Source of the DNA: Polyangiaceae bacterium | Lineage (GTDB): Bacteria; Myxococcota_A; Polyangia; Polyangiales; Polyangiaceae | Length of the DNA stretch: 64,000 nucleotides | Direction: 5' to 3' | Assembly (NCBI GenBank): GCA_041940405.1 | Contig: JBGTSH010000002.1 | Location: 14,068 to 78,067, forward strand | In this document: positions 1-64,000 of the stretch, in pieces | How positions within the stretch are numbered: the first letter of the stretch is position 1 | How the letters are laid out: each line of letters opens with the position of its first letter | The notes under the pieces: model-generated | Told to the model about the DNA's origin: nothing | The model's input: the letters and a program-made list of their open reading frames with translations, nothing else | Databases searched by the model: none | Position numbers and translations under genes: made by a program

Positions 1-1680
1 GATGAGCACCTCGGACGTGGTCATCACGAGGTACTGGGCGACCTGCCAGAGAACGTGGACCTTGGCCCCGGCGGCAGCTGCCGTCTCCATCCGCGCCTGG
101 AGCAAAGCTGCAATGGCGAACGCGCCGGCGGCGAGGAACATCCCGACGGCCATCTTGCGAAGCGGCTTGAGCGCTTTGCCGCGCCGCTCGAGCGGCTGGT
201 AGACGAGGATGTTGAGCGCGGGGATGATGATCATGACCATCAGCGGGTTGAGCGCCTGGATCTGCGACGCCTTGAGCTCGACCGTCAGCTGTCCGCCCTG
301 GGTGATGTCGAGACCGATCGCGCCGGCGCCGAGGACCACGAGCGACCCGAAGAAGAGGCGCGGCACGATGGCCGGAATCCTCTTGTTCGAGACCCACATC
401 ATGAGCCAGGTGCCGCCATAGAGCGCGCCGCCGATCGTCGCCGCGACGACGAACCTGCCCGTCCATGCGGGCACCGTGAGCACGCGGTTCATCTCTTTGG
501 CTTGCTGCACCCAGGTCGACGCGTGCTGATCGAAGAGAGCCCAGAAGAACATCACCATCGAGAAGACGAGGACGATGCGCAGGACGGCGGGCGGGCCCTC
601 TGCGGCCTCTTCGCCGAACTTTTCGCGCGCGACATCGAAGAAGCCTTGCCCCTCTTTTCGCGAACGGCGGTTCTTGAACGAATAGAGAAGAACGGCGAGG
701 AATCCATCGTCTTGCTCTCGCGCCTGGCGCATGCCGAAGAGCACGAAGCCGAGCGCCACGAGACCGCCGGCGATAGCGAAGTAGTGCCACGACGACGTCG
801 CCAGGTGGCTGAGGTAGCCGGTCAGGTACTCGCCGTAGAACTGCGCCTTGCTCATCGCGGCGGGATCGGGCGCCTGGTAGTGATCGCCCTGCACGAAGAC
901 GGCGACGATGATCGCGATGATCGGCGAGAAGAGGAGAAGCGCCGAGAAGAAGTCGAGCGCGCCGATGACCCCGCCGGGCTTGGGCGGCACGCGGACGAAG
1001 CGATCACGGCCCATCCAAAAGATGATCGTCGCAATCACCATCAAGATCCCGGGGACGCCGAACGCGACCTCTGGCCCGAACGCGTCGTTCAAGGCCGGCG
1101 TGATCATCGTGGAGAAGAACGAGCCGAAGTTGATGATGAAATAGAAAGCCTGAAACACCTTCGACACGAGGTGCGAAGTGTTGGCCGAGAATTGGTCGCC
1201 GACGTTCGCAGAGACGCACGGCTTGATGCCGCCGGAGCCGACGGCGATGAGGGCGAGGCCGATGTACATGCCCATCTCGGCGCCCTCGTAGTTCTTCATC
1301 TCGGCGAGGCGCCCCGCCACGGCCAGCACGGCGTGCCCAGCGCAGTAGATGATCGAGACGAAGAAGATGACCCGGTACTTGCCGAGCAGGCGATCCGCAA
1401 GAATCGCTCCGATCATCGGGAAGGCGTAGACGCCGGCCATGAACAGGTGGGCCACCGCCGTCGCCTTGGCCTTGGCCGCGTCGGAGTCCGCCTTGCTGAG
1501 GAGGTTCTCCGACACGAAGTGGACGTAGAGCGACGCCAGGTACGTGTAGAGGATGGCGCGCATCCCGTAGTAGCTGAAGCGCTCGGCGCCCTCATTGCCG
1601 ACGATGAACGGGATGCCGCGCGGAAAGCCGGCTTTCGAAGCGTCGGCGGCCACTTGGGTGTCTACTGCTGTGGTCGTCAT
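1..1680 (-). CDS. POT/PTR2-family proton-dependent oligopeptide transporter (partial; C-terminus lies beyond the left edge)
   Basis: Not in the ORF track. The reverse strand from ATG at 1680 reads MTTTAVDTQVAADASKAGFPRGIPFIVGNEGAERFSYYGMRAILYTYL, which carries the POT signature. The frame stays open to position 1 with hydrophobic TM-like sequence (..VLWQVAQYLVMTTSEVLI). Confidence 0.9.
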   Translation of the reverse strand, partial: MTTTAVDTQVAADASKAGFPRGIPFIVGNEGAERFSYYGMRAILYTYLASLYVHFVSENLLSKADSDAAKAKATAVAHLFMAGVYAFPMIGAILADRLLGKYRVIFFVSIIYCAGHAVLAVAGRLAEMKNYEGAEMGMYIGLALIAVGSGGIKPCVSANVGDQFSANTSHLVSKVFQAFYFIINFGSFFSTMITPALNDAFGPEVAFGVPGILMVIATIIFWMGRDRFVRVPPKPGGVIGALDFFSALLLFSPIIAIIVAVFVQGDHYQAPDPAAMSKAQFYGEYLTGYLSHLATSSWHYFAIAGGLVALGFVLFGMRQAREQDDGFLAVLLYSFKNRRSRKEGQGFFDVAREKFGEEAAEGPPAVLRIVLVFSMVMFFWALFDQHASTWVQQAKEMNRVLTVPAWTGRFVVAATIGGALYGGTWLMMWVSNKRIPAIVPRLFFGSLVVLGAGAIGLDITQGGQLTVELKASQIQALNPLMVMIIIPALNILVYQPLERRGKALKPLRKMAVGMFLAAGAFAIAALLQARMETAAAAGAKVHVLWQVAQYLVMTTSEVLI

Positions 1681-1733
1681 GGCGCCGGCATCCTAACCCG
1701 GAGTGGCGCGTGGCTTGCTCGAGTTTGTGCTCG

Positions 1734-2783
1734 ATGGTAGGGCGAGCTCTCGGCGTGGCGCTGCTAACCTTCTGTGGCGCGGCGGGCTGTGTGCCGGAAA
1801 TCCTGCCGGAGGCACTCGTAGGGGACGGGACCCCGGCCGAAGCGATCGAAGCGACCGTCCACAGGGATCCGCTGCCCTCGTGGAACGACCGATCGAGCAA
1901 GCGCGCGCTCCTCGACTTCGTCGAGCGGGTGACCGCGGATCAAGGCGCGGAGTACGTGCCGCCGGAGGAGCGGATCGCTGTCTTCGACAACGACGGCACC
2001 CTCTGGGGCGAGCAGCCGATGTACGTCGAGCTCGCGTTCGCGCTCGATCGCATCAAAGAGCTGGCTCCCGTGCACCCGCAGTGGCAGGAGCGGCCGGCGC
2101 TGCGAGCTGCGATCGACGGCGATCTCGAGGCGCTCGCGGCCACCGGACCCCAGGGAGCGGCGGAGCTCTTGGCGGCCACGCACGCCGGAATGACGACCGA
2201 CGATTTCGAGCGGACTGTGCGGAACTGGATCGAGACGGCGCGCCACCCGACGCTCGGGGTTCCCTATCCCGAGCTCACCTACCAGCCGATGCTCGAGGTC
2301 CTTCGCTACCTCGACGCTCGCGGCTTCAAGACGTTCATCGTGTCGGGCGGCGGCGTCGAGTTCATGCGCCCGTGGGCCGAGAAGGTCTATGGCATTCCTC
2401 GCGAGCGCATCATCGGAAGCCGCGGCAAGCTCGTGTACGAACCTCGCGAAGGAAAGCCGTCAATCGTCAAAGAGGCCGACGTCGAGCTCGTGGACGACGG
2501 CCCGGGAAAGCCAGCCGGCATTCAGGCGGCGATCGGCCGCCGCCCGATCTTGGCGTTCGGCAACTCGGACGGCGACTTCCAGATGCTCGAATGGGCGACC
2601 TCACGAGAGGGCCCCCATTTGGGCGTCTTGATCCATCACACGGACGCCGCTCGCGAATGGGCGTACGACCGCGATTCCAAGATCGGGAAGCTTTACCGCG
2701 GACTCGATGAAGCGGGCGCGCGCGGCTGGGTCGTCGTGGACATGAAGCAGGATTGGAGAGCGATCTACGCCCGCGCGAAGTGA
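1734..2783 (+). CDS. HAD-superfamily (subfamily IB-like) hydrolase, probable lipoprotein
   Basis: FDNDGTLW motif I, SGG motif and GNSDGD motif. The N-terminus MVGRALGVALLTFCGAAGC looks like a signal peptide plus lipobox. Track ORF 1710..2783; GTG at 1710 is an alternative start. Confidence 0.85.
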   Translation: MVGRALGVALLTFCGAAGCVPEILPEALVGDGTPAEAIEATVHRDPLPSWNDRSSKRALLDFVERVTADQGAEYVPPEERIAVFDNDGTLWGEQPMYVELAFALDRIKELAPVHPQWQERPALRAAIDGDLEALAATGPQGAAELLAATHAGMTTDDFERTVRNWIETARHPTLGVPYPELTYQPMLEVLRYLDARGFKTFIVSGGGVEFMRPWAEKVYGIPRERIIGSRGKLVYEPREGKPSIVKEADVELVDDGPGKPAGIQAAIGRRPILAFGNSDGDFQMLEWATSREGPHLGVLIHHTDAAREWAYDRDSKIGKLYRGLDEAGARGWVVVDMKQDWRAIYARAK

Positions 2784-2796
2784 CCGGTGAGCTCGC

Positions 2797-3513
2797 TCAG
2801 CGGCGGTCCACGCGACGCGTTCCGTCGGCGAGCACATGCTCGATCGCGCGACCCTGATCGTAGAGGGTCGCGCCGACGGGATAGCCGTCGTCCTCCCACA
2901 GCTTGGTCCAGCCGTGCCGCACGCCGTTCGACCACATGACTTGCGCGCAGACGGCGCCGCCGGGCGCGTAGCTCGTGTGAAGGCCGTGCTCGCGATGCAC
3001 CTTGAGCTCGCGATCGACGAAGAAGCCGACGCTCGCGCGACCCCCGGTCGGGTGATACTCGACCGACCAGCGGAGCCTTCCGTTTTCGTAGAAGCGCTGC
3101 GACTGAAGCCGCTTCGATCGGTAAAAGCTGAGCGTGAGGCCGTGCCAGATCGGTGCGCCGCCGATGTCGTTGGGGATCGCGCAGCCGACCGACGTCTCGG
3201 TGACGTACACGCGCGCGCCCGCGGGACATCGGACGGTCGCCTCGGTCACCTGGTCACGGGTGATCATATCCGGGAGCCACGTGGGCACCTGGGCCGCGGG
3301 CTCGGGGGTGAAGATCTCGCGAGCCTCTTGGGAGAGCTCGGGGCGAGCCACCCTTGCGAGCGACGGCTTCGCGGTGGCCGCCATCGACAGCGATCGGCGC
3401 AGCGAGTCGATCTGCGCCTCGATCGTCGCGCGCTTCGCCGGGTCCGCGGCCGAGAGCTCGGCCTCGAGCTCGGCGATCATCGTCTTGAGATCCGAGTCCC
3501 GACCGCTCGTCAT
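2797..3513 (-). CDS. MORN-repeat-variant (YwqK-like) protein
   Basis: The C-terminal half has repeated G-x-HG/W-x-Y-x-NG type units (WHGLTLSFYRSKRL.., FYENGRLRWSVEY.., HGLHTSYAPGG.., RHGWTKLWEDDG). The start was trimmed to ATG 3513, which is preceded by AGAAGAGGTG. Confidence 0.7.
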   Translation of the reverse strand: MTSGRDSDLKTMIAELEAELSAADPAKRATIEAQIDSLRRSLSMAATAKPSLARVARPELSQEAREIFTPEPAAQVPTWLPDMITRDQVTEATVRCPAGARVYVTETSVGCAIPNDIGGAPIWHGLTLSFYRSKRLQSQRFYENGRLRWSVEYHPTGGRASVGFFVDRELKVHREHGLHTSYAPGGAVCAQVMWSNGVRHGWTKLWEDDGYPVGATLYDQGRAIEHVLADGTRRVDRR

Positions 3514-3613
3514 CACCTCTTCTCTACCTTGACCGTCGCGCCGTTGGAAACGGGGAACCTCGGGCGGCAGGGCTTGTCCAACGCCCTTCGTGGAGCCCGA
3601 AGAGCATGCTCGG

Positions 3614-4612
3614 ATGCCGAGCCTCGTGCTGCCTTTTGCGCTCGTCGGGCTCGCCGCGACGGTCTTTACCCTCACGGCGGTGTCGGTGGTCCGCGTCGGC
3701 GCACAGGGTGCGAGCCTCGTTTGGGCGGGGGGAACCGGCGCCTTCCTAGGAGCCGTCGTCGGGATCGTCCTGCGCCGATGGCGAGTCCTTCACGATCCGA
3801 TGTTTCGCGAGAAGGCGACCGTTCGCGTCGGCGTCGTGGTCGTCGCCGCGGGCATCGTGGTGGGGTCTGTCCTCGGCGTCGAGGCCTGGGGCGCCGACGG
3901 CATCTTGCCTTTTGCGCTCGGCGGGGGCGTGCTCTCACTCGGGTTCGTGCCTGCTTGCACGACGGTGCTGGGCGCGGGTCGAAGCGCGGCGCGCGCCCGG
4001 CTCGGCTCGGTCGTCGCGGATGCCGATCGGCGGACGATCTGGGGTACGACATTCTCGGCGATCGCCGTCACGACCCTCGCCGGGCTTCCGGCGATCGCCG
4101 GCGGCTGTGTGCGTCGTGTATCGGCGCCGCAACAGGCGTCGGCCGTTCTCGCAGTGGGGATCGCGTGTGTGCTCGGCGGTGCGCTGCTCGCCATCTTGGA
4201 CAAGCGGGGCATGACGGCTCTCCGTCGCTTGGCGCTCACGCGACCGCTCGAAGAGGCAGGGGAGCACGCGACGGAGTCGAAGGCGTGTGTGGACGTGGGG
4301 CTCGGCGACGCGTCTTGGGCACCCGCGCCCGGTGCGTCGACCTATCGCAGCGCCAACCAAGAGCAGGTCCTCCTCCGAGGAGATATCGACGCCGCGCTGG
4401 CTGCGCTCGACGACGCCTTCAAGCGTCGCGTGACGACGCAGGGCCTGGCTGCGCTCGCGATCGCCTCGACGCTGGCTACCTGCCTTGCGGCAGACGTACG
4501 CCCAGTCGGCGCCGAAGGATGCTTCCGGCGCGTCCGTGGGACCGAATCCGTCGGGTGCGACTGCGTCAGCAAGCAGGAATTCTTGGCGTCGCGCGGCAAG
4601 CTGCCACATTGA
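3614..4612 (+). CDS. hypothetical multi-pass membrane protein
   Basis: Several hydrophobic segments (LVLPFALVGLAATVFTLTAV, GAFLGAVVGIVL, VGVVVVAAGIVVGSVLGV and others). No recognised family; the start and the C-terminal end are uncertain. Confidence 0.5.
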   Translation: MPSLVLPFALVGLAATVFTLTAVSVVRVGAQGASLVWAGGTGAFLGAVVGIVLRRWRVLHDPMFREKATVRVGVVVVAAGIVVGSVLGVEAWGADGILPFALGGGVLSLGFVPACTTVLGAGRSAARARLGSVVADADRRTIWGTTFSAIAVTTLAGLPAIAGGCVRRVSAPQQASAVLAVGIACVLGGALLAILDKRGMTALRRLALTRPLEEAGEHATESKACVDVGLGDASWAPAPGASTYRSANQEQVLLRGDIDAALAALDDAFKRRVTTQGLAALAIASTLATCLAADVRPVGAEGCFRRVRGTESVGCDCVSKQEFLASRGKLPH

Positions 4613-4676
4613 GACGTCGCGGCGTCGAGAGCTGGGTGTGGCGAGGCCGGCACCCCAGTTGCTTTTGACGACCAGC

Positions 4677-6323
4677 ATGTCCCGATCGAAGGACAAGCTG
4701 GCGACCTACCGTAAAAAGCGCGATTTTTTCGTCACGCCCGAGCCACGTGGCAAAGCGAAACGAAGGGTCAAAGGCTTTGGGTACCTGATCCAGAAGCACG
4801 ACGCGAGCAGGCTGCACTACGACTTTCGCCTCGAGCTCGACGGCGTCCTCTTGAGCTGGGCGGTTCCCAAGGGGCCGAGCTTGTCGCCGAAGGAGCGCCG
4901 GCTCGCGGTGCGGACCGAGGACCATCCGATCGAATACGGCTCGTTCGAGGGCGTGATCCCGGAAGGCGAGTACGGCGGCGGCACCGTGATGCTCTGGGAT
5001 CGCGGCAGCTGGGAGCCGAACGAGGATCCACGTGAAGGATTGGAGAAGGGACACCTCGTCTTCACGCTGCATGGCGAGCGCTTGCGCGGCCGGTGGCACC
5101 TCGTCCGAACGAGGCCGCGGGCGAGAGAGAAGAACGAGAGCTGGCTCCTCTTCAAGGGCAAGGATGCCGAGGCGGTGAAAGGGCGAGAGCCGGTGGATGT
5201 CGAGCTCACGAGCGTCGTTTCGGGGCGCTCGATGGACGCCATCGCGAGCGACGCCGATCGGTCGTGGAGCTCGGAGGAAGGCCGCGCGAAGAAGGCGAAG
5301 AAGAAGCGGGCTCCGGCCCCCCGAGCCAAACGATCGCAGGCGGCGAGCACCGACTTGAGCGGGCTCGTCGCGCAGATCCCGACGTCGGTGAAGCTCACCA
5401 ACCTCGACAAGGTTCTCTTCCCCGACGGCCTCACCAAGGGGGCGCTCATCGCGTACTACGCGATCGTCGAGCCCTACATGCTCCCCCACCTCCAAAATCG
5501 TCCGCTGACGCTCGTGCGCTGCCCGAATGGAGCGCCGCGGGGCTCATCGCGCGTGCACCAAACGCCGAGCCGCCGCGACGCCGGCGAGGTCGCCGCGGCG
5601 AAGCATTGCTTCTATCAAAAGCACGTAAAACGCGGGCTGGACCCGGCCATCATCGGCGTCCCCATTCGCGAAGACGACGGAACGATCGGCGAGTACATGG
5701 CGGTCGGCGATCGCGACGGCCTCTTCGCCGTCGCGCAGCTCGGCTCGCTCGAGCTCCACACCTGGGGGTGCCACATCGACGACGTCGAGCGGCCCGACGC
5801 TGCGGTCATCGATCTCGATCCGGATGAAGCGCTCCCCTGGCGTTCGGTGGTCCGCGCGGCGTTCGAGGTGCGCGCGGTGCTGGAAGATCTCGGCTTGAAG
5901 AGCTGGGTGAAGACGACCGGAGGCAAGGGCATCCACGTTTGTTTCCCAATCGTCCGACGCACGTCGTGGGACGACTTCAAAGACTTCACGCACGGGGTGG
6001 CGACGACGATCGTCGCGAGCGATCCCAAGCGCTACACCGCGAACATGGCGAAGGCGCAACGCACGGGGAAGATCTTCATCGACTACCTCCGCAATGGCAG
6101 AGGGGCGACGGCCGTCGCACCCTATTCGACACGGGCAAGGAGGGGCGCTCCCGTCGCTGCGCCAATCACCTGGGACGAGCTCGAGGCCGGCGCGCATCCG
6201 CGTGATTTCAACCTGCGATCGATGATGAGCCGCCTCGAAACGCTGAAGGTCGACCCTTGGGCCGACTTCTTGAGAACGAAGCAATCGATCACGCAGGCCA
6301 CTTGGCGGAAGCTCGCCGCCTGA
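4677..6323 (+). CDS. LigD-like NHEJ protein with 3'-phosphoesterase (PE) and polymerase/primase (Pol) domains and no ligase domain
   Basis: PE motifs: YLIQKHDASRLHYDFRLELDGVLLSWAVPKGPS and GEYGGGTVMLWD. Pol motifs: LTNLDKVLFP, IDLDPDE, KTTGGKGIHV and DYLRNGRGATAVAPYSTRA. They are joined by a Lys/Ala-rich linker. The start was trimmed to ATG 4677 (MSRSKDKLATYRKKRDF). Confidence 0.88.
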   Translation: MSRSKDKLATYRKKRDFFVTPEPRGKAKRRVKGFGYLIQKHDASRLHYDFRLELDGVLLSWAVPKGPSLSPKERRLAVRTEDHPIEYGSFEGVIPEGEYGGGTVMLWDRGSWEPNEDPREGLEKGHLVFTLHGERLRGRWHLVRTRPRAREKNESWLLFKGKDAEAVKGREPVDVELTSVVSGRSMDAIASDADRSWSSEEGRAKKAKKKRAPAPRAKRSQAASTDLSGLVAQIPTSVKLTNLDKVLFPDGLTKGALIAYYAIVEPYMLPHLQNRPLTLVRCPNGAPRGSSRVHQTPSRRDAGEVAAAKHCFYQKHVKRGLDPAIIGVPIREDDGTIGEYMAVGDRDGLFAVAQLGSLELHTWGCHIDDVERPDAAVIDLDPDEALPWRSVVRAAFEVRAVLEDLGLKSWVKTTGGKGIHVCFPIVRRTSWDDFKDFTHGVATTIVASDPKRYTANMAKAQRTGKIFIDYLRNGRGATAVAPYSTRARRGAPVAAPITWDELEAGAHPRDFNLRSMMSRLETLKVDPWADFLRTKQSITQATWRKLAA

Positions 6324-6333
6324 TTGCGCCGCG

Positions 6334-7062
6334 TCACTGCGGGTGACGAGTCATCGCCATCGCGAGCTCGGCCTCGTGGGTCAGATCGAGGCGCAGCGGC
6401 GTGAGCGAGACGTAGCTCTCTTGCACTGCCCAGCGATCCGTTCCCTCGTCCACGGCCTCGAGTGGGCGCACCGTCAGCCAGAAGTGCTCGCGGCCCATCG
6501 GATCCTTGCCGGGCCGCACCTCACCGTCGTAGTGGCGCACCGATTGACGAGTCCAGCGAAGACCCTTCGGCTTCTCCGGGATGTTCACGTTCACGAGGTG
6601 AAGGTTCTTGTCGGGCAAGAGCAGCTCCAGGACCTTCTCGACCCACGGCTCGAGCGCTTCGAAGTCGGGCTCTTCGTCCGTGACGGGGGTGCTCAGCGCA
6701 ATGCCGCGTAGACCCAGCAAGGTGGCCTGCTTTGCCGCCGCGAGCGTGCCGGAATGCCACATCGCGTTGCCGAGGTTCGTTCCCAGGTTGATGCCCGAGA
6801 GGACGACGTCGACATGCTCCCAATGGTGGGCTCCGAGCGCGACGCAGTCGGCCGGCGTGCCGTTCACGCGGTAGGCGTCGAACCCCTTGATGGGTGTGCG
6901 GCGGTACCGCAGCGGTCGCGCCGCCGTGATGGCATGTCCCATGGATGATTGCTCAACGTCGGGCGCCACGATGCGCACGTCGCCAAAGCGGCTCGCCACC
7001 TTTGCGAGCGTCGAGAGCCCGGGGCTGTAGATGCCGTCGTCGTTGCAGATGAGAAGTTTCAT
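6334..7062 (-). CDS. surE: 5'/3'-nucleotidase SurE
   Basis: MKLLICNDDGIYSPGL..., GINLGTNLG and SGTLAAA motifs. The start was trimmed to ATG 7062. Confidence 0.92.
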   Translation of the reverse strand: MKLLICNDDGIYSPGLSTLAKVASRFGDVRIVAPDVEQSSMGHAITAARPLRYRRTPIKGFDAYRVNGTPADCVALGAHHWEHVDVVLSGINLGTNLGNAMWHSGTLAAAKQATLLGLRGIALSTPVTDEEPDFEALEPWVEKVLELLLPDKNLHLVNVNIPEKPKGLRWTRQSVRHYDGEVRPGKDPMGREHFWLTVRPLEAVDEGTDRWAVQESYVSLTPLRLDLTHEAELAMAMTRHPQ

Positions 7063-7114
7063 GCCCGATCCACCATGCGCGAGGCGTGCCCGACGCGATG
7101 GGGCGAGGTGACAC

Positions 7115-8065
7115 GTGAAGGTCTGCTTGATCCACAGCCCGGGAGCCGGTCCCGGCGACGCCACCAAAGAGCAGCTCATCGGCCTGCTCGCGAAGTACGG
7201 CTATGAAGCGAGCTACCGGACGACCAAGGAAGACTGGAAGAGCTGCTTCGACAGCGGCTCCGAAATGGTGGTCGTCGCCGGCGGCGACGGGACGGTCAAG
7301 CGCGTCGCTCTGGAGCTCGCGGGACGCAACCTGCCGATGGCGGTCTTGCCCACCGGCACCGCGAACAACATCGCCGGAGCGCTCGGGTCGGTAGGAGAGC
7401 TCGAGCCGCTCGTAGCCTCGTTCGCGTCGTGCCGCCGGGTTCGGGTGGTGCTCGGCGTCGCTCGCGGCCCGTGGGGAGAGAAGCACTTCGTCGAGGGCGT
7501 CGGGTTTGGCCTCTTCGCCCGAACGATGCGAGACGCCGACGACGCGTCCAGCGGGGACGACGATCGAGCGCGCGGACGCGCGGCGAAGCTGCGAAAGGAT
7601 CTGGAGGGGCTCCTCGCGCACGCGCGCACCCAGCCTGCCTCGCACGCCGAGATCTGGCTGGACGGCAAGCAGGTACGCGGCGAGTTCCTCCTCGTTGCCG
7701 TCCTCAGCATTCCCTCGGTAGGCCCGCGCCTCGAGCTCGCGCCGGACAAGGACGCGGCGGACGACGTCTTCCACGTCGCGCTCGTCCCTGCGTGGCATCG
7801 CGAGGAGCTCAAGAGCCACCTCGAGGACCGGAAGGACGAGCGGCACTCGGAGCTCGAGACCATCGTTCGGACGGCTCGCTTGGTGAAGGCGCGCTGGTTC
7901 GGTCGCGACGTGCACATCGACGACGACGCTTGGCCCAAGGACCGGCAGGACCTGCAGGACATCGAGCCACCCATCGAGGTGGAGATCGAGGCGACCGAGC
8001 ACGGCATCATCGCGCTGGCGCCGGGCGCTCGCCGGCCCGCTTTTGCAAAGGACCGGTCCCCTTGA
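7115..8065 (+). CDS. diacylglycerol/lipid kinase family protein (DAGK catalytic domain)
   Basis: VVVAGGDGTV and LPTGTANN motifs. GTG start. The 3' end overlaps the convergent SDR gene by 59 nt. Confidence 0.8.
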   Translation: MKVCLIHSPGAGPGDATKEQLIGLLAKYGYEASYRTTKEDWKSCFDSGSEMVVVAGGDGTVKRVALELAGRNLPMAVLPTGTANNIAGALGSVGELEPLVASFASCRRVRVVLGVARGPWGEKHFVEGVGFGLFARTMRDADDASSGDDDRARGRAAKLRKDLEGLLAHARTQPASHAEIWLDGKQVRGEFLLVAVLSIPSVGPRLELAPDKDAADDVFHVALVPAWHREELKSHLEDRKDERHSELETIVRTARLVKARWFGRDVHIDDDAWPKDRQDLQDIEPPIEVEIEATEHGIIALAPGARRPAFAKDRSP

Positions 8066-8933
8066 TGCGGCCTTCTTCGCCGGGCTTGTTGAGCGTTCCC
8101 TCGGGGTCACGAGGCGGCTCGTCGTACTGCTGACGATCGGCCTGCTTCGCCGAGAGCTTGTCGCCGATCGACGGCGCGACCTTGGCGACCGCCGTATTGA
8201 CGTGAGCCATCGCTCCGACCTTGACCGTGCGCCGAGGGTGGCAGGCTGCATCGAGAATGGCATCGGCGACACGCTGGGGATCGATCTGCGGGTCGGGGAG
8301 CTTCGGCTCCTTCTGCATGTAGTTTCTCGCGTGCTGCGGATAGGGCGTGTCGACGGCCGTCGGTTGCACGAGGGTGATCGAGACCGGCGCCTTGTCCAGC
8401 TCCTCGACCTCGATGCGAAGCGCGTCGGTGAAGCCCTTCACCGCGTGCTTCGAAGCCGAGTACATGCCCTGAAGAGGAATCACCGCCTCGGATACCTCGC
8501 TTCCGATGTTGATGAGCGCTCCGCCACGCTGCTTCAAGTGGGGCAGCGCCACGAGCGAGCCGTTCACGACGCCCCAGAAGTTCACGTCGAAGAGGCGGCG
8601 GCTGTCGTCGTCGCCGACCTCCTCGAGCTTTCCATAGATCGCCACGCCTGCGTTGTTCACCCACGTGTCGATCCGTCCGAAGTGCTGAATGGCGGCGTCG
8701 GCGACCGCCTCTACTTGCCGGCGGTCGGCGATGTCCGCGGCGACGAACAGGGCTTGGCCTCCCTGGCCTTGGATGCGCCGAACGACGTCGGCGAGCGTGT
8801 GCTCACTTCTGGCTGCGAGCACGACGCGGGCGCCTCGCGAAGCCGCGGTGATCGCTGTCGCGAGGCCAATTCCGCTGGATGCGCCGGTGACCACGATGAC
8901 CTGCTGATCGAGTGGCCGGAGGGTGGGGGACAT
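8007..8933 (-). CDS. SDR-family oxidoreductase with a C-terminal low-complexity extension
   Basis: TGASSGIG cofactor motif, NNAG, and the YSASKHAV catalytic motif. Confidence 0.9.
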   Translation of the reverse strand: MSPTLRPLDQQVIVVTGASSGIGLATAITAASRGARVVLAARSEHTLADVVRRIQGQGGQALFVAADIADRRQVEAVADAAIQHFGRIDTWVNNAGVAIYGKLEEVGDDDSRRLFDVNFWGVVNGSLVALPHLKQRGGALINIGSEVSEAVIPLQGMYSASKHAVKGFTDALRIEVEELDKAPVSITLVQPTAVDTPYPQHARNYMQKEPKLPDPQIDPQRVADAILDAACHPRRTVKVGAMAHVNTAVAKVAPSIGDKLSAKQADRQQYDEPPRDPEGTLNKPGEEGRIKGTGPLQKRAGERPAPAR

Positions 8934-9130
8934 GGAACGTTCCTTTTTGACGGCGAAAGTGCCGCTTCATCGAGCTCGCAATGCACGTGCCCCATGGCGC
9001 GACCGATGTGGCGATGCGCCACGCGTGGCGAATCGCACCGCCGCGTCTGAAGAAATCGCCAACAAAAAGTCAGTGCGCCCAGTACACGACCAGCGCTGGT
9101 TGTCCTAGGCTCGGTGATGGGGGGCTCGAC

Positions 9131-11191
9131 ATGAATGGTCGCGAGAGAATGATCTCGTCCACAGGTCTGCGAGAGACCGCAGAAGCATCGATTGGCGCGC
9201 GCAAGTCGGGCGTCGGGCTCCGAAACAGCAAGCTGCAGCACGAGCTCGAAGTGCATCAGGTCGAGCTCGAGATGCAGAACGAGGAGCTTCGTCGGACGCA
9301 GGCCGAGCTCGAAGAGAGCCGCGACCTCTACTATGAGCTCTTCGATCTCGCCCCGGTTCCCTACGTCACGCTGGATGCGACCGGGCGAATCGTCGAGTGC
9401 AACCTCACGACGGCCGGTCTTCTTGGCGTAACCAGGGGTCGGCTGCTCGGACGACCGCTCTCGGCGTTCCTACCGTTGCCCGAGGCCGATCGACTGCACC
9501 GGTTCTTGAAGCGCGTGCTTGCGTCGACCGAGAAGCAGAGCGAGGACTTCGAGATTCATACCCTCGACGCGCGGGTCGTTCGAGCGCACATCGAAGCGAT
9601 TGGTGTGCCGGCGCGACCCAACCGGCCGTTCACGTGCCGCTGCGTGATCGTCGATCTCTCTGCGCTACGCGAAGCTCAGGATCGGCTTCGCGAGAGCGAG
9701 GAGAGGTTCGTCCAGTTCGCCGAGTCGGTCGACGACGTCTTCTACGTGCGCGAGCGCGACGGCCGCTTCTCTTATGTGAGCCCGCCGTTCGAACGCACCT
9801 TTGGCGTCGCCGCCGACGCCCTCTACGAGTCTCGGTCCGGATGGCTCGCCTCCGTCGATCCGAACGATCGCGAGCAGCTGCGCGCCGCCGAGGCGACGCT
9901 GCTCTCCGACGCCAAGTCTTTCGACGTGAGCTACCGGATCCGCCGTCGCGATGAGGTGCGGTTCGTTCGGCACCGCGCGTACCCGGTGCTCGATCGAGAC
10001 GGCAAGGTCGCTCGTACCGTCGGCATCGTGCACGACGTGACACTAGAGCGCGAGCTCGAGGAACAGCTCCGTCATGCTCACAAGATGGAAGCGATCGGTA
10101 CGCTGGCGACCGGCGTGGCGCACGACTTCAACAACGTGCTGCAGAGCATCATCGGGCTCGGCTGGATGGCCCTGAAGAAGGACGCCAGACCGAGCGAGGT
10201 CCGCGAGCACGTCGAGGCCGTCGTTCGAACGGCCCGGCGCGGAGGGGCGGTGGCGAGCCGGCTGACGTCGTTCGCGCGACGCGGAAAGACCGTCGGCTGC
10301 TTCCAGGAGGTCGATGCGATGGTGCAAGAGGTGGCGGGCCTCTTGACGCACCTGCTGACGGAGGACGTGAACGTCGAGCTCTTGCTCGACGCCGCGGGCG
10401 CCGTGGCGAAGACGGACGCTGCACAGCTCGAACAGATCCTGATGAACCTCGCTGCCAACGCGAGAGACGCGATGCCGCACGGGGGAAAGCTCGTCATTCG
10501 CACCTCGGTAGAAGGCGATCGCGTCCGGCTCGAGGTCAGTGATACAGGCTGCGGAATGGATGCCGCGACGCGTGCGCGGATCTTCGAGCCGTTCTTCACT
10601 ACGAAGACGGCGGGCAGAGGGACGGGCCTGGGGCTCGCGTCCGTCCAAGCGGTCGTCCAGCAGCATGGTGGCTCCGTGCGCGTCGAGAGCGAGCCGGGCA
10701 AGGGAACCACCGTCGTCCTCGACCTTCCGATGGCCGACGGCGGCGACGCCCCGGATGCTCCGGCGCCCACGCTGGAGCTCATGATCGGCAAGGTGCTCCT
10801 CGTCGAGGACCAGCCCGTCGTTCGCATGACCATTCGGCAGTACCTCGAGGAGCTGGGGCTCGAGGTCATCGAAGCCTCCAACGGCGAAGAAGGCCGCCGG
10901 CGCTTCTCCGAGGCAAAAGGATCGATCCGGCTGCTCATCACCGATGTGGTGATGCCCGGCATGTTGGGGACGGTCCTCGCGGGGCTGCTTCAAGCCAGCT
11001 CGCCGTCGTTGCGGGTCCTCTTCATGACCGCCAATCCCCAGAGCATCGTCGCCGAACGATCGCTCACCAATCGGGGCTTCCTGCGCAAGCCGTTCAACAA
11101 GCAGGACCTCGCCGCGGTCCTCGGCGAGCTCCTCGACCGAGATTCCGCCGATCCGCCCGTGCTGCACGGCTCGCCTCAGGTCATGGCCTGA
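9131..11191 (+). CDS. hybrid sensor histidine kinase (coiled coil, two PAS, HisKA, HATPase, REC)
   Basis: LQHELEVHQVELEMQNEELRR leader typical of PAS S-box kinases, H-box GVAHDFNN, N/G boxes (NLAANARDAM, DTGCGMD, GTGLGLA), and a C-terminal receiver (LLVEDQP..ITDVVMPG..KPF). The start was trimmed to ATG 9131. Confidence 0.9.
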   Translation: MNGRERMISSTGLRETAEASIGARKSGVGLRNSKLQHELEVHQVELEMQNEELRRTQAELEESRDLYYELFDLAPVPYVTLDATGRIVECNLTTAGLLGVTRGRLLGRPLSAFLPLPEADRLHRFLKRVLASTEKQSEDFEIHTLDARVVRAHIEAIGVPARPNRPFTCRCVIVDLSALREAQDRLRESEERFVQFAESVDDVFYVRERDGRFSYVSPPFERTFGVAADALYESRSGWLASVDPNDREQLRAAEATLLSDAKSFDVSYRIRRRDEVRFVRHRAYPVLDRDGKVARTVGIVHDVTLERELEEQLRHAHKMEAIGTLATGVAHDFNNVLQSIIGLGWMALKKDARPSEVREHVEAVVRTARRGGAVASRLTSFARRGKTVGCFQEVDAMVQEVAGLLTHLLTEDVNVELLLDAAGAVAKTDAAQLEQILMNLAANARDAMPHGGKLVIRTSVEGDRVRLEVSDTGCGMDAATRARIFEPFFTTKTAGRGTGLGLASVQAVVQQHGGSVRVESEPGKGTTVVLDLPMADGGDAPDAPAPTLELMIGKVLLVEDQPVVRMTIRQYLEELGLEVIEASNGEEGRRRFSEAKGSIRLLITDVVMPGMLGTVLAGLLQASSPSLRVLFMTANPQSIVAERSLTNRGFLRKPFNKQDLAAVLGELLDRDSADPPVLHGSPQVMA

Positions 11192-11271
11192 AGGGCTCCC
11201 CGAGAGTACGACGGCGATTGCGCCTTCGTGAACGTCGTGTGCGAGCGATCGAAAGAGATGATCGGTCGCCA

Positions 11272-11823
11272 TCAGGCCGGCGCGGAGCGCAGCCTTCGAG
11301 GGGTACGGCGGGCGACCGAGGGATTCTCCGCGAACCAGATCAACTCGTCAGCGGCGCGCTCGACGAGCGGCTCGCGCTTCTCCAGCCAAGCGGAGCACCA
11401 CGCTGCGAGCACGTGCCGTCCGGCAGCCAGCGCCACGTACTCGACGAGCCGGACGAGGTCCACGCCGTGGCGCATCCCGAGGAGGGTCGCTCGATACGAG
11501 CGCTCGCGATCGACGATGCGATCGAGGATCGTCGCTCTGAGCTGGGATAGACCGGCACCGACCGTTTGGCCGAGGACCTTGCTCCACGGTCGCGCGCGGA
11601 GCTCCCCTGCCTTGGTCATCGCTTCGAGCTCGGCAAGCGCATAGCGAGCGTGGCCGGCCACTTCGCGGAGCGCCAGCGCCGGGGGCGCGTCGGCGTAGCG
11701 CTTCGCTTCCCGCGCGCAGTGGAGGGTCGCCGACCGTTCGGTTTGGAAGAGCTCGCCGACGAGATCCGCCAGAAGAGCATCCATCGCGGGTACTTGAGAA
11801 CCATGCCTGATCGAAGTGTTCAT
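11272..11823 (-). CDS. hypothetical protein (helical, about 183 aa)
   Basis: Protein-like composition with high third-position GC. It lies on the opposite strand between the two paralogous kinases. No motif recognised. Confidence 0.55.
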   Translation of the reverse strand: MNTSIRHGSQVPAMDALLADLVGELFQTERSATLHCAREAKRYADAPPALALREVAGHARYALAELEAMTKAGELRARPWSKVLGQTVGAGLSQLRATILDRIVDRERSYRATLLGMRHGVDLVRLVEYVALAAGRHVLAAWCSAWLEKREPLVERAADELIWFAENPSVARRTPRRLRSAPA

Positions 11824-11957
11824 GATCGATGATCCTCTCCTGGGGGAACGTCGAAGCGCTCATGGAGCATCAGCAAGTTCACTGCCATGTCGGTAGCCGT
11901 TCCGTGGCTCACTCGAGGCGAAATGCCTCGGCAAACGGCGCTTGATGAGGCGGTCGC

Positions 11958-11973
11958 ACCGGTCTAGACCGGT
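11958..11973. promoter_or_regulatory. perfect 16-bp palindrome ACCGGTCTAGACCGGT in a divergent intergenic region (candidate operator)
   Basis: Read directly from the sequence. It sits 64 nt upstream of the GTG start of the second hybrid kinase and 135 nt upstream of the divergent gene. Confidence 0.35.
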
Positions 11974-12036
11974 AGGTCTCGCGAACGTTCGGGGTCCAAC
12001 GAATCGGAGGGCCGACGGCCAGAGAGGAGCGCGGCA

Positions 12037-14091
12037 GTGGGGGTAGTGAAGTCTCGTGCGAGGACGATTTCGGCGACCGAGCTTCGACGGACGGCCGAGG
12101 CCGCAGTACCGCGCCACAAGACCGCTCCCGGTTTGGGTCCCGCCGAGCTCCACCATGAGCTCGAGGTGCACCGCGTCGAGCTCGAGATGCAGAACGACGA
12201 GCTTCGACGCGCTCACCTGGAGCTCGAAGAGAGCCGGGATCGCTATTACGAGCTCTACGATCTCGCCCCGGTCGCCTACGTGACGCTCGACTCTGTGGGG
12301 CGGATCGTCGAGACCAACCTGACGACCGCGCAGCTCCTCGGCGTCGGCCGCGCAAGGCTCGTCGGACGTCCACTCTCGACCTACCTCTTTCCGGATGAAG
12401 CCGATCGCTATCACCGGTTCTTGATGAATGTGACGCGGTCGACGGAGAAGCAAAGCGACGATTTCGATCTGCAGGCCGCCTCCGGCCGGATCATCAGGGC
12501 CCACATCGAGGCGGTCGCGGTGCCGGCACAAGGGCGCCGCGGGCTGACCTGCCGGTGCGTGATCATCGATCTGTCGGCGCTCCGGCAGGCGGAGCGTAGG
12601 CTCCACGAGAGCGAGGAGCGCTTTCGCCAGATCGCCGACGCGATCGACGACGTCTTCTATGTCCGCGAGCGCGACGGAAAATTCTCGTACTTGAGCCCGG
12701 CCTTCGAGGACATGTTCCGCGCGTCGGCCGACACCGTCCTCCAGACGGGCTCGGGGTGGATGAGCATGATCGACCGTGAGGATCGAGCGCGGCTCATGCG
12801 CGCCGAAGCGAGGCTTCTCGCCGAGGGTCGCATGTTCGACGTGGGCTACCGGGTCTCACGCCAGGGCTCCGTCAGGTTCCTGCGCCATCGTGCGTATCCC
12901 GTGCTCGACCGTGAGGGCGAGGTGCTGAAGACGGTTGGTGTGGTGCACGACGCGACCATCGAGCGTGAGCTCGAAGAGCAACTCCGCCAGGCGCAAAAGA
13001 TGGAGGCCATCGGATCGCTCGCGAGCGGGGTGGCGCACGACTTCAACAACGTGCTTCAGGCGGTGCTCGGGCTCGCGACGATGGCGCTGGCCGAGGATTC
13101 GACGCCCAGCGATGTGCGCGAATACGTCAGCCGGATCGTGCGCGCCGCTAGGCGGGGCGGAGCGGTCGCCGGCAGGCTGATGTCGTTCGCTCGCCGCGAC
13201 GCCGCGGCGAGCAACGCGCACGAGCTCGACGCAATGGTCCGAGAGGTCGTCGGGCTTCTGACGCATCTCCTCACCGAGAACGTCACCCTCGAGGTCGACC
13301 TACGAGCTCCGGACGCGTTCGTACTCGCGGAGACGTCACAGCTCGAACAGATCCTGATGAACCTCGGCGCGAACGCACGAGACGCCATGCCCCAAGGGGG
13401 CAAGCTGCGCATCGAGACGTCGATCGTTTCCAGTAGCGAGCTTCGGGGCGTTCGCGAGGCCGAGCGCTACGTGCGTATGCGCGTGACCGATACCGGTGCA
13501 GGGATCGACGAGGCGACGCTGCGGCGGATCTTCGAGCCGTTCTTCACCACGAAGAGCGTCGGGCGCGGAACCGGCCTGGGGCTGGCGTCCGTGCTGGCGC
13601 TCACGCGACAGATGGGCGGGGACGTCCAGGCTGACAGCGAGATCGGTCGAGGCACCACGTTCACCTTCGAGTTCCCGGCGTGCGACGTCGCGCCGGCCGT
13701 GGTGCCCGAGCGTCCAAGTCGGCCGGGTGTGCTGGGCGGTAAGGCGCTCCTCGTCGAGGACGAGCCTGCCATTCGGATGGCCGTCCACAAGTATCTCGAG
13801 GAGCTCGGCCTCGAGGTGGTCGAGGCGGCGAACGGCGAGGAAGCGCAGCGTCGGTTCGTCGATTCGCAGGGAGCGTTTCGGCTACTCGTCACCGACATCG
13901 TCATGCCCGGGATGATGGGCACGGTGCTGGCCAACCAGCTCCAGGAGCGCCGGCCGGACCTGAGAGTCCTGTTCATCACTGCCAATCCTCAGGGCATCAT
14001 GGCCGAGCGGAGCGCCCCCGGGAGAGCGCTCTTGCGTAAGCCGTTCACCAAGGACGACCTGGCCTCGAAGCTCGGCGAGCTCGTCAGCTGA
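12037..14091 (+). CDS. hybrid sensor histidine kinase, paralog of 9131..11191
   Basis: Collinear with the first kinase: LHHELEVHRVELEMQNDELRR, GVAHDFNN, NLGANARDAM, DTGAGID, GTGLGLA and a receiver (LLVEDEP..VTDIVMPG..KPF). GTG start preceded by AGAGAGGAG. Confidence 0.9.
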   Translation: MGVVKSRARTISATELRRTAEAAVPRHKTAPGLGPAELHHELEVHRVELEMQNDELRRAHLELEESRDRYYELYDLAPVAYVTLDSVGRIVETNLTTAQLLGVGRARLVGRPLSTYLFPDEADRYHRFLMNVTRSTEKQSDDFDLQAASGRIIRAHIEAVAVPAQGRRGLTCRCVIIDLSALRQAERRLHESEERFRQIADAIDDVFYVRERDGKFSYLSPAFEDMFRASADTVLQTGSGWMSMIDREDRARLMRAEARLLAEGRMFDVGYRVSRQGSVRFLRHRAYPVLDREGEVLKTVGVVHDATIERELEEQLRQAQKMEAIGSLASGVAHDFNNVLQAVLGLATMALAEDSTPSDVREYVSRIVRAARRGGAVAGRLMSFARRDAAASNAHELDAMVREVVGLLTHLLTENVTLEVDLRAPDAFVLAETSQLEQILMNLGANARDAMPQGGKLRIETSIVSSSELRGVREAERYVRMRVTDTGAGIDEATLRRIFEPFFTTKSVGRGTGLGLASVLALTRQMGGDVQADSEIGRGTTFTFEFPACDVAPAVVPERPSRPGVLGGKALLVEDEPAIRMAVHKYLEELGLEVVEAANGEEAQRRFVDSQGAFRLLVTDIVMPGMMGTVLANQLQERRPDLRVLFITANPQGIMAERSAPGRALLRKPFTKDDLASKLGELVS

Positions 14092-14097
14092 GGCGCC

Positions 14098-14574
14098 TCA
14101 GTTCTCGACGTCCTCCGACGCCGTGTCGCTGCCCGACTCCCGCAGCGCGACGACATACTGGGTGACCGCGTCGACGTCGTCGTCCGAGACCGCCGCGTGC
14201 CCTCGCAGCTAGGATGCCTTGCCGCGACCGGGCGTCCCGCGGGACGACCCCGGCCGCTGTCTGTCGAGGCGCCGAAACGTTCCCGAGACTGGCACGGACC
14301 GTTCGGGGGGGCGCGGATCGACGCCGGCGCGTTCGCAAGCGCCGCACCAGAGCGCGCACAAGAAGCGAGCCTTGAGCGGCTCGCCGACGAACCAGAAGTC
14401 GGCTCGATGAGGACGCCGCACCGGCCGGAACCAGAGCTCCGCGCTGGTAGCCGGGTCGATGGTTCGCCAGACGCCCCCATCCGCGAACAGCTTGAAGACG
14501 GCGCCGTCGAACGTGATCTCTCGGCGGCTCACGTCGGCGCCGCTTACGACGTCATCCGCGGTGGCCATGCTCAT
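14098..14574 (-). pseudogene. small ORF interrupted by an in-frame TAG (121 codons, TAG, then 36 codons)
   Basis: High third-position GC continues in the same frame across the TAG at 14209..14211 to a TGA at 14098..14100. The downstream peptide reads LRGHAAVSDDDVDAVTQYVVALRESG... Confidence 0.4.
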
Positions 14575-14672
14575 GCCTCGCCCCGGAGGCTCGCGAGCTC
14601 AAGACGCACCGGACCGGTTATCCGTCGATTTAATGGGGGCTCCAAGGATCCGTGTCGATCGTTCAGCCGTCC

Positions 14673-15197
14673 CTATGCAGTTGCTCCGCGAGGCTCGGAG
14701 GATGCCGGGTGCCCCCGCCTCGTGGGCGTGTCGATTTCCCCTCGCGCCGAGCGGATGAGGCCCCATCCGAGCGCGAGCAGCATCAAGCCCGACGCCAGAA
14801 AGCCCAGATCCCACGCGAGCTGGTTCTCTCCGGGGTGCACGTGATGGATCCCGAGGATGTGGTGATCGATGAGCCCTTCGATGAGGTTGAAGGCGCCGAA
14901 GCCGACCGCGATGCCGCCGACGAACGACTTCGTCGACCACGGCACATCCTGACGTTGCCCGGCGCGCCACAAGAGGGCCACCCCGGCCACCGTGGTCACC
15001 CAGGTGAACGCGTGGAAGAGCCCATCCCAAACCATGTTCACCTTCATCGAGACCAGATCCGTCGGAGGACGCACGCTCGACAGCATGTTGTGCCACTGGA
15101 GGATCTGATGAAGCAGAATGCCGTCGAGAAACCCGCCCAGTCCGGCACCGAGCAGGACTCCGGGGGCGATGATCGCGCCGTGATGAGCGTTCTTCAT
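14673..15197 (-). CDS. DUF2243-like integral membrane protein
   Basis: GFLDGILLHQILQWHNM and HHILGIHHV motifs with 4 TM-like segments. The start was trimmed to ATG 15197, preceded by GAGGAAG. Confidence 0.8.
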   Translation of the reverse strand: MKNAHHGAIIAPGVLLGAGLGGFLDGILLHQILQWHNMLSSVRPPTDLVSMKVNMVWDGLFHAFTWVTTVAGVALLWRAGQRQDVPWSTKSFVGGIAVGFGAFNLIEGLIDHHILGIHHVHPGENQLAWDLGFLASGLMLLALGWGLIRSARGEIDTPTRRGHPASSEPRGATA

Positions 15198-15394
15198 TGC
15201 TTCCTCGTGTCGGGGCTCGATCCAACCCGGCCGATCCGATGCGAGGCTGTCGCGATCAACGCGATGGCCACGAACGGGGTGATGGAAACGAGCAACCACG
15301 TGAAGGGCTCGCTTCGCAGCACTTCCGCCCAAGCTTCAACTTGCGTCGGGCAGTCGGGGCACCCCGCGAACAGTCGTTCCAATTCGTGATGCAT
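15194..15394 (-). CDS. small membrane protein (66 aa, CPDC motif plus one TM), translationally coupled to the DUF2243 gene
   Basis: MHHELERLFAGCPDCPTQVEAW..FTWLLVSITPFVAIALIATA. Its TGA overlaps the downstream ATG (ATGA at 15194..15197). Confidence 0.55.
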   Translation of the reverse strand: MHHELERLFAGCPDCPTQVEAWAEVLRSEPFTWLLVSITPFVAIALIATASHRIGRVGSSPDTRKQ

Positions 15395-15655
15395 GGGGGC
15401 CGGGGCGCTTTCATGCACGGCGCAAGCCCAACGACGTTTCGATCCGCGAGCCTCTCCTTCACGAGGCCTCGCGTTCTCGTTCCGCGCCCGGTCGCGCCTC
15501 ACCTTCGACGTTCCGCCCCACCTCAAGGCAGAGCACCACTTGCTTTGGGATCCGCCAACCTGCGGTTTGCCGTCCACCGGCCTCGACGACGATCCCGCGG
15601 AGCTGGGGCGCGCGCGTTGCAGAAGATCCGCAGCGTCACTCACAGCGAGGCCAAG

Positions 15656-16846
15656 ATGGCGATCGACATTTTCAAAGAACGGGGCATCCCCCTCGACAAG
15701 CAGCGAATGAGCTGGCGCGAGATCGTCGGCCAGCCCATCAGCAAGCTGGACAACGATGCGTTCACCCGCGTGCGGGTCATTCTCATGAACGGCATCGAGC
15801 AGCACATGAACCGCTTCCTCCACGCGATGGCGCGGGTGCGAGCGGACCTACAACTGCCGCTCGCTCGAGTCCGGCGCATCGACCACCACCAGCAGACCGC
15901 GGTGAACTGGCTCCTGGGCGCGGATCACGATCCCCTCGAGACGACCATCGCGTTCGAGCAGGTCGCGATCGAGGTTACCGCCGCGGTCGCCAAGAGGGAG
16001 CCCGACCCCTACCTGGCCCAGGTGCACCGGTTCGGACTGCTCGAGGACTTCGATCACATGTACCGCTTCTCGGCGCTCATGGATCGGCTCCAGGGCAAGG
16101 ACGCGAACAACATCCTGCAGAGCTACACGGACGTCATTCCAGGGCGCCCGACGATCATCGAGCACCGCGATCCTGCCGACGACCTTCGTGCACCGTACGA
16201 CAGGAACAAAGCGGACCCGCTCTCGAAGCTGCACGCCATCACGATCCTCGCGGGCGAGAACCAGACCCGCGACTACTACATGACCATCGGGCCGATGTTC
16301 GCGGACCCCTTGGCGAGGCAGCTCTATGCGGAGATCGCCTCCATCGAAGAGCAGCACGTCACCCAGTACGAGTCGATCATCGACCCCAACGAGACGTGGC
16401 TCGAGAAGTGGGTCATGCACGAGCTATGCGAGGTCTACAACTACTACAGCTGCGCCGAGACCGAAGGCGACCCGCGCGTGAAGAAGCTCTGGGAGACGTT
16501 CTGTCAGTTCGAGCTCGGTCAGCTCCATTTCGTGATGGATCTGTTTCAAAGGCTCGAAGATCGAGATCCGGCCGAGCTCGTTCCGGCGAAGCTCCCGGAT
16601 CCGCTTCCCTATACGTCGCAGCGCGACTTCGTCCGTGAGACCCTCGAGGCCGAGGTCGACTATCGAGCAGTCGGAGCGACCATCGGCGCCGTTCCCGATT
16701 CGCCGGAGACGCTCGCTTATCGGCGAGCCGTCCACAAAGACGGCGTGCCCAGCGAGCTCGTCGCCACCGGCTATCGTTTCAGTGCCGGAACCGAGCTCCT
16801 GCTGCAGACGGAAGAAACCTTCGAGGAAGCGGAGGCTCGGTCATGA
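15656..16846 (+). CDS. ferritin-like/rubrerythrin-like superfamily protein (396 aa)
   Basis: Helical protein with E..H type pairs (EQVAIEV, EDFDHMY, SIEEQHV, HELCEVY). The start was trimmed to ATG 15656 (MAIDIFKERG). Confidence 0.75.
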   Translation: MAIDIFKERGIPLDKQRMSWREIVGQPISKLDNDAFTRVRVILMNGIEQHMNRFLHAMARVRADLQLPLARVRRIDHHQQTAVNWLLGADHDPLETTIAFEQVAIEVTAAVAKREPDPYLAQVHRFGLLEDFDHMYRFSALMDRLQGKDANNILQSYTDVIPGRPTIIEHRDPADDLRAPYDRNKADPLSKLHAITILAGENQTRDYYMTIGPMFADPLARQLYAEIASIEEQHVTQYESIIDPNETWLEKWVMHELCEVYNYYSCAETEGDPRVKKLWETFCQFELGQLHFVMDLFQRLEDRDPAELVPAKLPDPLPYTSQRDFVRETLEAEVDYRAVGATIGAVPDSPETLAYRRAVHKDGVPSELVATGYRFSAGTELLLQTEETFEEAEARS

Positions 16847-17622
16847 AAGCTACCGTTCGCGAAAGGCCCGAAGATGTCGGCAAGGGCAGCTTGCTCAATC
16901 GCACGGGTGTCATGGCCTCGCCCACGGATGCATCGGCCCAGGCCGTTGCTGCTCTCGAGATCGAGGTCGAGCTGCCCGATGGCGAGAGCTTCCTCGAGGT
17001 TCGGGCCGAGTACGAGGCAGACGCGCGGCCTGTAGGCACCGTTCCGCCGCCGAGCAAGCTTCCGGAAATGGAAGGCAACCGGCTAGGCGAAGGGATCAGC
17101 GTGCCGGCTCTGATCGATAGGGTCGGCGAACGGCTGGCGTTCGAGCGCAGCGGTGTCCGGCTCTACCAAGGCCTGATCGGCAAGCTCGCGACGCGCGGCG
17201 GCTTCGACGGCGGTCCCAACCAGGAGCAGCTCGAGCACTTCATGGAGGAGGAGCTCGAGCACTTTCAGATGCTCTCTACCGCGATCGCGATGCTCGGCGG
17301 CGATCCCACCGCGATGACCCCCAGCGCCGACGTCGGCTCGGTCGCGACCAGTGGCCTCGTGCAAGTCATCTCGGACCCCCGCAGCACCCTGCCAGAAGCG
17401 CTTCACGCGATTCTGATTGCGGAGCTCGCCGACAACGACGGCTGGGACCTGCTCATCCAGATGACGCGTGCTGCCGGAAATCAGGCACTGTCGGACGCGT
17501 TCGCGAAGGCGAAGAGCCAGGAGGACGACCACCTCGATCAGGTCCGCGATTGGCTGAGCGCCTATGGCGGCTTGATCATTCGCGGTGAGGACGTGGAAAA
17601 GCACCGAGCTCCGATCCATTGA
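16843..17622 (+). CDS. ferritin-like domain protein (259 aa)
   Basis: ERLAFERSG, EELEHFQML, IAELADNDGW and SQEDDHLDQV helices. ATGA overlap with the upstream gene. Confidence 0.75.
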   Translation: MKATVRERPEDVGKGSLLNRTGVMASPTDASAQAVAALEIEVELPDGESFLEVRAEYEADARPVGTVPPPSKLPEMEGNRLGEGISVPALIDRVGERLAFERSGVRLYQGLIGKLATRGGFDGGPNQEQLEHFMEEELEHFQMLSTAIAMLGGDPTAMTPSADVGSVATSGLVQVISDPRSTLPEALHAILIAELADNDGWDLLIQMTRAAGNQALSDAFAKAKSQEDDHLDQVRDWLSAYGGLIIRGEDVEKHRAPIH

Positions 17623-17643
17623 TCGAACGGTGACCCCGCGACC

Positions 17644-17671
17644 ATCGACGCCGAGCGGGCTCGGCGTCGAT
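17644..17671. terminator. 12-bp-stem hairpin between convergent genes (possible bidirectional terminator)
   Basis: ATCGACGCCGAG-cggg-CTCGGCGTCGAT read directly. There is no U-tract. Confidence 0.45.
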
Positions 17672-17742
17672 CTGCATACGATCGCCACGTGCAGCGAGTC
17701 GCTGGCAGACGCGGCTGGATGGGCGAGGCCGAGGGCTTTGAG

Positions 17743-18729
17743 TCAGCTCTCGTCGAGCCTTTCGCCGTCATCGATTGGATAGAGGTGCATGTTGGCGACC
17801 ATGACGCGCGTCGCGACCGGCGCCTTGCGAACCAGCGTCCGAAGCTCGCGCACATAGCGGAGCCGCAGCTCTTGGATGGCGGCGAGCGTCTCTTCGTCGG
17901 TTCCGAAGACGAGGTACGAGAACTTGCCGTCGGCCCCTCGAGCGATGCGCTCGCTCGCGAGGCGTGTCCAGTGCCCGACGAGCCGGCTCGCGCCGCGCGG
18001 ATCGCGTGATGTGTCGACGGACCGGTTCTTGTCGAGCTGCCACCGCTTGCCGTCGAAGTGGGTCACTCCGGCCTTCGACAAGTCCTCGAGGGTGCGCTCC
18101 TCGGCCTCACGATCGATGCCGAGCCGCGCGGCGATCCAACCGGGCCGATGTGCGGGTAGCGCCGCGTACTGCTCGAGCTCGAGGAAGCGCGGGACGGCCT
18201 CGGACAGCGGGTTGTCGTAGGCGAGGCGGCGCAGCGCTTCGACGCGTTGCCACTCGCTCTTCGCCGCCTCGAGCGAGCCCACGTCGACGAAGCCGGCGAC
18301 CAGATCGAGGAGCCTACGTGTGCAAGCGTCGATCAGATGGAAGAACGTCGGAAGGCGCGGCTCGGTCGCGCCGCTCAGGATTCGGCTCACGGCGGATCGC
18401 GACTGCCCGATGCGTGACGCGAGCAGCTGCATCGGGATCTTTCCGCGCGCGGCACGGAGGAGCGCCGCGGCGAAGGCAGGCCGGGTGGGATCGCCCGTTC
18501 TGAGCTCGTCGGGGAGTTGCCGTTGGAAGAACGGCGCGACGGCGGCCCGCACGTCGATGCCGGTGCGAGCGGCTGCACGAAGCATCTCGGCCGCTGTCGG
18601 AAAGCGCCGGCCCGATTCCCACGGATACGCGACGTTGCTCCTGTACCCGAGGCGCCGGCTGAAGGCCGTTTGGGAGCGGCGACCGCGCAACGCCCGCATC
18701 ATTTCCCCTGCCAGCGCGGCGTAGTTCAC
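17743..18729 (-). CDS. HTH plus DUF4423-like putative transcriptional regulator
   Basis: N-terminal XRE-like HTH segments (RRSQTAFSRRLGYRSNVAYPWESG, GQSRSAVSRILSG). The C-terminal domain resembles the TIGR02147/DUF4423 family. GTG start; TATACT lies 9 nt upstream. Confidence 0.65.
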   Translation of the reverse strand: MNYAALAGEMMRALRGRRSQTAFSRRLGYRSNVAYPWESGRRFPTAAEMLRAAARTGIDVRAAVAPFFQRQLPDELRTGDPTRPAFAAALLRAARGKIPMQLLASRIGQSRSAVSRILSGATEPRLPTFFHLIDACTRRLLDLVAGFVDVGSLEAAKSEWQRVEALRRLAYDNPLSEAVPRFLELEQYAALPAHRPGWIAARLGIDREAEERTLEDLSKAGVTHFDGKRWQLDKNRSVDTSRDPRGASRLVGHWTRLASERIARGADGKFSYLVFGTDEETLAAIQELRLRYVRELRTLVRKAPVATRVMVANMHLYPIDDGERLDES

Positions 18730-18832
18730 GCGGTCGAGTATAGCGGATATGCACGCTGGATTGCACCCGTGCCAGCGACTTTGTGCGTTCCTGCACTAGC
18801 GTCCTCGCCGTGTCGCTCTACGCTCTCTCCGC

Positions 18833-21169
18833 ATGCGATGGCTTCACTCGCTCGCGGTTGGCTCTCTCCTCATGTCGTCGTTCGGCTGCAGTGACGATGA
18901 CGACGCTCGCTCGGACGGCGGTGAAGGTGGCGGTGGCGCGGATGGCACCACGAGCCCGAGCAGTAGCTCCGCGGCTACAGGCGGCGGCGGCGAAGGCGGC
19001 GGCCCGGCGCTCGCGTGCGGCGACGGCGTGGCCGCAGCGGATCTGGCCGCGGCGAGCTGGGACGGCCGTTTCACGATCGCCGGTCTGTCGAGTCAGTTCG
19101 GGATCGCTCCGGTGGTCCACGACTTCGCGACCGACATCGACGGAACCTTGATCGCAGCCGGTCGGTTCGACACGCTCTCCGGTGCCGAGGTGCCGCCGCT
19201 GGTCCGTTGGAAGAACGGCGCATGGGAGCCTGCGCGATCGGTGTGGGAGATCCCGCCGCCGGGCGACGGGTTCAGTGCGATCGCCGTCTCGGACACCGGT
19301 GCGCTCGCGCTCGCGACGAACGACTCCTTCGGCGAGATGACCGGTGAGATCTGGATCGACGAGGGGGACGGGCTGATCTCGGTCGGCGCCTTCGATGGTC
19401 GGGTTCGCAGCCTCGCGTTCTTCGACGACCAGCTGTGGGTTGTCGGTAACTATGCGCTCGACGCGGGTGGTGAGCCGGTCGCGGGCGTCGCCGTTTGGGA
19501 CGGGGCGACGTGGTCCGCTCCCCCTGGGGGCGCCGCCGACGGTCCCGCCTTCGAGCTCTTCGTCGACGACGGCACGCTCTACGTCGGCGGGGCGTTCGCC
19601 ACGATCGGCGGCATCGATGCGGCGAGCATCGCCGCGTACGACGGCACGACGTGGACGGCGCGCTCGTTCGACGGCGCGCTCGCCATCTATGCCCTCGCGA
19701 AGCAGGGAGTCGACCTCTACGCAGGCGGGGCATTCGGGGAGTTCTCGGAAGCGAGCGGTGTCGCCCGGTGGGACGGATCGAATTGGCAGATCGTCGGAGG
19801 CGGCCTCGGCCAATACCAAACCCGAGGTGTGGTCACCGACCTCGTGAGCCACGATGGCGTGCTCGACGCGACCGGGTGCTTCAACAGCGCCGGTGGATTG
19901 GACGGGGCTCCGGGGGCCATGGCATCGCGGTCGTTTGCGCGCTGGAATGGAACGGAATGGCAATCGCTCGACGACGGCACGCGCGGCGCATTGTCGCCCT
20001 GGTTCGCCACGCTGGCGTGCGGCGACGAGGGGCCTACGGCGGTATGGGACGTGCCCCATCAGCGGCTCGCCTACGATGGCGAGCGGCTCGTCGCCGGCGG
20101 CTCATTTGCCGGCGCGGGCGGTGTGGCGTCGCAATCGCTCGTCGCCCGTGACACCGACGATTGGATCGCGCAGGGGACCGCGAATCAGGGGATTGCGGGT
20201 TCCATCGATTTCATTGCCGCCGGAGGAAGCGGTTGCGAGGTGTATGGCGTCGGCACGTTCACGCACGTCGGCGGTGTCGAAGCTGCCGGTCGGGTCGTTC
20301 ACTTCGACGGCACGTCGTGGACGCCGCTCGCCGATGATTTGCCGTCGGACGCATGGTGCCCGGCCATCGACGTGAGCTCCTCCGGGCAGGTCGCCGTCGG
20401 CTGCATGGTGTTCCCACCTGCCGGCGACGCCGAGGGCGTGGTCCTCGTTCGCGAAGGGGACGCCATGGTGCCGCTGTCGACGACGGGCCTGGGACCGGTC
20501 CAGTCGCTCGCGTGGTCGCCGAGCGGGGCGCTCTTCGTCGGAGGCATGGGCAGGGCGGGCTATCTGGCGCGCGTCGAAGCAGGATCCGTCGAGATGATCG
20601 AAGAAGGCTTCGACGGGCCAGTCCAACACATCGACGTCGCGAGCGACCAGGACGTCGTCGTCGCGGGCGGCTTCCAGATGGTCGGCTCCCTCGCGGCGCA
20701 GCGGATCGCGCGGTTCGACGGCACAGCATGGTCGAAGGTCGGCGACGGGGTCCTCGGTGCGCCGACGGCTCTCTGTCGCGATGGCGCGACGATCTATGTG
20801 AGCACCTACGACGACGGCACCGGCGCCTATCTCCTCGGCAGGTTCGACGGCACGAGCTGGGCCGAGCTGGCCACGCCGGGATCGGGGATCACCAAGGACA
20901 GCGCGTTCAACTTCAACGCCATCCGCATCGTTGACGGAACCGTCATTGCTGGTGGCGCCGCCGAGCTGGATGATGGGTCCGGGCGAGCCGTGGTGACCTA
21001 TCGGGACGGGGCATTCCAGGCGCTCCGCGGCGGCGTGAACGCGATCGGCGTCGGCGGGCTCGCAGTCACGGACGACGCAGTCTGGGTCGCCGGCAGCATC
21101 ACGTCCGTCGCGCCGACGACGAGCCCGATGTCGTCGGTCGGCGTCGCTCGTCTGGCGCTCGGCGAATGA
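18833..21169 (+). CDS. secreted lipoprotein with about 12 beta-propeller-type repeats
   Basis: Signal peptide plus lipobox (LLMSSFGC) and a G/S-rich linker. This is followed by repeated units of the form LYVGGAF..GG..A..IA.WDGT.W. Confidence 0.85.
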   Translation: MRWLHSLAVGSLLMSSFGCSDDDDARSDGGEGGGGADGTTSPSSSSAATGGGGEGGGPALACGDGVAAADLAAASWDGRFTIAGLSSQFGIAPVVHDFATDIDGTLIAAGRFDTLSGAEVPPLVRWKNGAWEPARSVWEIPPPGDGFSAIAVSDTGALALATNDSFGEMTGEIWIDEGDGLISVGAFDGRVRSLAFFDDQLWVVGNYALDAGGEPVAGVAVWDGATWSAPPGGAADGPAFELFVDDGTLYVGGAFATIGGIDAASIAAYDGTTWTARSFDGALAIYALAKQGVDLYAGGAFGEFSEASGVARWDGSNWQIVGGGLGQYQTRGVVTDLVSHDGVLDATGCFNSAGGLDGAPGAMASRSFARWNGTEWQSLDDGTRGALSPWFATLACGDEGPTAVWDVPHQRLAYDGERLVAGGSFAGAGGVASQSLVARDTDDWIAQGTANQGIAGSIDFIAAGGSGCEVYGVGTFTHVGGVEAAGRVVHFDGTSWTPLADDLPSDAWCPAIDVSSSGQVAVGCMVFPPAGDAEGVVLVREGDAMVPLSTTGLGPVQSLAWSPSGALFVGGMGRAGYLARVEAGSVEMIEEGFDGPVQHIDVASDQDVVVAGGFQMVGSLAAQRIARFDGTAWSKVGDGVLGAPTALCRDGATIYVSTYDDGTGAYLLGRFDGTSWAELATPGSGITKDSAFNFNAIRIVDGTVIAGGAAELDDGSGRAVVTYRDGAFQALRGGVNAIGVGGLAVTDDAVWVAGSITSVAPTTSPMSSVGVARLALGE

Positions 21170-21175
21170 GCGAGG

Positions 21176-22159
21176 TCAGCCGATCTCGATCAACACCTTG
21201 CCGAAGGTCGCATTGTCGGCGAGGAGCTTGTGCGCGGCCCCGGTTCGATCGAGGGGAAAGACCGCCTCGACCACCGGCTTGATCATGCCGCGCGCGAGCC
21301 ACGGGCTGAGCGTGCGGCGGAGCAGATCGGCGGCCTGGATCTTTTCCTCGAGAGGCCGCGAACGAAGGACGGTGCCGATGATTGTGAGTCGCTTTCGGAG
21401 GAGGAGGCCGAGGTCGACCTCACCGTGGAGGCCGGCCGTGAGACCGACGACTACCACGCGGCCGCGCGAGGCGAGGAGCGGCAACGTCGCGCCTGTGTAG
21501 CCGCCGCCCACGAGATCGAGGACGACATCGATGCCGTGCGGAAAGACTTCGCGGACGCTCTTCTCGACGGCGGACGGTCTTTCTACGAGCGCGCCGGCGT
21601 CGAGCCCGAGATCGCGCGCGCGGTCGAGCTTGGATGCCGTTCGCGAGGTGCCGACGGCCGTGCAGCCGAGCGCCTTGGCCACCTGGAGCCCGGCGGTCCC
21701 GACGCCGCTTCCGATCGCGTGGATGAGCACCCGCTCGCCCGGGCGAAGGTTGCCGCGCAGAACGAGCGCGTCGTACGCGGTGATGAACGCCTCGGGGACG
21801 GCTGCCGCGTCGTGGTCCGAGATGCCATCGGGGATCCTCGCGGTCTCGCGCTCGTGCACGACGATGTATTCCGCGTAGGCGCCGCCTCCGATAATGCCGT
21901 AGACGCGCTCGCCGACCCTCGACTCCGAGACGCCTTGTCCGACCGCGTCGATCACGCCCGCGTACTCGAGCCCGGGGATGTCGGGCGGCACGCCTTCGGG
22001 TGCGGGGTACATCCCCATGCGCTGCAGCAGGTCGGCGCGATTGACGCCGGCGAAGCGAACCCGAACGCGGACATGGCCGGCCGGCGGAATGGGATCGGGA
22101 CGCTCCTGGATGACGAGGACGTCTTCGGATCCCGGCTCACGGATGACGATAGCGCGCAT
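21176..22159 (-). CDS. NAD(P)H:quinone oxidoreductase (medium-chain reductase, Qor/PIG3-like)
   Basis: N-terminal GroES-like region (VRVRVRFAGVNRADL) and the cofactor motif HAIGSGVGTA. Confidence 0.9.
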   Translation of the reverse strand: MRAIVIREPGSEDVLVIQERPDPIPPAGHVRVRVRFAGVNRADLLQRMGMYPAPEGVPPDIPGLEYAGVIDAVGQGVSESRVGERVYGIIGGGAYAEYIVVHERETARIPDGISDHDAAAVPEAFITAYDALVLRGNLRPGERVLIHAIGSGVGTAGLQVAKALGCTAVGTSRTASKLDRARDLGLDAGALVERPSAVEKSVREVFPHGIDVVLDLVGGGYTGATLPLLASRGRVVVVGLTAGLHGEVDLGLLLRKRLTIIGTVLRSRPLEEKIQAADLLRRTLSPWLARGMIKPVVEAVFPLDRTGAAHKLLADNATFGKVLIEIG

Positions 22160-22180
22160 ACGTGGAGAAAGAGTCGTACC

Positions 22181-23203
22181 CTATTTGTCGCGCGAGAGGA
22201 GCCTTCGCAGGATCTCGAGGGGATCGAAGCCGAAGCGTCCCTCGGCGTCCTGCTCGAGCCCGACGACCGTGGCGACCTGACCCAGGGTTTCACGAACGAT
22301 CGCGAGCACAGGGCTCACCAGACCGAGACCTTGCGCGCGCTCGGCGATCCCGCGAACCGCCGAGAACGCGGCGCGCCCGGCGTCGATCCCGAGCGGCACG
22401 GCGAGCGCTATCGGAACGGGGGAGAGGATGACGTCACGGATGGCGACCGCGCGTGCCCACGCTCCGGGCGTGGGATCGACTTCGAGCTCGCGGAAGGTCG
22501 TCGCCTCGGCATAAACCCCCATCGCCAGCGGACCGACGCGTTGATCGAACGCGCGCGCGAGGTGGCGGTAGTCGCGACGCCAATCGCCGGCGAGGAGGCC
22601 CATGTCGCGGCGGATCTCGTCGGGGCCCAGGATCCAATCGAAGCTGCCTGCGCGACCGCGGCGGAGCGCCACGGATGTCCACACGTCGCCGCCGTCGAAG
22701 AGGCCGAGGGCGATCGCGTGGCCGCGAGGGCAGACGGCATCGAGCGTCGTGTCGACCATCCCGACCGTGGGCACGGGCAGACCGGAGAGGCGAGCCGGCC
22801 AGATGTCGATCCGACCGGCGAGCATCTCTTCGCGCACGAGCGATACGAGCAGGACCAGCTGCGCGGTCAGGCCGTCGCCCCGCCGCAAGCGCGCGCCGAA
22901 ACGCTCCATCACATTTTCGAGCGCGCCTACTTCGAGCGTCATGCCCCAGCTCGCGTGGTGGCGCCGCGAGAGCTCCTCGACCGAGAGCGGCCAGCTCGGC
23001 GCGACATCCTCGAGGCGAAGCCGCCCTGCCTGGGTGTGCACGAGCTTTCGAAGTCGACCCTCGCTCACGACGGCGACGATGCCGCCTTGCGGTCTGTCGG
23101 GGTCGCGCTCGCCACCGCTCGGCGCGCGGGGACGGAAGAGCGACAGGAAACGCGACCAGTCGCTCTGCGTGAACCCCTCGAAGCGGACGTCGGTCGAGAG
23201 CAC
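22181..23203 (-). CDS. hypothetical protein (340 aa)
   Basis: Protein-like composition. It is tightly spaced between the FadJ-like gene and qor on the same strand. No motif recognised. Confidence 0.6.
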   Translation of the reverse strand: MLSTDVRFEGFTQSDWSRFLSLFRPRAPSGGERDPDRPQGGIVAVVSEGRLRKLVHTQAGRLRLEDVAPSWPLSVEELSRRHHASWGMTLEVGALENVMERFGARLRRGDGLTAQLVLLVSLVREEMLAGRIDIWPARLSGLPVPTVGMVDTTLDAVCPRGHAIALGLFDGGDVWTSVALRRGRAGSFDWILGPDEIRRDMGLLAGDWRRDYRHLARAFDQRVGPLAMGVYAEATTFRELEVDPTPGAWARAVAIRDVILSPVPIALAVPLGIDAGRAAFSAVRGIAERAQGLGLVSPVLAIVRETLGQVATVVGLEQDAEGRFGFDPLEILRRLLSRDK

Positions 23204-23215
23204 GCGCGGACCTTA

Positions 23216-24664
23216 TCAGGATCTTCGACTGGGGTAGAGACGCGCGCCCCGCTCGGCGATCGATCGGAGCAGCGCCGGCGGCTCGAACGCCGGGCCGTAC
23301 TCGCGAGCGAGCACCTCGGCTCGCGCCACGATCTCGCGCGGGCCGACCTCATCGACGTAGCGGAAGGGGCCGCCGCGAAAGGGAGGAAACCCGCCGAGGA
23401 AGACTGCGGCGACGTCGCCGTGCAGCGGGCTCGGGATGAGGTCCGCCTCGAGCGCGCGGAGCGCCTCGAGCACCAGCGAAAGCGCGCAGCGCATCTGGAT
23501 CATTTCGGGAGCGATTCGCCGCGTGGCCGCGGTTCTTCGGTCTTCCGACGGGTCCTGGCCGAGAAATCCCCATGCGCGTAGGGCCGCCCGCACCTCTGCC
23601 GGGGACGCTCCCGTAGCGAAGAGCCGTCGTGCTTCGGTCTCGAGCGCGGCGAAGACTCGCCGGACGAAGCGACGGTGAGAGAGACTGGCCGCTTGGGCGT
23701 GCGCCGCGTAGCCGAGGCCCAACGACGCGAGCGCCGAGCGGATGGCTCCACCCGACGGGACGGCTTCGCGGCGTTCGAGAGAGAGCGCGCCTGCGCGGAG
23801 GGCCGCGAGGTTCCTCGCCGTCGTCGACGTGGCGAGCTCGCCGAAGCTGAACACCTCCATCTCCGCCGCGAGATCGGCTCGCCGCTGCGCGAGGGCTTCG
23901 ACGATGTCGAGCGCGCGCTGCAGCGCCGGATAGTTCCCGCCATGTCGAGCCCGGATCTCGCGCCGTGCAGCGACGACCGACGCCGAGGAGCCTCCTCGAG
24001 GGCTCGGTCGCTTCCTCTGCGTGAGCTCTTCGGCGCAAGACTCGACGGCCGCTGCAGGAGCGATCGCGTCGATGAGGCCCAGCGACAGCGCCTCTTCGGC
24101 GCCCAGGCGCCTGCCGCGCGAGGCGAGGTCAACCGCGACCTCGATGCCGCCGAGCGCGACTGCGCGTGCGAGCCCGCCGAGTCGTGGTGCGAGCCCGATC
24201 TCGGTATCCGACAGCCCCACGGTAGAGGAGGTGCCTTCGATCGCGATGCGCGCACGACAGGCGAGCGCCACCTCGAACGACGTCCCGTCGACGTCCCCGT
24301 GGAGGAGCGCGACAACCGGCCTCGGAGATCGAGCGATGCGCTCGAGCGACGCGCGCTCGGCCCGGCACGCCGCTTCGGCGCGCGAGCGCAATCCATGCGA
24401 CAGGGCGTCCGCCCCGATGCGGGGCGCGTCGCCACCCAGCGAGAGGAAGCTCGCGCGACCAATCCGCTCGGCAGAGAGCCGTTCGAGCGCTTCGTCCAGC
24501 GCCTCGGCGAGCCCGCTTCGGAGCGCGCTCGCCGAGGAGGCCGGCTCACGAATTCGAACGGCTGGAGCGGCCGAATCGGGCGTCACGGGTGAGGTTTCGC
24601 CGCCATCGGCCGCGCCGTCAACCATCGAGGCTTTGCAGCTCACCGAAAGCCGGACTAGTTTCAT
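23216..24664 (-). CDS. FadJ/FadB-like protein with a crotonase fold and 3-hydroxyacyl-CoA dehydrogenase C-terminal domain, but without a recognisable NAD-binding domain
   Basis: Crotonase-like PVVALLHGDVDGTSFEVALACRARIA..GLSDTEIGL, the linker motif GGNYPA, and the C-terminal GGFPPFRGGPFRYVDEVG. Only the last 482 codons of track ORF 23216..25858 look real. Confidence 0.7.
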   Translation of the reverse strand: MKLVRLSVSCKASMVDGAADGGETSPVTPDSAAPAVRIREPASSASALRSGLAEALDEALERLSAERIGRASFLSLGGDAPRIGADALSHGLRSRAEAACRAERASLERIARSPRPVVALLHGDVDGTSFEVALACRARIAIEGTSSTVGLSDTEIGLAPRLGGLARAVALGGIEVAVDLASRGRRLGAEEALSLGLIDAIAPAAAVESCAEELTQRKRPSPRGGSSASVVAARREIRARHGGNYPALQRALDIVEALAQRRADLAAEMEVFSFGELATSTTARNLAALRAGALSLERREAVPSGGAIRSALASLGLGYAAHAQAASLSHRRFVRRVFAALETEARRLFATGASPAEVRAALRAWGFLGQDPSEDRRTAATRRIAPEMIQMRCALSLVLEALRALEADLIPSPLHGDVAAVFLGGFPPFRGGPFRYVDEVGPREIVARAEVLAREYGPAFEPPALLRSIAERGARLYPSRRS

Positions 24665-24673
24665 GCACCTGTC

Positions 24674-25885
24674 ATGAGCGACGCAAAAACGGCTGCACCG
24701 CCCAATCCGGACAAATCGGCCGATCCGGACAAGTCGCTCGCCACCATCGCCGGCGCCGCCGGCGCCGTAGGGATCGTGGCCGGCTTCATCTTGCGGAGCA
24801 TGGCCGGCAAGGCGGAGCAAGAGCTCACCGATCTCGTCGCCAGGATCGGCAAGGAGCGCAGCCGCGAGGCGATGCAGTCGCTCTCCGCGCAGAAGCAGTC
24901 GCTCGACTTCCGGGCGGGCGTCGAGTTCTCGCTCGGTACGGGGCTCATCGCGCTCGGCGGAGCGACGCTGGTTGCGGCCGCGCTCGTCTACTTCATGGGC
25001 GTGAGGCCTCGGCGCGCCGCCGCGCTCCTCTTCCCGCCGTTCCTGTTCGTCGCGGTGTACTCGACCTACATGGTCGGGGTCGAGTCGCTCGCGTTCACCG
25101 GCTTCAGCGCGATCGCGCTCCTCGCCTACGTGACGAGCGGCCCGAACGAGCGGGCGCGCAGGGAGCTCGATGCGTTCCGTAACTTCCCGGCGCGGGCGGA
25201 GGCGGGAGACGACAAGGCGCATCCCTACCGCGCGTCGTACCTCTCGGTCGAGAAAGGCAAGGTCATCAAGCTCCTCAGGACGGTCACGTCGCTCCCGCCC
25301 GAGCTCGAGCGGATGCTCCCGCTCGTGGGAGAAGGGCGACCCGTCGTCTACTACCAGCTGAGAAAGAACCTCGCGTACATCGCCGTGGTCGAGGCCGACG
25401 CGTACAACTTGAGCGACTTCTGCACCGTGCTCATGGCGCTCGAGGAGCAGGCGCCTCGCTTCGTCGCGCGCCCGCTCCCCATCGTCGAAGGCCGTCGAAT
25501 CAAGAACACCGGCGTGAAGTTCAGCGACGACCCCGAATTCACCGAGGAGTACCTCGTCGAGCCGTCGCCCGGCTCCGGCGGCCCAGAGGTGGATCGCATT
25601 CGCGAGTTCTTGAGCGAGGAGGCGCGTGACGCCCTCTTCGATCTGCCGCGCACCTGGCTCCTCGTGGAGCGCAGCGCCATGGCCGCGACGGTGTACGGCG
25701 CTTTCGACGCCGACGTCGCCGACCAATTGGTCGAGCTCGCCGACGTCCTCTTCGCCGAGCACGGCGCAGAGGGCGGACCGACGCTCTTCGAGCCCGATGG
25801 GGCCATCGATCCGGCCGGCAAGGGCAAGACCAAGAAGAAGAAGGCGAAGGCGCAGCATTCGCCCGCGAGTCCGCCGTCGTCATGA
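24674..25885 (+). CDS. hypothetical membrane protein (N-terminal TM segments, soluble C-terminal domain, Lys-rich tail)
   Basis: TM-like AGAAGAVGIVAGFIL, GTGLIALGGATLVAAALVYF and LLFPPFLFVAVYSTYMV. ATGA coupling to the downstream BtpA-like gene. Confidence 0.65.
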   Translation: MSDAKTAAPPNPDKSADPDKSLATIAGAAGAVGIVAGFILRSMAGKAEQELTDLVARIGKERSREAMQSLSAQKQSLDFRAGVEFSLGTGLIALGGATLVAAALVYFMGVRPRRAAALLFPPFLFVAVYSTYMVGVESLAFTGFSAIALLAYVTSGPNERARRELDAFRNFPARAEAGDDKAHPYRASYLSVEKGKVIKLLRTVTSLPPELERMLPLVGEGRPVVYYQLRKNLAYIAVVEADAYNLSDFCTVLMALEEQAPRFVARPLPIVEGRRIKNTGVKFSDDPEFTEEYLVEPSPGSGGPEVDRIREFLSEEARDALFDLPRTWLLVERSAMAATVYGAFDADVADQLVELADVLFAEHGAEGGPTLFEPDGAIDPAGKGKTKKKKAKAQHSPASPPSS

Positions 25886-26769
25886 CCGCACCGTCATATC
25901 CGCCGGCGTCGGGCTCCGGCACGACCTCGGCGTTCTCCCTCCCGGGGCTCATCGGCGTGGTGCACCTGCGCCCGCTCCCGGGCAGCCCGCGTTTTTCGGG
26001 CGACATCTCCGCCGTGGCGGCGGCGTGTGCTCGCGACGCCGAGGTCCTCGCCGACGCGGGCTTCGAAGGCGTGATGATCGAGAACTACGGCGATGCGCCG
26101 TTCGAGCCGAGCGCCGTCGCGCCGATCACCGTCGCCGCGCTGACTCGTTGTGCGCTCGCGGCACGCGTCGCCGCGCCGATGCTGCCGCTCGGCGTGAACG
26201 TGCTTCGCAACGACGCCGAGGCGGCGCTCTCGGTCGCGGTCGCCGCCGGCGCGTCGTTCATCCGCGTGAACGTCCATACCGGCGCACGCCTGACCGACCA
26301 GGGGCTCATCTCCGGCGCCGCACATCGCACGCTCCGCTTGCGTCACGCGCTCGGCGCGTCGGCCGTGATGCTTCTCTGCGACGTCGACGTAAAGCACTCG
26401 GCGCCCCTCGCCGCTCGCCCGCTGAGTGAGGAGGCGCACGATCTCGTCGACCGAGGCGGCGCGGATGCGGTGCTGGTCACCGGAAGCGGGACAGGGCGAG
26501 AGGCGAGCCTGCGCGATCTGGACGAGGTCTTGCGCGCAGTCGCGGCGCCCGTTTACGTCGCGAGCGGCGTGAATGAGGCCACGCTCGGCTCGCTCGAGCG
26601 TGCGCACGGCGTGATCGTCGGCTCGTGCTTGCGAGCCGACGGCAAGGCAGGCGGACCGATCGACGCCGCGCTCGCCCGCCGATTCGCGTTTGCCTACCGC
26701 GCGATGCGGGCGGCGCAGGCCGAGCGGCGCGTCGACTCGGCTGTCCCGCCGCACGTCACCGGTTCGTAG
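25882..26769 (+). CDS. BtpA/SgcQ-family TIM-barrel protein
   Basis: LIGVVHLRPLPGSP.., GFEGVMIENYGD, NVLRND and FIRVNVHTG are typical of the BtpA family. Confidence 0.8.
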   Translation: MTAPSYPPASGSGTTSAFSLPGLIGVVHLRPLPGSPRFSGDISAVAAACARDAEVLADAGFEGVMIENYGDAPFEPSAVAPITVAALTRCALAARVAAPMLPLGVNVLRNDAEAALSVAVAAGASFIRVNVHTGARLTDQGLISGAAHRTLRLRHALGASAVMLLCDVDVKHSAPLAARPLSEEAHDLVDRGGADAVLVTGSGTGREASLRDLDEVLRAVAAPVYVASGVNEATLGSLERAHGVIVGSCLRADGKAGGPIDAALARRFAFAYRAMRAAQAERRVDSAVPPHVTGS

Positions 26770-26808
26770 CCAAAAGGCCGGCGCTTTGCGCCCAGCGGAA
26801 CTTGAGGC

Positions 26809-27351
26809 ATGGTTGTTCCCATGCAGCGCTCGCTTCTTTCTCTCGGGCTCGTCGCAGCCGCGTTTGCCTCGTCTGCCTGTGCCCAGGACCCTTCCGCCGC
26901 CCCGGAGCCCAAGGCGACTCAGACCGCAGCCGCAGAGACCCAGGCGCCGAAGACAAAAGAGACCTCGGGCGCCACAGCATCGCTCGCGGGCAAAGCCTTC
27001 GGCGACAAGATCACGCTGAGCGACGACGTCGAGCTCGCCTCGATCGTGACCGACCCTGCGAAGTTCGCCGATCAGACGGTGCGGACGACCGGCGTCGTTC
27101 AAGCCGTCTGCCAGAAGGCCGGCTGCTGGATGGAGATCGGCGACGCACAGGGTCGCGCCCACATCAAGATGGCCGGGCACGCGTTCCTCGTCCCCAAGTC
27201 TGCGAGTGGACACCGGGCCATCGTCCAGGGCACCGTCAAGAGCGGCGCGCCCGCCAACGAGTGCGGCAGCAAGGACTCCTGCGGTGGGACCGACAACGGC
27301 GCCATCGCCAAGATCGAGATCGTCGCAACCGGCGTCGAGTTCATCGACTAG
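26809..27351 (+). CDS. DUF4920-like secreted protein
   Basis: Signal peptide, then VCQKAGCWMEI..HIKMAGHAFLVPKSASG..VQGTV. Confidence 0.75.
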   Translation: MVVPMQRSLLSLGLVAAAFASSACAQDPSAAPEPKATQTAAAETQAPKTKETSGATASLAGKAFGDKITLSDDVELASIVTDPAKFADQTVRTTGVVQAVCQKAGCWMEIGDAQGRAHIKMAGHAFLVPKSASGHRAIVQGTVKSGAPANECGSKDSCGGTDNGAIAKIEIVATGVEFID

Positions 27352-28154
27352 TGAAGACGAGAGCCGTCGTCCTCGCCGCGCTCGGTCTCGGCGGCTGCTC
27401 CGTCGTCATCGAGCTCGACGACTACGACGCCGCGGTCGGCTCGGGCGGCGCGAACGGCACCTCGAGCGGCGCGACGGCGACGAGCACCTCGGCCACCAGC
27501 GCGACCGGCTCGACGAGCTCCATCGTCGGCGCCGGCGGCGCCCCTCCGTGCGGCGACGGCCAGCTGCTTCCGGCCGCGCTCCTTCAAGAGCCGTTCGACG
27601 AAGGTGCACCGCAGACCTTCGCCGGTTGCGGCGCCCAGACCGGCGGAGTCCTCCACTTCGATCTACCGGCGTCGGGCGATCTCTGGTGCGTGTCGCAGTC
27701 GCTCGACGCGTACTGCCTGTCGACGTCGTCGATCACGATGAAGGTGCCCCAGGCGGCGACGGCGCCGATCCCCGGCCTCCAGACATGGGTGATCCTCGAT
27801 GAGGTGGGCGGCACAGGGTCGTTCTCGCTGCTGCTCGAAGGGAACGGCTTCGCTCTGAACGGACAGAAGGACGGGACGTCCGGCTCGATCCCTCTCGTGA
27901 GCGGGACTTATGACGAGTTCCAGAACGTCTGGTGGAAGATCGCGGGTGAGGACGGGGAGCTCGTCTTTTCGACTTCGACGGACGCGGTCATGTGGGACGA
28001 GCGCGGTCGCGGCGATCCGGTCATCTCGCTCGACGCCGTACGCATCACGATCGGCGCGAACCGCTACTTCAACCCGGATCACCCCGGGTCGGCGAACCTG
28101 CCGGCGGACTCGACGGTCGTCGATTGCCTGAACATGCCGGGCGCGTGCCCCTGA
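27351..28154 (+). CDS. hypothetical lipoprotein (267 aa) with a G/S/T-rich linker
   Basis: The GTG start overlaps the upstream TAG (TAGTG). Lipobox LGLGGC. Only the C-terminal part of track ORF 26625..28154 looks real. Confidence 0.7.
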   Translation: MKTRAVVLAALGLGGCSVVIELDDYDAAVGSGGANGTSSGATATSTSATSATGSTSSIVGAGGAPPCGDGQLLPAALLQEPFDEGAPQTFAGCGAQTGGVLHFDLPASGDLWCVSQSLDAYCLSTSSITMKVPQAATAPIPGLQTWVILDEVGGTGSFSLLLEGNGFALNGQKDGTSGSIPLVSGTYDEFQNVWWKIAGEDGELVFSTSTDAVMWDERGRGDPVISLDAVRITIGANRYFNPDHPGSANLPADSTVVDCLNMPGACP

Positions 28155-28229
28155 CGAGCCCGTGACGGGGGATCGAGCGCACTTTCCAATGTTTCTTAAC
28201 GGGCCTCCCCGGACATCCGACACCATAGT

Positions 28230-28658
28230 TTGGCCATGTACAGCTTGACCCACGCGCTCGAGGTCCAGGCGTCGAACGTCGCCGTCTGGCGGCTGCTCTC
28301 GGACTTCGAGGGCGCGCCCGCGTGGAAGACCGATCTCGTCGGTGAGGCAGGCGTCCTGCGCAAGGACGTGGTCGAGTGGGACGAAGGCAAGTGGATGCGC
28401 CTCGAGCTCACCGACTCCAGCCTGCCGCTCGCGCGCGCGAAGTTGATGCTGGGCGTCGAGCCGATCGGGGCCGGGCGGAGCACCGTCGTCGTCGAGTTCG
28501 AGTACGAGCCGCTCGCCGGAGCGGCGAAGTGCTTCGGATCGCGCTTCGCTCTCCGAGGAAAGCTCTGCAGATCGGTCCACCGGATGCTCGCGTCGTTCAA
28601 GAGCGCCGCCGAGACCACGACGAGCACCGGAGGCGTTCTGCGCCCGGTCCGCGCCTGA
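28230..28658 (+). CDS. SRPBCC (START/polyketide cyclase-like) family protein
   Basis: VWRLLSDFEGAPAWKTDL.. is a typical SRPBCC N-terminal pattern; about 142 aa. Confidence 0.7.
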   Translation: MAMYSLTHALEVQASNVAVWRLLSDFEGAPAWKTDLVGEAGVLRKDVVEWDEGKWMRLELTDSSLPLARAKLMLGVEPIGAGRSTVVVEFEYEPLAGAAKCFGSRFALRGKLCRSVHRMLASFKSAAETTTSTGGVLRPVRA

Positions 28659-28661
28659 GCT

Positions 28662-29996
28662 TCAGGCCTTCTTTCGGAAGGTCGCGCCCAGGTCCCAGCC
28701 GCCCGCCGGAGCGCGCGGGATCTGGACGCTCGGCATGATCCCGCCGCTCAGGCGTAGATCGCCGAGCACGCCGAGGCGAAGCTCGCGCGCGACGTCACGT
28801 GGGGTCGCGCCCTTCGGGGGCTTCGCGGCGATCTGCGAGCCGCGCGACGGATCGTCGAACGTGGCGAGCGCCGCGGCGATCCCTGCCTGACCGGGGAAGG
28901 CGGGTCGAACGACGTGGCAGGAGAGCATTGCTTCCCCGCGCCTGCGCTTCGAAAGGATCTCGGCCGAGGAGGCGCGCTTCGCTCGTACCTCGTGGCCGGA
29001 GCGGGAAAGGATGTCGGCCAGCGCCTTGGCGATCTCGACGAGGTGCGCCGACGAGCCGTCGGCGTAGACGTCGATCGGCGCTTCGTCCCACGCGACGCTG
29101 TCGCTCCCATCCGGCAGCGAGCCCAGCCCGAGGTGAGCGAGCCTCGCCCGGGGCAGCAGATCGACGAGCCGTTGCAGCGCTCCTGGTTTGGAGATCGATC
29201 CCGCGTCGCGTGTCGCGGCGACCACGAGCATGCCGGCCGAGCCGAGCTCGAACTTCTGCGCGCCGGTGCGCGCTCCGAAGAGGCCCAGCCCCAACCAGCC
29301 GAGGTCGTGCCGGCCGGCTTCGAAGTCTCGCAAGCTCTCCCGGAGATCCGCGGCTTGCTGCACCGACACCTCGTCCAAAAATGACGGTCCCATCGCCGCG
29401 CGATCGTTGCGCCGGAGCACCAGGGATCCGCCGGAGCGTGCCGCCGCGAACGCACCGGTTCCGTCGGGCCGCGCGGGATCGAACCCGCGCGGAACCAGCG
29501 CGGCGAGCGGCGAAGCGAGCGCCTTGGTCGCGACGCTGGGGTTGACCTTCAAGAGAACGGTGAGCGGCTCCTTCGGGTGAACGCTCGCGTTCCCGAGCTG
29601 AGCGAGGACCGCGGCGCCGCCCAGCGCGCGGGAGCGCTGGATGCTCGCCACCACGTCGCGACCGTCGAGAGCCTTGCCGGACGCCGTACGGAGCCCCGGC
29701 CGAAGGCGGATCACCGTGCCCACCTGCGGCTCTTGGGACGGCAGCGCTTCGGCCAGGGCCGGGCGAAAGCCGAGCCTTTCGTCCGGCACGATCAGCGTGT
29801 CGAAGAGCGCGCCCGCGAAGAGCGCCCCGCCGGGATTCGCCAGATCGTGTGGATCCACCGACGAGAGCGACCAGGGGACTGCGAAGGAAACCTTTCCTCC
29901 GAGCGGGGTCCGCGCGAGGCCGAGCGCCCGCCCCGGCAGCGACAGGGCAGCGCCCGCTGCGGCGAGCGAAAATGCGCGGCGTGACAGAATGGTCAT
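28662..29996 (-). CDS. family-5 (peptide/nickel type) ABC substrate-binding-like protein with a Tat-like signal
   Basis: SRRAFSLAAAGAAL signal, then SSVDPHDL..FDTLIV..PALAEA..LRPGLRTASGKALDGRDVVASIQRS as in SBP_bac_5. No permease or ATPase genes are nearby. Confidence 0.7.
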   Translation of the reverse strand: MTILSRRAFSLAAAGAALSLPGRALGLARTPLGGKVSFAVPWSLSSVDPHDLANPGGALFAGALFDTLIVPDERLGFRPALAEALPSQEPQVGTVIRLRPGLRTASGKALDGRDVVASIQRSRALGGAAVLAQLGNASVHPKEPLTVLLKVNPSVATKALASPLAALVPRGFDPARPDGTGAFAAARSGGSLVLRRNDRAAMGPSFLDEVSVQQAADLRESLRDFEAGRHDLGWLGLGLFGARTGAQKFELGSAGMLVVAATRDAGSISKPGALQRLVDLLPRARLAHLGLGSLPDGSDSVAWDEAPIDVYADGSSAHLVEIAKALADILSRSGHEVRAKRASSAEILSKRRRGEAMLSCHVVRPAFPGQAGIAAALATFDDPSRGSQIAAKPPKGATPRDVARELRLGVLGDLRLSGGIMPSVQIPRAPAGGWDLGATFRKKA

Positions 29997-31435
29997 TTTG
30001 CGAAGAGGATCTCGGCGGGGGTCCCGACCAAGAACGGCGACCTGCCCGATCCGTCAGGCGGGCAGACGGCGAGGGCCTGGACGCCCGCAGCGACAGGCAT
30101 TCGGAGCCTCTCGACCGGCTGCTTCTTCGAGCGGTCCCAGGTGTAGACGACGACGGCGTCGTTCGTTCCGCGTTGAACGTCGAGGCTGGTCAGGATCTCC
30201 GGGAGGCCGTCCTGATCGAGATCGCCGACCGCGAGCTGCGCGCCGGCGGTGGTGATGGTGCTCGCGTGGCCGGCGTCATCGAAGATCTCGACGACGCCGT
30301 CTTCGCGTCCGGCCCAGATCTCGAACGGCTTGCCGTCGGCCGAGACCAACGAGGCGCCGGCGATCGCGTCGTAGCGACCGCCGACCGAGCTGCGACGCTG
30401 CGGCAGCGTGCCGGTGCCACACTGCTCGAGCGGGCCGGTGATCGTCGGCGCTTCGAAGCGCGCGCACGAGAAGGATCCGCCATCCGGGACCGCGAAGCCC
30501 GCATAAGGTGCGATGAGCTCGAGGTTCTTGTCGAGACGAGCTGCGCGGAAGCGATCCGAGATCGACACGATGGCCTCGAAGGTCGCGTAGGTATCGAGTC
30601 GCTCGGTCCGCCCGACAATGGCCGAGGCCACCGGCTCGCGCAGTGGCGTCGGATCCATCGGCGAAAGGTCCTTCCAGCCTCGGGCAATCTCGGGATGCGC
30701 CTTGCCGTTTCGCAGCCGGACCAACGTCACTCGCTCGGAGCTCACGCTGACGATCTCGAGCGCACCGTCCCGATCGAGGTCCCCGCAGCCGAGGGCGACC
30801 ACGCCGCTCTCGAACGCTTGGCCGCGGGTGACCGCGAGCGGGCTTGCGAGCTGGATCGGCTCGAGGAAGCTCCGCACCTCGGCGTCGATCGGCGCTTCGG
30901 CGAATGCATGCGCCACCGGACCGGGCGAAGGGTTGCGAACCCGCGCCCAAACGGTGGCCGGAACGGGATGGACGTCCGCCGTGACCAAGAGCCTACCGCG
31001 TTCGATGCGCGGTCGAACGAACACCACCGCGGCCGCCCGCCGGGCTCGAACCATCGCGCCCTCGATCGGCTCGGGCTTCTGCGGCGCCGGCCAGCCGCGC
31101 CTGCCCGCGAGCTGGGTGGCGACGAGCGCCGACAAAGCTTCGGCTCGGGTCGCTTTGGCGTCGCTCTCGATCGCGGCGACGGCGACGACGACCTGTCCTT
31201 CTATCTTCGGAAGCGCGCCGGCGAGGGCGTCGGCGACGGTAGCCACGGCGGGCTGCGCGCGCCCCGGCGCCGCCGGCGGTGGAGCCGGAGGCGCCGGCGG
31301 AGCGGCAGGCGCAGGCGACTTGGGTTTTCCGGGCTTCTCGGGCTTGCCCTGCGCGGCGGCCCAAGAAGAGATAAACAGCGCGACGATCCCCAACGCGATC
31401 GCGGGAGCTCTCACGGCCGGAAATACTACCGGCAC
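29993..31435 (-). CDS. secreted FG-GAP/VCBS-repeat-like protein with a Pro/Ala-rich N-terminal linker
   Basis: Signal peptide plus GCGDLDRDGALEIV and VGDLDQDGLPEIL motifs. ATGA overlap with the downstream SBP-like gene. Confidence 0.7.
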   Translation of the reverse strand: MPVVFPAVRAPAIALGIVALFISSWAAAQGKPEKPGKPKSPAPAAPPAPPAPPPAAPGRAQPAVATVADALAGALPKIEGQVVVAVAAIESDAKATRAEALSALVATQLAGRRGWPAPQKPEPIEGAMVRARRAAAVVFVRPRIERGRLLVTADVHPVPATVWARVRNPSPGPVAHAFAEAPIDAEVRSFLEPIQLASPLAVTRGQAFESGVVALGCGDLDRDGALEIVSVSSERVTLVRLRNGKAHPEIARGWKDLSPMDPTPLREPVASAIVGRTERLDTYATFEAIVSISDRFRAARLDKNLELIAPYAGFAVPDGGSFSCARFEAPTITGPLEQCGTGTLPQRRSSVGGRYDAIAGASLVSADGKPFEIWAGREDGVVEIFDDAGHASTITTAGAQLAVGDLDQDGLPEILTSLDVQRGTNDAVVVYTWDRSKKQPVERLRMPVAAGVQALAVCPPDGSGRSPFLVGTPAEILFAK

Positions 31436-31441
31436 TGCGAG

Positions 31442-31876
31442 CTAGCTCGCGAGCGCTTCGATCGGCTCGGTCCGCGCTGCGCGCGCGACCGCTTTGACGA
31501 GCGTCGGTATGCTCACCGGCTTGGCGAGGTGACGCTGGAAACCGCTCGCCAGGATCAGCTCGCGGTCCTCTTCCCTCGTGTAGCCGGTTACGGCGATCGC
31601 GGGCGTCCGACCGCCCAGCTCGTTCGGCAGAGCTCGTATCGACTGCACGAGCTCGCATCCGTCCGTGCCGGGCATCGCGATGTCCGAGATCACGACCTTG
31701 GGCCGGAGAACCGGCACCAGCGCCAACGCCTCACGCGCCGAAGCTGCCGCGCGAACCTCTGCCCCGTGTTGCTCGAGTGCGAGCTGCATCAGCTCACGCG
31801 TGTCTTCATCGGTGTCCACGAAAAGCAACAGTACGCCACGTAACAGGCTCTTCGCCCGTTCTGCGTCTCGGCTCAT
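31442..31876 (-). CDS. single-domain (CheY-like) response regulator
   Basis: LLFVDTDED.., VISDIAMPGTDG, AVTGY and KPV receiver motifs. The start was trimmed to ATG 31876, preceded by GGGGGAGGA. Confidence 0.85.
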   Translation of the reverse strand: MSRDAERAKSLLRGVLLLFVDTDEDTRELMQLALEQHGAEVRAAASAREALALVPVLRPKVVISDIAMPGTDGCELVQSIRALPNELGGRTPAIAVTGYTREEDRELILASGFQRHLAKPVSIPTLVKAVARAARTEPIEALAS

Positions 31877-32104
31877 CCCCAATCCTCCCCCTTCACACCA
31901 GAAGTGCGAAACCTGTTCATAAGCGAGGGAGAGCAGCGAGCGCAAGACGGATGACGGGATATTTTCTCCACAGCTTTTCCACGCGCCGTAACGCTGCGCG
32001 CTTTGCCGAGATTGCGGGACTTGCTGCGTCCCGCGAGCACGCGCGCCCTCGGCCTCAGCCGGGGACGCGCGCGTCTTCATGTCGTTGGTGTTGCAACGAT
32101 CTGT

Positions 32105-32374
32105 CTATGGGGCCGACATGCCTCCCGTCGAGGTCGCTCCAGTTCCGGTCGTCATGCCAGTCACGCTGCTTCCCGTCCCCGCGGCGACGAGCGAGGTCGT
32201 GCCGGTAGCGGTCTGCATCTCTCCCATCGAAGCCAACCCGGGGGCGCCGCCCGTGCCGATCGGCTTCTGAACGTCGCTGTAGGCCGGGTCCTGCGGCATC
32301 GGGCTCGAGTCGGCACACGCGGCGATCGCCACGATGAGAAAGAGAAATGAAAATGTCGAGAGGGTCACGCGCAT
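32105..32374 (-). CDS. small lipoprotein (89 aa) with a Gly/Thr/Ser-rich body
   Basis: MRVTLSTFSFLFLIVAIAAC is a signal peptide plus lipobox. The AT-richer signal-peptide codons stand out in the sequence. Confidence 0.6.
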   Translation of the reverse strand: MRVTLSTFSFLFLIVAIAACADSSPMPQDPAYSDVQKPIGTGGAPGLASMGEMQTATGTTSLVAAGTGSSVTGMTTGTGATSTGGMSAP

Positions 32375-32527
32375 GGAAGTTTCCTTTCTGCGGTGCCGTC
32401 GGTCTGCAGCGCGCGTGCCGGTCGCCGATGAATGCGGGCAGTCCGCGAAAGGACACGTCTCGGATCGAATCGAACGTCGGCGACGTCGCGCCTCTACGCG
32501 TGCGCGAACGCTCGCTGAGGCGTGAGG

Positions 32528-32571
32528 GTCTCGATCGACTCTCGATGGATGGATCGCGAGTCGATCGAGAC
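32528..32571 (-). terminator. 14-bp perfect inverted repeat (hairpin) immediately downstream of the DUF1328 gene
   Basis: GTCTCGATCGACTC-16 nt-GAGTCGATCGAGAC read directly. It lies 15 nt past the stop at 32586, and there is no U-tract. Confidence 0.5.
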
Positions 32572-32585
32572 GGCGTCGTCCTACG

Positions 32586-32750
32586 TCATGCCGGAACGTT
32601 GCGCCCGCGGAGCAGGCTGATCACGGCGAGGACCAGGAACGCGACGAAGAGGATCTTCGCGATGCCCGCTGCGGCTCCTGCCAGGCCCGAGAACCCGAGG
32701 AAGGCAGCAATCAACGCGACGACGAAAAACACGATGGTCCAATACAGCAT
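32586..32750 (-). CDS. DUF1328 (UPF0391) small membrane protein
   Basis: [47 protein letters not shown] is the characteristic family sequence. The start was trimmed to ATG 32750. Confidence 0.85.
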
Positions 32751-32791
32751 GACGTAGCTCCTGTTCTGTTGGGGTAGAGAGAGGGTGCGGC

Positions 32792-33208
32792 TCACGTCGT
32801 GGGCTGGATTCGTTCCGGTTGGTCCAGGCCCCCGGGGACGTAGTCGGTGTCCATCCGATGCAGAGACTCCTGCGAAGGAGGCGCCTCGACCGACGCCGGC
32901 GGACGAACGCGGTTGGCGATCGTCCGGCGAAGCAGGCGCCCCGACGTCGGCGCGAAGATCAGCGCCGCGCCAGCCCCGATGACGACGCCCGCGCCGAAAG
33001 CGGCGACCGTCGAAAGTGGGCTGCGCTTCCTCTGAAGCCCGAGCGCGGAGAGGGCAGAAACCATCGAGACCCCGCGGACGAGCTTGCCCAGGCGGTAGAT
33101 CTTGTCGACCACGTCGGTGGCGGTGCCGCGAACGGCATGGCCGGCCTCTCCTGCAAGGGTGCCAGCGCGTTCGCCGGCCATGTGAAGCGTGTCGTCTACG
33201 ACGGACAT
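32792..33208 (-). CDS. YtxH-like general-stress membrane-associated protein
   Basis: [26 protein letters not shown] is a YtxH-type motif. The start was trimmed to ATG 33208, preceded by AAGGAG. Confidence 0.7.
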
Positions 33209-33452
33209 GTCAGGCTCCTTTTTGAATTCTGCGCATTCGAACCGAGCAAGCACCGCGCCACGCGCGATGTTGTGACCTGTCCCCGCGATCTCCGGGATCC
33301 GCTCCGATCCGAGTGTGGCGCGTCGGTTGGGCCGAGGCGCGCCGGTGTGCGGCGGCGGTAGATCGAGGCGCGCAGATGCGTGCGCCGTTCGGTCTGCTGC
33401 TTGCAGCAGCTGAGACCGTCCGCGCGCGAATGTGTCAACTCATCACGGAGAC

Positions 33453-34058
33453 ATGGAAATGAAAGCCACCGAGTACTTGAAGACCCAGCACCGCGAGGTC
33501 GAGAAGCTCTTCGCCGCGATCGAGAAGGCGGAGGACGGCGTCAAGAAGCAGGAGCTCTTCGAGCAACTGGCCGCGAACCTCGTCGCGCATGACGCGATCG
33601 AGCGGGAGATCTTCTACCCCGCGTGCGAGGACCGGATGGGCGTCAACGACGTCCTCGGTGAAGCGTTGGTCGAGCACGGGCTGGTCGAGTTCAGCCTGCT
33701 CCGCGCCGACGAGAATCTCGGAAACGAATACTTCGACCACTTCATCTCGGTGCTCAAAGAGAACGTCGAGCACCACGTGAAGGAGGAGGAGAAGGAGCTC
33801 TTGCCGCTCGTGGAGAACTACATCGAGGCCGCCGAGCTCGAAGAGCTCACCGAAAAGCTCGAAGCGCGCTTCGAGAAGGCGCTCGCTGCCGACTACCGCG
33901 GTCCGCTCGTCGAGAACGTCCGCGAGGTGCTCGCGGGTGCCTTGAAGACAGGCAAGGAGAACGTCGACGAGGTCGCCGAACAGCGCGCCGCAGAGGCGCC
34001 CGCGAAGCGTTCGACGAAGAAGAAGGCGAAGAGCACCCAGCGAGCGCATCACCGCTGA
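33453..34058 (+). CDS. hemerythrin-domain protein
   Basis: TQHREVEKLF, HDAIEREIFYP and VEHHVKEEEKELLP are His/Glu ligand helices. ATG 33453 is preceded by ACGGAG. Confidence 0.8.
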   Translation: MEMKATEYLKTQHREVEKLFAAIEKAEDGVKKQELFEQLAANLVAHDAIEREIFYPACEDRMGVNDVLGEALVEHGLVEFSLLRADENLGNEYFDHFISVLKENVEHHVKEEEKELLPLVENYIEAAELEELTEKLEARFEKALAADYRGPLVENVREVLAGALKTGKENVDEVAEQRAAEAPAKRSTKKKAKSTQRAHHR

Positions 34059-34068
34059 CGGCTGCTCC

Positions 34069-34767
34069 ATGGAGCCCGTGCCCGCCCCGCGGAAGGCTCG
34101 GCGAGTCTGGAGCGCGCTCAGGAGCTCCAGCCTCTCGCTTGCCTTCCTCGGGCTGTTCGTCGTTTGTATCGGCGGTCAGCTCCTGGCCGGTCATCGTGCG
34201 TACAACGAGGAACGCGAAGACCACGGGCACGCCGAGGTGGGTTTCGGGAGCTACGTCAGGAGCGGCCACGCGCTCGAGGCGATCTTCGAGAACTGGGAGA
34301 GCGAATTCCTCCAGATGGGACTCTTCGTCCTGCTTACGGTAAAGCTCTACCAACGAGGCTCGTCGGAGTCGAAGGCACCCGAGGAGCCGCACGAGTCGGA
34401 CGAGGATCCGAGAAAGCACGCCGGCGACCCCGGCGTTCCGTGGCCGGTCCGCCGCGGAGGCTTCGCGCTCAAGGTCTACGAGCACTCGCTGTCGATCGCG
34501 CTCCTAGCTCTCTTCGCCGTGTCCTTCGCGCTGCACGCGATCACCGGCTGTGCGAAGGCGAACGAAGAGGCGATGGTCCGCGGTGAGCCGCTCAAATCGC
34601 TCCCAGAGTTCGTGACATCGGCGCAATTTTGGTACGAGTCGCTGCAGAACTGGCAGAGCGAGTTCCTCTCGGTGTTCGCGATCATCGTTCTCGCGATCTT
34701 CCTCCGCGAGAGAGGCTCGCCTCAGTCGAAGCCGGTCGCGGCGCCTCACCTCGAGACTGGCGGCTGA
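34069..34767 (+). CDS. DUF6766-like membrane protein
   Basis: YNEEREDHGH..SYVRSGHALEAIFENWESEFLQMGLFVLLTV, and a second ESLQNWQSEFLSVFAIIVLAIFLRERGSPQSK repeat. Confidence 0.75.
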   Translation: MEPVPAPRKARRVWSALRSSSLSLAFLGLFVVCIGGQLLAGHRAYNEEREDHGHAEVGFGSYVRSGHALEAIFENWESEFLQMGLFVLLTVKLYQRGSSESKAPEEPHESDEDPRKHAGDPGVPWPVRRGGFALKVYEHSLSIALLALFAVSFALHAITGCAKANEEAMVRGEPLKSLPEFVTSAQFWYESLQNWQSEFLSVFAIIVLAIFLRERGSPQSKPVAAPHLETGG

Positions 34768-34902
34768 CGGCAGGAGTGCCACAGTGCACACGCGAGCGAG
34801 CGCTCGAGCCTCGCCACGATACTGTCATTTGCGCGTTTCCGACGAGCCGTCATCGCGGGCACGCCATCTGCACGGAGGCCCGACCCAACCTCGGAGACCC
34901 CC

Positions 34903-35604
34903 ATGACATCGATTCGTTCCATTTCGCTCGGCCTGGCTCTCGTGCTCTCTCTCGCGGCTTGCGAAAAGCAGGACGACCGATCCGCGGCAGCCCCAGGCCA
35001 GTGGCCGGAGAGCGCACCGCAGCCCATGCCGGAAGAGACGCAGCCCGCGGCGATGCCACCGGCGGCGGCTGCCGGACCGGCCGCTGCAGAGCCCGCACCC
35101 ACGAACCCGCAGACGCCGGAGGCAGCTCCGCTCACCGATGCGCAGATCTTCATGGTGCTCGACGTCGCGAACGACAAGGAGATCGAGGAATCGAAGGTCG
35201 TCACGCCGACGACCAAGAACAAGGACGTCAAGTCGTTCGCCGACATGATGGTCAAGCACCACGGTGAGGCGAAGACCAAGGGTCAAAAGCTCGCGGAGAA
35301 GCTCGGCGTCACCCCCGCTACGTCGCCCGACGCGAAGAAGATCACCGAAGAGACGAAGACCGAAGTCGACAAGCTCAAGAAGCTCGCCGGCGCCGATCTC
35401 GACAAGGCATACATCGATCTGATGGTCACGGACCACCAGACCGTGCTCGACACGATCGACAAGAAGCTCATCCCGGCGGCGAAGAACGCCGACCTCAAGA
35501 AGATGATTGAGAGCGACCTCCGGCCGACGGTCGAGACGCACCTCAAGAAGGCCCAGGAGCTCCAAAAGAAGATGGGCGCCAAGCAGCCCAGCGCGGCACC
35601 CTGA
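34903..35604 (+). CDS. DUF4142-domain lipoprotein
   Basis: Lipobox LSLAAC and a Pro/Ala linker, then LTDAQIFMVLDVANDKEIEESK..VKSFADMMVKHH..AYIDLMVTDHQ. Confidence 0.8.
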   Translation: MTSIRSISLGLALVLSLAACEKQDDRSAAAPGQWPESAPQPMPEETQPAAMPPAAAAGPAAAEPAPTNPQTPEAAPLTDAQIFMVLDVANDKEIEESKVVTPTTKNKDVKSFADMMVKHHGEAKTKGQKLAEKLGVTPATSPDAKKITEETKTEVDKLKKLAGADLDKAYIDLMVTDHQTVLDTIDKKLIPAAKNADLKKMIESDLRPTVETHLKKAQELQKKMGAKQPSAAP

Positions 35605-35660
35605 GACGGCCGGCGCCTGCTGCGCGCCGCTGCTACATCTGCTATGTCTCCACCGGAGAC

Positions 35661-37893
<2,233 letters not shown>

Positions 37894-37904
<11 letters not shown>

Positions 37905-38874
37905 CCGAGCTCATCTCGGGATAGCGCGTCCCTGCGGCGAGCTCCGGCGGGAACGCGTCGTCGATCGCTTTGCGCTCGGCGGCCGTGAGCACCATCTCGC
38001 TTGCAGCCGCGTTCTCTTCCAGGCGCTTGATGCTGCGCGTCCCCGGGATCGCGACGATGTTTTCACCGGCTCCGAGCACCCACGCGAGCGCGAGCTGTGC
38101 CGGCGTCACCTTGCGCGCCGCTGCGAGCTCCTCGATACGGCGGACGACCTCGAGGTTCTTGGGGAAGTTCTCGGCGGAGAAGCGCGGCATGAAGCGGCGC
38201 CAGTCGTCCTTGGCGAGGTCGTCGAGCGACTTGATCGCACCCGTCAGAAAGCCACGACCGAGCGGTGAATAGGCGACGAACGTGACGCCGAGCTCGGCGC
38301 ACGTGGAGAGGATGTCGCCCTCGGGCTCGCGCGACCAGAGCGAGTACTCGGTCTGGAGAGCGGCGATCGGGTGAACCTTGTAGGCGCGTCGGAGCGTCTC
38401 GGGCTTCGCCTCGGAGAGACCGAGGAAGCGCACTTTGCCCGCGCTCACCAGGTCCTTCATCGCGCCGACCGTCTCCTCGATCGGAACGGACTTGTCGACA
38501 CGGTGCTGGTAGTAGAGGTCGATTACGTCCAGGTTGAGGCGCTTGAGGCTCGCATCGCACGCCTGCTTCACGTACTCGGGCTTGCCCGAGATCCCGATGA
38601 ACGCGCCCTTCTCGTCGCGCATGACGGCAAACTTGGTCGCGACGATCGCACGGTCGCGCTTTGTAGCGAGCGCACGGCCGAGCAGCTGCTCGTTCGCGCC
38701 CGAGCCGTACATGTCGGCCGTGTCGAAGAAGTTCACGCCGATATCGAGCGCGTGGTGGATGACGTCGATCGAGGTCTTGTCCTCGGCCGCTCCGTAAAAG
38801 TCGCTCATCCCCATGCAGCCGAGACCAACCGTCGCGATCTGAGGTCCGCTGTTGCCGAGCTTTCGGGTCTTCAT
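37894..38874 (-). CDS. aldo/keto reductase
   Basis: LGCMGMS, FFDTADMYG, YYQHR and LGLSE motifs. RBS GGAG. It overlaps the convergent gene by 11 nt. Confidence 0.92.
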
Positions 38875-38964
38875 GGGCCTAGTAAATGACTCCTCGGCCG
38901 CGAACGCGAAAGACCCTCGGCTGCGGTTGTCTTGCCCAATCCTGCGATCGAGCCCCGGCGAAGC

Positions 38965-39903
38965 TCAGCGGACCCTGTCGACCCAGACCGTGGGCCGCAC
39001 GAAAGCGCGCGCGTACGAGCCGGGCGCGATACCGAAATGGCGTTTGAAGTCGCGGCTGAAGTGCGAAGGGCTCGCGTAGCCAACGCGCGAGGCCACGTCG
39101 GATGCCCCGGAGCCGTCGGTGAGCAGCATCTCTCGCGCGCGCTCCAACCGGACGTGCCGCAGGTACTGGATGGGTGAGGTGCTCGCCACGGCGCGGAAGC
39201 GGTGGGCAAAGTGACTCGGGCTCATCGCCACGCTCCGGGCGATGGACTCTACGGTGAGCCCTTTGACGGCGTTCGCCTCGATGAACGCCATCGCTTGACG
39301 GATGCGGGTCCGGTCGGAGCCGCTGCCGACGCAGCGGCGCATGAACGACGCGGCGTCGGAGCAGAGCAGACGAAACATGATCTCGCGGAGGATGAGCGGA
39401 GCGAGGACGCGGCGCTCTCGAGGGTGGTCGAGCGTGTCCACGAGCCGCGTGAGCGCGTCGATGAGCGCGTCGTCGAGCACGGACAAGAAGGCTGGAGGAC
39501 CGTCTTCGGGCTCGCCCTGGAGCGACGGCTCGACATCTGCGAGGTCCAGGAGCATCCCCGCGATGAGCTCGGGCGGCAGCTGCAGACCGATCGAGAGATA
39601 GGGCCGCTCGGGCGACGCCTTTTCGACCATCGCGGCGTACGCAACGTCGCCGCGCACGACGAAGTACTTGAGGCGATCGTAGACGAGGTCGTGATCGCCG
39701 ATGCGGACGCGCTTCGTGCCTTGGAGCGCGACCCCGAGGTTCATCGTGGTCGACCGCGTCGTCACCTTCGCGGTCGGCCCCTCGTATCGATAGAACCAGA
39801 GCCCCGGAAGGGCGGAAGCCGTCCGCCCCTCCGAGGTTACGCGGCGCGCGACGCGCTCGATGAGCTCGTGCGCGCGGCCCGGGACGGTGCCGTCCTGGGC
39901 CAT
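38965..39903 (-). CDS. AraC-family transcriptional regulator (AraC_N-type sensor domain plus C-terminal HTH)
   Basis: C-terminal HTH: SPSHFAHRFRAV..SPIQYLRHVRLERAREML..VGYASPSHFSRDFKRHFG. The start was trimmed to ATG 39903. Confidence 0.88.
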   Translation of the reverse strand: MAQDGTVPGRAHELIERVARRVTSEGRTASALPGLWFYRYEGPTAKVTTRSTTMNLGVALQGTKRVRIGDHDLVYDRLKYFVVRGDVAYAAMVEKASPERPYLSIGLQLPPELIAGMLLDLADVEPSLQGEPEDGPPAFLSVLDDALIDALTRLVDTLDHPRERRVLAPLILREIMFRLLCSDAASFMRRCVGSGSDRTRIRQAMAFIEANAVKGLTVESIARSVAMSPSHFAHRFRAVASTSPIQYLRHVRLERAREMLLTDGSGASDVASRVGYASPSHFSRDFKRHFGIAPGSYARAFVRPTVWVDRVR

Positions 39904-39907
39904 GCGG

Positions 39908-40531
39908 TCAGCGCGCGAGCTCCTCGAGCTCGGCCCGGCGCTTGATGACCCGGCCGACGAGGCCATAGTCGGCTGCCTCGGTCGCGGTGAGCCAGAAGTC
40001 GCGATCGCTGTCCTTGGTCACCTGCTCGATGGGCTTGCCCGTCGCCTCGTGGACGATCTGGTTGTACCGAGCGCGCAGCTTGAGGATCTCACGCGCGGTG
40101 ATGTCGATGTCAGTCGCTTGCCCGCGCATCGCCGTCGACGGCTGGTGGAGCAAAAAGCGCGAGTTCGGCAGCGAGACCCGGCGCTCCTTCGGCGTGCCGA
40201 GATAGATGGTGACCGCCGCGGACGCGACGACGCCGTTCGCGACCGTCAGGATCGGACACGGCGAGAACCGTAGGAGATCGAAGATCGCGAAGCCGGAGTC
40301 CGCCGAGCCCCCGGGCGAGTTGATGTAGACCGTGATCGGCGCCTTGGGATCGCGGCGCTCGAGGATGGTCATCATCGTCGCGACGTGGCGGTAGAGCGAG
40401 TCGCTTACCTCTTCTGCGAGGATGAGCGCGCGCGCGTCGATGAGCTTGTTGGTCAGGCGGTCGCTCTCCGACCCCTTGTCCTTGCTCTTTTCCTCGTCAT
40501 CACCGTCATAGCGCCACATGAGATCCTCCAC
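39908..40531 (-). CDS. clpP: ClpP-family serine protease paralog with an acidic N-terminal extension
   Basis: YINSPGGS, GVVASAA (Ser), LLHQP (His) and DSDRDFWLTATEAADYGL (Asp) align with the ClpP triad regions. The stop lies 4 nt from the AraC start. Confidence 0.85.
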   Translation of the reverse strand: MEDLMWRYDGDDEEKSKDKGSESDRLTNKLIDARALILAEEVSDSLYRHVATMMTILERRDPKAPITVYINSPGGSADSGFAIFDLLRFSPCPILTVANGVVASAAVTIYLGTPKERRVSLPNSRFLLHQPSTAMRGQATDIDITAREILKLRARYNQIVHEATGKPIEQVTKDSDRDFWLTATEAADYGLVGRVIKRRAELEELAR

Positions 40532-40648
40532 GCGTGGGAGCAGAACGGTAGCAGGATGGCCGGCGTGGGCAACGGCGTCGTCGGGCTCCGTACCTCGGAT
40601 GGGAGACGGATGGATGGCGGATCAGCGAGCTTGCCACATACCTCGTCG

Positions 40649-41272
40649 ATGACCTGGCGGAGCCTCCTCGTGTGGCCTTTTGCGGCGCTCGCCGTCGCAT
40701 GCGCCGCCACCGAGGTGCCGGCAGATCAGACAGTGACGGTGTGCAAAGCCGATGAGGACGCACCGGACCTCCTCACCGCGCGGACGGTACCCGCCTACAT
40801 GCTCGAAGAAGGGCTCGCCACCGATCCGAACGCAAGGATGCCGATCGAGTGCCCGCCCAACACGCGCGAGTCCGGCGGGCGATGCTTTTCGACTTGGATC
40901 GAGTGTCCCCACGGGTCACGGCGAGAATTCGAGGGCGGAAAGTGCGTTGCCGACGTTGCGTGCCCTCCGGGCACCGACTGGTCAGGCTTCACCTGCGCGC
41001 CGATCGTCGACGAGACACGGTCGACGGTGCTGCCCCCCGAGAAGCTCGTGCCGAAGACTCCGACGACCGGGCCGACGTGCACCCTCCTCGTCAACTCGAT
41101 CCCTGCCTCGAGCACGGTCATCGACGGGCGTCCCCTCGGGAGGACTCCGTCCCGCGTGGTGGTTTCGCCCGGCGCGCATACGGTCACGTTCATCCACGAA
41201 GGCCGCAGAAAGAGCGTCTCGGTTCGCTGCGCCGCCGGCGAGCACAAGACCGCGGCGGTGAAGTTCGACTAA
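40649..41272 (+). CDS. PEGA-domain lipoprotein with a Cys-rich middle region
   Basis: Lipobox LAVAC and C-terminal LLVNSIPASSTVIDGRPLGRTPSRVVVSPGAHTVTF. Only the 3' part of track ORF 40385..41272 looks real. Confidence 0.75.
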   Translation: MTWRSLLVWPFAALAVACAATEVPADQTVTVCKADEDAPDLLTARTVPAYMLEEGLATDPNARMPIECPPNTRESGGRCFSTWIECPHGSRREFEGGKCVADVACPPGTDWSGFTCAPIVDETRSTVLPPEKLVPKTPTTGPTCTLLVNSIPASSTVIDGRPLGRTPSRVVVSPGAHTVTFIHEGRRKSVSVRCAAGEHKTAAVKFD

Positions 41273-41313
41273 TTGTCCGAAGCCCTGCGCGTGGGGCCCC
41301 AACCCCACTTGCT

Positions 41314-43710
41314 TCAGCGCTTCGCGGGGGCCAAGAGGCGAAGTCCCGCCGGAACGAGCACGAGCGCGATGACCAAGGTGATCGCATTGCCGAGCGCTCC
41401 GACGTAGCCGAGGTGGCGCAGCCCTTCGTACCCACAGAGCGCGAGCGCCACGAAGCCCGCCGATGTCGTGAGGGCGGTCGTCACCACCGGCTTGCCCTGG
41501 CTCACGAGGGCTTCTTCGACCGCGTCGCCGCCCTTTGCCTCTCGCGCGCGATGCAAGAGGAACATCGCCTCGTCCACCGAGATCCCGAGCAGGACAGGCA
41601 CCACCAGCGCCGAGTAGATGTGGAGCGGAATCCCGATCTGGGCCGCGATCGCGAGGAGCGCGCCGATGCCGGTGACCAGGACAAGCGCGGCGATCGCCAC
41701 CTCGCGCGCACGGCGGAGGCTGATCGCGAGCAGCGCAACGACCAGTGCGCCCGCAACGAGGCCGATGCGCGGGAGGTCGCGTGCCAACGCTTCTTTGAGA
41801 TCCGTCTCGAGCCGGGCGTAACCTGTCACCGACGCTGCGGGATCGAGATCACCGACGAGCGTCTTGAAGGTGGCCGGCGCCGTGCCCTCCCGAAGGTGCA
41901 CGTGCAGCGCCGCGAGGTGCTCGCCGCCATCCTCGGCGAGGTACCGCGCCCCGAGAACGCCGAGGTCGCCCGCCAGGAGGTCGGCGGGCGACGCGATCTC
42001 GTTTGGCGGTGCGCGCATCGCGTCGAGCACCGCCGTGAAGCGCGCTGGCCGAAAGCCCGTGTCGACGAACGCCCGTTCGAGCTCGACGGCCTTGGCGGGA
42101 AGATCGAGCGCGTCGCGCTCCGCGAGCCGCGCGCGCTGGGTCGATTCGGAAGGAACGACCGACACGAGGGCGTCCACGCGCTCGACGACGTCTGTCTTCG
42201 TCGCGAGCGTCTCGGCGAGCACGTCTGCGCGCCGCATCGCGTCGGACTGGCTCGCGTCGGCGACCATCACGATCCACGGCTGCGGCCGACCGCCGAAGAC
42301 CTCGAAGATCCGCTTCTCGACGTCGAGCGCGTCGAGCTTGCTCGGGCGCACCGCGACCAGCGAGTCCGATACGTGGACGCCGCTCACGAAGACCGACGCA
42401 CCGAGGAGCACCGAGACGCCGACAGCGATCGCTGCGCGACCGCGCGTCGCCGTCAGACGGGCGATCCAACGGAACACCCGGTGCTGCGGCTCGGCCGGAG
42501 GGTCGCTGCGTTCGAGCCACGCGCCGAGGCTGGGCGTCACCGCGACGATCGCGAGCGCCGTCAGGATCTCGCCGGCCGCGCAGAGCAAGCCGAGCTGCTG
42601 CAATGCTTCGACGCTCGAGAGCGCCATGCTCGCGAACGCCACGGCGGCGATGGTCGCCGCGACGAGAACGGGTCGCGCGGCCTTCGCGCGAGCAGCCCGC
42701 GCGGCGTCCGCAGGCGAGAGCCCTTCTCGCCGCGCTTCGAGGAGCGCGGCGTACACGTGCACGCCGGTGTCGAACCCGACGCCCACGACGACGGACGTGA
42801 AGGCCACCGCGATCGCGCTGATGCCTCCGGGCCAGAACGCGGCGAGCGCAGCGGTCCACAAGGTGCCGAGCGCCAGCGGCGGCAGGATCGCGACGAGCGC
42901 GCGGAGGCGCCGGAAGACGATCGCGAAGGCGATGCTGGCGAAGACGCCCGACAGGATGCCGCTCGTCTCGAGGTCCTTGCGGAGCAGCGCCTCCATCTGC
43001 GCTGCGACGATGTGTGGGCCGGTCGCGCGGATCGAGACTTTGTCGTGCGCCTTTCGAATCGGACCGAGCGTCGTCTCGAGCGTCTTTTCGAAGGCGCGCG
43101 CCTCGGTGCCGCGCAACGCTTGCCCCTTCGGCTTGACGACGACCAGATGGCTCGTGCCGTCTTCGTTGGCGAAGAAGCCGTCGGTACGCGTGCGGACGCC
43201 CGAGCTGACGGCGCGTTCGCCGCCGAGGACGAGCTCGCCGAGGCGCAGGGGATCCTTCGCGAACGCTTCGGTCGCGCCGCCCGATCCCGGCGCTTGGAGG
43301 AGCGCGCGCGTCTCTGTCAGCCGCTCGCGCATCCCCTCGGGCGTGAGCGCGGCGGCGAGGCGTTCGCGGGCGCGCGCGTCGGCGATCCGCCAGATGAGGA
43401 GCGGCTCGGGCGCCTTGCCCGCCTCGAGCTTCGCGGAGGCGAACGCGATCGATGGATCGTTTCGGAGAGCTTCCGCCGCCTTCAGCGCGACCTCGGCGTT
43501 CTCTTCGGGGTCGGGGCCTTCGACGAGCAGGACGCTGACGCCACCGCCGCCGAAGCCGCGGATGTACCGGCCGAGCGCCGCCGCGTCACCGCGCGAAGGA
43601 AGGAGCGCGACGACGTCGGGGTTGAGCCGAACGCGCGTCGCGATGAAGAGGCCTGCGATCGCGGTGACCGCCACGACCACGAGAGCGATCACACGCTCGC
43701 GGAGCGCCAC
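41314..43710 (-). CDS. MMPL/RND-superfamily membrane transporter
   Basis: 798 aa with two blocks of about 6 TM segments separated by soluble loops. The N-terminus RVRLNPDVVALLP is typical of MMPL exporters. Confidence 0.85.
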   Translation of the reverse strand: MALRERVIALVVVAVTAIAGLFIATRVRLNPDVVALLPSRGDAAALGRYIRGFGGGGVSVLLVEGPDPEENAEVALKAAEALRNDPSIAFASAKLEAGKAPEPLLIWRIADARARERLAAALTPEGMRERLTETRALLQAPGSGGATEAFAKDPLRLGELVLGGERAVSSGVRTRTDGFFANEDGTSHLVVVKPKGQALRGTEARAFEKTLETTLGPIRKAHDKVSIRATGPHIVAAQMEALLRKDLETSGILSGVFASIAFAIVFRRLRALVAILPPLALGTLWTAALAAFWPGGISAIAVAFTSVVVGVGFDTGVHVYAALLEARREGLSPADAARAARAKAARPVLVAATIAAVAFASMALSSVEALQQLGLLCAAGEILTALAIVAVTPSLGAWLERSDPPAEPQHRVFRWIARLTATRGRAAIAVGVSVLLGASVFVSGVHVSDSLVAVRPSKLDALDVEKRIFEVFGGRPQPWIVMVADASQSDAMRRADVLAETLATKTDVVERVDALVSVVPSESTQRARLAERDALDLPAKAVELERAFVDTGFRPARFTAVLDAMRAPPNEIASPADLLAGDLGVLGARYLAEDGGEHLAALHVHLREGTAPATFKTLVGDLDPAASVTGYARLETDLKEALARDLPRIGLVAGALVVALLAISLRRAREVAIAALVLVTGIGALLAIAAQIGIPLHIYSALVVPVLLGISVDEAMFLLHRAREAKGGDAVEEALVSQGKPVVTTALTTSAGFVALALCGYEGLRHLGYVGALGNAITLVIALVLVPAGLRLLAPAKR

Positions 43711-43730
43711 GCTCGAGGACGAGCCGGTCC

Positions 43731-44012
43731 TCAGTGCCAGGCTGCGGCCTGTCGAACGGGCTTGCCCGTCCGGTCGTGCTCGTCGAGCAGCGCCTGCGAC
43801 GCGTCACGGCACGCGACACACGACGGGAACTGGCTGTGGTGCTCGCAGGAGAGCCACATCGCCGTCGCCGGCTCGTCGAACATCTCGGCGTCGAGGTGCT
43901 TGCCGCAGCCGACGCAGTGGATGTGCCGGTGCTGGTGACCCTGCGGCTGCTGGGGGCGCGGGCCGGCGATCGCTTTACGTTCTTTCTTGGTGAGCCGCGG
44001 AGCGCGCTTCAT
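43731..44012 (-). CDS. small Cys-rich (zinc-ribbon-like) protein, 93 aa
   Basis: CVGCGKH...CEHH..CVACRD, with a basic N-terminus. The start was trimmed to ATG 44012. It lies 20 nt upstream of the MMPL gene. Confidence 0.55.
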   Translation of the reverse strand: MKRAPRLTKKERKAIAGPRPQQPQGHQHRHIHCVGCGKHLDAEMFDEPATAMWLSCEHHSQFPSCVACRDASQALLDEHDRTGKPVRQAAAWH

Positions 44013-44046
44013 GTCCGCCCCGTATAGCAACGGGAGCGGCGGGGCC

Positions 44047-45675
44047 TCAAGGGCTGGAGCTACTTGCGACGCTCGTGGGCGCATCGTCCATCTTGGAGAC
44101 GATGACGTCCTTGGGGCGGGCTCGGAAGAGGAGGCTCCGCTTGGGCGCCTCGGCCATGATCCCCTCCCAGGTGCGCCGCCGCGGGTTCTTCATCTGATCC
44201 GCGAGGCCCGCGGGAAACCCGGTGAGCGGATCGAGCTCCTCGAGGAGGATCGCGTGCTGGTGGACGCGCTCGTCACGCTTGAGGCCGTGGATCGCGAGCA
44301 CGTCCCCGGCGCGGAGCTCGCTCGCGTGCGCCGTCAAGAAGGCGAAGAACTCGTCGCGCTTCGCGAACGGGATGCGCTCTTTGCCCTCGAACTTTCGAAA
44401 CTCGAAGAGGTCGGGGTTCTCCTCGGCGAACTTCCCGAAGCCGAGCACGCCGCGGCGATTCTCTGCCTCCCAGGAGGAGACATCGAGGCGGCCGGCGATC
44501 TTGCGCGGCTTCTCGCCGCGTGGAGCAAACCACGAGCCCGACGCGCGCTCCCAAGTCTCGAGGACGAAGTCGACGCAGACCATGGGCGGGTGCGGGCGGC
44601 CGTCGGGCAAGAACACCTGGTAGGTCTTCTCATCGACCTCGAACGCTTGGCGCCCCGAGAGGTACGCGCTCATCCAGTACGGCCGGAGGGTGCCGTCCTT
44701 GTCGGGCCCCGTCTCTTCGCGCGGGCGGTCGAAGGGCAGCGCGTCGTCGACGTGCGCCGACACCGCGGCCCGCATGTTCCTCTCCGCTCGGCGCCGCCAC
44801 GCCGTCTCGGCGAGGTGGGTCTCGACCTGATCGCGTACGGCCTTCGGCTCCATCAGGCAGGAGAGCTCGAGCTTCGCCCCCTTGCTCTGGATCACCGCGC
44901 GCGTCGTGATGTCGCCCCAGCGCACCCGAGCGAGGATCCCTTCTTCGCCGAGGCGCACGATCTCCATCCGGTCGAAGCCGCTCTGCCGCGTGAGCGACAT
45001 GATGTCGCGGTGGATCGGCGGGCCCAGGGTCTCGCCCTCGACGCGGACGCGATCCAAAAAGAGGATCTTGGCGGCCTTTCCTTTGCTGGGACCGTCGGCG
45101 AAGAGGTACTCGGGGTTCTTGCCGCTCTTGCGCTCGAGGAGGAAGCTCTCCTGTCCACGATCGAGCACGATGCGCGGCTCATCAAACAGATCTGTCAGCT
45201 TTACGCGCGCCTCGAGCTCGAAGGCGTCCTCGGCGTCGTCGGCGAAGAGGTAGCCCTCGCGGAGCACGACCGAGCGCAAGAGCGGCTTGTCGTACTTGGT
45301 CTGTGCGACGAAGCGCGAGACCCGGTAGCCCTTTGCGCCTGCCAAGAGGCGCTGTCGCGCCTGTTGGGCTTTGTCGCCGTCGTCGGCTCGAGGAGGACGG
45401 ACGAGCAGGCTCATGGCCCCTCGGACCCTGCCGAGGAAGGCGGCGCGGTCCTCACGGAGCTGGCGCGTGCCCGGAGCTTCGGGCGCGGCTTCGATCTTCT
45501 TCCACGCCGCTTCGCAGGACGAGAGCTCGTCGTCACGGGCTTCTGCCTCGGCGGAGTCGTTCTTCGCCCGAGCGGTGTCCGACGCGGTTCCCGGCGCCCG
45601 CTGTGACGCCTCTCCGCAGCCCCAAACGGGGGCCAGGAGGGCCAAAAAGGCAAGCCTGCGAGCAAACCGGACCAT
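44047..45675 (-). CDS. hypothetical lipoprotein (542 aa)
   Basis: Signal peptide plus lipobox (LALLAPVWGC) and protein-like composition. Only the 3' 543 codons of track ORF 44047..46056 look real. Confidence 0.7.
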   Translation of the reverse strand: MVRFARRLAFLALLAPVWGCGEASQRAPGTASDTARAKNDSAEAEARDDELSSCEAAWKKIEAAPEAPGTRQLREDRAAFLGRVRGAMSLLVRPPRADDGDKAQQARQRLLAGAKGYRVSRFVAQTKYDKPLLRSVVLREGYLFADDAEDAFELEARVKLTDLFDEPRIVLDRGQESFLLERKSGKNPEYLFADGPSKGKAAKILFLDRVRVEGETLGPPIHRDIMSLTRQSGFDRMEIVRLGEEGILARVRWGDITTRAVIQSKGAKLELSCLMEPKAVRDQVETHLAETAWRRRAERNMRAAVSAHVDDALPFDRPREETGPDKDGTLRPYWMSAYLSGRQAFEVDEKTYQVFLPDGRPHPPMVCVDFVLETWERASGSWFAPRGEKPRKIAGRLDVSSWEAENRRGVLGFGKFAEENPDLFEFRKFEGKERIPFAKRDEFFAFLTAHASELRAGDVLAIHGLKRDERVHQHAILLEELDPLTGFPAGLADQMKNPRRRTWEGIMAEAPKRSLLFRARPKDVIVSKMDDAPTSVASSSSP

Positions 45676-45754
45676 GGTCGAAATACGTCGGCCTCGGCCT
45701 TGAGTATTCCACGCGCTCTTGCGGAGATCGCGCGCTCGGCGGGACAATTCTCGG

Positions 45755-46504
45755 ATGCTCCGCCCCTTAGGCCTCCTTTTCGGCTCCCTGGTCCTCGCCG
45801 CCGCGGGGTGCGACTCCAACGTCGACGTGAGCACCGGGGGAGGGGGCTCGGGCGGTGCCGTGCCCACCAGCGGCGGACCGAGCACGACCGGCACCAAGTC
45901 GACCGGGTCCCCATCCACCGGGACGGAGGCTACGGGCTCGATGTCTACCGGCGGGACGACGACGGCCTCGATGAGCACGGGCGGCCCGGCCACCACAGGT
46001 TCGATGACGACGGGTGTCTCGTCATCGAGCGGCGGGATGGTCTGTGCGTCGAACACGCCCTGTCAGGAGTGCGTGTCGATGGCGTGCCCCGACTACTGGT
46101 GCAACTGCGTCGGCAATCCCGACTGCTCCGCCCTCTTTCAGTGCTTCCAGGGATGCTCCATGGATCCGGACTGCTCGCAGGGCTGCCTCCAGCAGTTTCC
46201 GAACGGCATCTCGGACGCCGTCTTGATCACCGACTGCGCGGCCGATCCTTGCGGGGATTTCTGTCCCAACGCCGGCGATCCGATCAGCGAGTGCGAGGAA
46301 TGCCTGTACAACGGGTGCACCGCCGAGATGAACGCGTGCGTGTCGCAGCCGGACTGCACCGGCCTCTGGCAGTGCATCGGCAACTGCCCGCAGTTCGATC
46401 TGACATGCCAACAGGACTGTTATGCTTCGTTCCCGACCGGCGCCGAGCCGCTCGAAGACCTGTTCGCCTGCGGCGAGCCGGCGTGCGGCGACGTTTGTAA
46501 CTAG
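45755..46504 (+). CDS. Cys-rich lipoprotein with an internally duplicated ~70-aa Cys-rich module
   Basis: Lipobox LAAAGC and an S/T/G linker, followed by two modules sharing spaced Cys and PDC/QC/FP/CGD landmarks. Confidence 0.75.
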   Translation: MLRPLGLLFGSLVLAAAGCDSNVDVSTGGGGSGGAVPTSGGPSTTGTKSTGSPSTGTEATGSMSTGGTTTASMSTGGPATTGSMTTGVSSSSGGMVCASNTPCQECVSMACPDYWCNCVGNPDCSALFQCFQGCSMDPDCSQGCLQQFPNGISDAVLITDCAADPCGDFCPNAGDPISECEECLYNGCTAEMNACVSQPDCTGLWQCIGNCPQFDLTCQQDCYASFPTGAEPLEDLFACGEPACGDVCN

Positions 46505-46537
46505 ACGGCGAACGGGCGTGCGCGAGCCCTCGCGTTC

Positions 46538-46954
46538 CTACTTCGAAAACACCATCCGCACTGCCCGACCGTCTTCGCCCCACGGGGTGACGTTGGTCAT
46601 TTGCAGGACGAGCTCGCCGGTCGGACGCAAACCGACGACCATCCTCCAACCCCATGCCGGGCCACCGCCCATGGCGTAACTTCCGATCAGGCCTACGAGC
46701 GCTCCCGGCACCGACCAGTTGTCGAACTTCATGCCTTCGGACGCATGGAAGGTGTCCTGGAAATCGGCCCCGTCATCCCGAAGCCTGATCGTGCCCTCGT
46801 GCGGCTTGCCGTCGTGGCTCCACGTGTAGCGGAGCGCCCGCTCTTCGATCGTCAGGGTGCAGTCGCACACGCTCGCTTCGTTGCCGAGCGGGTCCATCCA
46901 AAGCTCACCCTTGCCCGTCCAACGCGTGCCCCTGAGATCCGCCAACGTCTGCAT
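46538..46954 (-). CDS. hypothetical small soluble protein (138 aa; possibly DUF1579-like)
   Basis: Protein-like, with RBS GGAGGA before ATG 46954. The family assignment is tentative. Confidence 0.55.
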   Translation of the reverse strand: MQTLADLRGTRWTGKGELWMDPLGNEASVCDCTLTIEERALRYTWSHDGKPHEGTIRLRDDGADFQDTFHASEGMKFDNWSVPGALVGLIGSYAMGGGPAWGWRMVVGLRPTGELVLQMTNVTPWGEDGRAVRMVFSK

Positions 46955-47046
46955 GTCGTCCTCCGGCGAAACTGATCCCACGAGGCTCGCCGCGCGTCAC
47001 CGGTCACCACGCGACATCTGGACGCGGAGCCGTGCGTCCACTCGAG

Positions 47047-48777
47047 TTAAGGAGCTTCGACGCTCGCGACGACGCCCACGGTTCGGCCCTTGAAGATCGG
47101 GTCCTCGGCCTGCGACTCGAAGTAGACGCGCTTTCCGTCCGCCGACCAGAGCGGGTGGCGCTCGTAAAACTCGTTTTCGGTGAGCCGTGTCTCTTTGCCG
47201 TCCGGAAGCGTAGCGACGTAGATGTCGCTGTTCCGGGTGTACGCGACCTTGGTCCCGTCCGGAGAGATGACCGGCGAGATGCCCACGATCGTCGTCTCGG
47301 TTCGCTCGCCCGAGGCGGCGTCGAAGACGACGGCGCGGTACGTCGCGCCGCTGCACGCGAGGAGGATCTTCTTGCCGTCCGCGCTGCTGCTCGGGCCGCC
47401 GCAGCGCTCGCCTTCGAGGGATGCGAGCTTGGTGTCGGTCGCGGGCCGAGACGAGATGTCGACGACGCGGAGCTCGTCGCCGCTCAGCGAGCCGACCTCG
47501 GTCACGCCGGGCCGCACGACGTAGACCGCCTTCGTGGGCTCGATCCAGGCGTAGCCGCCGTAGCCTTCGTCGGCTTCGCCGGCGTGATCTCGCCGGAACA
47601 GCGTGGTGCCGTCGGTGAGCGAGAAGACCGCGAAGTCGCGCCCGCATCCGTAGCAGAGCCGAACGTACATCGCGGCAGCGCCGCCGCCCGGAGCGATCTC
47701 GGGGTTGTCGAACCGGGCCTGCTCGTGGGTCATCACGCGGCGCGGGGTCCCCGACGAATCGACGACGGTCAGCGTCTTGGCTCGACCGAACAGATCCTCG
47801 ACGAAGAGGACGGCGCTCCCATCCGGGGCGGCCGCGGGATAGCCGAGGACGTGGTAACCGGACCAGAGGACCTTGTCGTCGGCTCCTTCGGAACGCCACG
47901 CGACCGTCTCGAGGTCGTTGATGTAGAGGAGCTCGGATCGTTTCGGGTGGAAGAAGGCGCGCTTGCCCTGGGTGTTGATGAGCGCGCCCGAGGGACCGGT
48001 CCCGGCGAGGAAGTCGAGGCCGCGAAAGTCGCCGTGGTAGGCGATCGGACGGGGGCCTTTGTGGTCGCGGCGCGTCTCTTTGATCGTGTCGTAGCCGACG
48101 TTCGCCGCGTCGAGCTGGGCGGCGCGCGTCTCGAGGAAGCGCTTGGCGGCGTCCAGTCTGACGAGCGCGGTCATGTCGCCGCGCTCGAGCTTCTCTTTTA
48201 CGAGCGGGTGGCCTGTAATCCGTGGGACCGACGCATCGAAGGCTCGGCTCGCGATCGAGTCGCCGAGGATCTTCATTGCGTCCTTCTTCGTCGGTCCGCC
48301 CGCCCAGGCGGTGAACGTGTCCTTCTCGGGCGGGGTGTCGCTGCCGATGAGGGTCACCTCGAGCGTCACCTTGGCGCGCACCTCGACGAAGCCACCCTCG
48401 ACCGGGTGCTCGATCACCTCGGGATCGACCGTCCCCGAGATCACGAACCCGGCTCGCAGATCGGACGCGGCGTCGGAGAGCGACTTGCTGCCCTTCAGGA
48501 CCTTGATCGCCTCTTTGTCGTCGGTCTTGACGACCTCGAAGCCGATCTTGTCGAGCCCTCCGGCGATCTCTTCCGTGATCGCTTCGGACGTGTCGCCGTC
48601 CTTGTACCAAGGGCCGTCGGCGTCGATCGCCACGAGGACCTTGAACGGGTCAGGGCGCGTCGAGAACCAATACAGCGCGAAGGCTCCGCCACCGACGAGG
48701 AGCAAGAAAGCGATCAGGATGGGCAGGCCCGACCTGCGCTTGGGTAGCGCGGGCAGGCTCTCGGGCTCTTCGGTCAT
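47047..48777 (-). CDS. membrane-anchored protein with a TolB-like/PD40 beta-propeller C-terminal region
   Basis: N-terminal TM (LPILIAFLLLVGGGAFALYWF). C-terminal SPDG..VAY/..LWSADGKRVYF PD40-type repeats. Confidence 0.75.
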   Translation of the reverse strand: MTEEPESLPALPKRRSGLPILIAFLLLVGGGAFALYWFSTRPDPFKVLVAIDADGPWYKDGDTSEAITEEIAGGLDKIGFEVVKTDDKEAIKVLKGSKSLSDAASDLRAGFVISGTVDPEVIEHPVEGGFVEVRAKVTLEVTLIGSDTPPEKDTFTAWAGGPTKKDAMKILGDSIASRAFDASVPRITGHPLVKEKLERGDMTALVRLDAAKRFLETRAAQLDAANVGYDTIKETRRDHKGPRPIAYHGDFRGLDFLAGTGPSGALINTQGKRAFFHPKRSELLYINDLETVAWRSEGADDKVLWSGYHVLGYPAAAPDGSAVLFVEDLFGRAKTLTVVDSSGTPRRVMTHEQARFDNPEIAPGGGAAAMYVRLCYGCGRDFAVFSLTDGTTLFRRDHAGEADEGYGGYAWIEPTKAVYVVRPGVTEVGSLSGDELRVVDISSRPATDTKLASLEGERCGGPSSSADGKKILLACSGATYRAVVFDAASGERTETTIVGISPVISPDGTKVAYTRNSDIYVATLPDGKETRLTENEFYERHPLWSADGKRVYFESQAEDPIFKGRTVGVVASVEAP

Positions 48778-49943
48778 GCGACGCCGTGTCGGGCCATGTG
48801 ACGTCGAAGCTCCTCGAATCTTCCCTCCCAGCTCTCATTTTTCATCGCGTCGCTACGCGCGTGCTTTGGGCCGGGATCCTGGAGAGCGATCTCGATCTTG
48901 CGGAGGATGTCGTCGTGGTCGTCGCCGATGTGGACGAGATCGCCGAGGACCTCGACCTCCGGGATGCGGGACGAGACGACGGGGAGGCCGGCGGCGAGGT
49001 ACTCGCGGACCTTGAGCGGGTTGGCGTTGAGCGTGACGTCGTTGATCGGGAAGGCGTTGAGGGCCACGTCGAAGCCTTTGCAATAGGCGGGCAGCTCCTC
49101 GAACGGCTTTCGGCCGAGCAGCTTCACGTTCGGATGCCGCGTGACCTCGGACATGTCGGTGGTCACCTTGCCGAGCAGCACGAGCGTCCCGTGCGAGAAA
49201 CGCTGCGCGATCTTGGAGAGCATCGGGATGTCGATCCAGTCGTCGGCCATGAGGCCGAAGTAGCCGATGACCGGCTTGGGCAGCGCCGCGATGTCGTCGG
49301 GGATCTTGGTGTCAGGCTCGAGCGCCTTGCGGAACTTCGACCACTGGACGCCGTGCCGGACGAGCTCGATCTTTTGATTGAACTTCGACTTCGTCTTGCG
49401 AAGGCTCTCTGCCGAGACGACGACCAGGTCGGCCTTCTTGAGGAGGCGCTCTTCGAGGTCGACGAGCCCGCGGGTGCCCGCGTCCGAGTACGCCGTGAAC
49501 TCGTCGACGCAGTAGTAGACGATCTTGTCTTCACCCAGATCGCCGGTCACCACCGAGCCCGTCGGGTTGAACACGAACGACAGCGGACGCTTGAACTTCA
49601 AGCTCTTCATCGCCGCGAGGATCTGGAGCCTGAGGAGCTCGCGGTTGACCTTCTGGACGACCGGCGAGTCGTAGACCGGGATTGCGAGCGGTCCCATCAC
49701 GAAGATGTTCGGCTCGACCTCTTTCACGCGCTCGGTGAACTTCTTCAGCTTGTCGGCGATGCGCTTCATGTCGCGTGCGCTCGCCGTGGGCTTTCGGTAC
49801 CCGATCGAGTTGATCCAGAGCACGCGATTGTGGCGCGCCGTCAGCCGCATCAGGTGGGTCTTGGAGAGCGGATCGCCCGTCCAATCGTGTCCGAAGCAGA
49901 GAACGTCACGTCCTTCGAGAACGCCGCGGAGCTCGTCAGCCAT
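48774..49943 (-). CDS. glycosyltransferase (GT-B fold, GT4-like)
   Basis: The C-terminal half has the typical GRKPFEELP...DVALNAF...NPLKVREYLAAGLPVVS E-x7-E-type region. ATGA overlap with the downstream gene. Confidence 0.8.
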   Translation of the reverse strand: MADELRGVLEGRDVLCFGHDWTGDPLSKTHLMRLTARHNRVLWINSIGYRKPTASARDMKRIADKLKKFTERVKEVEPNIFVMGPLAIPVYDSPVVQKVNRELLRLQILAAMKSLKFKRPLSFVFNPTGSVVTGDLGEDKIVYYCVDEFTAYSDAGTRGLVDLEERLLKKADLVVVSAESLRKTKSKFNQKIELVRHGVQWSKFRKALEPDTKIPDDIAALPKPVIGYFGLMADDWIDIPMLSKIAQRFSHGTLVLLGKVTTDMSEVTRHPNVKLLGRKPFEELPAYCKGFDVALNAFPINDVTLNANPLKVREYLAAGLPVVSSRIPEVEVLGDLVHIGDDHDDILRKIEIALQDPGPKHARSDAMKNESWEGRFEELRRHMARHGVA

Positions 49944-50039
49944 AGATTCGAGTTAGTTAACGCGTCCGAGCGCGGAAAGCACGACGCGAACCGCGCGAGA
50001 AGCGTTGTCGCGAATCGCCCCTCGTGACAAAGCGGCCTC

Positions 50040-50564
50040 ATGCGACGAGCGCTCTCGATGCTGGCCGAGGACCTGAAAGAGAAGGCGCGCCACTACTACG
50101 GCAAGGACGACGGCCGCGCGCTGCTCAAGACGCTCGCGACGGACGGTACCAGCTCGATGGTGCTCTACCGCCTGATGCAGGGCTCACGCGACGTCGGCGC
50201 CGCCCCGCTCGAGATGCTCTTCAACAAGCTGAACGCTCTCTCGGGTTGCGTGATCGGTCGCGGCGCCGAGTTCGGTCCCGGCTTCGTGCTCTTTCACTCC
50301 CACGGCGTCGTCATCAACGGCAAGGTCAAGGGTGGGGCGAACGTGCACCTCCAACACGAGGTCACGCTGGGCGACAACGGCTACGGCGAGACGCCCGTCC
50401 TCGGGAGCAACATCCTCATCGGCGCCGGCGCCAAGGTCATCGGTCCGATCACGGTCGGCGACGGCGCGCGCATCGGCGCCAACGCGGTCGTCGTGAAGGA
50501 CGTGGAGCCCGAGACGACGGTGGTTGGCATCCCCGCCAAGCCGGTGAAGCGGAAGCACACCTGA
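50040..50564 (+). CDS. hexapeptide-repeat O-acetyltransferase (serine acetyltransferase/EpsC-like)
   Basis: Left-handed beta-helix repeats (IGAGAKVIGPITVGDGARIGANAVVVKDV) and the N-terminal YRL helix region. Confidence 0.85.
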   Translation: MRRALSMLAEDLKEKARHYYGKDDGRALLKTLATDGTSSMVLYRLMQGSRDVGAAPLEMLFNKLNALSGCVIGRGAEFGPGFVLFHSHGVVINGKVKGGANVHLQHEVTLGDNGYGETPVLGSNILIGAGAKVIGPITVGDGARIGANAVVVKDVEPETTVVGIPAKPVKRKHT

Positions 50565-50685
50565 GCGCACTCCTGCGCACCACGAAATCTACACGGATCC
50601 AGGTGTCGGGCTCTTGCCCTGGGACTGGGGAAGCCCGCAGCATGTTCCATGGCGCGCGGAGTCTCCGCGCGCGCCGGGAGGTCTC

Positions 50686-52464
50686 ATGCTTCGTCGCGCT
50701 TGGTGGATCGTCGCCGTTGCTTGTGCGGTTGCTCCGGTCTTCGCTGCTTGTGATGGCGGTGGCGACAACAGCGGAGGAGGCGGAGACGACTCGAGCTCGT
50801 CGACCGAGGACGGCGCTACGACCACGAGCGACGCCGGCTCGACCACGAGCACCGGCATCGCGCCCGAGTGCTCGGTGAACACCGAGTGCCCGATGGGCCA
50901 GATCTGCCAGGCCGGCACGTGTGTCCCCGGCTGCGCCGGAGACAACCCGTGTCCACTCGGCGAAGCGTGCTGCAGCGGTCAGTGCATCGATCCGCTGACC
51001 GACGTCCTCCACTGCGGCACGTGCGACAACGACTGCCCGACAGCGGGGAACATCACGACGACCTGCGACAACGGCATGTGCGGGTTCGGCGGCTGCGCGC
51101 CCGGCTACTCCGACTGCAACGGCACCTACGACGACGGCTGCGAGACGAACGGCGCGTGCGAATGCACGCCGGGCGAGACGCAGCCTTGCTACCAAGGACC
51201 GCCGGGTACCGAGGGCATCGGCACCTGCCTCGGCGGCACGCAGACGTGCAACATGAACGGTTCGGGTTTCGGCGTCTGCATGGGCCAGGTGCTTCCGGTC
51301 GACGAGGTCTGCGCCGACGGCCTCGACAACGACTGCAACCAGCTCACCGACGACAGCCTCGACGCCGACGGCGACGGATGGAAGGTCTGCGACGGCGACT
51401 GCTGCGACGCGATCGGCATCGTCTGCGGCAACCCCGAGCTCGTGAACCCCGGTGCGTACGAGTACACAGGCAACATGGTCGACGACGACTGCGACCTGTC
51501 GACGCCCGACGCGTCGGCGCCTGCCGCCTGCAGCACGGTCGAGAAGCTCAGCGGGGTCACCGGCAGCGACGTGATCCAGGCAATGGACCTCTGCCAGACG
51601 ACGACGGCGAACGCGCCGCTTCCGCTCAAGAAGTGGGGCGTCATCACGAGTGAGTTCCGCCTCGCGAACGGCGCCGTGCCGAACGCGGCACAGCTCTCGA
51701 ACATGCAGGGCTACCAGGCCGCCATCATGACGATGTACGGCAACGCTTCGAACGTCGCGCAGAAGGGCCCGACGTTCGCCGGTATCTCCAGCGGTCGCAT
51801 GCGTGACACCGGTGACGTGGGTTACGTCGCGCCCAACGGTGGCACCAGCTTCTCGACGACCGGCTCGACGCCGCCCGCGAACTACCTCGCGAACCACGGC
51901 GGCGCGCTGCCGGCCTCGGCGAGCTGCTACGGCAACTGCCCGGCAGGCTCCGGCGCGTACGACTCGATCAACGTTCGCGCCGACATCCGCGTGCCCACGA
52001 ACGCGCAGTCGTTCAGCTACAAGTTCCGCTTCTTCTCGTCGGAGTTTTGGTACTACTCCTGCACGCAGTACAACGACTTCTACCTCGCGCTCCTGACGAG
52101 CGCAGCCCCTGGGATCCCGGCCGACAAGAACATCTCGTTCGACTCTGCCAACAACCCCGTCAGCGTGAACAACGGGTTCTTCGACGTCTGCAACGTGCGC
52201 GGCTGCCAGACCTGCCCGGCAGGTACGGGCGCGCTCGCTGGTACGGGCATGGACATGGTCACGAGCGCGCCTGGATACGGGAACGGTGCGACCGGCGGCG
52301 CGACCAACTGGCTCCTCACCACCGCCCCGGTCGTGCCCGGTGAGACGATCACCGTCGAGTTCACCGTCTTCGACGTGAGCGACTCGGTCCTCGACTCGCT
52401 GACGCTGCTCGATCAGTTCGAGTGGTCGGTCACGCCGTCCACGGTCGGTACCATCGAGGACTGA
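50686..52464 (+). CDS. secreted lipoprotein with MopE-like Cys-rich metal-binding-type repeats and a choice-of-anchor-L-like C-terminal domain
   Basis: Lipobox VFAAC, DGLDNDCN..DADGDGW..CDGDCCD motifs, and C-terminal SFSYKFRFFSSEFWYY..YNDFYLALL...NISF. The start was trimmed to ATG 50686. Confidence 0.7.
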   Translation: MLRRAWWIVAVACAVAPVFAACDGGGDNSGGGGDDSSSSTEDGATTTSDAGSTTSTGIAPECSVNTECPMGQICQAGTCVPGCAGDNPCPLGEACCSGQCIDPLTDVLHCGTCDNDCPTAGNITTTCDNGMCGFGGCAPGYSDCNGTYDDGCETNGACECTPGETQPCYQGPPGTEGIGTCLGGTQTCNMNGSGFGVCMGQVLPVDEVCADGLDNDCNQLTDDSLDADGDGWKVCDGDCCDAIGIVCGNPELVNPGAYEYTGNMVDDDCDLSTPDASAPAACSTVEKLSGVTGSDVIQAMDLCQTTTANAPLPLKKWGVITSEFRLANGAVPNAAQLSNMQGYQAAIMTMYGNASNVAQKGPTFAGISSGRMRDTGDVGYVAPNGGTSFSTTGSTPPANYLANHGGALPASASCYGNCPAGSGAYDSINVRADIRVPTNAQSFSYKFRFFSSEFWYYSCTQYNDFYLALLTSAAPGIPADKNISFDSANNPVSVNNGFFDVCNVRGCQTCPAGTGALAGTGMDMVTSAPGYGNGATGGATNWLLTTAPVVPGETITVEFTVFDVSDSVLDSLTLLDQFEWSVTPSTVGTIED

Positions 52465-52534
52465 CCTCGACTAGAACTCGGTAGGTGGGCGTGCTCGATG
52501 CGCTCGCCGCTTTGGATTCACCCCCCGGTCCCCC

Positions 52535-53833
52535 TCACTCGCTCGAGGGCGGAGCGGGCACGGTCGCGGGCAGCCACAAACCGACGACCGCTCCGATCTC
52601 GGGGCGGTTCTTGGCGAACGCGTCGCCGCCGTGGGCGCGTGCGATGCGTTGCACGAGGGCGAGGCCGAGGCCGAGCGAGTCGTGCGATCCCTTTGCCCGG
52701 CCGTAGAACGGATCGAAGATCCGATCCGGCTCGCCGTCGGAGAAGCCGGGGCCCTCGTCCTCGACCTCGATCGAGGCGCGCTCCTCTTCGAACCGCACGG
52801 TGATGCCCGTCGGTCCGCCGGCGTGCTTGGATGCGTTGTCGATCAGGTTGGCGAGTGCGCGTGCGAGGAGCGTTGCGTCGCAGCGGATCTCGTGCGGCTC
52901 TCCGACCGTGTGGACCATCGCGCCGAGCCCGGCGCGGTCCGCGGCGCGTTTCGCTGCGGCGACCAGGTCGTGCGGCCGCATCGTGAGGGCCGAGAAGTCG
53001 ACGCGCGAGCTGGCGAGGAGGCCGCCGACCAGGTCATCGATTTCTTCGACCTCGTGCTCGAGCTCACGGAAGAATTTCTCACGGCCTTCGGCCGAGAGCT
53101 CCGGATCGCGCAGCATCTCGAGCACGAGCCGGACGCGCGCGAGCGGCGAGCGAACCTCGTGCGACACCGAGGCGAGGAGCTCGCGCTGATCGGCCATCTG
53201 GCGCTCGATCTTGGTCGCCATGTCCCCGATCGCCTCGGCGAGGCGGTGGATCTCGACCGGCGCGTCGTGGTGGACGTGGACCTGGACGTCGTAGCGACCG
53301 CGCCCGATCTCGCTCGTCGCGTGCATCAGCGCCTCGAGCGGCCTTCCGAGGCGCTTGGCGATCTTGCTCGAGACCGCCCAGAGGACGCCGAGCGCGGCGA
53401 GGAGGCCCAGGATCCCGGAGATGTGGCTGCGCCCGGTGCCCGCACGACAGACGTCGACGAAGCCCAGCTTCGCGCCTTGCCGCTCGGGCTCGAGGCGTAT
53501 CGAGCCGCGCTCGCACTCGTCGCCGATCTTGTCGATGACGGATCCGTTTTGATCGCGGACCGTCACCTCGGCGCGCCACTGGACCGCGACGTCTTGGGCC
53601 ATCTCGTGGCGCTTCTCGGGCTGGTCCCAAATCTCGGCGAAGCGGTTCGAGCCGAAGCGGCGGATTCCGTCGAAGTCGCGCTTCCACGTAGGTCCGCCGG
53701 AGACGACGAAGGCGACGCCCCAGGATGCCGAGCCGGCGACGACGATCGCGACGCCGAACCAGAGGAAGATCCGGCGCCGCAGCGGGATTCGCCCTCGGCG
53801 CCGATGGAACTTCCTCCAATGCATCGGCTTCAC
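52535..53833 (-). CDS. sensor histidine kinase (TM, HAMP, HisKA, HATPase)
   Basis: H-box SVSHEVRSPL, N-box NLIDNASKH and G-boxes DEGPGF/GLGLGLA. The start is GTG 53833 or ATG 53824. Confidence 0.9.
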   Translation of the reverse strand: MKPMHWRKFHRRRGRIPLRRRIFLWFGVAIVVAGSASWGVAFVVSGGPTWKRDFDGIRRFGSNRFAEIWDQPEKRHEMAQDVAVQWRAEVTVRDQNGSVIDKIGDECERGSIRLEPERQGAKLGFVDVCRAGTGRSHISGILGLLAALGVLWAVSSKIAKRLGRPLEALMHATSEIGRGRYDVQVHVHHDAPVEIHRLAEAIGDMATKIERQMADQRELLASVSHEVRSPLARVRLVLEMLRDPELSAEGREKFFRELEHEVEEIDDLVGGLLASSRVDFSALTMRPHDLVAAAKRAADRAGLGAMVHTVGEPHEIRCDATLLARALANLIDNASKHAGGPTGITVRFEEERASIEVEDEGPGFSDGEPDRIFDPFYGRAKGSHDSLGLGLALVQRIARAHGGDAFAKNRPEIGAVVGLWLPATVPAPPSSE

Positions 53834-53834
53834 C

Positions 53835-54527
53835 CTAGGACGAGCTCTGGCCGCTGACCGACTCTTTTGCCATGACGTAGCCCACGCCGTGCACTGTCTT
53901 GATCAGTCGGCCCTCTCTCAGCTTCTGCCGCAGGTGCGAGATGTGGACGTCGATGGTCCGCTCCGACACGACGACGTCGCCGCGTCCGGCAGCCGCGAGC
54001 AGGCGGTCACGCGGGATGACCTGCCCCGCGCGCCTCGCGAGCGCGAGCAGGATGTCGAACTCGATCCCGGTGAGCTCCACTTCGGCCCCGCCGGACGTCA
54101 CGCGGCGCGTAGTCACCTCGATGAGCACCGGGCCGACAGCGAGCTTGTCGGCGTCCGCTTCGGGCCGGACCCTGCGCAGGATCGCCTTGAGCCGCGCGAG
54201 GAGCTCGCGCGGGTTGAAGGGTTTGGGCAGGTAGTCGTCGGCGCCGATCTCGAGCCCCACGATCCGATCGGTCTCGTCGCCGCGCGCCGTGAGCATGAGC
54301 ACCGGCACGTCCCAGCGTTTGCGGATTCGCCTGCACACCTCGAGGCCGTCCATCCCCGGCATCATCACGTCGAGGAGCACGGCGTCGTACGCGCCCGCGT
54401 CGAGCTTGGAGAGGCCGGTAGGCCCGTCGAGCGCCCGCTCCACGTCGAAGCCGTTCTGCGTGAGGTAGCTGGACAAGAGCTCGTGAAGCCGAGCATCGTC
54501 GTCCACGATCAGGACACGGGCGCCCAT
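53835..54527 (-). CDS. OmpR-family response regulator
   Basis: RVLIVDDD, LLDVMMPGMDG, KPF, and a winged-helix C-terminus (LTGIEFDILLALA..IDVHISHLRQKL..TVHGVGY). The start was trimmed to ATG 54527. Confidence 0.92.
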   Translation of the reverse strand: MGARVLIVDDDARLHELLSSYLTQNGFDVERALDGPTGLSKLDAGAYDAVLLDVMMPGMDGLEVCRRIRKRWDVPVLMLTARGDETDRIVGLEIGADDYLPKPFNPRELLARLKAILRRVRPEADADKLAVGPVLIEVTTRRVTSGGAEVELTGIEFDILLALARRAGQVIPRDRLLAAAGRGDVVVSERTIDVHISHLRQKLREGRLIKTVHGVGYVMAKESVSGQSSS

Positions 54528-54566
54528 GGAGACGCCCGAGCGTATCAAAGGGGCAAGCTCCACGCG

Positions 54567-54782
54567 TTACTCCGCGGACTTCGGCCGGGAATCCCCGGAT
54601 GCGGCCCGGTCGGCCCGATCCTCGCGCTCGACGGTCTTTGCCGCGCGGATGCAGGTCTCGGCGACCCGGTTTTCGAAGGCCGCGCGCCGGTGTTGGGCCC
54701 GGCAGCCCATGCTCGCAAATCCGGAGGCGAAGCCGCCGATGGTTCCGAGCGCCAAGAGTGCCATCACGATTTTGCGTTTCAT
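54567..54782 (-). CDS. small exported or membrane protein (71 aa)
   Basis: MKRKIVMALLALGTIGGFASGFA signal/TM-like N-terminus. It lies between the CpxP-like gene and the response regulator on the same strand. Confidence 0.5.
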   Translation of the reverse strand: MKRKIVMALLALGTIGGFASGFASMGCRAQHRRAAFENRVAETCIRAAKTVEREDRADRAASGDSRPKSAE

Positions 54783-54797
54783 TGGTTCCTCCTCGGG

Positions 54798-55268
54798 TCA
54801 GATCCGGACGCTCTCGCGGTACGGGCCACCATGCCCGCGCCGCCAGAAGCCCTCTTCCAGCATCCGCGCGAGGGATGCGCGCTGGTTGTGGTCGAGCGCC
54901 GCGTGGACCTTCGCCATCGAGCTGGCCACGGTCTCGCGGAGCCTGCGAAGCGCGTCGTCGTGCCGCGAGAAGACGTCTCCGAGCCTTTCGGCGTCGAAGC
55001 TCTCGTCGGAGAGCATCCGCGCTACGTCGCCGCGGGTGAGCTCTGCCTCGCCGCGCATCGACGAGAACGCCGCGCGCACGTCATCGACCGCGGCCACGAT
55101 CACCTTCTCTTGGCTCGGGCTCGTGTCGAGCCGCGAGAACAAACCGTTCAAGAATCCTCGCGGCCCGCCCCGGCGAAAGCCGCGCCCGTAACCGTGGCGA
55201 AAGCGGCCGCGGCGAATCATCGCGACCAGCCCCACCAAACACGCCGTGCCAATCAAGAAACCGAGCAT
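54798..55268 (-). CDS. Spy/CpxP-like periplasmic stress/heavy-metal-sensor family protein
   Basis: N-terminal TM, Gly/Arg-rich segment (RGRFRHGYGRGFRRGGPRG), then helical repeats (LSDESFDAERL.., LDHNQRASLARMLEEG). Confidence 0.65.
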   Translation of the reverse strand: MLGFLIGTACLVGLVAMIRRGRFRHGYGRGFRRGGPRGFLNGLFSRLDTSPSQEKVIVAAVDDVRAAFSSMRGEAELTRGDVARMLSDESFDAERLGDVFSRHDDALRRLRETVASSMAKVHAALDHNQRASLARMLEEGFWRRGHGGPYRESVRI

Positions 55269-55420
55269 CGCGTCCTCCTGCGAGCCCAGAGTGCGATCCG
55301 AGTGTGAAGACCGCGCTCGGATCGGCGTGAAGTTTCGTTAACCGGTTTCGTCGTTGTGAGGCGACGAACCGAGAGCAATTCCTGGCCCCGGCGGCTCGTT
55401 GGCCCCAAACTGCCGGCCGA

Positions 55421-56635
55421 ATGTCCGGATCCAGCCGAGCGTCCGACGTCCTCAGGCGTCCCAACGTGCGCCGCTGGATCTCGGCCCGGGTCGCCGCCGG
55501 GATCGCGGCGACGATGATGCGTGCCGTCTTCCTCTGGCACATCTACGACCTCTCGAAATCGAAGGCCGTCCTCGCGCTCGTCGGGCTCCTGTCGTTCTTG
55601 CCCGCGCCATTCGCCAGCCTGGCCGGAGGCGCGATCGCCGACGCCTACGATCGACGAAAGATCGTCCTCGTCGCGCAGACCGTCGGCCTCTGCTGCGCGG
55701 CGATGCTCTCGATCCTCGGCGCGACCGGAGCAGCCAGCGTTCCGATCATGCTGGCGATCATCGTGACGAACGCCGGGGCGTCGGCGTTCGAGGCGCCCGC
55801 GCGGCAAGCGACGTTGCCGACGCTCGTACCGAAGGAAGAGTTTTCGCGCGCGGTCACCGTCATGGGAACGGGCGGCGCGTTCGCGTTCATCTCCGGACCC
55901 GCGCTCGGCGGCGTGCTCATCGCGGCGCACTCCGTGGCGTTCGCGTACGGATGCGCCGCGGCGCTCTACGTCGTATCGATGCTGCTCGTCTCCCGCGTCG
56001 AGACGCCGCGCGCCTCCGACGACAAGCGCGCGATCTCGATCGCGGGCCTCTTGGAGGGGCTTCGCTTCGTGAAGCAAAAGCCGGTCATCCTCGCGGCCAT
56101 GTCGATCGATCTCTTCGCAGTCATCTTCGGCGGCGCCACCGCGCTCTTGCCGGTCTATGCAGAGGAAATCCTCGCCGTGGGCGAGGCAGGCTACGGCCTC
56201 CTTGCCGCGTCGTTCGAGATGGGCGCGCTCCTCACGAGTCTGCTCCTCATCGTCTCGCGACCGGTGCGCCGCCTGGGCCGCGCGATCATCATCAGCGTCG
56301 TCGTCTACGGTCTCGCCACGATCGTCTTCGGTATCTCGAGGAGCTTCCCGCTCAGCATCGCCGCCTACGTCATCGCCGGCATGGCCGATCAAGTCAGCGT
56401 CGTCGGCCGATCGACGCTCGTCCAGAGCGAGACCCCGGACGAGCTCCGCGGTCGCGTGTCGAGCGTGAACATGATCTTCATCGGCGCCTCGAACCAGCTC
56501 TCCACCGCCGAGGCCGGCCTCGTCGCGCACCTCACGACGCCCACGATCAGCGTCGTCTCCGGCGGGATGATGGTGCTTGTCGTCGCCTTGGTGGCGGTCG
56601 TGCTCGTGCCGAAGCTCTGGCGATACACGGGGTAG
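55421..56635 (+). CDS. MFS transporter (EntS/MFS_3-like)
   Basis: About 12 TM segments. The GGAIADAYDRRKI loop motif is typical of MFS loop 2-3. Confidence 0.88.
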   Translation: MSGSSRASDVLRRPNVRRWISARVAAGIAATMMRAVFLWHIYDLSKSKAVLALVGLLSFLPAPFASLAGGAIADAYDRRKIVLVAQTVGLCCAAMLSILGATGAASVPIMLAIIVTNAGASAFEAPARQATLPTLVPKEEFSRAVTVMGTGGAFAFISGPALGGVLIAAHSVAFAYGCAAALYVVSMLLVSRVETPRASDDKRAISIAGLLEGLRFVKQKPVILAAMSIDLFAVIFGGATALLPVYAEEILAVGEAGYGLLAASFEMGALLTSLLLIVSRPVRRLGRAIIISVVVYGLATIVFGISRSFPLSIAAYVIAGMADQVSVVGRSTLVQSETPDELRGRVSSVNMIFIGASNQLSTAEAGLVAHLTTPTISVVSGGMMVLVVALVAVVLVPKLWRYTG

Positions 56636-56695
56636 CGCGGGCGGCCGCCTCGAGCGGCCGGGACTGCCAGCCGTCGCGGCCGTTCGTTGCTGGGT

Positions 56696-56970
56696 CATGC
56701 CGCGGACACTCGCGGTCGATGAGCCGGACACTCGTGGGTGATGGCGCGGCCATCTGTCTTCGACGAGACCCACGAGGACGTTCGAGGTCGATGGCGCGGC
56801 CATCCGCGTTCGATGAGACCCGGGAGGACGTTCGATGGCGATGGCGCGGCCATCTGCGTTCGATGAGACCGAGGAGGACGTTCGAGGTCGATGGCGCGGC
56901 CATCCGCGTTCGATGAGACCGAGGAGGACGTTCGAGGTCGATGGCGCGGCCATCCGCGCGCGACCGAGAC
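56696..56970. repeat. tandem array, 50-bp period, 5 hairpin cores plus one degenerate unit (left array)
   Basis: GATGGCGCGGCCATC starts at 56740, 56790, 56840, 56890 and 56940. The unit consensus is GATGGCGCGGCCATCYGCGTTCGATGAGACCGAGGAGGACGTTCGAGGTC, and there is a degenerate copy from about 56696. The array abuts the transposase stop codon. Confidence 0.95.
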
Positions 56971-57851
56971 TAGGGCGGCGGTTCGTAATCGATGGCTCGC
57001 TCATCCGACGGCCATTGGATGCGCCCGGCTGGGGGCGGCGAGCTGTTCGCGCCGGTAAGCAGCCGCGCGTCGCCGAGGCACAACCATGCAGCGGCGTGCG
57101 CATCCGACACCGAACGGTGATGACGCCATGCCGTCTTGCGCGAAACCGACACCGCTCGCGCGAGCGCGGAAACATCCCTCCAACCGGACGCCCGGGCGAG
57201 CGCAAAGAAAGTCCCTCGCGCCGGGCCTCGCTGAGCGAGCCTAACGATCGGCACGCGGTGCGCGGCGGCGGTCGCGGCGAGGATTCGACCCAGTGAATGG
57301 GTTGCGACAGAGGCGGGACGCGAGGGGTGCGGGAACGGCGTACCGCCTACGACGACGGCCGGATCGCCGGACACGTACGCGTGCCAGCGTGCGGCAAATC
57401 CCGCGGGCGACTCGCTCAACACCCGCGCCAGCCGCGCGGCGCTGATCCACGGATCTACGACCGCACCCACGATATCGCGATGGGTCGACCACACCCACTC
57501 GAGGGGGTCGCGTGCCAGACGGCTGCGACAAGGGTTCAGGGAAACATAACGGATCTGTCTCCGAAGGTGCTTCGTGTCGACGATCTCGTTGGGCATCGGC
57601 GTCGGCTCCCACCGCAGGCCGTGGCCCGCTCGGTGGCGCCGCGCACCCGAGAGGATTGCCGCCAACCTCGCGCGTGCTTCAAGGGCGGTCTCGCTCCAAG
57701 CCAAGACGTGCAAGTGATCAGGCATCAGGACTGCGGCCAGCGCATTCGGAAATGCGTGACGCAAGGCTGACCAGAGATCGCCGCTCAACGGAGCCTCGGT
57801 CAGCGAGACGTCGCGCCGGTAGGCTCGCGCTACGAGATGGAACACTTTCAT
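56970..57851 (-). CDS. REP-associated tyrosine transposase-like protein (HUH/Y1, IS200-like fold) with a C-terminal HTH-like extension
   Basis: HUH motif in AAVLMPDHLHVLAW and catalytic-Tyr region RRQIRYVSLNPCRSRLARDPLEW. The C-terminal ~110 aa (..LGRILAATAAAHRVPIVRLAQRGPARG..ALARAVSVSRKTAWRH) looks like a DnaA-C-type HTH. Confidence 0.8.
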   Translation of the reverse strand: MKVFHLVARAYRRDVSLTEAPLSGDLWSALRHAFPNALAAVLMPDHLHVLAWSETALEARARLAAILSGARRHRAGHGLRWEPTPMPNEIVDTKHLRRQIRYVSLNPCRSRLARDPLEWVWSTHRDIVGAVVDPWISAARLARVLSESPAGFAARWHAYVSGDPAVVVGGTPFPHPSRPASVATHSLGRILAATAAAHRVPIVRLAQRGPARGTFFALARASGWRDVSALARAVSVSRKTAWRHHRSVSDAHAAAWLCLGDARLLTGANSSPPPAGRIQWPSDERAIDYEPPP

Positions 57852-58006
57852 GCTCGTCGTCTCTTCAGGAACTGGACCAGCCTCTTCGTTCGAGGATCCC
57901 GCGACGCTTTCACTCGCAGCCCCCGGCGCGCGTCGGATCGGCCGTGGCGGCCGCCACCGAGCTCATCCTCCACAAGAGGCGCTCGGTTCGCATCTCGTTC
58001 GACGTC

Positions 58007-58321
58007 GATGCCAGAGCCATCCCTTTCAAACGTCCTCGCGGGTCCCGTCAGCGCGAGATGGCCGTGCCATCTGCGCCGAACGTCCACGTGGGTCTCGTCA
58101 GCGAGCGATGGCCGCGCCATCTGGGCCGAACGTCCACGTGGGTCTCGTCTGCGAGCGATGGCCCCGCCATCTGTGCCGAACGTCCCCGTGGGTCTCGTCA
58201 GCGAGCGATGGCCCCGCCATCTGCGCCGAACGTCCTCGTGGGTCTCGTCTGCGAGCGATGGCCCCGCCATCTGCGCCGAACGTCCACGTGGGTCTCGTCT
58301 GCGAGCGATGGCCCCGCCATC
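58007..58321. repeat. tandem array, 50-bp period, 7 hairpin cores (right array, inverted relative to the left array)
   Basis: GATGGC-NNN-GCCATC starts at 58007 (degenerate), 58057, 58107, 58157, 58207, 58257 and 58307. The unit consensus is GATGGCCSCGCCATCTGCGCCGAACGTCCACGTGGGTCTCGTCWGCGAGC. Confidence 0.95.
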
Positions 58322-58408
58322 GACCGGCAACGTCTTTTGGGGGAATGGCTGCGGTCCGCCGTCTGCGGGGTGCCGCGCGACCAACTTTCCCCTTGCGCCG
58401 CGCGTTGA

Positions 58409-58424
58409 GAATGAATATTCATTC
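58409..58424. promoter_or_regulatory. perfect 16-bp palindrome GAATGAATATTCATTC (candidate TetR operator O1) overlapping the tetR-like start codon
   Basis: Read directly. It is an AT-rich island in about 70% GC DNA, and a near-identical copy lies at 59094. Confidence 0.75.
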
Positions 58425-59037
58425 GTCCGTGGCTCGAGCAACAGCGGAGCGACCTGACGACAAGCGCGAGGCGATCTTGCGCGCGGCGCTCAAGCTGTTC
58501 GCGGAGCGGGGGTTTTACGGGACGGCTGTGCCCGAGATCGCCGAGGAGGCGAGGGTCGCGGCGGGAACGATCTACCGCTACTTCGAGGGGAAAGAGGCGC
58601 TCGTGAACGCCCTCTTCAAGCGCTACAAGTCGGCGCTCGCGGCGACCTTGATGGGCGACTTTCCCTACGACGGATCGCCGCGGGAGCAGTTTCATCACTT
58701 CTTCGTGCGAGCGATGGCCTTCGCGAAGAAAGAGAAGCTCGCCTTCCAGTTTCTCGAAGCGCACCACCACGCTCCGTATCTCGATGAGGAGAGCCGCGCG
58801 ATCGAGGAGCGGACGCTCGAGCCGGCGCGGATCTTCTTCGAGCAGTGCGAGCGGCTGAAGGTCACGCGGAAGGTGGCCCCCGAAGCGCTGGGGTCAATCG
58901 TTTGGGGCGGCATCGTCGGACTCGTGAAGTCGGGGTGGGAAGGCCGCTTGGTCATCGACGCGAAGGTCGAAGGGGCGATCGAAGAAGCGCTTTGGGACGC
59001 GCTGAAGCGGCCGGCCTCCGAGCGATCGAGCGACTGA
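58411..59037 (+). CDS. TetR/AcrR-family transcriptional regulator
   Basis: N-terminal HTH KREAILRAALKLFAERGFYGTAVPEIAEEARVAAGTIYRYFEGKEAL. ATG 58411 lies inside the palindrome, and GTG 58429 is an alternative start. Only the 3' part of track ORF 57850..59037 looks real. Confidence 0.88.
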   Translation: MNIHSSVARATAERPDDKREAILRAALKLFAERGFYGTAVPEIAEEARVAAGTIYRYFEGKEALVNALFKRYKSALAATLMGDFPYDGSPREQFHHFFVRAMAFAKKEKLAFQFLEAHHHAPYLDEESRAIEERTLEPARIFFEQCERLKVTRKVAPEALGSIVWGGIVGLVKSGWEGRLVIDAKVEGAIEEALWDALKRPASERSSD

Positions 59038-59051
59038 GGTTCGGTGTGTCG

Positions 59052-59081
59052 AGGCCCGCCTGGTTCGAGGCGGGCTTTCTT
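59052..59081 (+). terminator. intrinsic terminator after the TetR gene
   Basis: GCCCGCC-tggttcga-GGCGGGC followed by TTTCTT. Confidence 0.7.
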
Positions 59082-59093
59082 GGTTCGGACTCA

Positions 59094-59109
59094 GAATGAA
59101 TGTTCATTC
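59094..59109. promoter_or_regulatory. GAATGAATGTTCATTC (candidate TetR operator O2, one mismatch to O1), 33 nt upstream of the SDR start
   Basis: Read directly from the sequence. Confidence 0.75.
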
Positions 59110-59141
59110 GTTGTTCTGCGGAATAGGAAAAGGAGCCTCTC

Positions 59142-60026
59142 ATGAAGCCTCTCGTCGTCCTCATCACGGGTGCCACTGCCGGTATCGGTCGCGCGGCTGC
59201 GCTCGAGCTCGCTCGAGCCGGGCATCGCGTCTTCGCCACGGGCAGGCGTGCCGAGGCGCTCGCGTCACTCGCCAAGGAAGCGGAGGGCCTCGCGCTCGAG
59301 ACGCTCGTGCTCGACGTGACGAAGCAAGCTTCGATCGAGAGCGCCAAGGCAGAGATCGATCGCCGGACCGGCGGCCACGGCGTCGACGTGCTGGTCAACA
59401 ACGCGGGCTATGGCCTCGTCGGTCCGCTCGAGGACATCTCGGATGCGGATCTCCGCAAGCAGTACGACACGAACGTGTTCGGCCTCATGGCGATGACGCG
59501 CGCGTTCCTTCCTGCGATGCGTGCTCGGAAGAGCGGTCGCGTCATCAACGTGAGCAGCATGGGCGGTAAGGTGACCTTCCCGTTCATGGGCGCGTACAAC
59601 TCGACCAAGTACGCGATCGAGTCGCTGTCCGACGCGCTCCGCGTCGAGGTCGCTCCGTTCGGCGTCTACGTCTCGCTCGTGGAGCCGGGCGCCATCAAGA
59701 CGGAGTTCGCCGACGTGGCGATCGGCGGAGCCACGCGCAACGAGGGCTCGGCGTGGGGGCCCGCGATCGAGGAGTCCGACGCGATGCGCGCGAAGTTCGA
59801 CGCGACCGCCGTCGGTCCCGATGTTGTGGCGCGCGCGATCCACCGCGCGGCAGTCGCGCGAAGGCCGTCTGCCCGCTACGTCGCGCCCTTCAGCACGTAC
59901 GCCGTCCTCGCGTTCTTCCGTCTGATGCCCACGCGCTGGATGGACTGGCTCCTCGCCGTCGCGACCGGCAACACCGCGAAGAAGCTCTTCGGCGGCCGAA
60001 AGCGCGACGCTCTGCTCGCCGCCTGA
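59142..60026 (+). CDS. SDR-family oxidoreductase
   Basis: TGATAGIG, NNAG and YNSTKYAIESL motifs. RBS AAAGGAG. Confidence 0.92.
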   Translation: MKPLVVLITGATAGIGRAAALELARAGHRVFATGRRAEALASLAKEAEGLALETLVLDVTKQASIESAKAEIDRRTGGHGVDVLVNNAGYGLVGPLEDISDADLRKQYDTNVFGLMAMTRAFLPAMRARKSGRVINVSSMGGKVTFPFMGAYNSTKYAIESLSDALRVEVAPFGVYVSLVEPGAIKTEFADVAIGGATRNEGSAWGPAIEESDAMRAKFDATAVGPDVVARAIHRAAVARRPSARYVAPFSTYAVLAFFRLMPTRWMDWLLAVATGNTAKKLFGGRKRDALLAA

Positions 60027-60050
60027 CGAGAGTGGGCTATCCTCGGGCGG

Positions 60051-60578
60051 GTGGGTGTCATCGTCACCGCGCGGCTCGAGCTGGTGCCGATCACGGTCGC
60101 CGTCGTCGAGGCCGTCCTCGACGGCGACCGCGCTCGCGCCGAACGGCTCCTGGGCGCGACGATGCCCCACGCCTGGCCGAACCGTGCGCTGATCGAGCGC
60201 GCCTTCTACGCGTCACCCGCCGCGATCCGCGAAAATCCGGAGGTGCGCTTGTGGGGCGATCGCGTGCTCATCACGCGCGAACGGACCCGGCGCGTCGTGG
60301 GCAGCGTCATCTTCCACGGCGCGCCCGACGCCGAGGGCAGCGTCGAAGTTGCGTACGGCATCGAAGAGGACTCGCAGCGCCAGGGTTACGCGACCGAGGC
60401 GACGCGCGCGAGCGTCGAGTGGGCGTTCGAACAGCGTGAGGTAACCGTGGTGCGCGCCGCGACGCCGCCATGGCACATCGCCTCGCAGAAGGTTCTCGAG
60501 CGCTGCGGCCTCGCCAAGGTCGGCGATCGCGATAGCCCCCTCGGCGAGCTCTGGGAGTACGAAAGGCGCCGCGCATAG
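60051..60578 (+). CDS. GNAT-family N-acetyltransferase (RimJ/RimL-like)
   Basis: ARLELVPIT N-terminus and a QRQGYATEA acetyl-CoA-binding-type motif. GTG start. Confidence 0.8.
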   Translation: MGVIVTARLELVPITVAVVEAVLDGDRARAERLLGATMPHAWPNRALIERAFYASPAAIRENPEVRLWGDRVLITRERTRRVVGSVIFHGAPDAEGSVEVAYGIEEDSQRQGYATEATRASVEWAFEQREVTVVRAATPPWHIASQKVLERCGLAKVGDRDSPLGELWEYERRRA

Positions 60579-60589
60579 CGCCGCGCGAT

Positions 60590-61468
60590 CTACGCGCGCT
60601 TGGGTCGCTTGGTCGGCGGCGGCTCGGGCTTTGCCGGCTTTCCCTTCGAGAGCGGAAAGAGCTGGATGCAAAGCTGGTAGACGCGCTCCGGCTCCTCGTC
60701 GCTGTCGCAGCGATGGAGCATCTCTTCGCGGAAGCGCTGAATCTTGGCCTTCAGGTCGGCGAGCGTCGATTCCTTGATGCAGACCGTGGTGGCGGCGACG
60801 TAGCGCTCGTCCGCAGGGACGCGTTCGACGGCTTTGGCCGCTTGCTCGATCATCTGAAGGTGGTAGGCGGGGACCACCACGCTTCGGACCTCGTGCCCGG
60901 TGGTGACACTCGCCTCGCCGCGCTCGATCTTCCCGCTCGCGTCGCGGACGAGAAGCCCCAATTTGAGGAGCGTCTCGAGGGCTGCCTTGGCCTGTCGGGG
61001 CTCGATGCTCGGTTGGATCTGCGACGCGATCCATGCCGGGTCCTCGCGAAAGTCGTCCCGAGCCGCGAGCTCCCGTATCGCCGGGTAGTACCAGCGGGTG
61101 AGGTACTCGAAGAGCGGGCCGTCGAGCTTCTTCGCTGCACGAAAATGCCGGTTCGCGGCAACGCGCTCGAAGGCGCGGTTTCGCTCGGCCACCGTCTGGG
61201 CCTGGTTCATCGCCACGAGTTGCGCGAAGAAGTCGGCCTCGTTCGCCCCGAGCTTCATCGCCTTGGCGACCTTCTCGACCGCCTGCGGGCCGAGGTTGCG
61301 GTCGCCATCCATCACGAGCTTGATGAAGTTCGACGAGGTGAAGCCCGCTTTGCGCGCCAAATAGCGGAAGGAGTACTGCGGCATCGCAGCCTTGGAAGCC
61401 GCGAAGTGATCGCGCATGAAGGCGCGGTAGTCGACGTACTCGTAGACGCTCGGTAACGAGGCGGACAC
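60590..61468 (-). CDS. TIGR02147/DUF4423-family protein (putative HTH regulator)
   Basis: YEYVDYRAFMRDHFAASKAAMPQYSFRYLARKAGFTSSNFIKLVMDGDRNLG..EADFFAQLV closely follows the family N-terminal pattern. Confidence 0.85.
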   Translation of the reverse strand: MSASLPSVYEYVDYRAFMRDHFAASKAAMPQYSFRYLARKAGFTSSNFIKLVMDGDRNLGPQAVEKVAKAMKLGANEADFFAQLVAMNQAQTVAERNRAFERVAANRHFRAAKKLDGPLFEYLTRWYYPAIRELAARDDFREDPAWIASQIQPSIEPRQAKAALETLLKLGLLVRDASGKIERGEASVTTGHEVRSVVVPAYHLQMIEQAAKAVERVPADERYVAATTVCIKESTLADLKAKIQRFREEMLHRCDSDEEPERVYQLCIQLFPLSKGKPAKPEPPPTKRPKRA

Positions 61469-61604
61469 CGACCTCTCAGCTTATCGGAGGCTCGGCGCGT
61501 CGGCTCCGTGCTTCTGGATCTTCCGTATTCTTTGCGAACACGGTAGGACCCTACCATCAGGAGCGCACCGGCCCGTAGGCTCTGGTAGTCTCGTTGGGGT
61601 CCCA

Positions 61605-62378
61605 ATGAAGCATCTAGCCGTGCTTGTCACGAGCCTCGCTTGCGCGGGGCTCCTCTCGTGTGGGCCAAGGGGTGGTACCGACGTCGGCAACGGCGCCACG
61701 GCCACCGTCTCGTTCAACCTGCGTGCTGTCGAAGACGGCGAGGGCACGTCGTCGCCGCACGTCGTCACGCTCAAGAACGGCGTCGAGGTCGACGCCGTAT
61801 GGATCGCCGTGGAGCACTTCGAGCTCCGCGAGGGCGAGGACTGCGGCGGCGACGTCGGAGACAACGTCACCTACGAGGGGCGAGCGATCGCGAACTTGCT
61901 GACCGCCGGGGTCGCTGGCGAGCGGCCGGTGTTCGACGTGCCCACGGGCGCGTATTGCCGGCTGCGGATGCGCCTCCACAAGGTCGCCGGGAACGACGTT
62001 CCGTCCGACGCTCCGGCGGAGCTCGCGGGCAACTCGATCCTCATCTCGGGGCGACGCGCCGATGGCGTGCCGTTCACCGTCGCCAGCAGGCAGCACGTCA
62101 ACTTCCGGCTCGACGCGAACGACGCATCGTTCGACATCGAGGGTGACCAACCCTTCATCCTCGCCTTCTCGCTCCTCGCGATGATCGACTCGCTCGATCT
62201 CGACTCGTACCCGGGCCCGACGATCGTCATCAACGACGCCAGCGAGCCTCAGGTCGTGAACGAGTTCGATCGCGCTCTGCGCGAGGCGGTGACCCTCCAT
62301 CGCGACACGAACGCGGACGGAGCCCTCTCTGCAGAAGAAGGCTCGGCCCGCGTCGCCGAAGGCAGCGCCGAAGAGTAG
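61605..62378 (+). CDS. hypothetical lipoprotein (257 aa)
   Basis: Signal peptide plus lipobox (LACAGLLSC) and beta-rich composition. It is divergent from the TIGR02147-family gene. Confidence 0.7.
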   Translation: MKHLAVLVTSLACAGLLSCGPRGGTDVGNGATATVSFNLRAVEDGEGTSSPHVVTLKNGVEVDAVWIAVEHFELREGEDCGGDVGDNVTYEGRAIANLLTAGVAGERPVFDVPTGAYCRLRMRLHKVAGNDVPSDAPAELAGNSILISGRRADGVPFTVASRQHVNFRLDANDASFDIEGDQPFILAFSLLAMIDSLDLDSYPGPTIVINDASEPQVVNEFDRALREAVTLHRDTNADGALSAEEGSARVAEGSAEE

Positions 62379-62399
62379 CTGGGCCCTCAGGCGCCCAAC

Positions 62400-62918
62400 C
62401 TAGGCACCCTGCACGGTGACCTTGATCATCTTGACCGGGGTCACAGGGCGATCGTCGGGACGCGTCGGCGTCTTCTCGATCTTGTGGACGACGTCCATGC
62501 CCTCGATCACCTTGCCGAAGACCGGGTGTTTCGACGGGCCGGGCGAGAACCAGTCGAGGTAGGCGTTGTGGACGGTGTTGACGAAGAACTGGCAGCTGCC
62601 GGAGTTCGGCGCGCCGGTGTTCGCCATCGAGAGCGTCCCAGGCTCATTCGAGAGCTTGGCGTTCTCGGGATGCTCGTCCTTGATCGTGCCGTCGGGGCCG
62701 TCGCCGGTGCCGGCGCGTCGGCTCTCGGGATCCTTCGAATGAGGACAGCCGAACTGCAGCATGAAGCCGTCGATCACACGGTGAAAATGCAGGCCGTCGT
62801 AGAAGCCGGACTTCGCGAGCTTCACGAAGTTGTTCGCCGTGATCGGCATCTTGTCGACGAAGAGCTCGACCTTGAAGTTGCCGAGCGAGGTCTCGCAGAG
62901 AGCGGTCGGGTTGGCCAT
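62400..62918 (-). CDS. cyclophilin-type peptidyl-prolyl cis-trans isomerase
   Basis: [33 protein letters not shown] and HPVFGKV motifs. The start was trimmed to ATG 62918. Confidence 0.93.
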
Positions 62919-62988
62919 GCGCGAGAAGCTAGGCAAAGCCGGCGCGGGATACAACCAGGCCGTCACCCGAGGCGTTCACGTCGGTCGG

Positions 62989-63924
62989 CTACTGCGTCGG
63001 ACACGTCGCAGATTGCCCCATGCCCAGCGCGTGGAGCGCTTCGATCGCAGCAGGACTGAGCGCGGCAGGATAAATCGAGAGCTCGTCGACCGGGCCCGCG
63101 AACCCGTTGCCGAAGGTGAGCGAGCCGTCGAGGGCGGGCATCGTGGAGTCGGTCCCCGTCGCCAAGTTCACGGGCGCGACGCCGTCGACGAAGATCTGCA
63201 GATCCTCGCCGTCGCCGTTCATGAGTGGCGCCTCTTGGTAGACCGCGACGACGTGATGGATGCCGCCGCCCGCGAAATCGAAGTTCTCGAGCGCGACGCG
63301 ATCGGTGGCCCCGCCGGCGCCGAAGAAACGGAAGCGGATCGCGTCGAGGCCCATCGTGTCGAAGCGCTCTTCGAGCCTGAGGACGAAGCCATCGGTCCCG
63401 GCGAGGAGCGCGACGACCTCTTCGCTGTAGTCCATGGGCGGTCGGAACCAGAGCTCGATCGTGAACGCCTGCGCGCCGCCGAAGAAGCCCGAGAGCGCCG
63501 GGAGTGAGAGGCTGCCGTCGGGAGCGAAGCTCGCCGCCGCCAGGCTGCCGGCCGCGAGCGGAGCCTCGGCGTTGCGCGTGCCTGTGTAGCCCGCGGATCC
63601 GCCCCACGAGCCGAAGTTCATCTCCGAGTCTCCGGCGGCACCGTCGAGCCTCAGACGAACCACGGGACCGAGCGCCTCGACGCAGTCGTCGTAGCCCGGT
63701 ACCTCGCCGCCGCCTCCGCCGCCGGTCGCCGCTGCGGTCGAGCTCGCATTCGTGGCAGATGCGGACGCCGTCGCCGAGAGCGTAGCGCTTGCGGCGGTAC
63801 CGATCGCCTGCGAGCCGGACGAGGCGCCTCCCGCGCCGTCCTGAAGGTCGTCCAGGGAGACGACGAGGTTGCAGCCTACGACGAGGGTCGCGCTGACGAC
63901 GGCGACGAGCCTCGGGCAGGACAT
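62989..63924 (-). CDS. LamG/concanavalin-A-like lectin-domain lipoprotein
   Basis: Lipobox LVVGC and an S/A/T/G linker, followed by FTIELWFRP..HHVVAVY..LQIFVDG..VDELSIYPAALS, typical of LamG-fold domains. Confidence 0.75.
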   Translation of the reverse strand: MSCPRLVAVVSATLVVGCNLVVSLDDLQDGAGGASSGSQAIGTAASATLSATASASATNASSTAAATGGGGGGEVPGYDDCVEALGPVVRLRLDGAAGDSEMNFGSWGGSAGYTGTRNAEAPLAAGSLAAASFAPDGSLSLPALSGFFGGAQAFTIELWFRPPMDYSEEVVALLAGTDGFVLRLEERFDTMGLDAIRFRFFGAGGATDRVALENFDFAGGGIHHVVAVYQEAPLMNGDGEDLQIFVDGVAPVNLATGTDSTMPALDGSLTFGNGFAGPVDELSIYPAALSPAAIEALHALGMGQSATCPTQ

Positions 63925-64000
63925 GGTAGGAATCTAGCGGTCGCGGCCAGCGCTGCGCAACGCCGGAGGACTGAGCCATGTGCGAGATCGACGGGCGCGT

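Follow-up and report, generated by a model that had tools for sequence, protein, structure and literature searches.

Genes for RAYTs are flanked by inverted REPs that often form modular clusters (PMC2817692, PMC3116915), and all of the RAYTs described by Nunvar (2010) match PF01797 (PMC2817692). In Marinomonas, REPs are concentrated beside tnpA (PMC8266576), and in Pseudomonas fluorescens SBW25 ordered head-to-tail repeats of a REP and its flank occur, with one cluster beside each RAYT gene (Bertels and Rainey, 2011; PMC3116915). The preliminary description of the locus reported here had called strictly head-to-tail 50-bp units unusual; a general claim that head-to-tail REP arrays are undescribed would be wrong, as tandem REP/REPIN arrays, RAYT-side clusters and BIME modules have all been published (PMC3116915, PMC2817692, PMC3733652). 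A second type of system, the TIRtron with its TIRYT protein (Di Nocera et al., 2013; PMC3733652), has been equated with TnpA-Y1 subclass 2.1 (Quentin et al., 2018; PMC6006769). These proteins carry HTH tails (Bac_DnaA_C, HTH_23 or HTH_28), and their inverted repeats, which are usually not dispersed, may be self-complementary, overlap the 3' end of the gene and form dimers or clusters (PMC3733652, PMC6006769). REP-like sequences were not found near subclass 2.1 genes (Quentin et al., 2018; PMC6006769).

IS200/IS605 elements such as IS608 and ISDra2 share the Y1 HUH fold, encode a TnpA of ~130-150 aa that is often accompanied by tnpB, and have subterminal hairpins that are recognised as single-stranded DNA. 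Rolling-circle double-strand origins combine an HUH Rep, a nick hairpin and adjacent iterons. Here we describe a locus that has features of several of these systems and lies within a 64-kb window, which is the whole stretch of Polyangiaceae DNA that was analysed and to which all positions refer.

Layout of the gene and its two arrays

The locus consists of a 293-aa gene (ORF 56970-57851, minus strand) that lies between two tandem arrays and has MFS and TetR genes as neighbours; no compositional anomaly was found there. Downstream of the gene, the left array (56740-56958, plus strand) contains four full 50-bp units and then a fifth hairpin, and TRF assigned this interval a period of 50 with 4.4 copies and 91% matches. 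Its unit reads GATGGCGCGGCCATC-CGCGTTC-GAYGAGACC-nnnnn-GGACGTTCG-AGGTC. Upstream of the gene, the right array (58007-58321, minus strand) contains, when read on the minus strand, six good units and one degenerate gene-proximal unit (TRF for 58029-58321: period 50, 5.9 copies, 93% matches), with the unit GATGGCGGGGCCATC-GCTCGCA-GACGAGACC-CACGT-GGACGTTCG-GCGCA. Every unit is thus composed of a 15-nt hairpin, GATGGC-NNN-GCCATC, and a 35-nt linker. The possibility of a CRISPR array was excluded, as the 35-nt stretch between hairpins is itself ~90% conserved in each array and Rfam had no match over 55000-60000.

Pattern searches and TRF placed the left core GATGGCNNNGCCATC at 56740, 56790, 56840, 56890 and 56940, with exact stems and the loop GCG, just as the preliminary description had it. 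Of the seven right cores counted there, the six at 58057-58307 have exact stems with the loops CGT, CGC and, in four cases, CCC, but the core at 58007 carries one stem mismatch (GATGCC-AGA-GCCATC). A degenerate unit had also been proposed from 56696; the left outer boundary (56693-56749, plus strand) is really a degenerate 22-bp duplication, CGGACACTCGCGGTCGATGAGC / CGGACACTCGTGGGTGATGGCG, with similarity to part of the 50-bp unit (TRF period 22, 2.6 copies; repeat family D3, which is 73-77% identical to the unit segment). At the other end of the left array, a degenerate gene-proximal unit (56940-56989, plus strand), placed by sequence register and matched weakly by nhmmer at 56981-57008, extends over the final ~6 codons of the gene and its stop codon. 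Degenerate units form the edges of the arrays. The start codon is separated from the upstream array by a non-repeated spacer of 155 bp (57852-58006, minus strand), which is presumed to hold the promoter and 5' UTR. A consensus scan of 56500-58500, which is uninformative at 67% GC, found no sigma-70 consensus or intrinsic terminator.

The arrays are mutually inverted, with 76-83% complementarity across the inverted-repeat pairs I1-I23, and 11/11 upstream-downstream matches at the locus are in inverted orientation. The consensus units of the two arrays are identical at 35/50 positions, which agrees with the inversion at ~70% identity that had been proposed. Because units are homogenised within an array (88-90% identity, compared with 70% between arrays), the invariance of stems within an array is not independent evidence, and the comparison between arrays is the informative one for conservation. 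In that comparison, the stem is identical at 12/12 positions and the linker at 21/35. Two linker blocks are invariant across the arrays and the segments between them have diverged. In the left array (plus strand, 56762-56934), exact matches to GAYGAGACC begin at 56762, 56812, 56862 and 56912 and exact matches to GGACGTTCG at 56776, 56826, 56876 and 56926; in the right array (minus strand), the exact matches lie at 58091-58291 and 58077-58277, respectively. The core was matched 12 times in the 64-kb window, compared with 0.25 matches expected by chance, and 0 of these matches fall outside the arrays.

The preliminary description had interpreted the invariant stems as selection on a DNA hairpin and had pointed to single-stranded folding as a check. 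Single and double units do form the hairpin when folded as single-stranded DNA, but with the stability of shuffled sequence (z -0.1 to -1.8), and these folding energies neither support nor refute a role for the hairpin. No compensatory stem changes were seen within the window locus, which means that conservation is equally explained by a double-stranded palindromic operator, from which selection on a hairpin is not separable here. Exact 50-bp phasing is an automatic product of tandem duplication and therefore is by itself no evidence of selection. We also considered whether a longer outer stem encloses the 15-nt hairpin and rejected this, as the left array offers just a 4-bp TCGA/TCGA pairing and the right array no consistent one.

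The encoded protein and its described counterparts

The AF2 model of the protein (pLDDT 92) comprises an HUH/Y1 nuclease domain (residues ~1-130) with H46-L-H48, Y102 and N106, a linker region (residues ~131-185) with the invariant motif HxYxSxD, and a helical HTH domain (residues ~186-265) followed by a disordered tail. Both motifs on which the preliminary description had based a RAYT identity, MPDHLHVL and RYVSLNP, are present in the gene product, and the HUH and Tyr motifs align to E. coli TnpA-REP (4ER8). This structure was the first match both in a PDB sequence search (E 5e-4; 1e-7 with the family profile) and in Foldseek (E 5e-5), where it represents TnpA-REP bound to a REP hairpin and is followed by IS200/IS605 TnpAs. 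Across 40 homologues, residues H46, H48, Y102 and N106 do not vary. Scanning the protein for Pfam Y1_Tnp (PF01797), the family that had been named for this comparison, gave no match at E <= 1, and just 1/40 family members matched it weakly; membership was therefore settled through structure and profile searches. The NCBIfam REP_Tyr_transpos RAYT equivalog NF047646 was matched by 40/40 family members at E <= 0.01, with 38.2 bits for the window protein against a cutoff of 80. The proposed RAYT identity thus holds for the nearest relative by sequence and fold and fails for Y1_Tnp and the equivalog cutoff. These results support the assignment of the protein to the RAYT superfamily as an HUH/Y1 enzyme, but it is not a canonical RAYT. 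When the family HMM was compared with published sequences, TIRYT cores scored 50-67 bits (maximum 66.7) and RAYT cores 33-45 (maximum 45.3), which suggests by profile score, and by a modest margin, that the catalytic core is nearer TIRYT / TnpA-Y1 subclass 2.1 than classical RAYTs.

The HTH domain belongs to a conserved C-terminal extension of ~165 aa, which the preliminary description had overlooked. The first fold match of the C-terminal model was a complex of the DnaA DNA-binding domain with DNA (3PVP; probability 1.0, rmsd 2.0 A over 68 columns, weak E 0.087). Matches to HTH_23/28/29/31 were obtained for ~10/40 family members, and the window protein has none.

The locus resembles TIRtrons in that its Y1 HUH protein is longer than RAYTs through a C-terminal extension with an HTH-like fold and in that inverted repeats flank the gene. 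However, its ~165-aa C-terminus shows no detectable sequence homology to the TIRYT tail of ~80 aa (profile matches end at position ~130-160), Pfam Y1_Tnp misses the protein, and the flanks are multi-copy 50-bp tandem arrays instead of single TIRs. The TIR motif GGGGWSAS, which has been described only for "the majority" of TIRs, is absent from 56600-58400, where the nearest sequence is G[ATG]GGACGT. In contrast to what has been described for subclass 2.1, the window family has REP-like modules on both sides of the gene.

With REPtrons (Nunvar, 2010, PMC2817692; Ton-Hoang, 2012, PMC3333891), the locus shares the nearest solved structure (4ER8) and nearest curated HMM, the HUH + Y + N(+4) catalytic set, and short GC-rich palindromes that are inverted, bracket the gene and are particular to each protein lineage; repeat clusters beside the gene are likewise known from the REPINs of SBW25 and from Marinomonas. 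A gene bracketed by inverted cognate hairpin repeats is the REPtron layout, and this correspondence is supported. The protein nevertheless falls under the RAYT model cutoff and has the extra HTH domain, and the repeats lack a GT[AG]G head, their hairpin being preceded by GAGGTC / GCGCA or, on the other strand, by CGCG / GAGC. Genome-wide abundance defines REPs, whereas the other ~62 kb of the window contain no copies. BIMEs alternate REP and iREP, whereas the window units are co-oriented within an array, with one hairpin per 50 bp. Ordered head-to-tail arrays adjoining a Y1 gene have a parallel in SBW25, but the units there are REP doublets or GI-GIII pairs with a ~184 bp period and few copies, from families with hundreds of dispersed members, whereas the window unit is one 15-nt hairpin with a 35-nt linker, in 5-7 copies per side and with no dispersed members seen.

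The likeness to IS200/IS605 extends from the Y1 HUH fold to the hairpins, which may be compared with those subterminal hairpins, and to the direct orientation of the flank modules in many relatives. The window differs in its 293-aa protein with an HTH, the absence of tnpB, the inversion of its arrays and the single locus in 64 kb. An HUH enzyme, a hairpin and blocks of direct repeats also recall rolling-circle origins; here, however, the enzyme is Y1 transposase-like, the 12 units form two inverted arrays on a chromosome, and no replicon is evident. Taken together, these comparisons lead us to assign, with a probability of roughly 0.6, the locus to the REPtron/TIRtron type, within a divergent clade of Y1 HUH nucleases for single-strand DNA that has so far not been catalogued.

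Hairpin modules and arrays across the family

The family comprises 623 clusters (50% identity) at E <= 1e-30, mostly from Myxococcota-like MAGs. Its members are mostly annotated as "hypothetical". At ~25 related loci, a lineage-specific palindromic module lies on both sides of the gene, which shows that protein lineage and flank sequence co-vary, and in many relatives too the downstream modules reach into the 3' end of the gene. Orientation varies: the arrays are inverted in the window and in L010 and direct in L037, and in many relatives both flank modules are direct. Many relatives (L014, L026, L035, L044 and L061) have long nested hairpins of 45-75 nt that fold well (z -3 to -4.7).

These modules bear on the possibility that the palindrome and the linker blocks are duplex sites for the HTH, and that the phased arrays build a repressive or architectural nucleoprotein complex to which hairpins and HUH cleavage are beside the point. 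Operators of dimeric HTH proteins typically have the form of a 6-3-6 palindrome, the single-stranded fold of the unit is not significantly stable, stem covariation is absent within the locus, and 155 bp separate the gene start from the upstream array. In its C-terminal domain, the protein resembles a DnaA DNA-binding domain on its 9-mer box, and one of the conserved blocks is a 9-mer. The periods that recur in the family (50-52, 72-73, 42 and 31 bp) come close to multiples of 10.5 bp, with 50-52 bp corresponding to ~5 turns and 73 bp to ~7, but periods of 27, 34 and 40 bp occur as well. Furthermore, the HUH and Tyr residues are invariant family-wide, which indicates selection on nuclease chemistry, the nearest known structure shows a RAYT holding a REP hairpin, and the nested hairpins of the relatives listed above far exceed the size of an operator. 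We therefore regard a purely duplex operator as a doubtful explanation, albeit one with some claim to attention.

Tandem arrays occur at 0.22/kb beside the gene and at 0.027/kb farther off on the same contigs, an 8-fold enrichment, and periodic flanks were found in 14/151 near and 4/93 far cases. Eight of the 14 periodic near flanks have a lag of 50-52 bp, compared with ~3.5% expected if lags were uniform over 15-100 bp. Arrays with this period are spread over at least six separate tree branches, with unrelated unit sequences. It was considered whether they mark a single clade, which was rejected given their scatter over the tree, and whether one sequence motif (e.g., GTTCG) is common to all ~51-bp arrays, which was also rejected, as apart from the window it is found only in L026 and L110. 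In L110, whose protein is 52% identical, a degenerate ~49-bp array has the same GATG..CATC hairpin and a GCGTTCG block 5' of the hairpin, and this resemblance to the window array indicates that the architecture is old. Clear arrays are present at only ~10-20% of family loci, which indicates that arrays are not obligatory.

The arrays could instead be functionless, with one REP or TIR per side expanded via slippage or unequal recombination, and with the phasing and similarity of units reflecting recent duplication. This explanation fits the 88-90% identity within arrays relative to 70% between them, which implies homogenisation or recent expansion, as well as the degenerate units at array edges and the single modules, without an array, at most family loci; tandem reiteration of REPs is common and has been published as a clustering process (PMC3733652, PMC3116915). 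It accounts poorly, however, for a 50-52 bp period that recurs in unrelated sequences in at least six branches and in 8/14 periodic flanks, for the diverged yet still phased homologous array of L110, and for the enrichment of arrays beside the gene, and we consider it unlikely.

An equally unlikely proposal is that a large clade combining HUH-Y1 and DnaA-like domains keeps phased hairpin arrays (~51 bp, or ~5 turns; some ~73 bp) as a platform in cis. HTH domains would load cooperatively on duplex boxes at regular spacing, as DnaA does at an origin, and would melt or extrude hairpins to provide sites for the HUH domain. Such a system would be self-contained, chromosomal and non-dispersing, with the period, not the sequence, under selection. 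If this proposal were true, the system would serve the host or the element, for example in local DNA processing, copy-number switching or regulation, and not in dissemination of REPs.

Dispersal and implications for the family

Neither a pattern search with <= 1 mismatch nor an nhmmer profile found the unit elsewhere in the 64-kb window. Scanning a genome collection that does not include the source genome or close relatives for GACGTTCG-N5-GATGGC-N3-GCCATC returned 16 single matches in unrelated taxa (Microbacterium, Cupriavidus, Bradyrhizobium and others), which we judged to be chance. Distal copies of flank modules are few in relatives. Together with the lack of units outside the locus in 64 kb, this scarcity leaves a RAYT-type "mobilising" activity unsupported. 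The gene itself appears stationary. Identical homologues in different assemblies always have identical flanks, which indicates the same locus, and paralogues that share one contig (L074/L085) are highly diverged.

These observations weigh against an autonomous IS200/IS605-like insertion sequence in which gene and arrays move as one unit and the arrays represent left and right ends that have multiplied. Subterminal hairpin-bearing repeats do border the gene, homologues occupy unrelated gene neighbourhoods, and many relatives have direct flank modules like IS200/IS605 ends. However, neither the unit nor the gene recurs elsewhere in the window, tnpB is absent, the composition shows no anomaly, and the protein, which is double the size of IS200 TnpA, has its best scores with non-IS classes. 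Together with the identical flanks and diverged paralogues above, these features make a mobile element very improbable. Least credible of all is short-read mis-assembly of the arrays or their copy numbers: although short reads can hardly fix the copy number of ~90%-identical 50-bp units and many close homologues lie on contigs of 1-1.7 kb, the units differ by distinct substitutions in a consistent order, the same architecture occurs in dozens of independent JGI/ENA/NCBI assemblies, and an independent 1.2-kb Logan unitig (7 samples) that carries the same gene, even as it breaks inside both arrays, reproduces the inner units exactly from independent read sets, which argues against an artefact.

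For a locus of the REPtron/TIRtron type, we propose that the N-terminal domain, with its HUH metal site, Tyr102 nucleophile and Asn106, would recognise the 15-nt hairpin in single-stranded DNA, as might be exposed on the lagging-strand template, for example. Cleavage and rejoining would take place nearby, at a site set by adjacent conserved bases, in the manner of E. coli TnpA-REP and IS200/IS605 TnpA. The C-terminal HTH, with its DnaA-DBD-like fold, may bind one of the duplex linker blocks, either GGACGTTCG or GAYGAGACC, and would thereby hold the enzyme at its own flanks. The arrays would then represent cognate substrate and binding units that were multiplied locally, through either enzyme-mediated reinsertion beside an existing unit or slippage and unequal exchange, and that were later held homogeneous through concerted evolution.

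Tandem REP/REPIN clusters beside RAYT genes have already been published, and therefore the locus is not a new category. What is real is an uncatalogued branch of a known type of system, in which relatives with unrelated sequences re-use a repeat length of ~51 bp. The branch exposes an annotation gap, namely a family of at least 623 clusters that is missed by Pfam Y1_Tnp, and its arrays are flagged as a reason why contigs break in metagenome assemblies of Myxococcota. Published surveys describe the HTH-bearing subclass 2.1/TIRYT proteins either as lacking REP-like partners or as accompanied by no more than single inverted repeats (PMC6006769, PMC3733652). In the window family, in contrast, the gene is flanked on either side by hairpin modules, which in several independent branches are amplified locally with one preferred length. 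The family is thus suited to asking whether the substrates of Y1 enzymes are multiplied in cis by the enzymes themselves, which DNA the fused HTH domain binds and whether the period of the arrays is functionally constrained, and these questions bear on how REP-like repeats originate and on the role of domesticated Y1 transposases.

Two inverted arrays of a 50-bp unit

The gene for a 293-aa HUH/Y1 nuclease (56970-57851, minus strand) has an MFS transporter gene on one side and a TetR/SDR/GNAT group on the other, without compositional anomaly at the locus, and is enclosed by two tandem arrays whose unit joins a hairpin core, GATGGC-NNN-GCCATC, to a 35-nt linker. TRF delimited a left array at 56740-56958 (4.4 copies, 91% matches) and a right array at 58029-58321 (5.9 copies, 93% matches), both with a 50-bp period, which is not divisible by three, and a pattern search of the 64-kb window found 12 cores in exact 50-bp steps against 0.25 expected by chance. 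These results confirm the arrays and core positions of the preliminary description, except that stems are perfect in 11 of 12 cores, the gene-proximal core at 58007 carrying one mismatch. The reported inversion at about 70% identity also held, as the arrays are reverse complements (76-83% over 65-79 nt) with consensus units identical at 35/50 positions. At the left edge, the supposed degenerate unit is instead a 22-bp duplication with similarity to a portion of the unit, and the innermost left-array unit is degenerate and runs over the stop codon of the nuclease gene. Rfam had no match at the arrays. Beyond them, a 16-bp AT-rich perfect palindrome, GAATGAATATTCATTC (58409-58424), overlaps the start of the TetR-family gene (58411-59037) and recurs with one mismatch at 59094-59109, a short distance upstream of the SDR gene (59142-60026); the chance expectation for such copies is zero, and the two sites are probably a TetR operator pair that controls both genes.

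To define the unit layout, ten units were set in a common orientation. All 12 stem positions are the same in the left and right arrays, and two linker blocks, GAYGAGACC (unit positions 23-31) and GGACGTTCG (37-45), show little or no variation. The three segments between these elements are wholly different in the two arrays, linker identity is 21/35 overall, and mean unit identity is 88-90% within an array versus 70% between arrays. The informative signal is this block-wise conservation across two separately evolving arrays.

Within the window, the unit is confined to its two arrays. No copy was found elsewhere by pattern search, the best nhmmer match in the window outside the locus had E = 0.27, and a pattern scan of a genome collection, the source genome not among them, gave nothing beyond scattered single hits in unrelated phyla, attributable to chance. 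A 20-base unit pattern matched once in each of six Microbacteriaceae (five Microbacterium) and three Cupriavidus genomes (among loci L092-L107), which suggests a conserved coding segment that matches by coincidence. In relatives, flank-module copies rarely lie beyond 450 bp of the gene, the exceptions being L025, L038/L039 and L085, and identical genes in different assemblies always have identical flanks and so represent one locus, not transposed copies. Taken together, this local evidence leans against REP-type genome-wide abundance of the unit.

A nuclease family with a conserved C-terminal region

Identification of the protein as a RAYT stands for superfamily and layout and fails for a canonical RAYT, since Pfam Y1_Tnp gave no match and NCBIfam REP_Tyr_transpos scored 38 bits (E 1e-9), under its 80-bit cutoff. 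The closest PDB sequence is E. coli TnpA-REP (4ER8), in which HMH and DYIYINP align with HLH and RYVSLNP. A confident AlphaFold model built with 40 homologues (pLDDT 92, pTM 0.87) is nearest to 4ER8 (E 5e-5), then to IS200/IS605 TnpAs. H46, H48, R101, Y102, N106 and P107 are invariant across the family, which indicates that the catalytic set is intact.

Conservation extends to residues 131-293. Modelled separately (pLDDT 84), they are closest to 3PVP, the DnaA DNA-binding domain in complex with a DnaA box (E 0.087, probability 1.0, 68 columns at an rmsd of 2.0 A), and about ten family members match HTH_23/28/29/31. Two invariant motifs, H-x-Y-x-S-x-D (residues 157-163) and LCLGDxRL (259-264), lie outside both the HUH core and the predicted HTH; the former contains Y159, a second invariant tyrosine.

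A word-indexed search yielded 42 clusters of homologues, and an exhaustive profile search yielded 623 representatives at E <= 1e-30, rising to 2352 at E <= 1e-10. Most of the 150 best matches listed span nearly the whole profile. Named members come from MAGs of Polyangiaceae, Polyangia, Myxococcales, 'Deltaproteobacteria' and Bdellovibrionota, and some carry the JGI label RayT. One contig (JACCDG011772562.1) encodes two highly diverged paralogues, L074 and L085, about 46 kb apart, a situation like that of genomes with several distinct RAYTs; a flank module of its own accompanies L085, and the flank screen found no repeat common to both flanks of L074.

Flanking modules and arrays in relatives

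Of 86 related loci, about 25 have upstream and downstream flanks with a lineage-specific module in common, 50-130 nt long and usually made of two inverted hairpins, as in a REPIN; its downstream copy frequently extends over the stop codon. Flanks co-vary with the protein, and modules are wholly different from lineage to lineage: relatives at 60% identity (L108, L109) have GTTTCA/TGAAAC hairpins. A Polyangiaceae MAG with a 58% identical protein (L008) carries another hairpin pair, AAAAACGGAGCACTC ... GAGTGCTCCCTTCTTGAGCACTCG, in direct orientation at 1-90 and 1126-1200, its contig beginning within the upstream copy.

Next to the gene, the density of tandem arrays with a period >= 20 bp and >= 2.5 copies is 0.22 per kb, compared with 0.027 per kb farther off on the same contigs. 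An autocorrelation screen found periodicity in 14/151 near-gene versus 4/93 distal flanks, with a lag of 50-52 bp in 8 of the 14. On the protein tree, arrays with a 50-52 bp period are scattered over at least six separate branches, namely the window, L015, L026, L037, L035 with L062, and L065, and they reach 13.9 copies in L062; their unit sequences are unrelated, and most units hold a 6-9 bp palindrome or a nested 45-nt hairpin. L037 has arrays of about 51-bp period on both sides of the gene that are direct and 48/52 identical, and orientation therefore varies across the family. In a distant member (L010, protein P0040; 5.69-Mb contig), inverted 72-73-bp arrays at 3028-3806 (10.7 copies) and 5951-6427 (6.6 copies) enclose the nuclease gene and a radical-SAM/BATS (BioB-like) gene, and the 16-nt palindrome ACATAACCGGTTATGT is perfectly conserved from one array to the other.

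A locus with a 52% identical protein (L110) has a diverged array with a period of about 49 bp (309-640 and 1648-1682), homologous to the window unit. Its GATG..CATC hairpins follow one another at 48-50 bp, with 6 found where 0.09 would be expected, and GCGTTCG-N5 stands before every one of them, just as it does in the window, which indicates that the architecture outlived most protein sequence similarity. This array escapes TRF, and TRF-based counts therefore underestimate array frequency in the family. Downstream of another homologue (L051, 3904-6675), a repeat of about 120-140 nt is reiterated at least five times and probably represents repetitive coding sequence, one stretch of which matches window positions 51300-51376 at 79% identity.

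Mechanism and relation to known systems

The best-supported reading, to which we assign a probability of roughly 60%, is that the Y1 nuclease would recognise the unit hairpin in single-stranded DNA and cut or rejoin close by, that the HTH domain would bind a conserved duplex block and so tether the enzyme to its own flanks, and that units would be multiplied locally and then homogenised. Folding as ssDNA predicts a hairpin for the unit, yet one no more stable than shuffled controls, and data from within the locus do not distinguish a hairpin from a duplex palindromic site; that the arrays are instead duplex iteron or operator sites is the strongest alternative, if an unlikely one. Stem invariance had been taken as a sign of hairpin selection. 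However, tandem duplication and homogenisation produce both exact phasing and within-array stem invariance, and the locus has no compensatory stem substitutions. That the arrays are neutral slippage products is nonetheless doubtful alongside the enrichment of arrays beside the gene and the recurrence of their period. An autonomous IS is improbable, as identical genes mark one locus. An assembly artefact is very unlikely, because a Logan unitig from other read sets (7 samples) with the identical gene and inner units, ending inside both arrays, indicates that the arrays are real; their copy number remains a short-read estimate.

RAYTs are Y1 proteins always found with flanking inverted REPs bearing a GT[AG]G head, of which one third lie in BIMEs and some clusters are head-to-tail (Nunvar et al., PMC2817692). 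Ordered tandem REPIN and REP arrays are known, with a REPIN cluster adjoining each RAYT gene (Bertels & Rainey, PMC3116915), and Marinomonas REPs concentrate beside tnpA (Corneloup et al., PMC8266576). Strict head-to-tail arrays, presented earlier as unusual, therefore have published precedents (PMC3116915, PMC2817692). TIRtrons encode longer Y1 proteins, TIRYTs, with flanking inverted repeats that are rarely dispersed, at times self-complementary and at times overlap gene ends (Di Nocera et al., PMC3733652). TIRYTs have been equated with TnpA-Y1 subclass 2.1, which has a C-terminal Bac_DnaA_C/HTH_23/HTH_28 domain and near whose genes no REP-like sequences were found (Quentin et al., PMC6006769). 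The family HMM scored published TIRYT cores at 50-67 bits and RAYT cores at 33-45 bits, matching only the catalytic core without the C-terminal domain, and the arrays lack the TIR motif GGGGWSAS. The flanks are REPtron-like but amplified into single-hairpin arrays, and the locus fits best within the RAYT-like class, as a sister or unclassified branch close to TIRYT/subclass 2.1. New here are a large clade of HUH-Y1 + HTH proteins, so far uncatalogued, the finding that cognate palindromes flank its genes, and an array period of about 51 bp that recurs within it.
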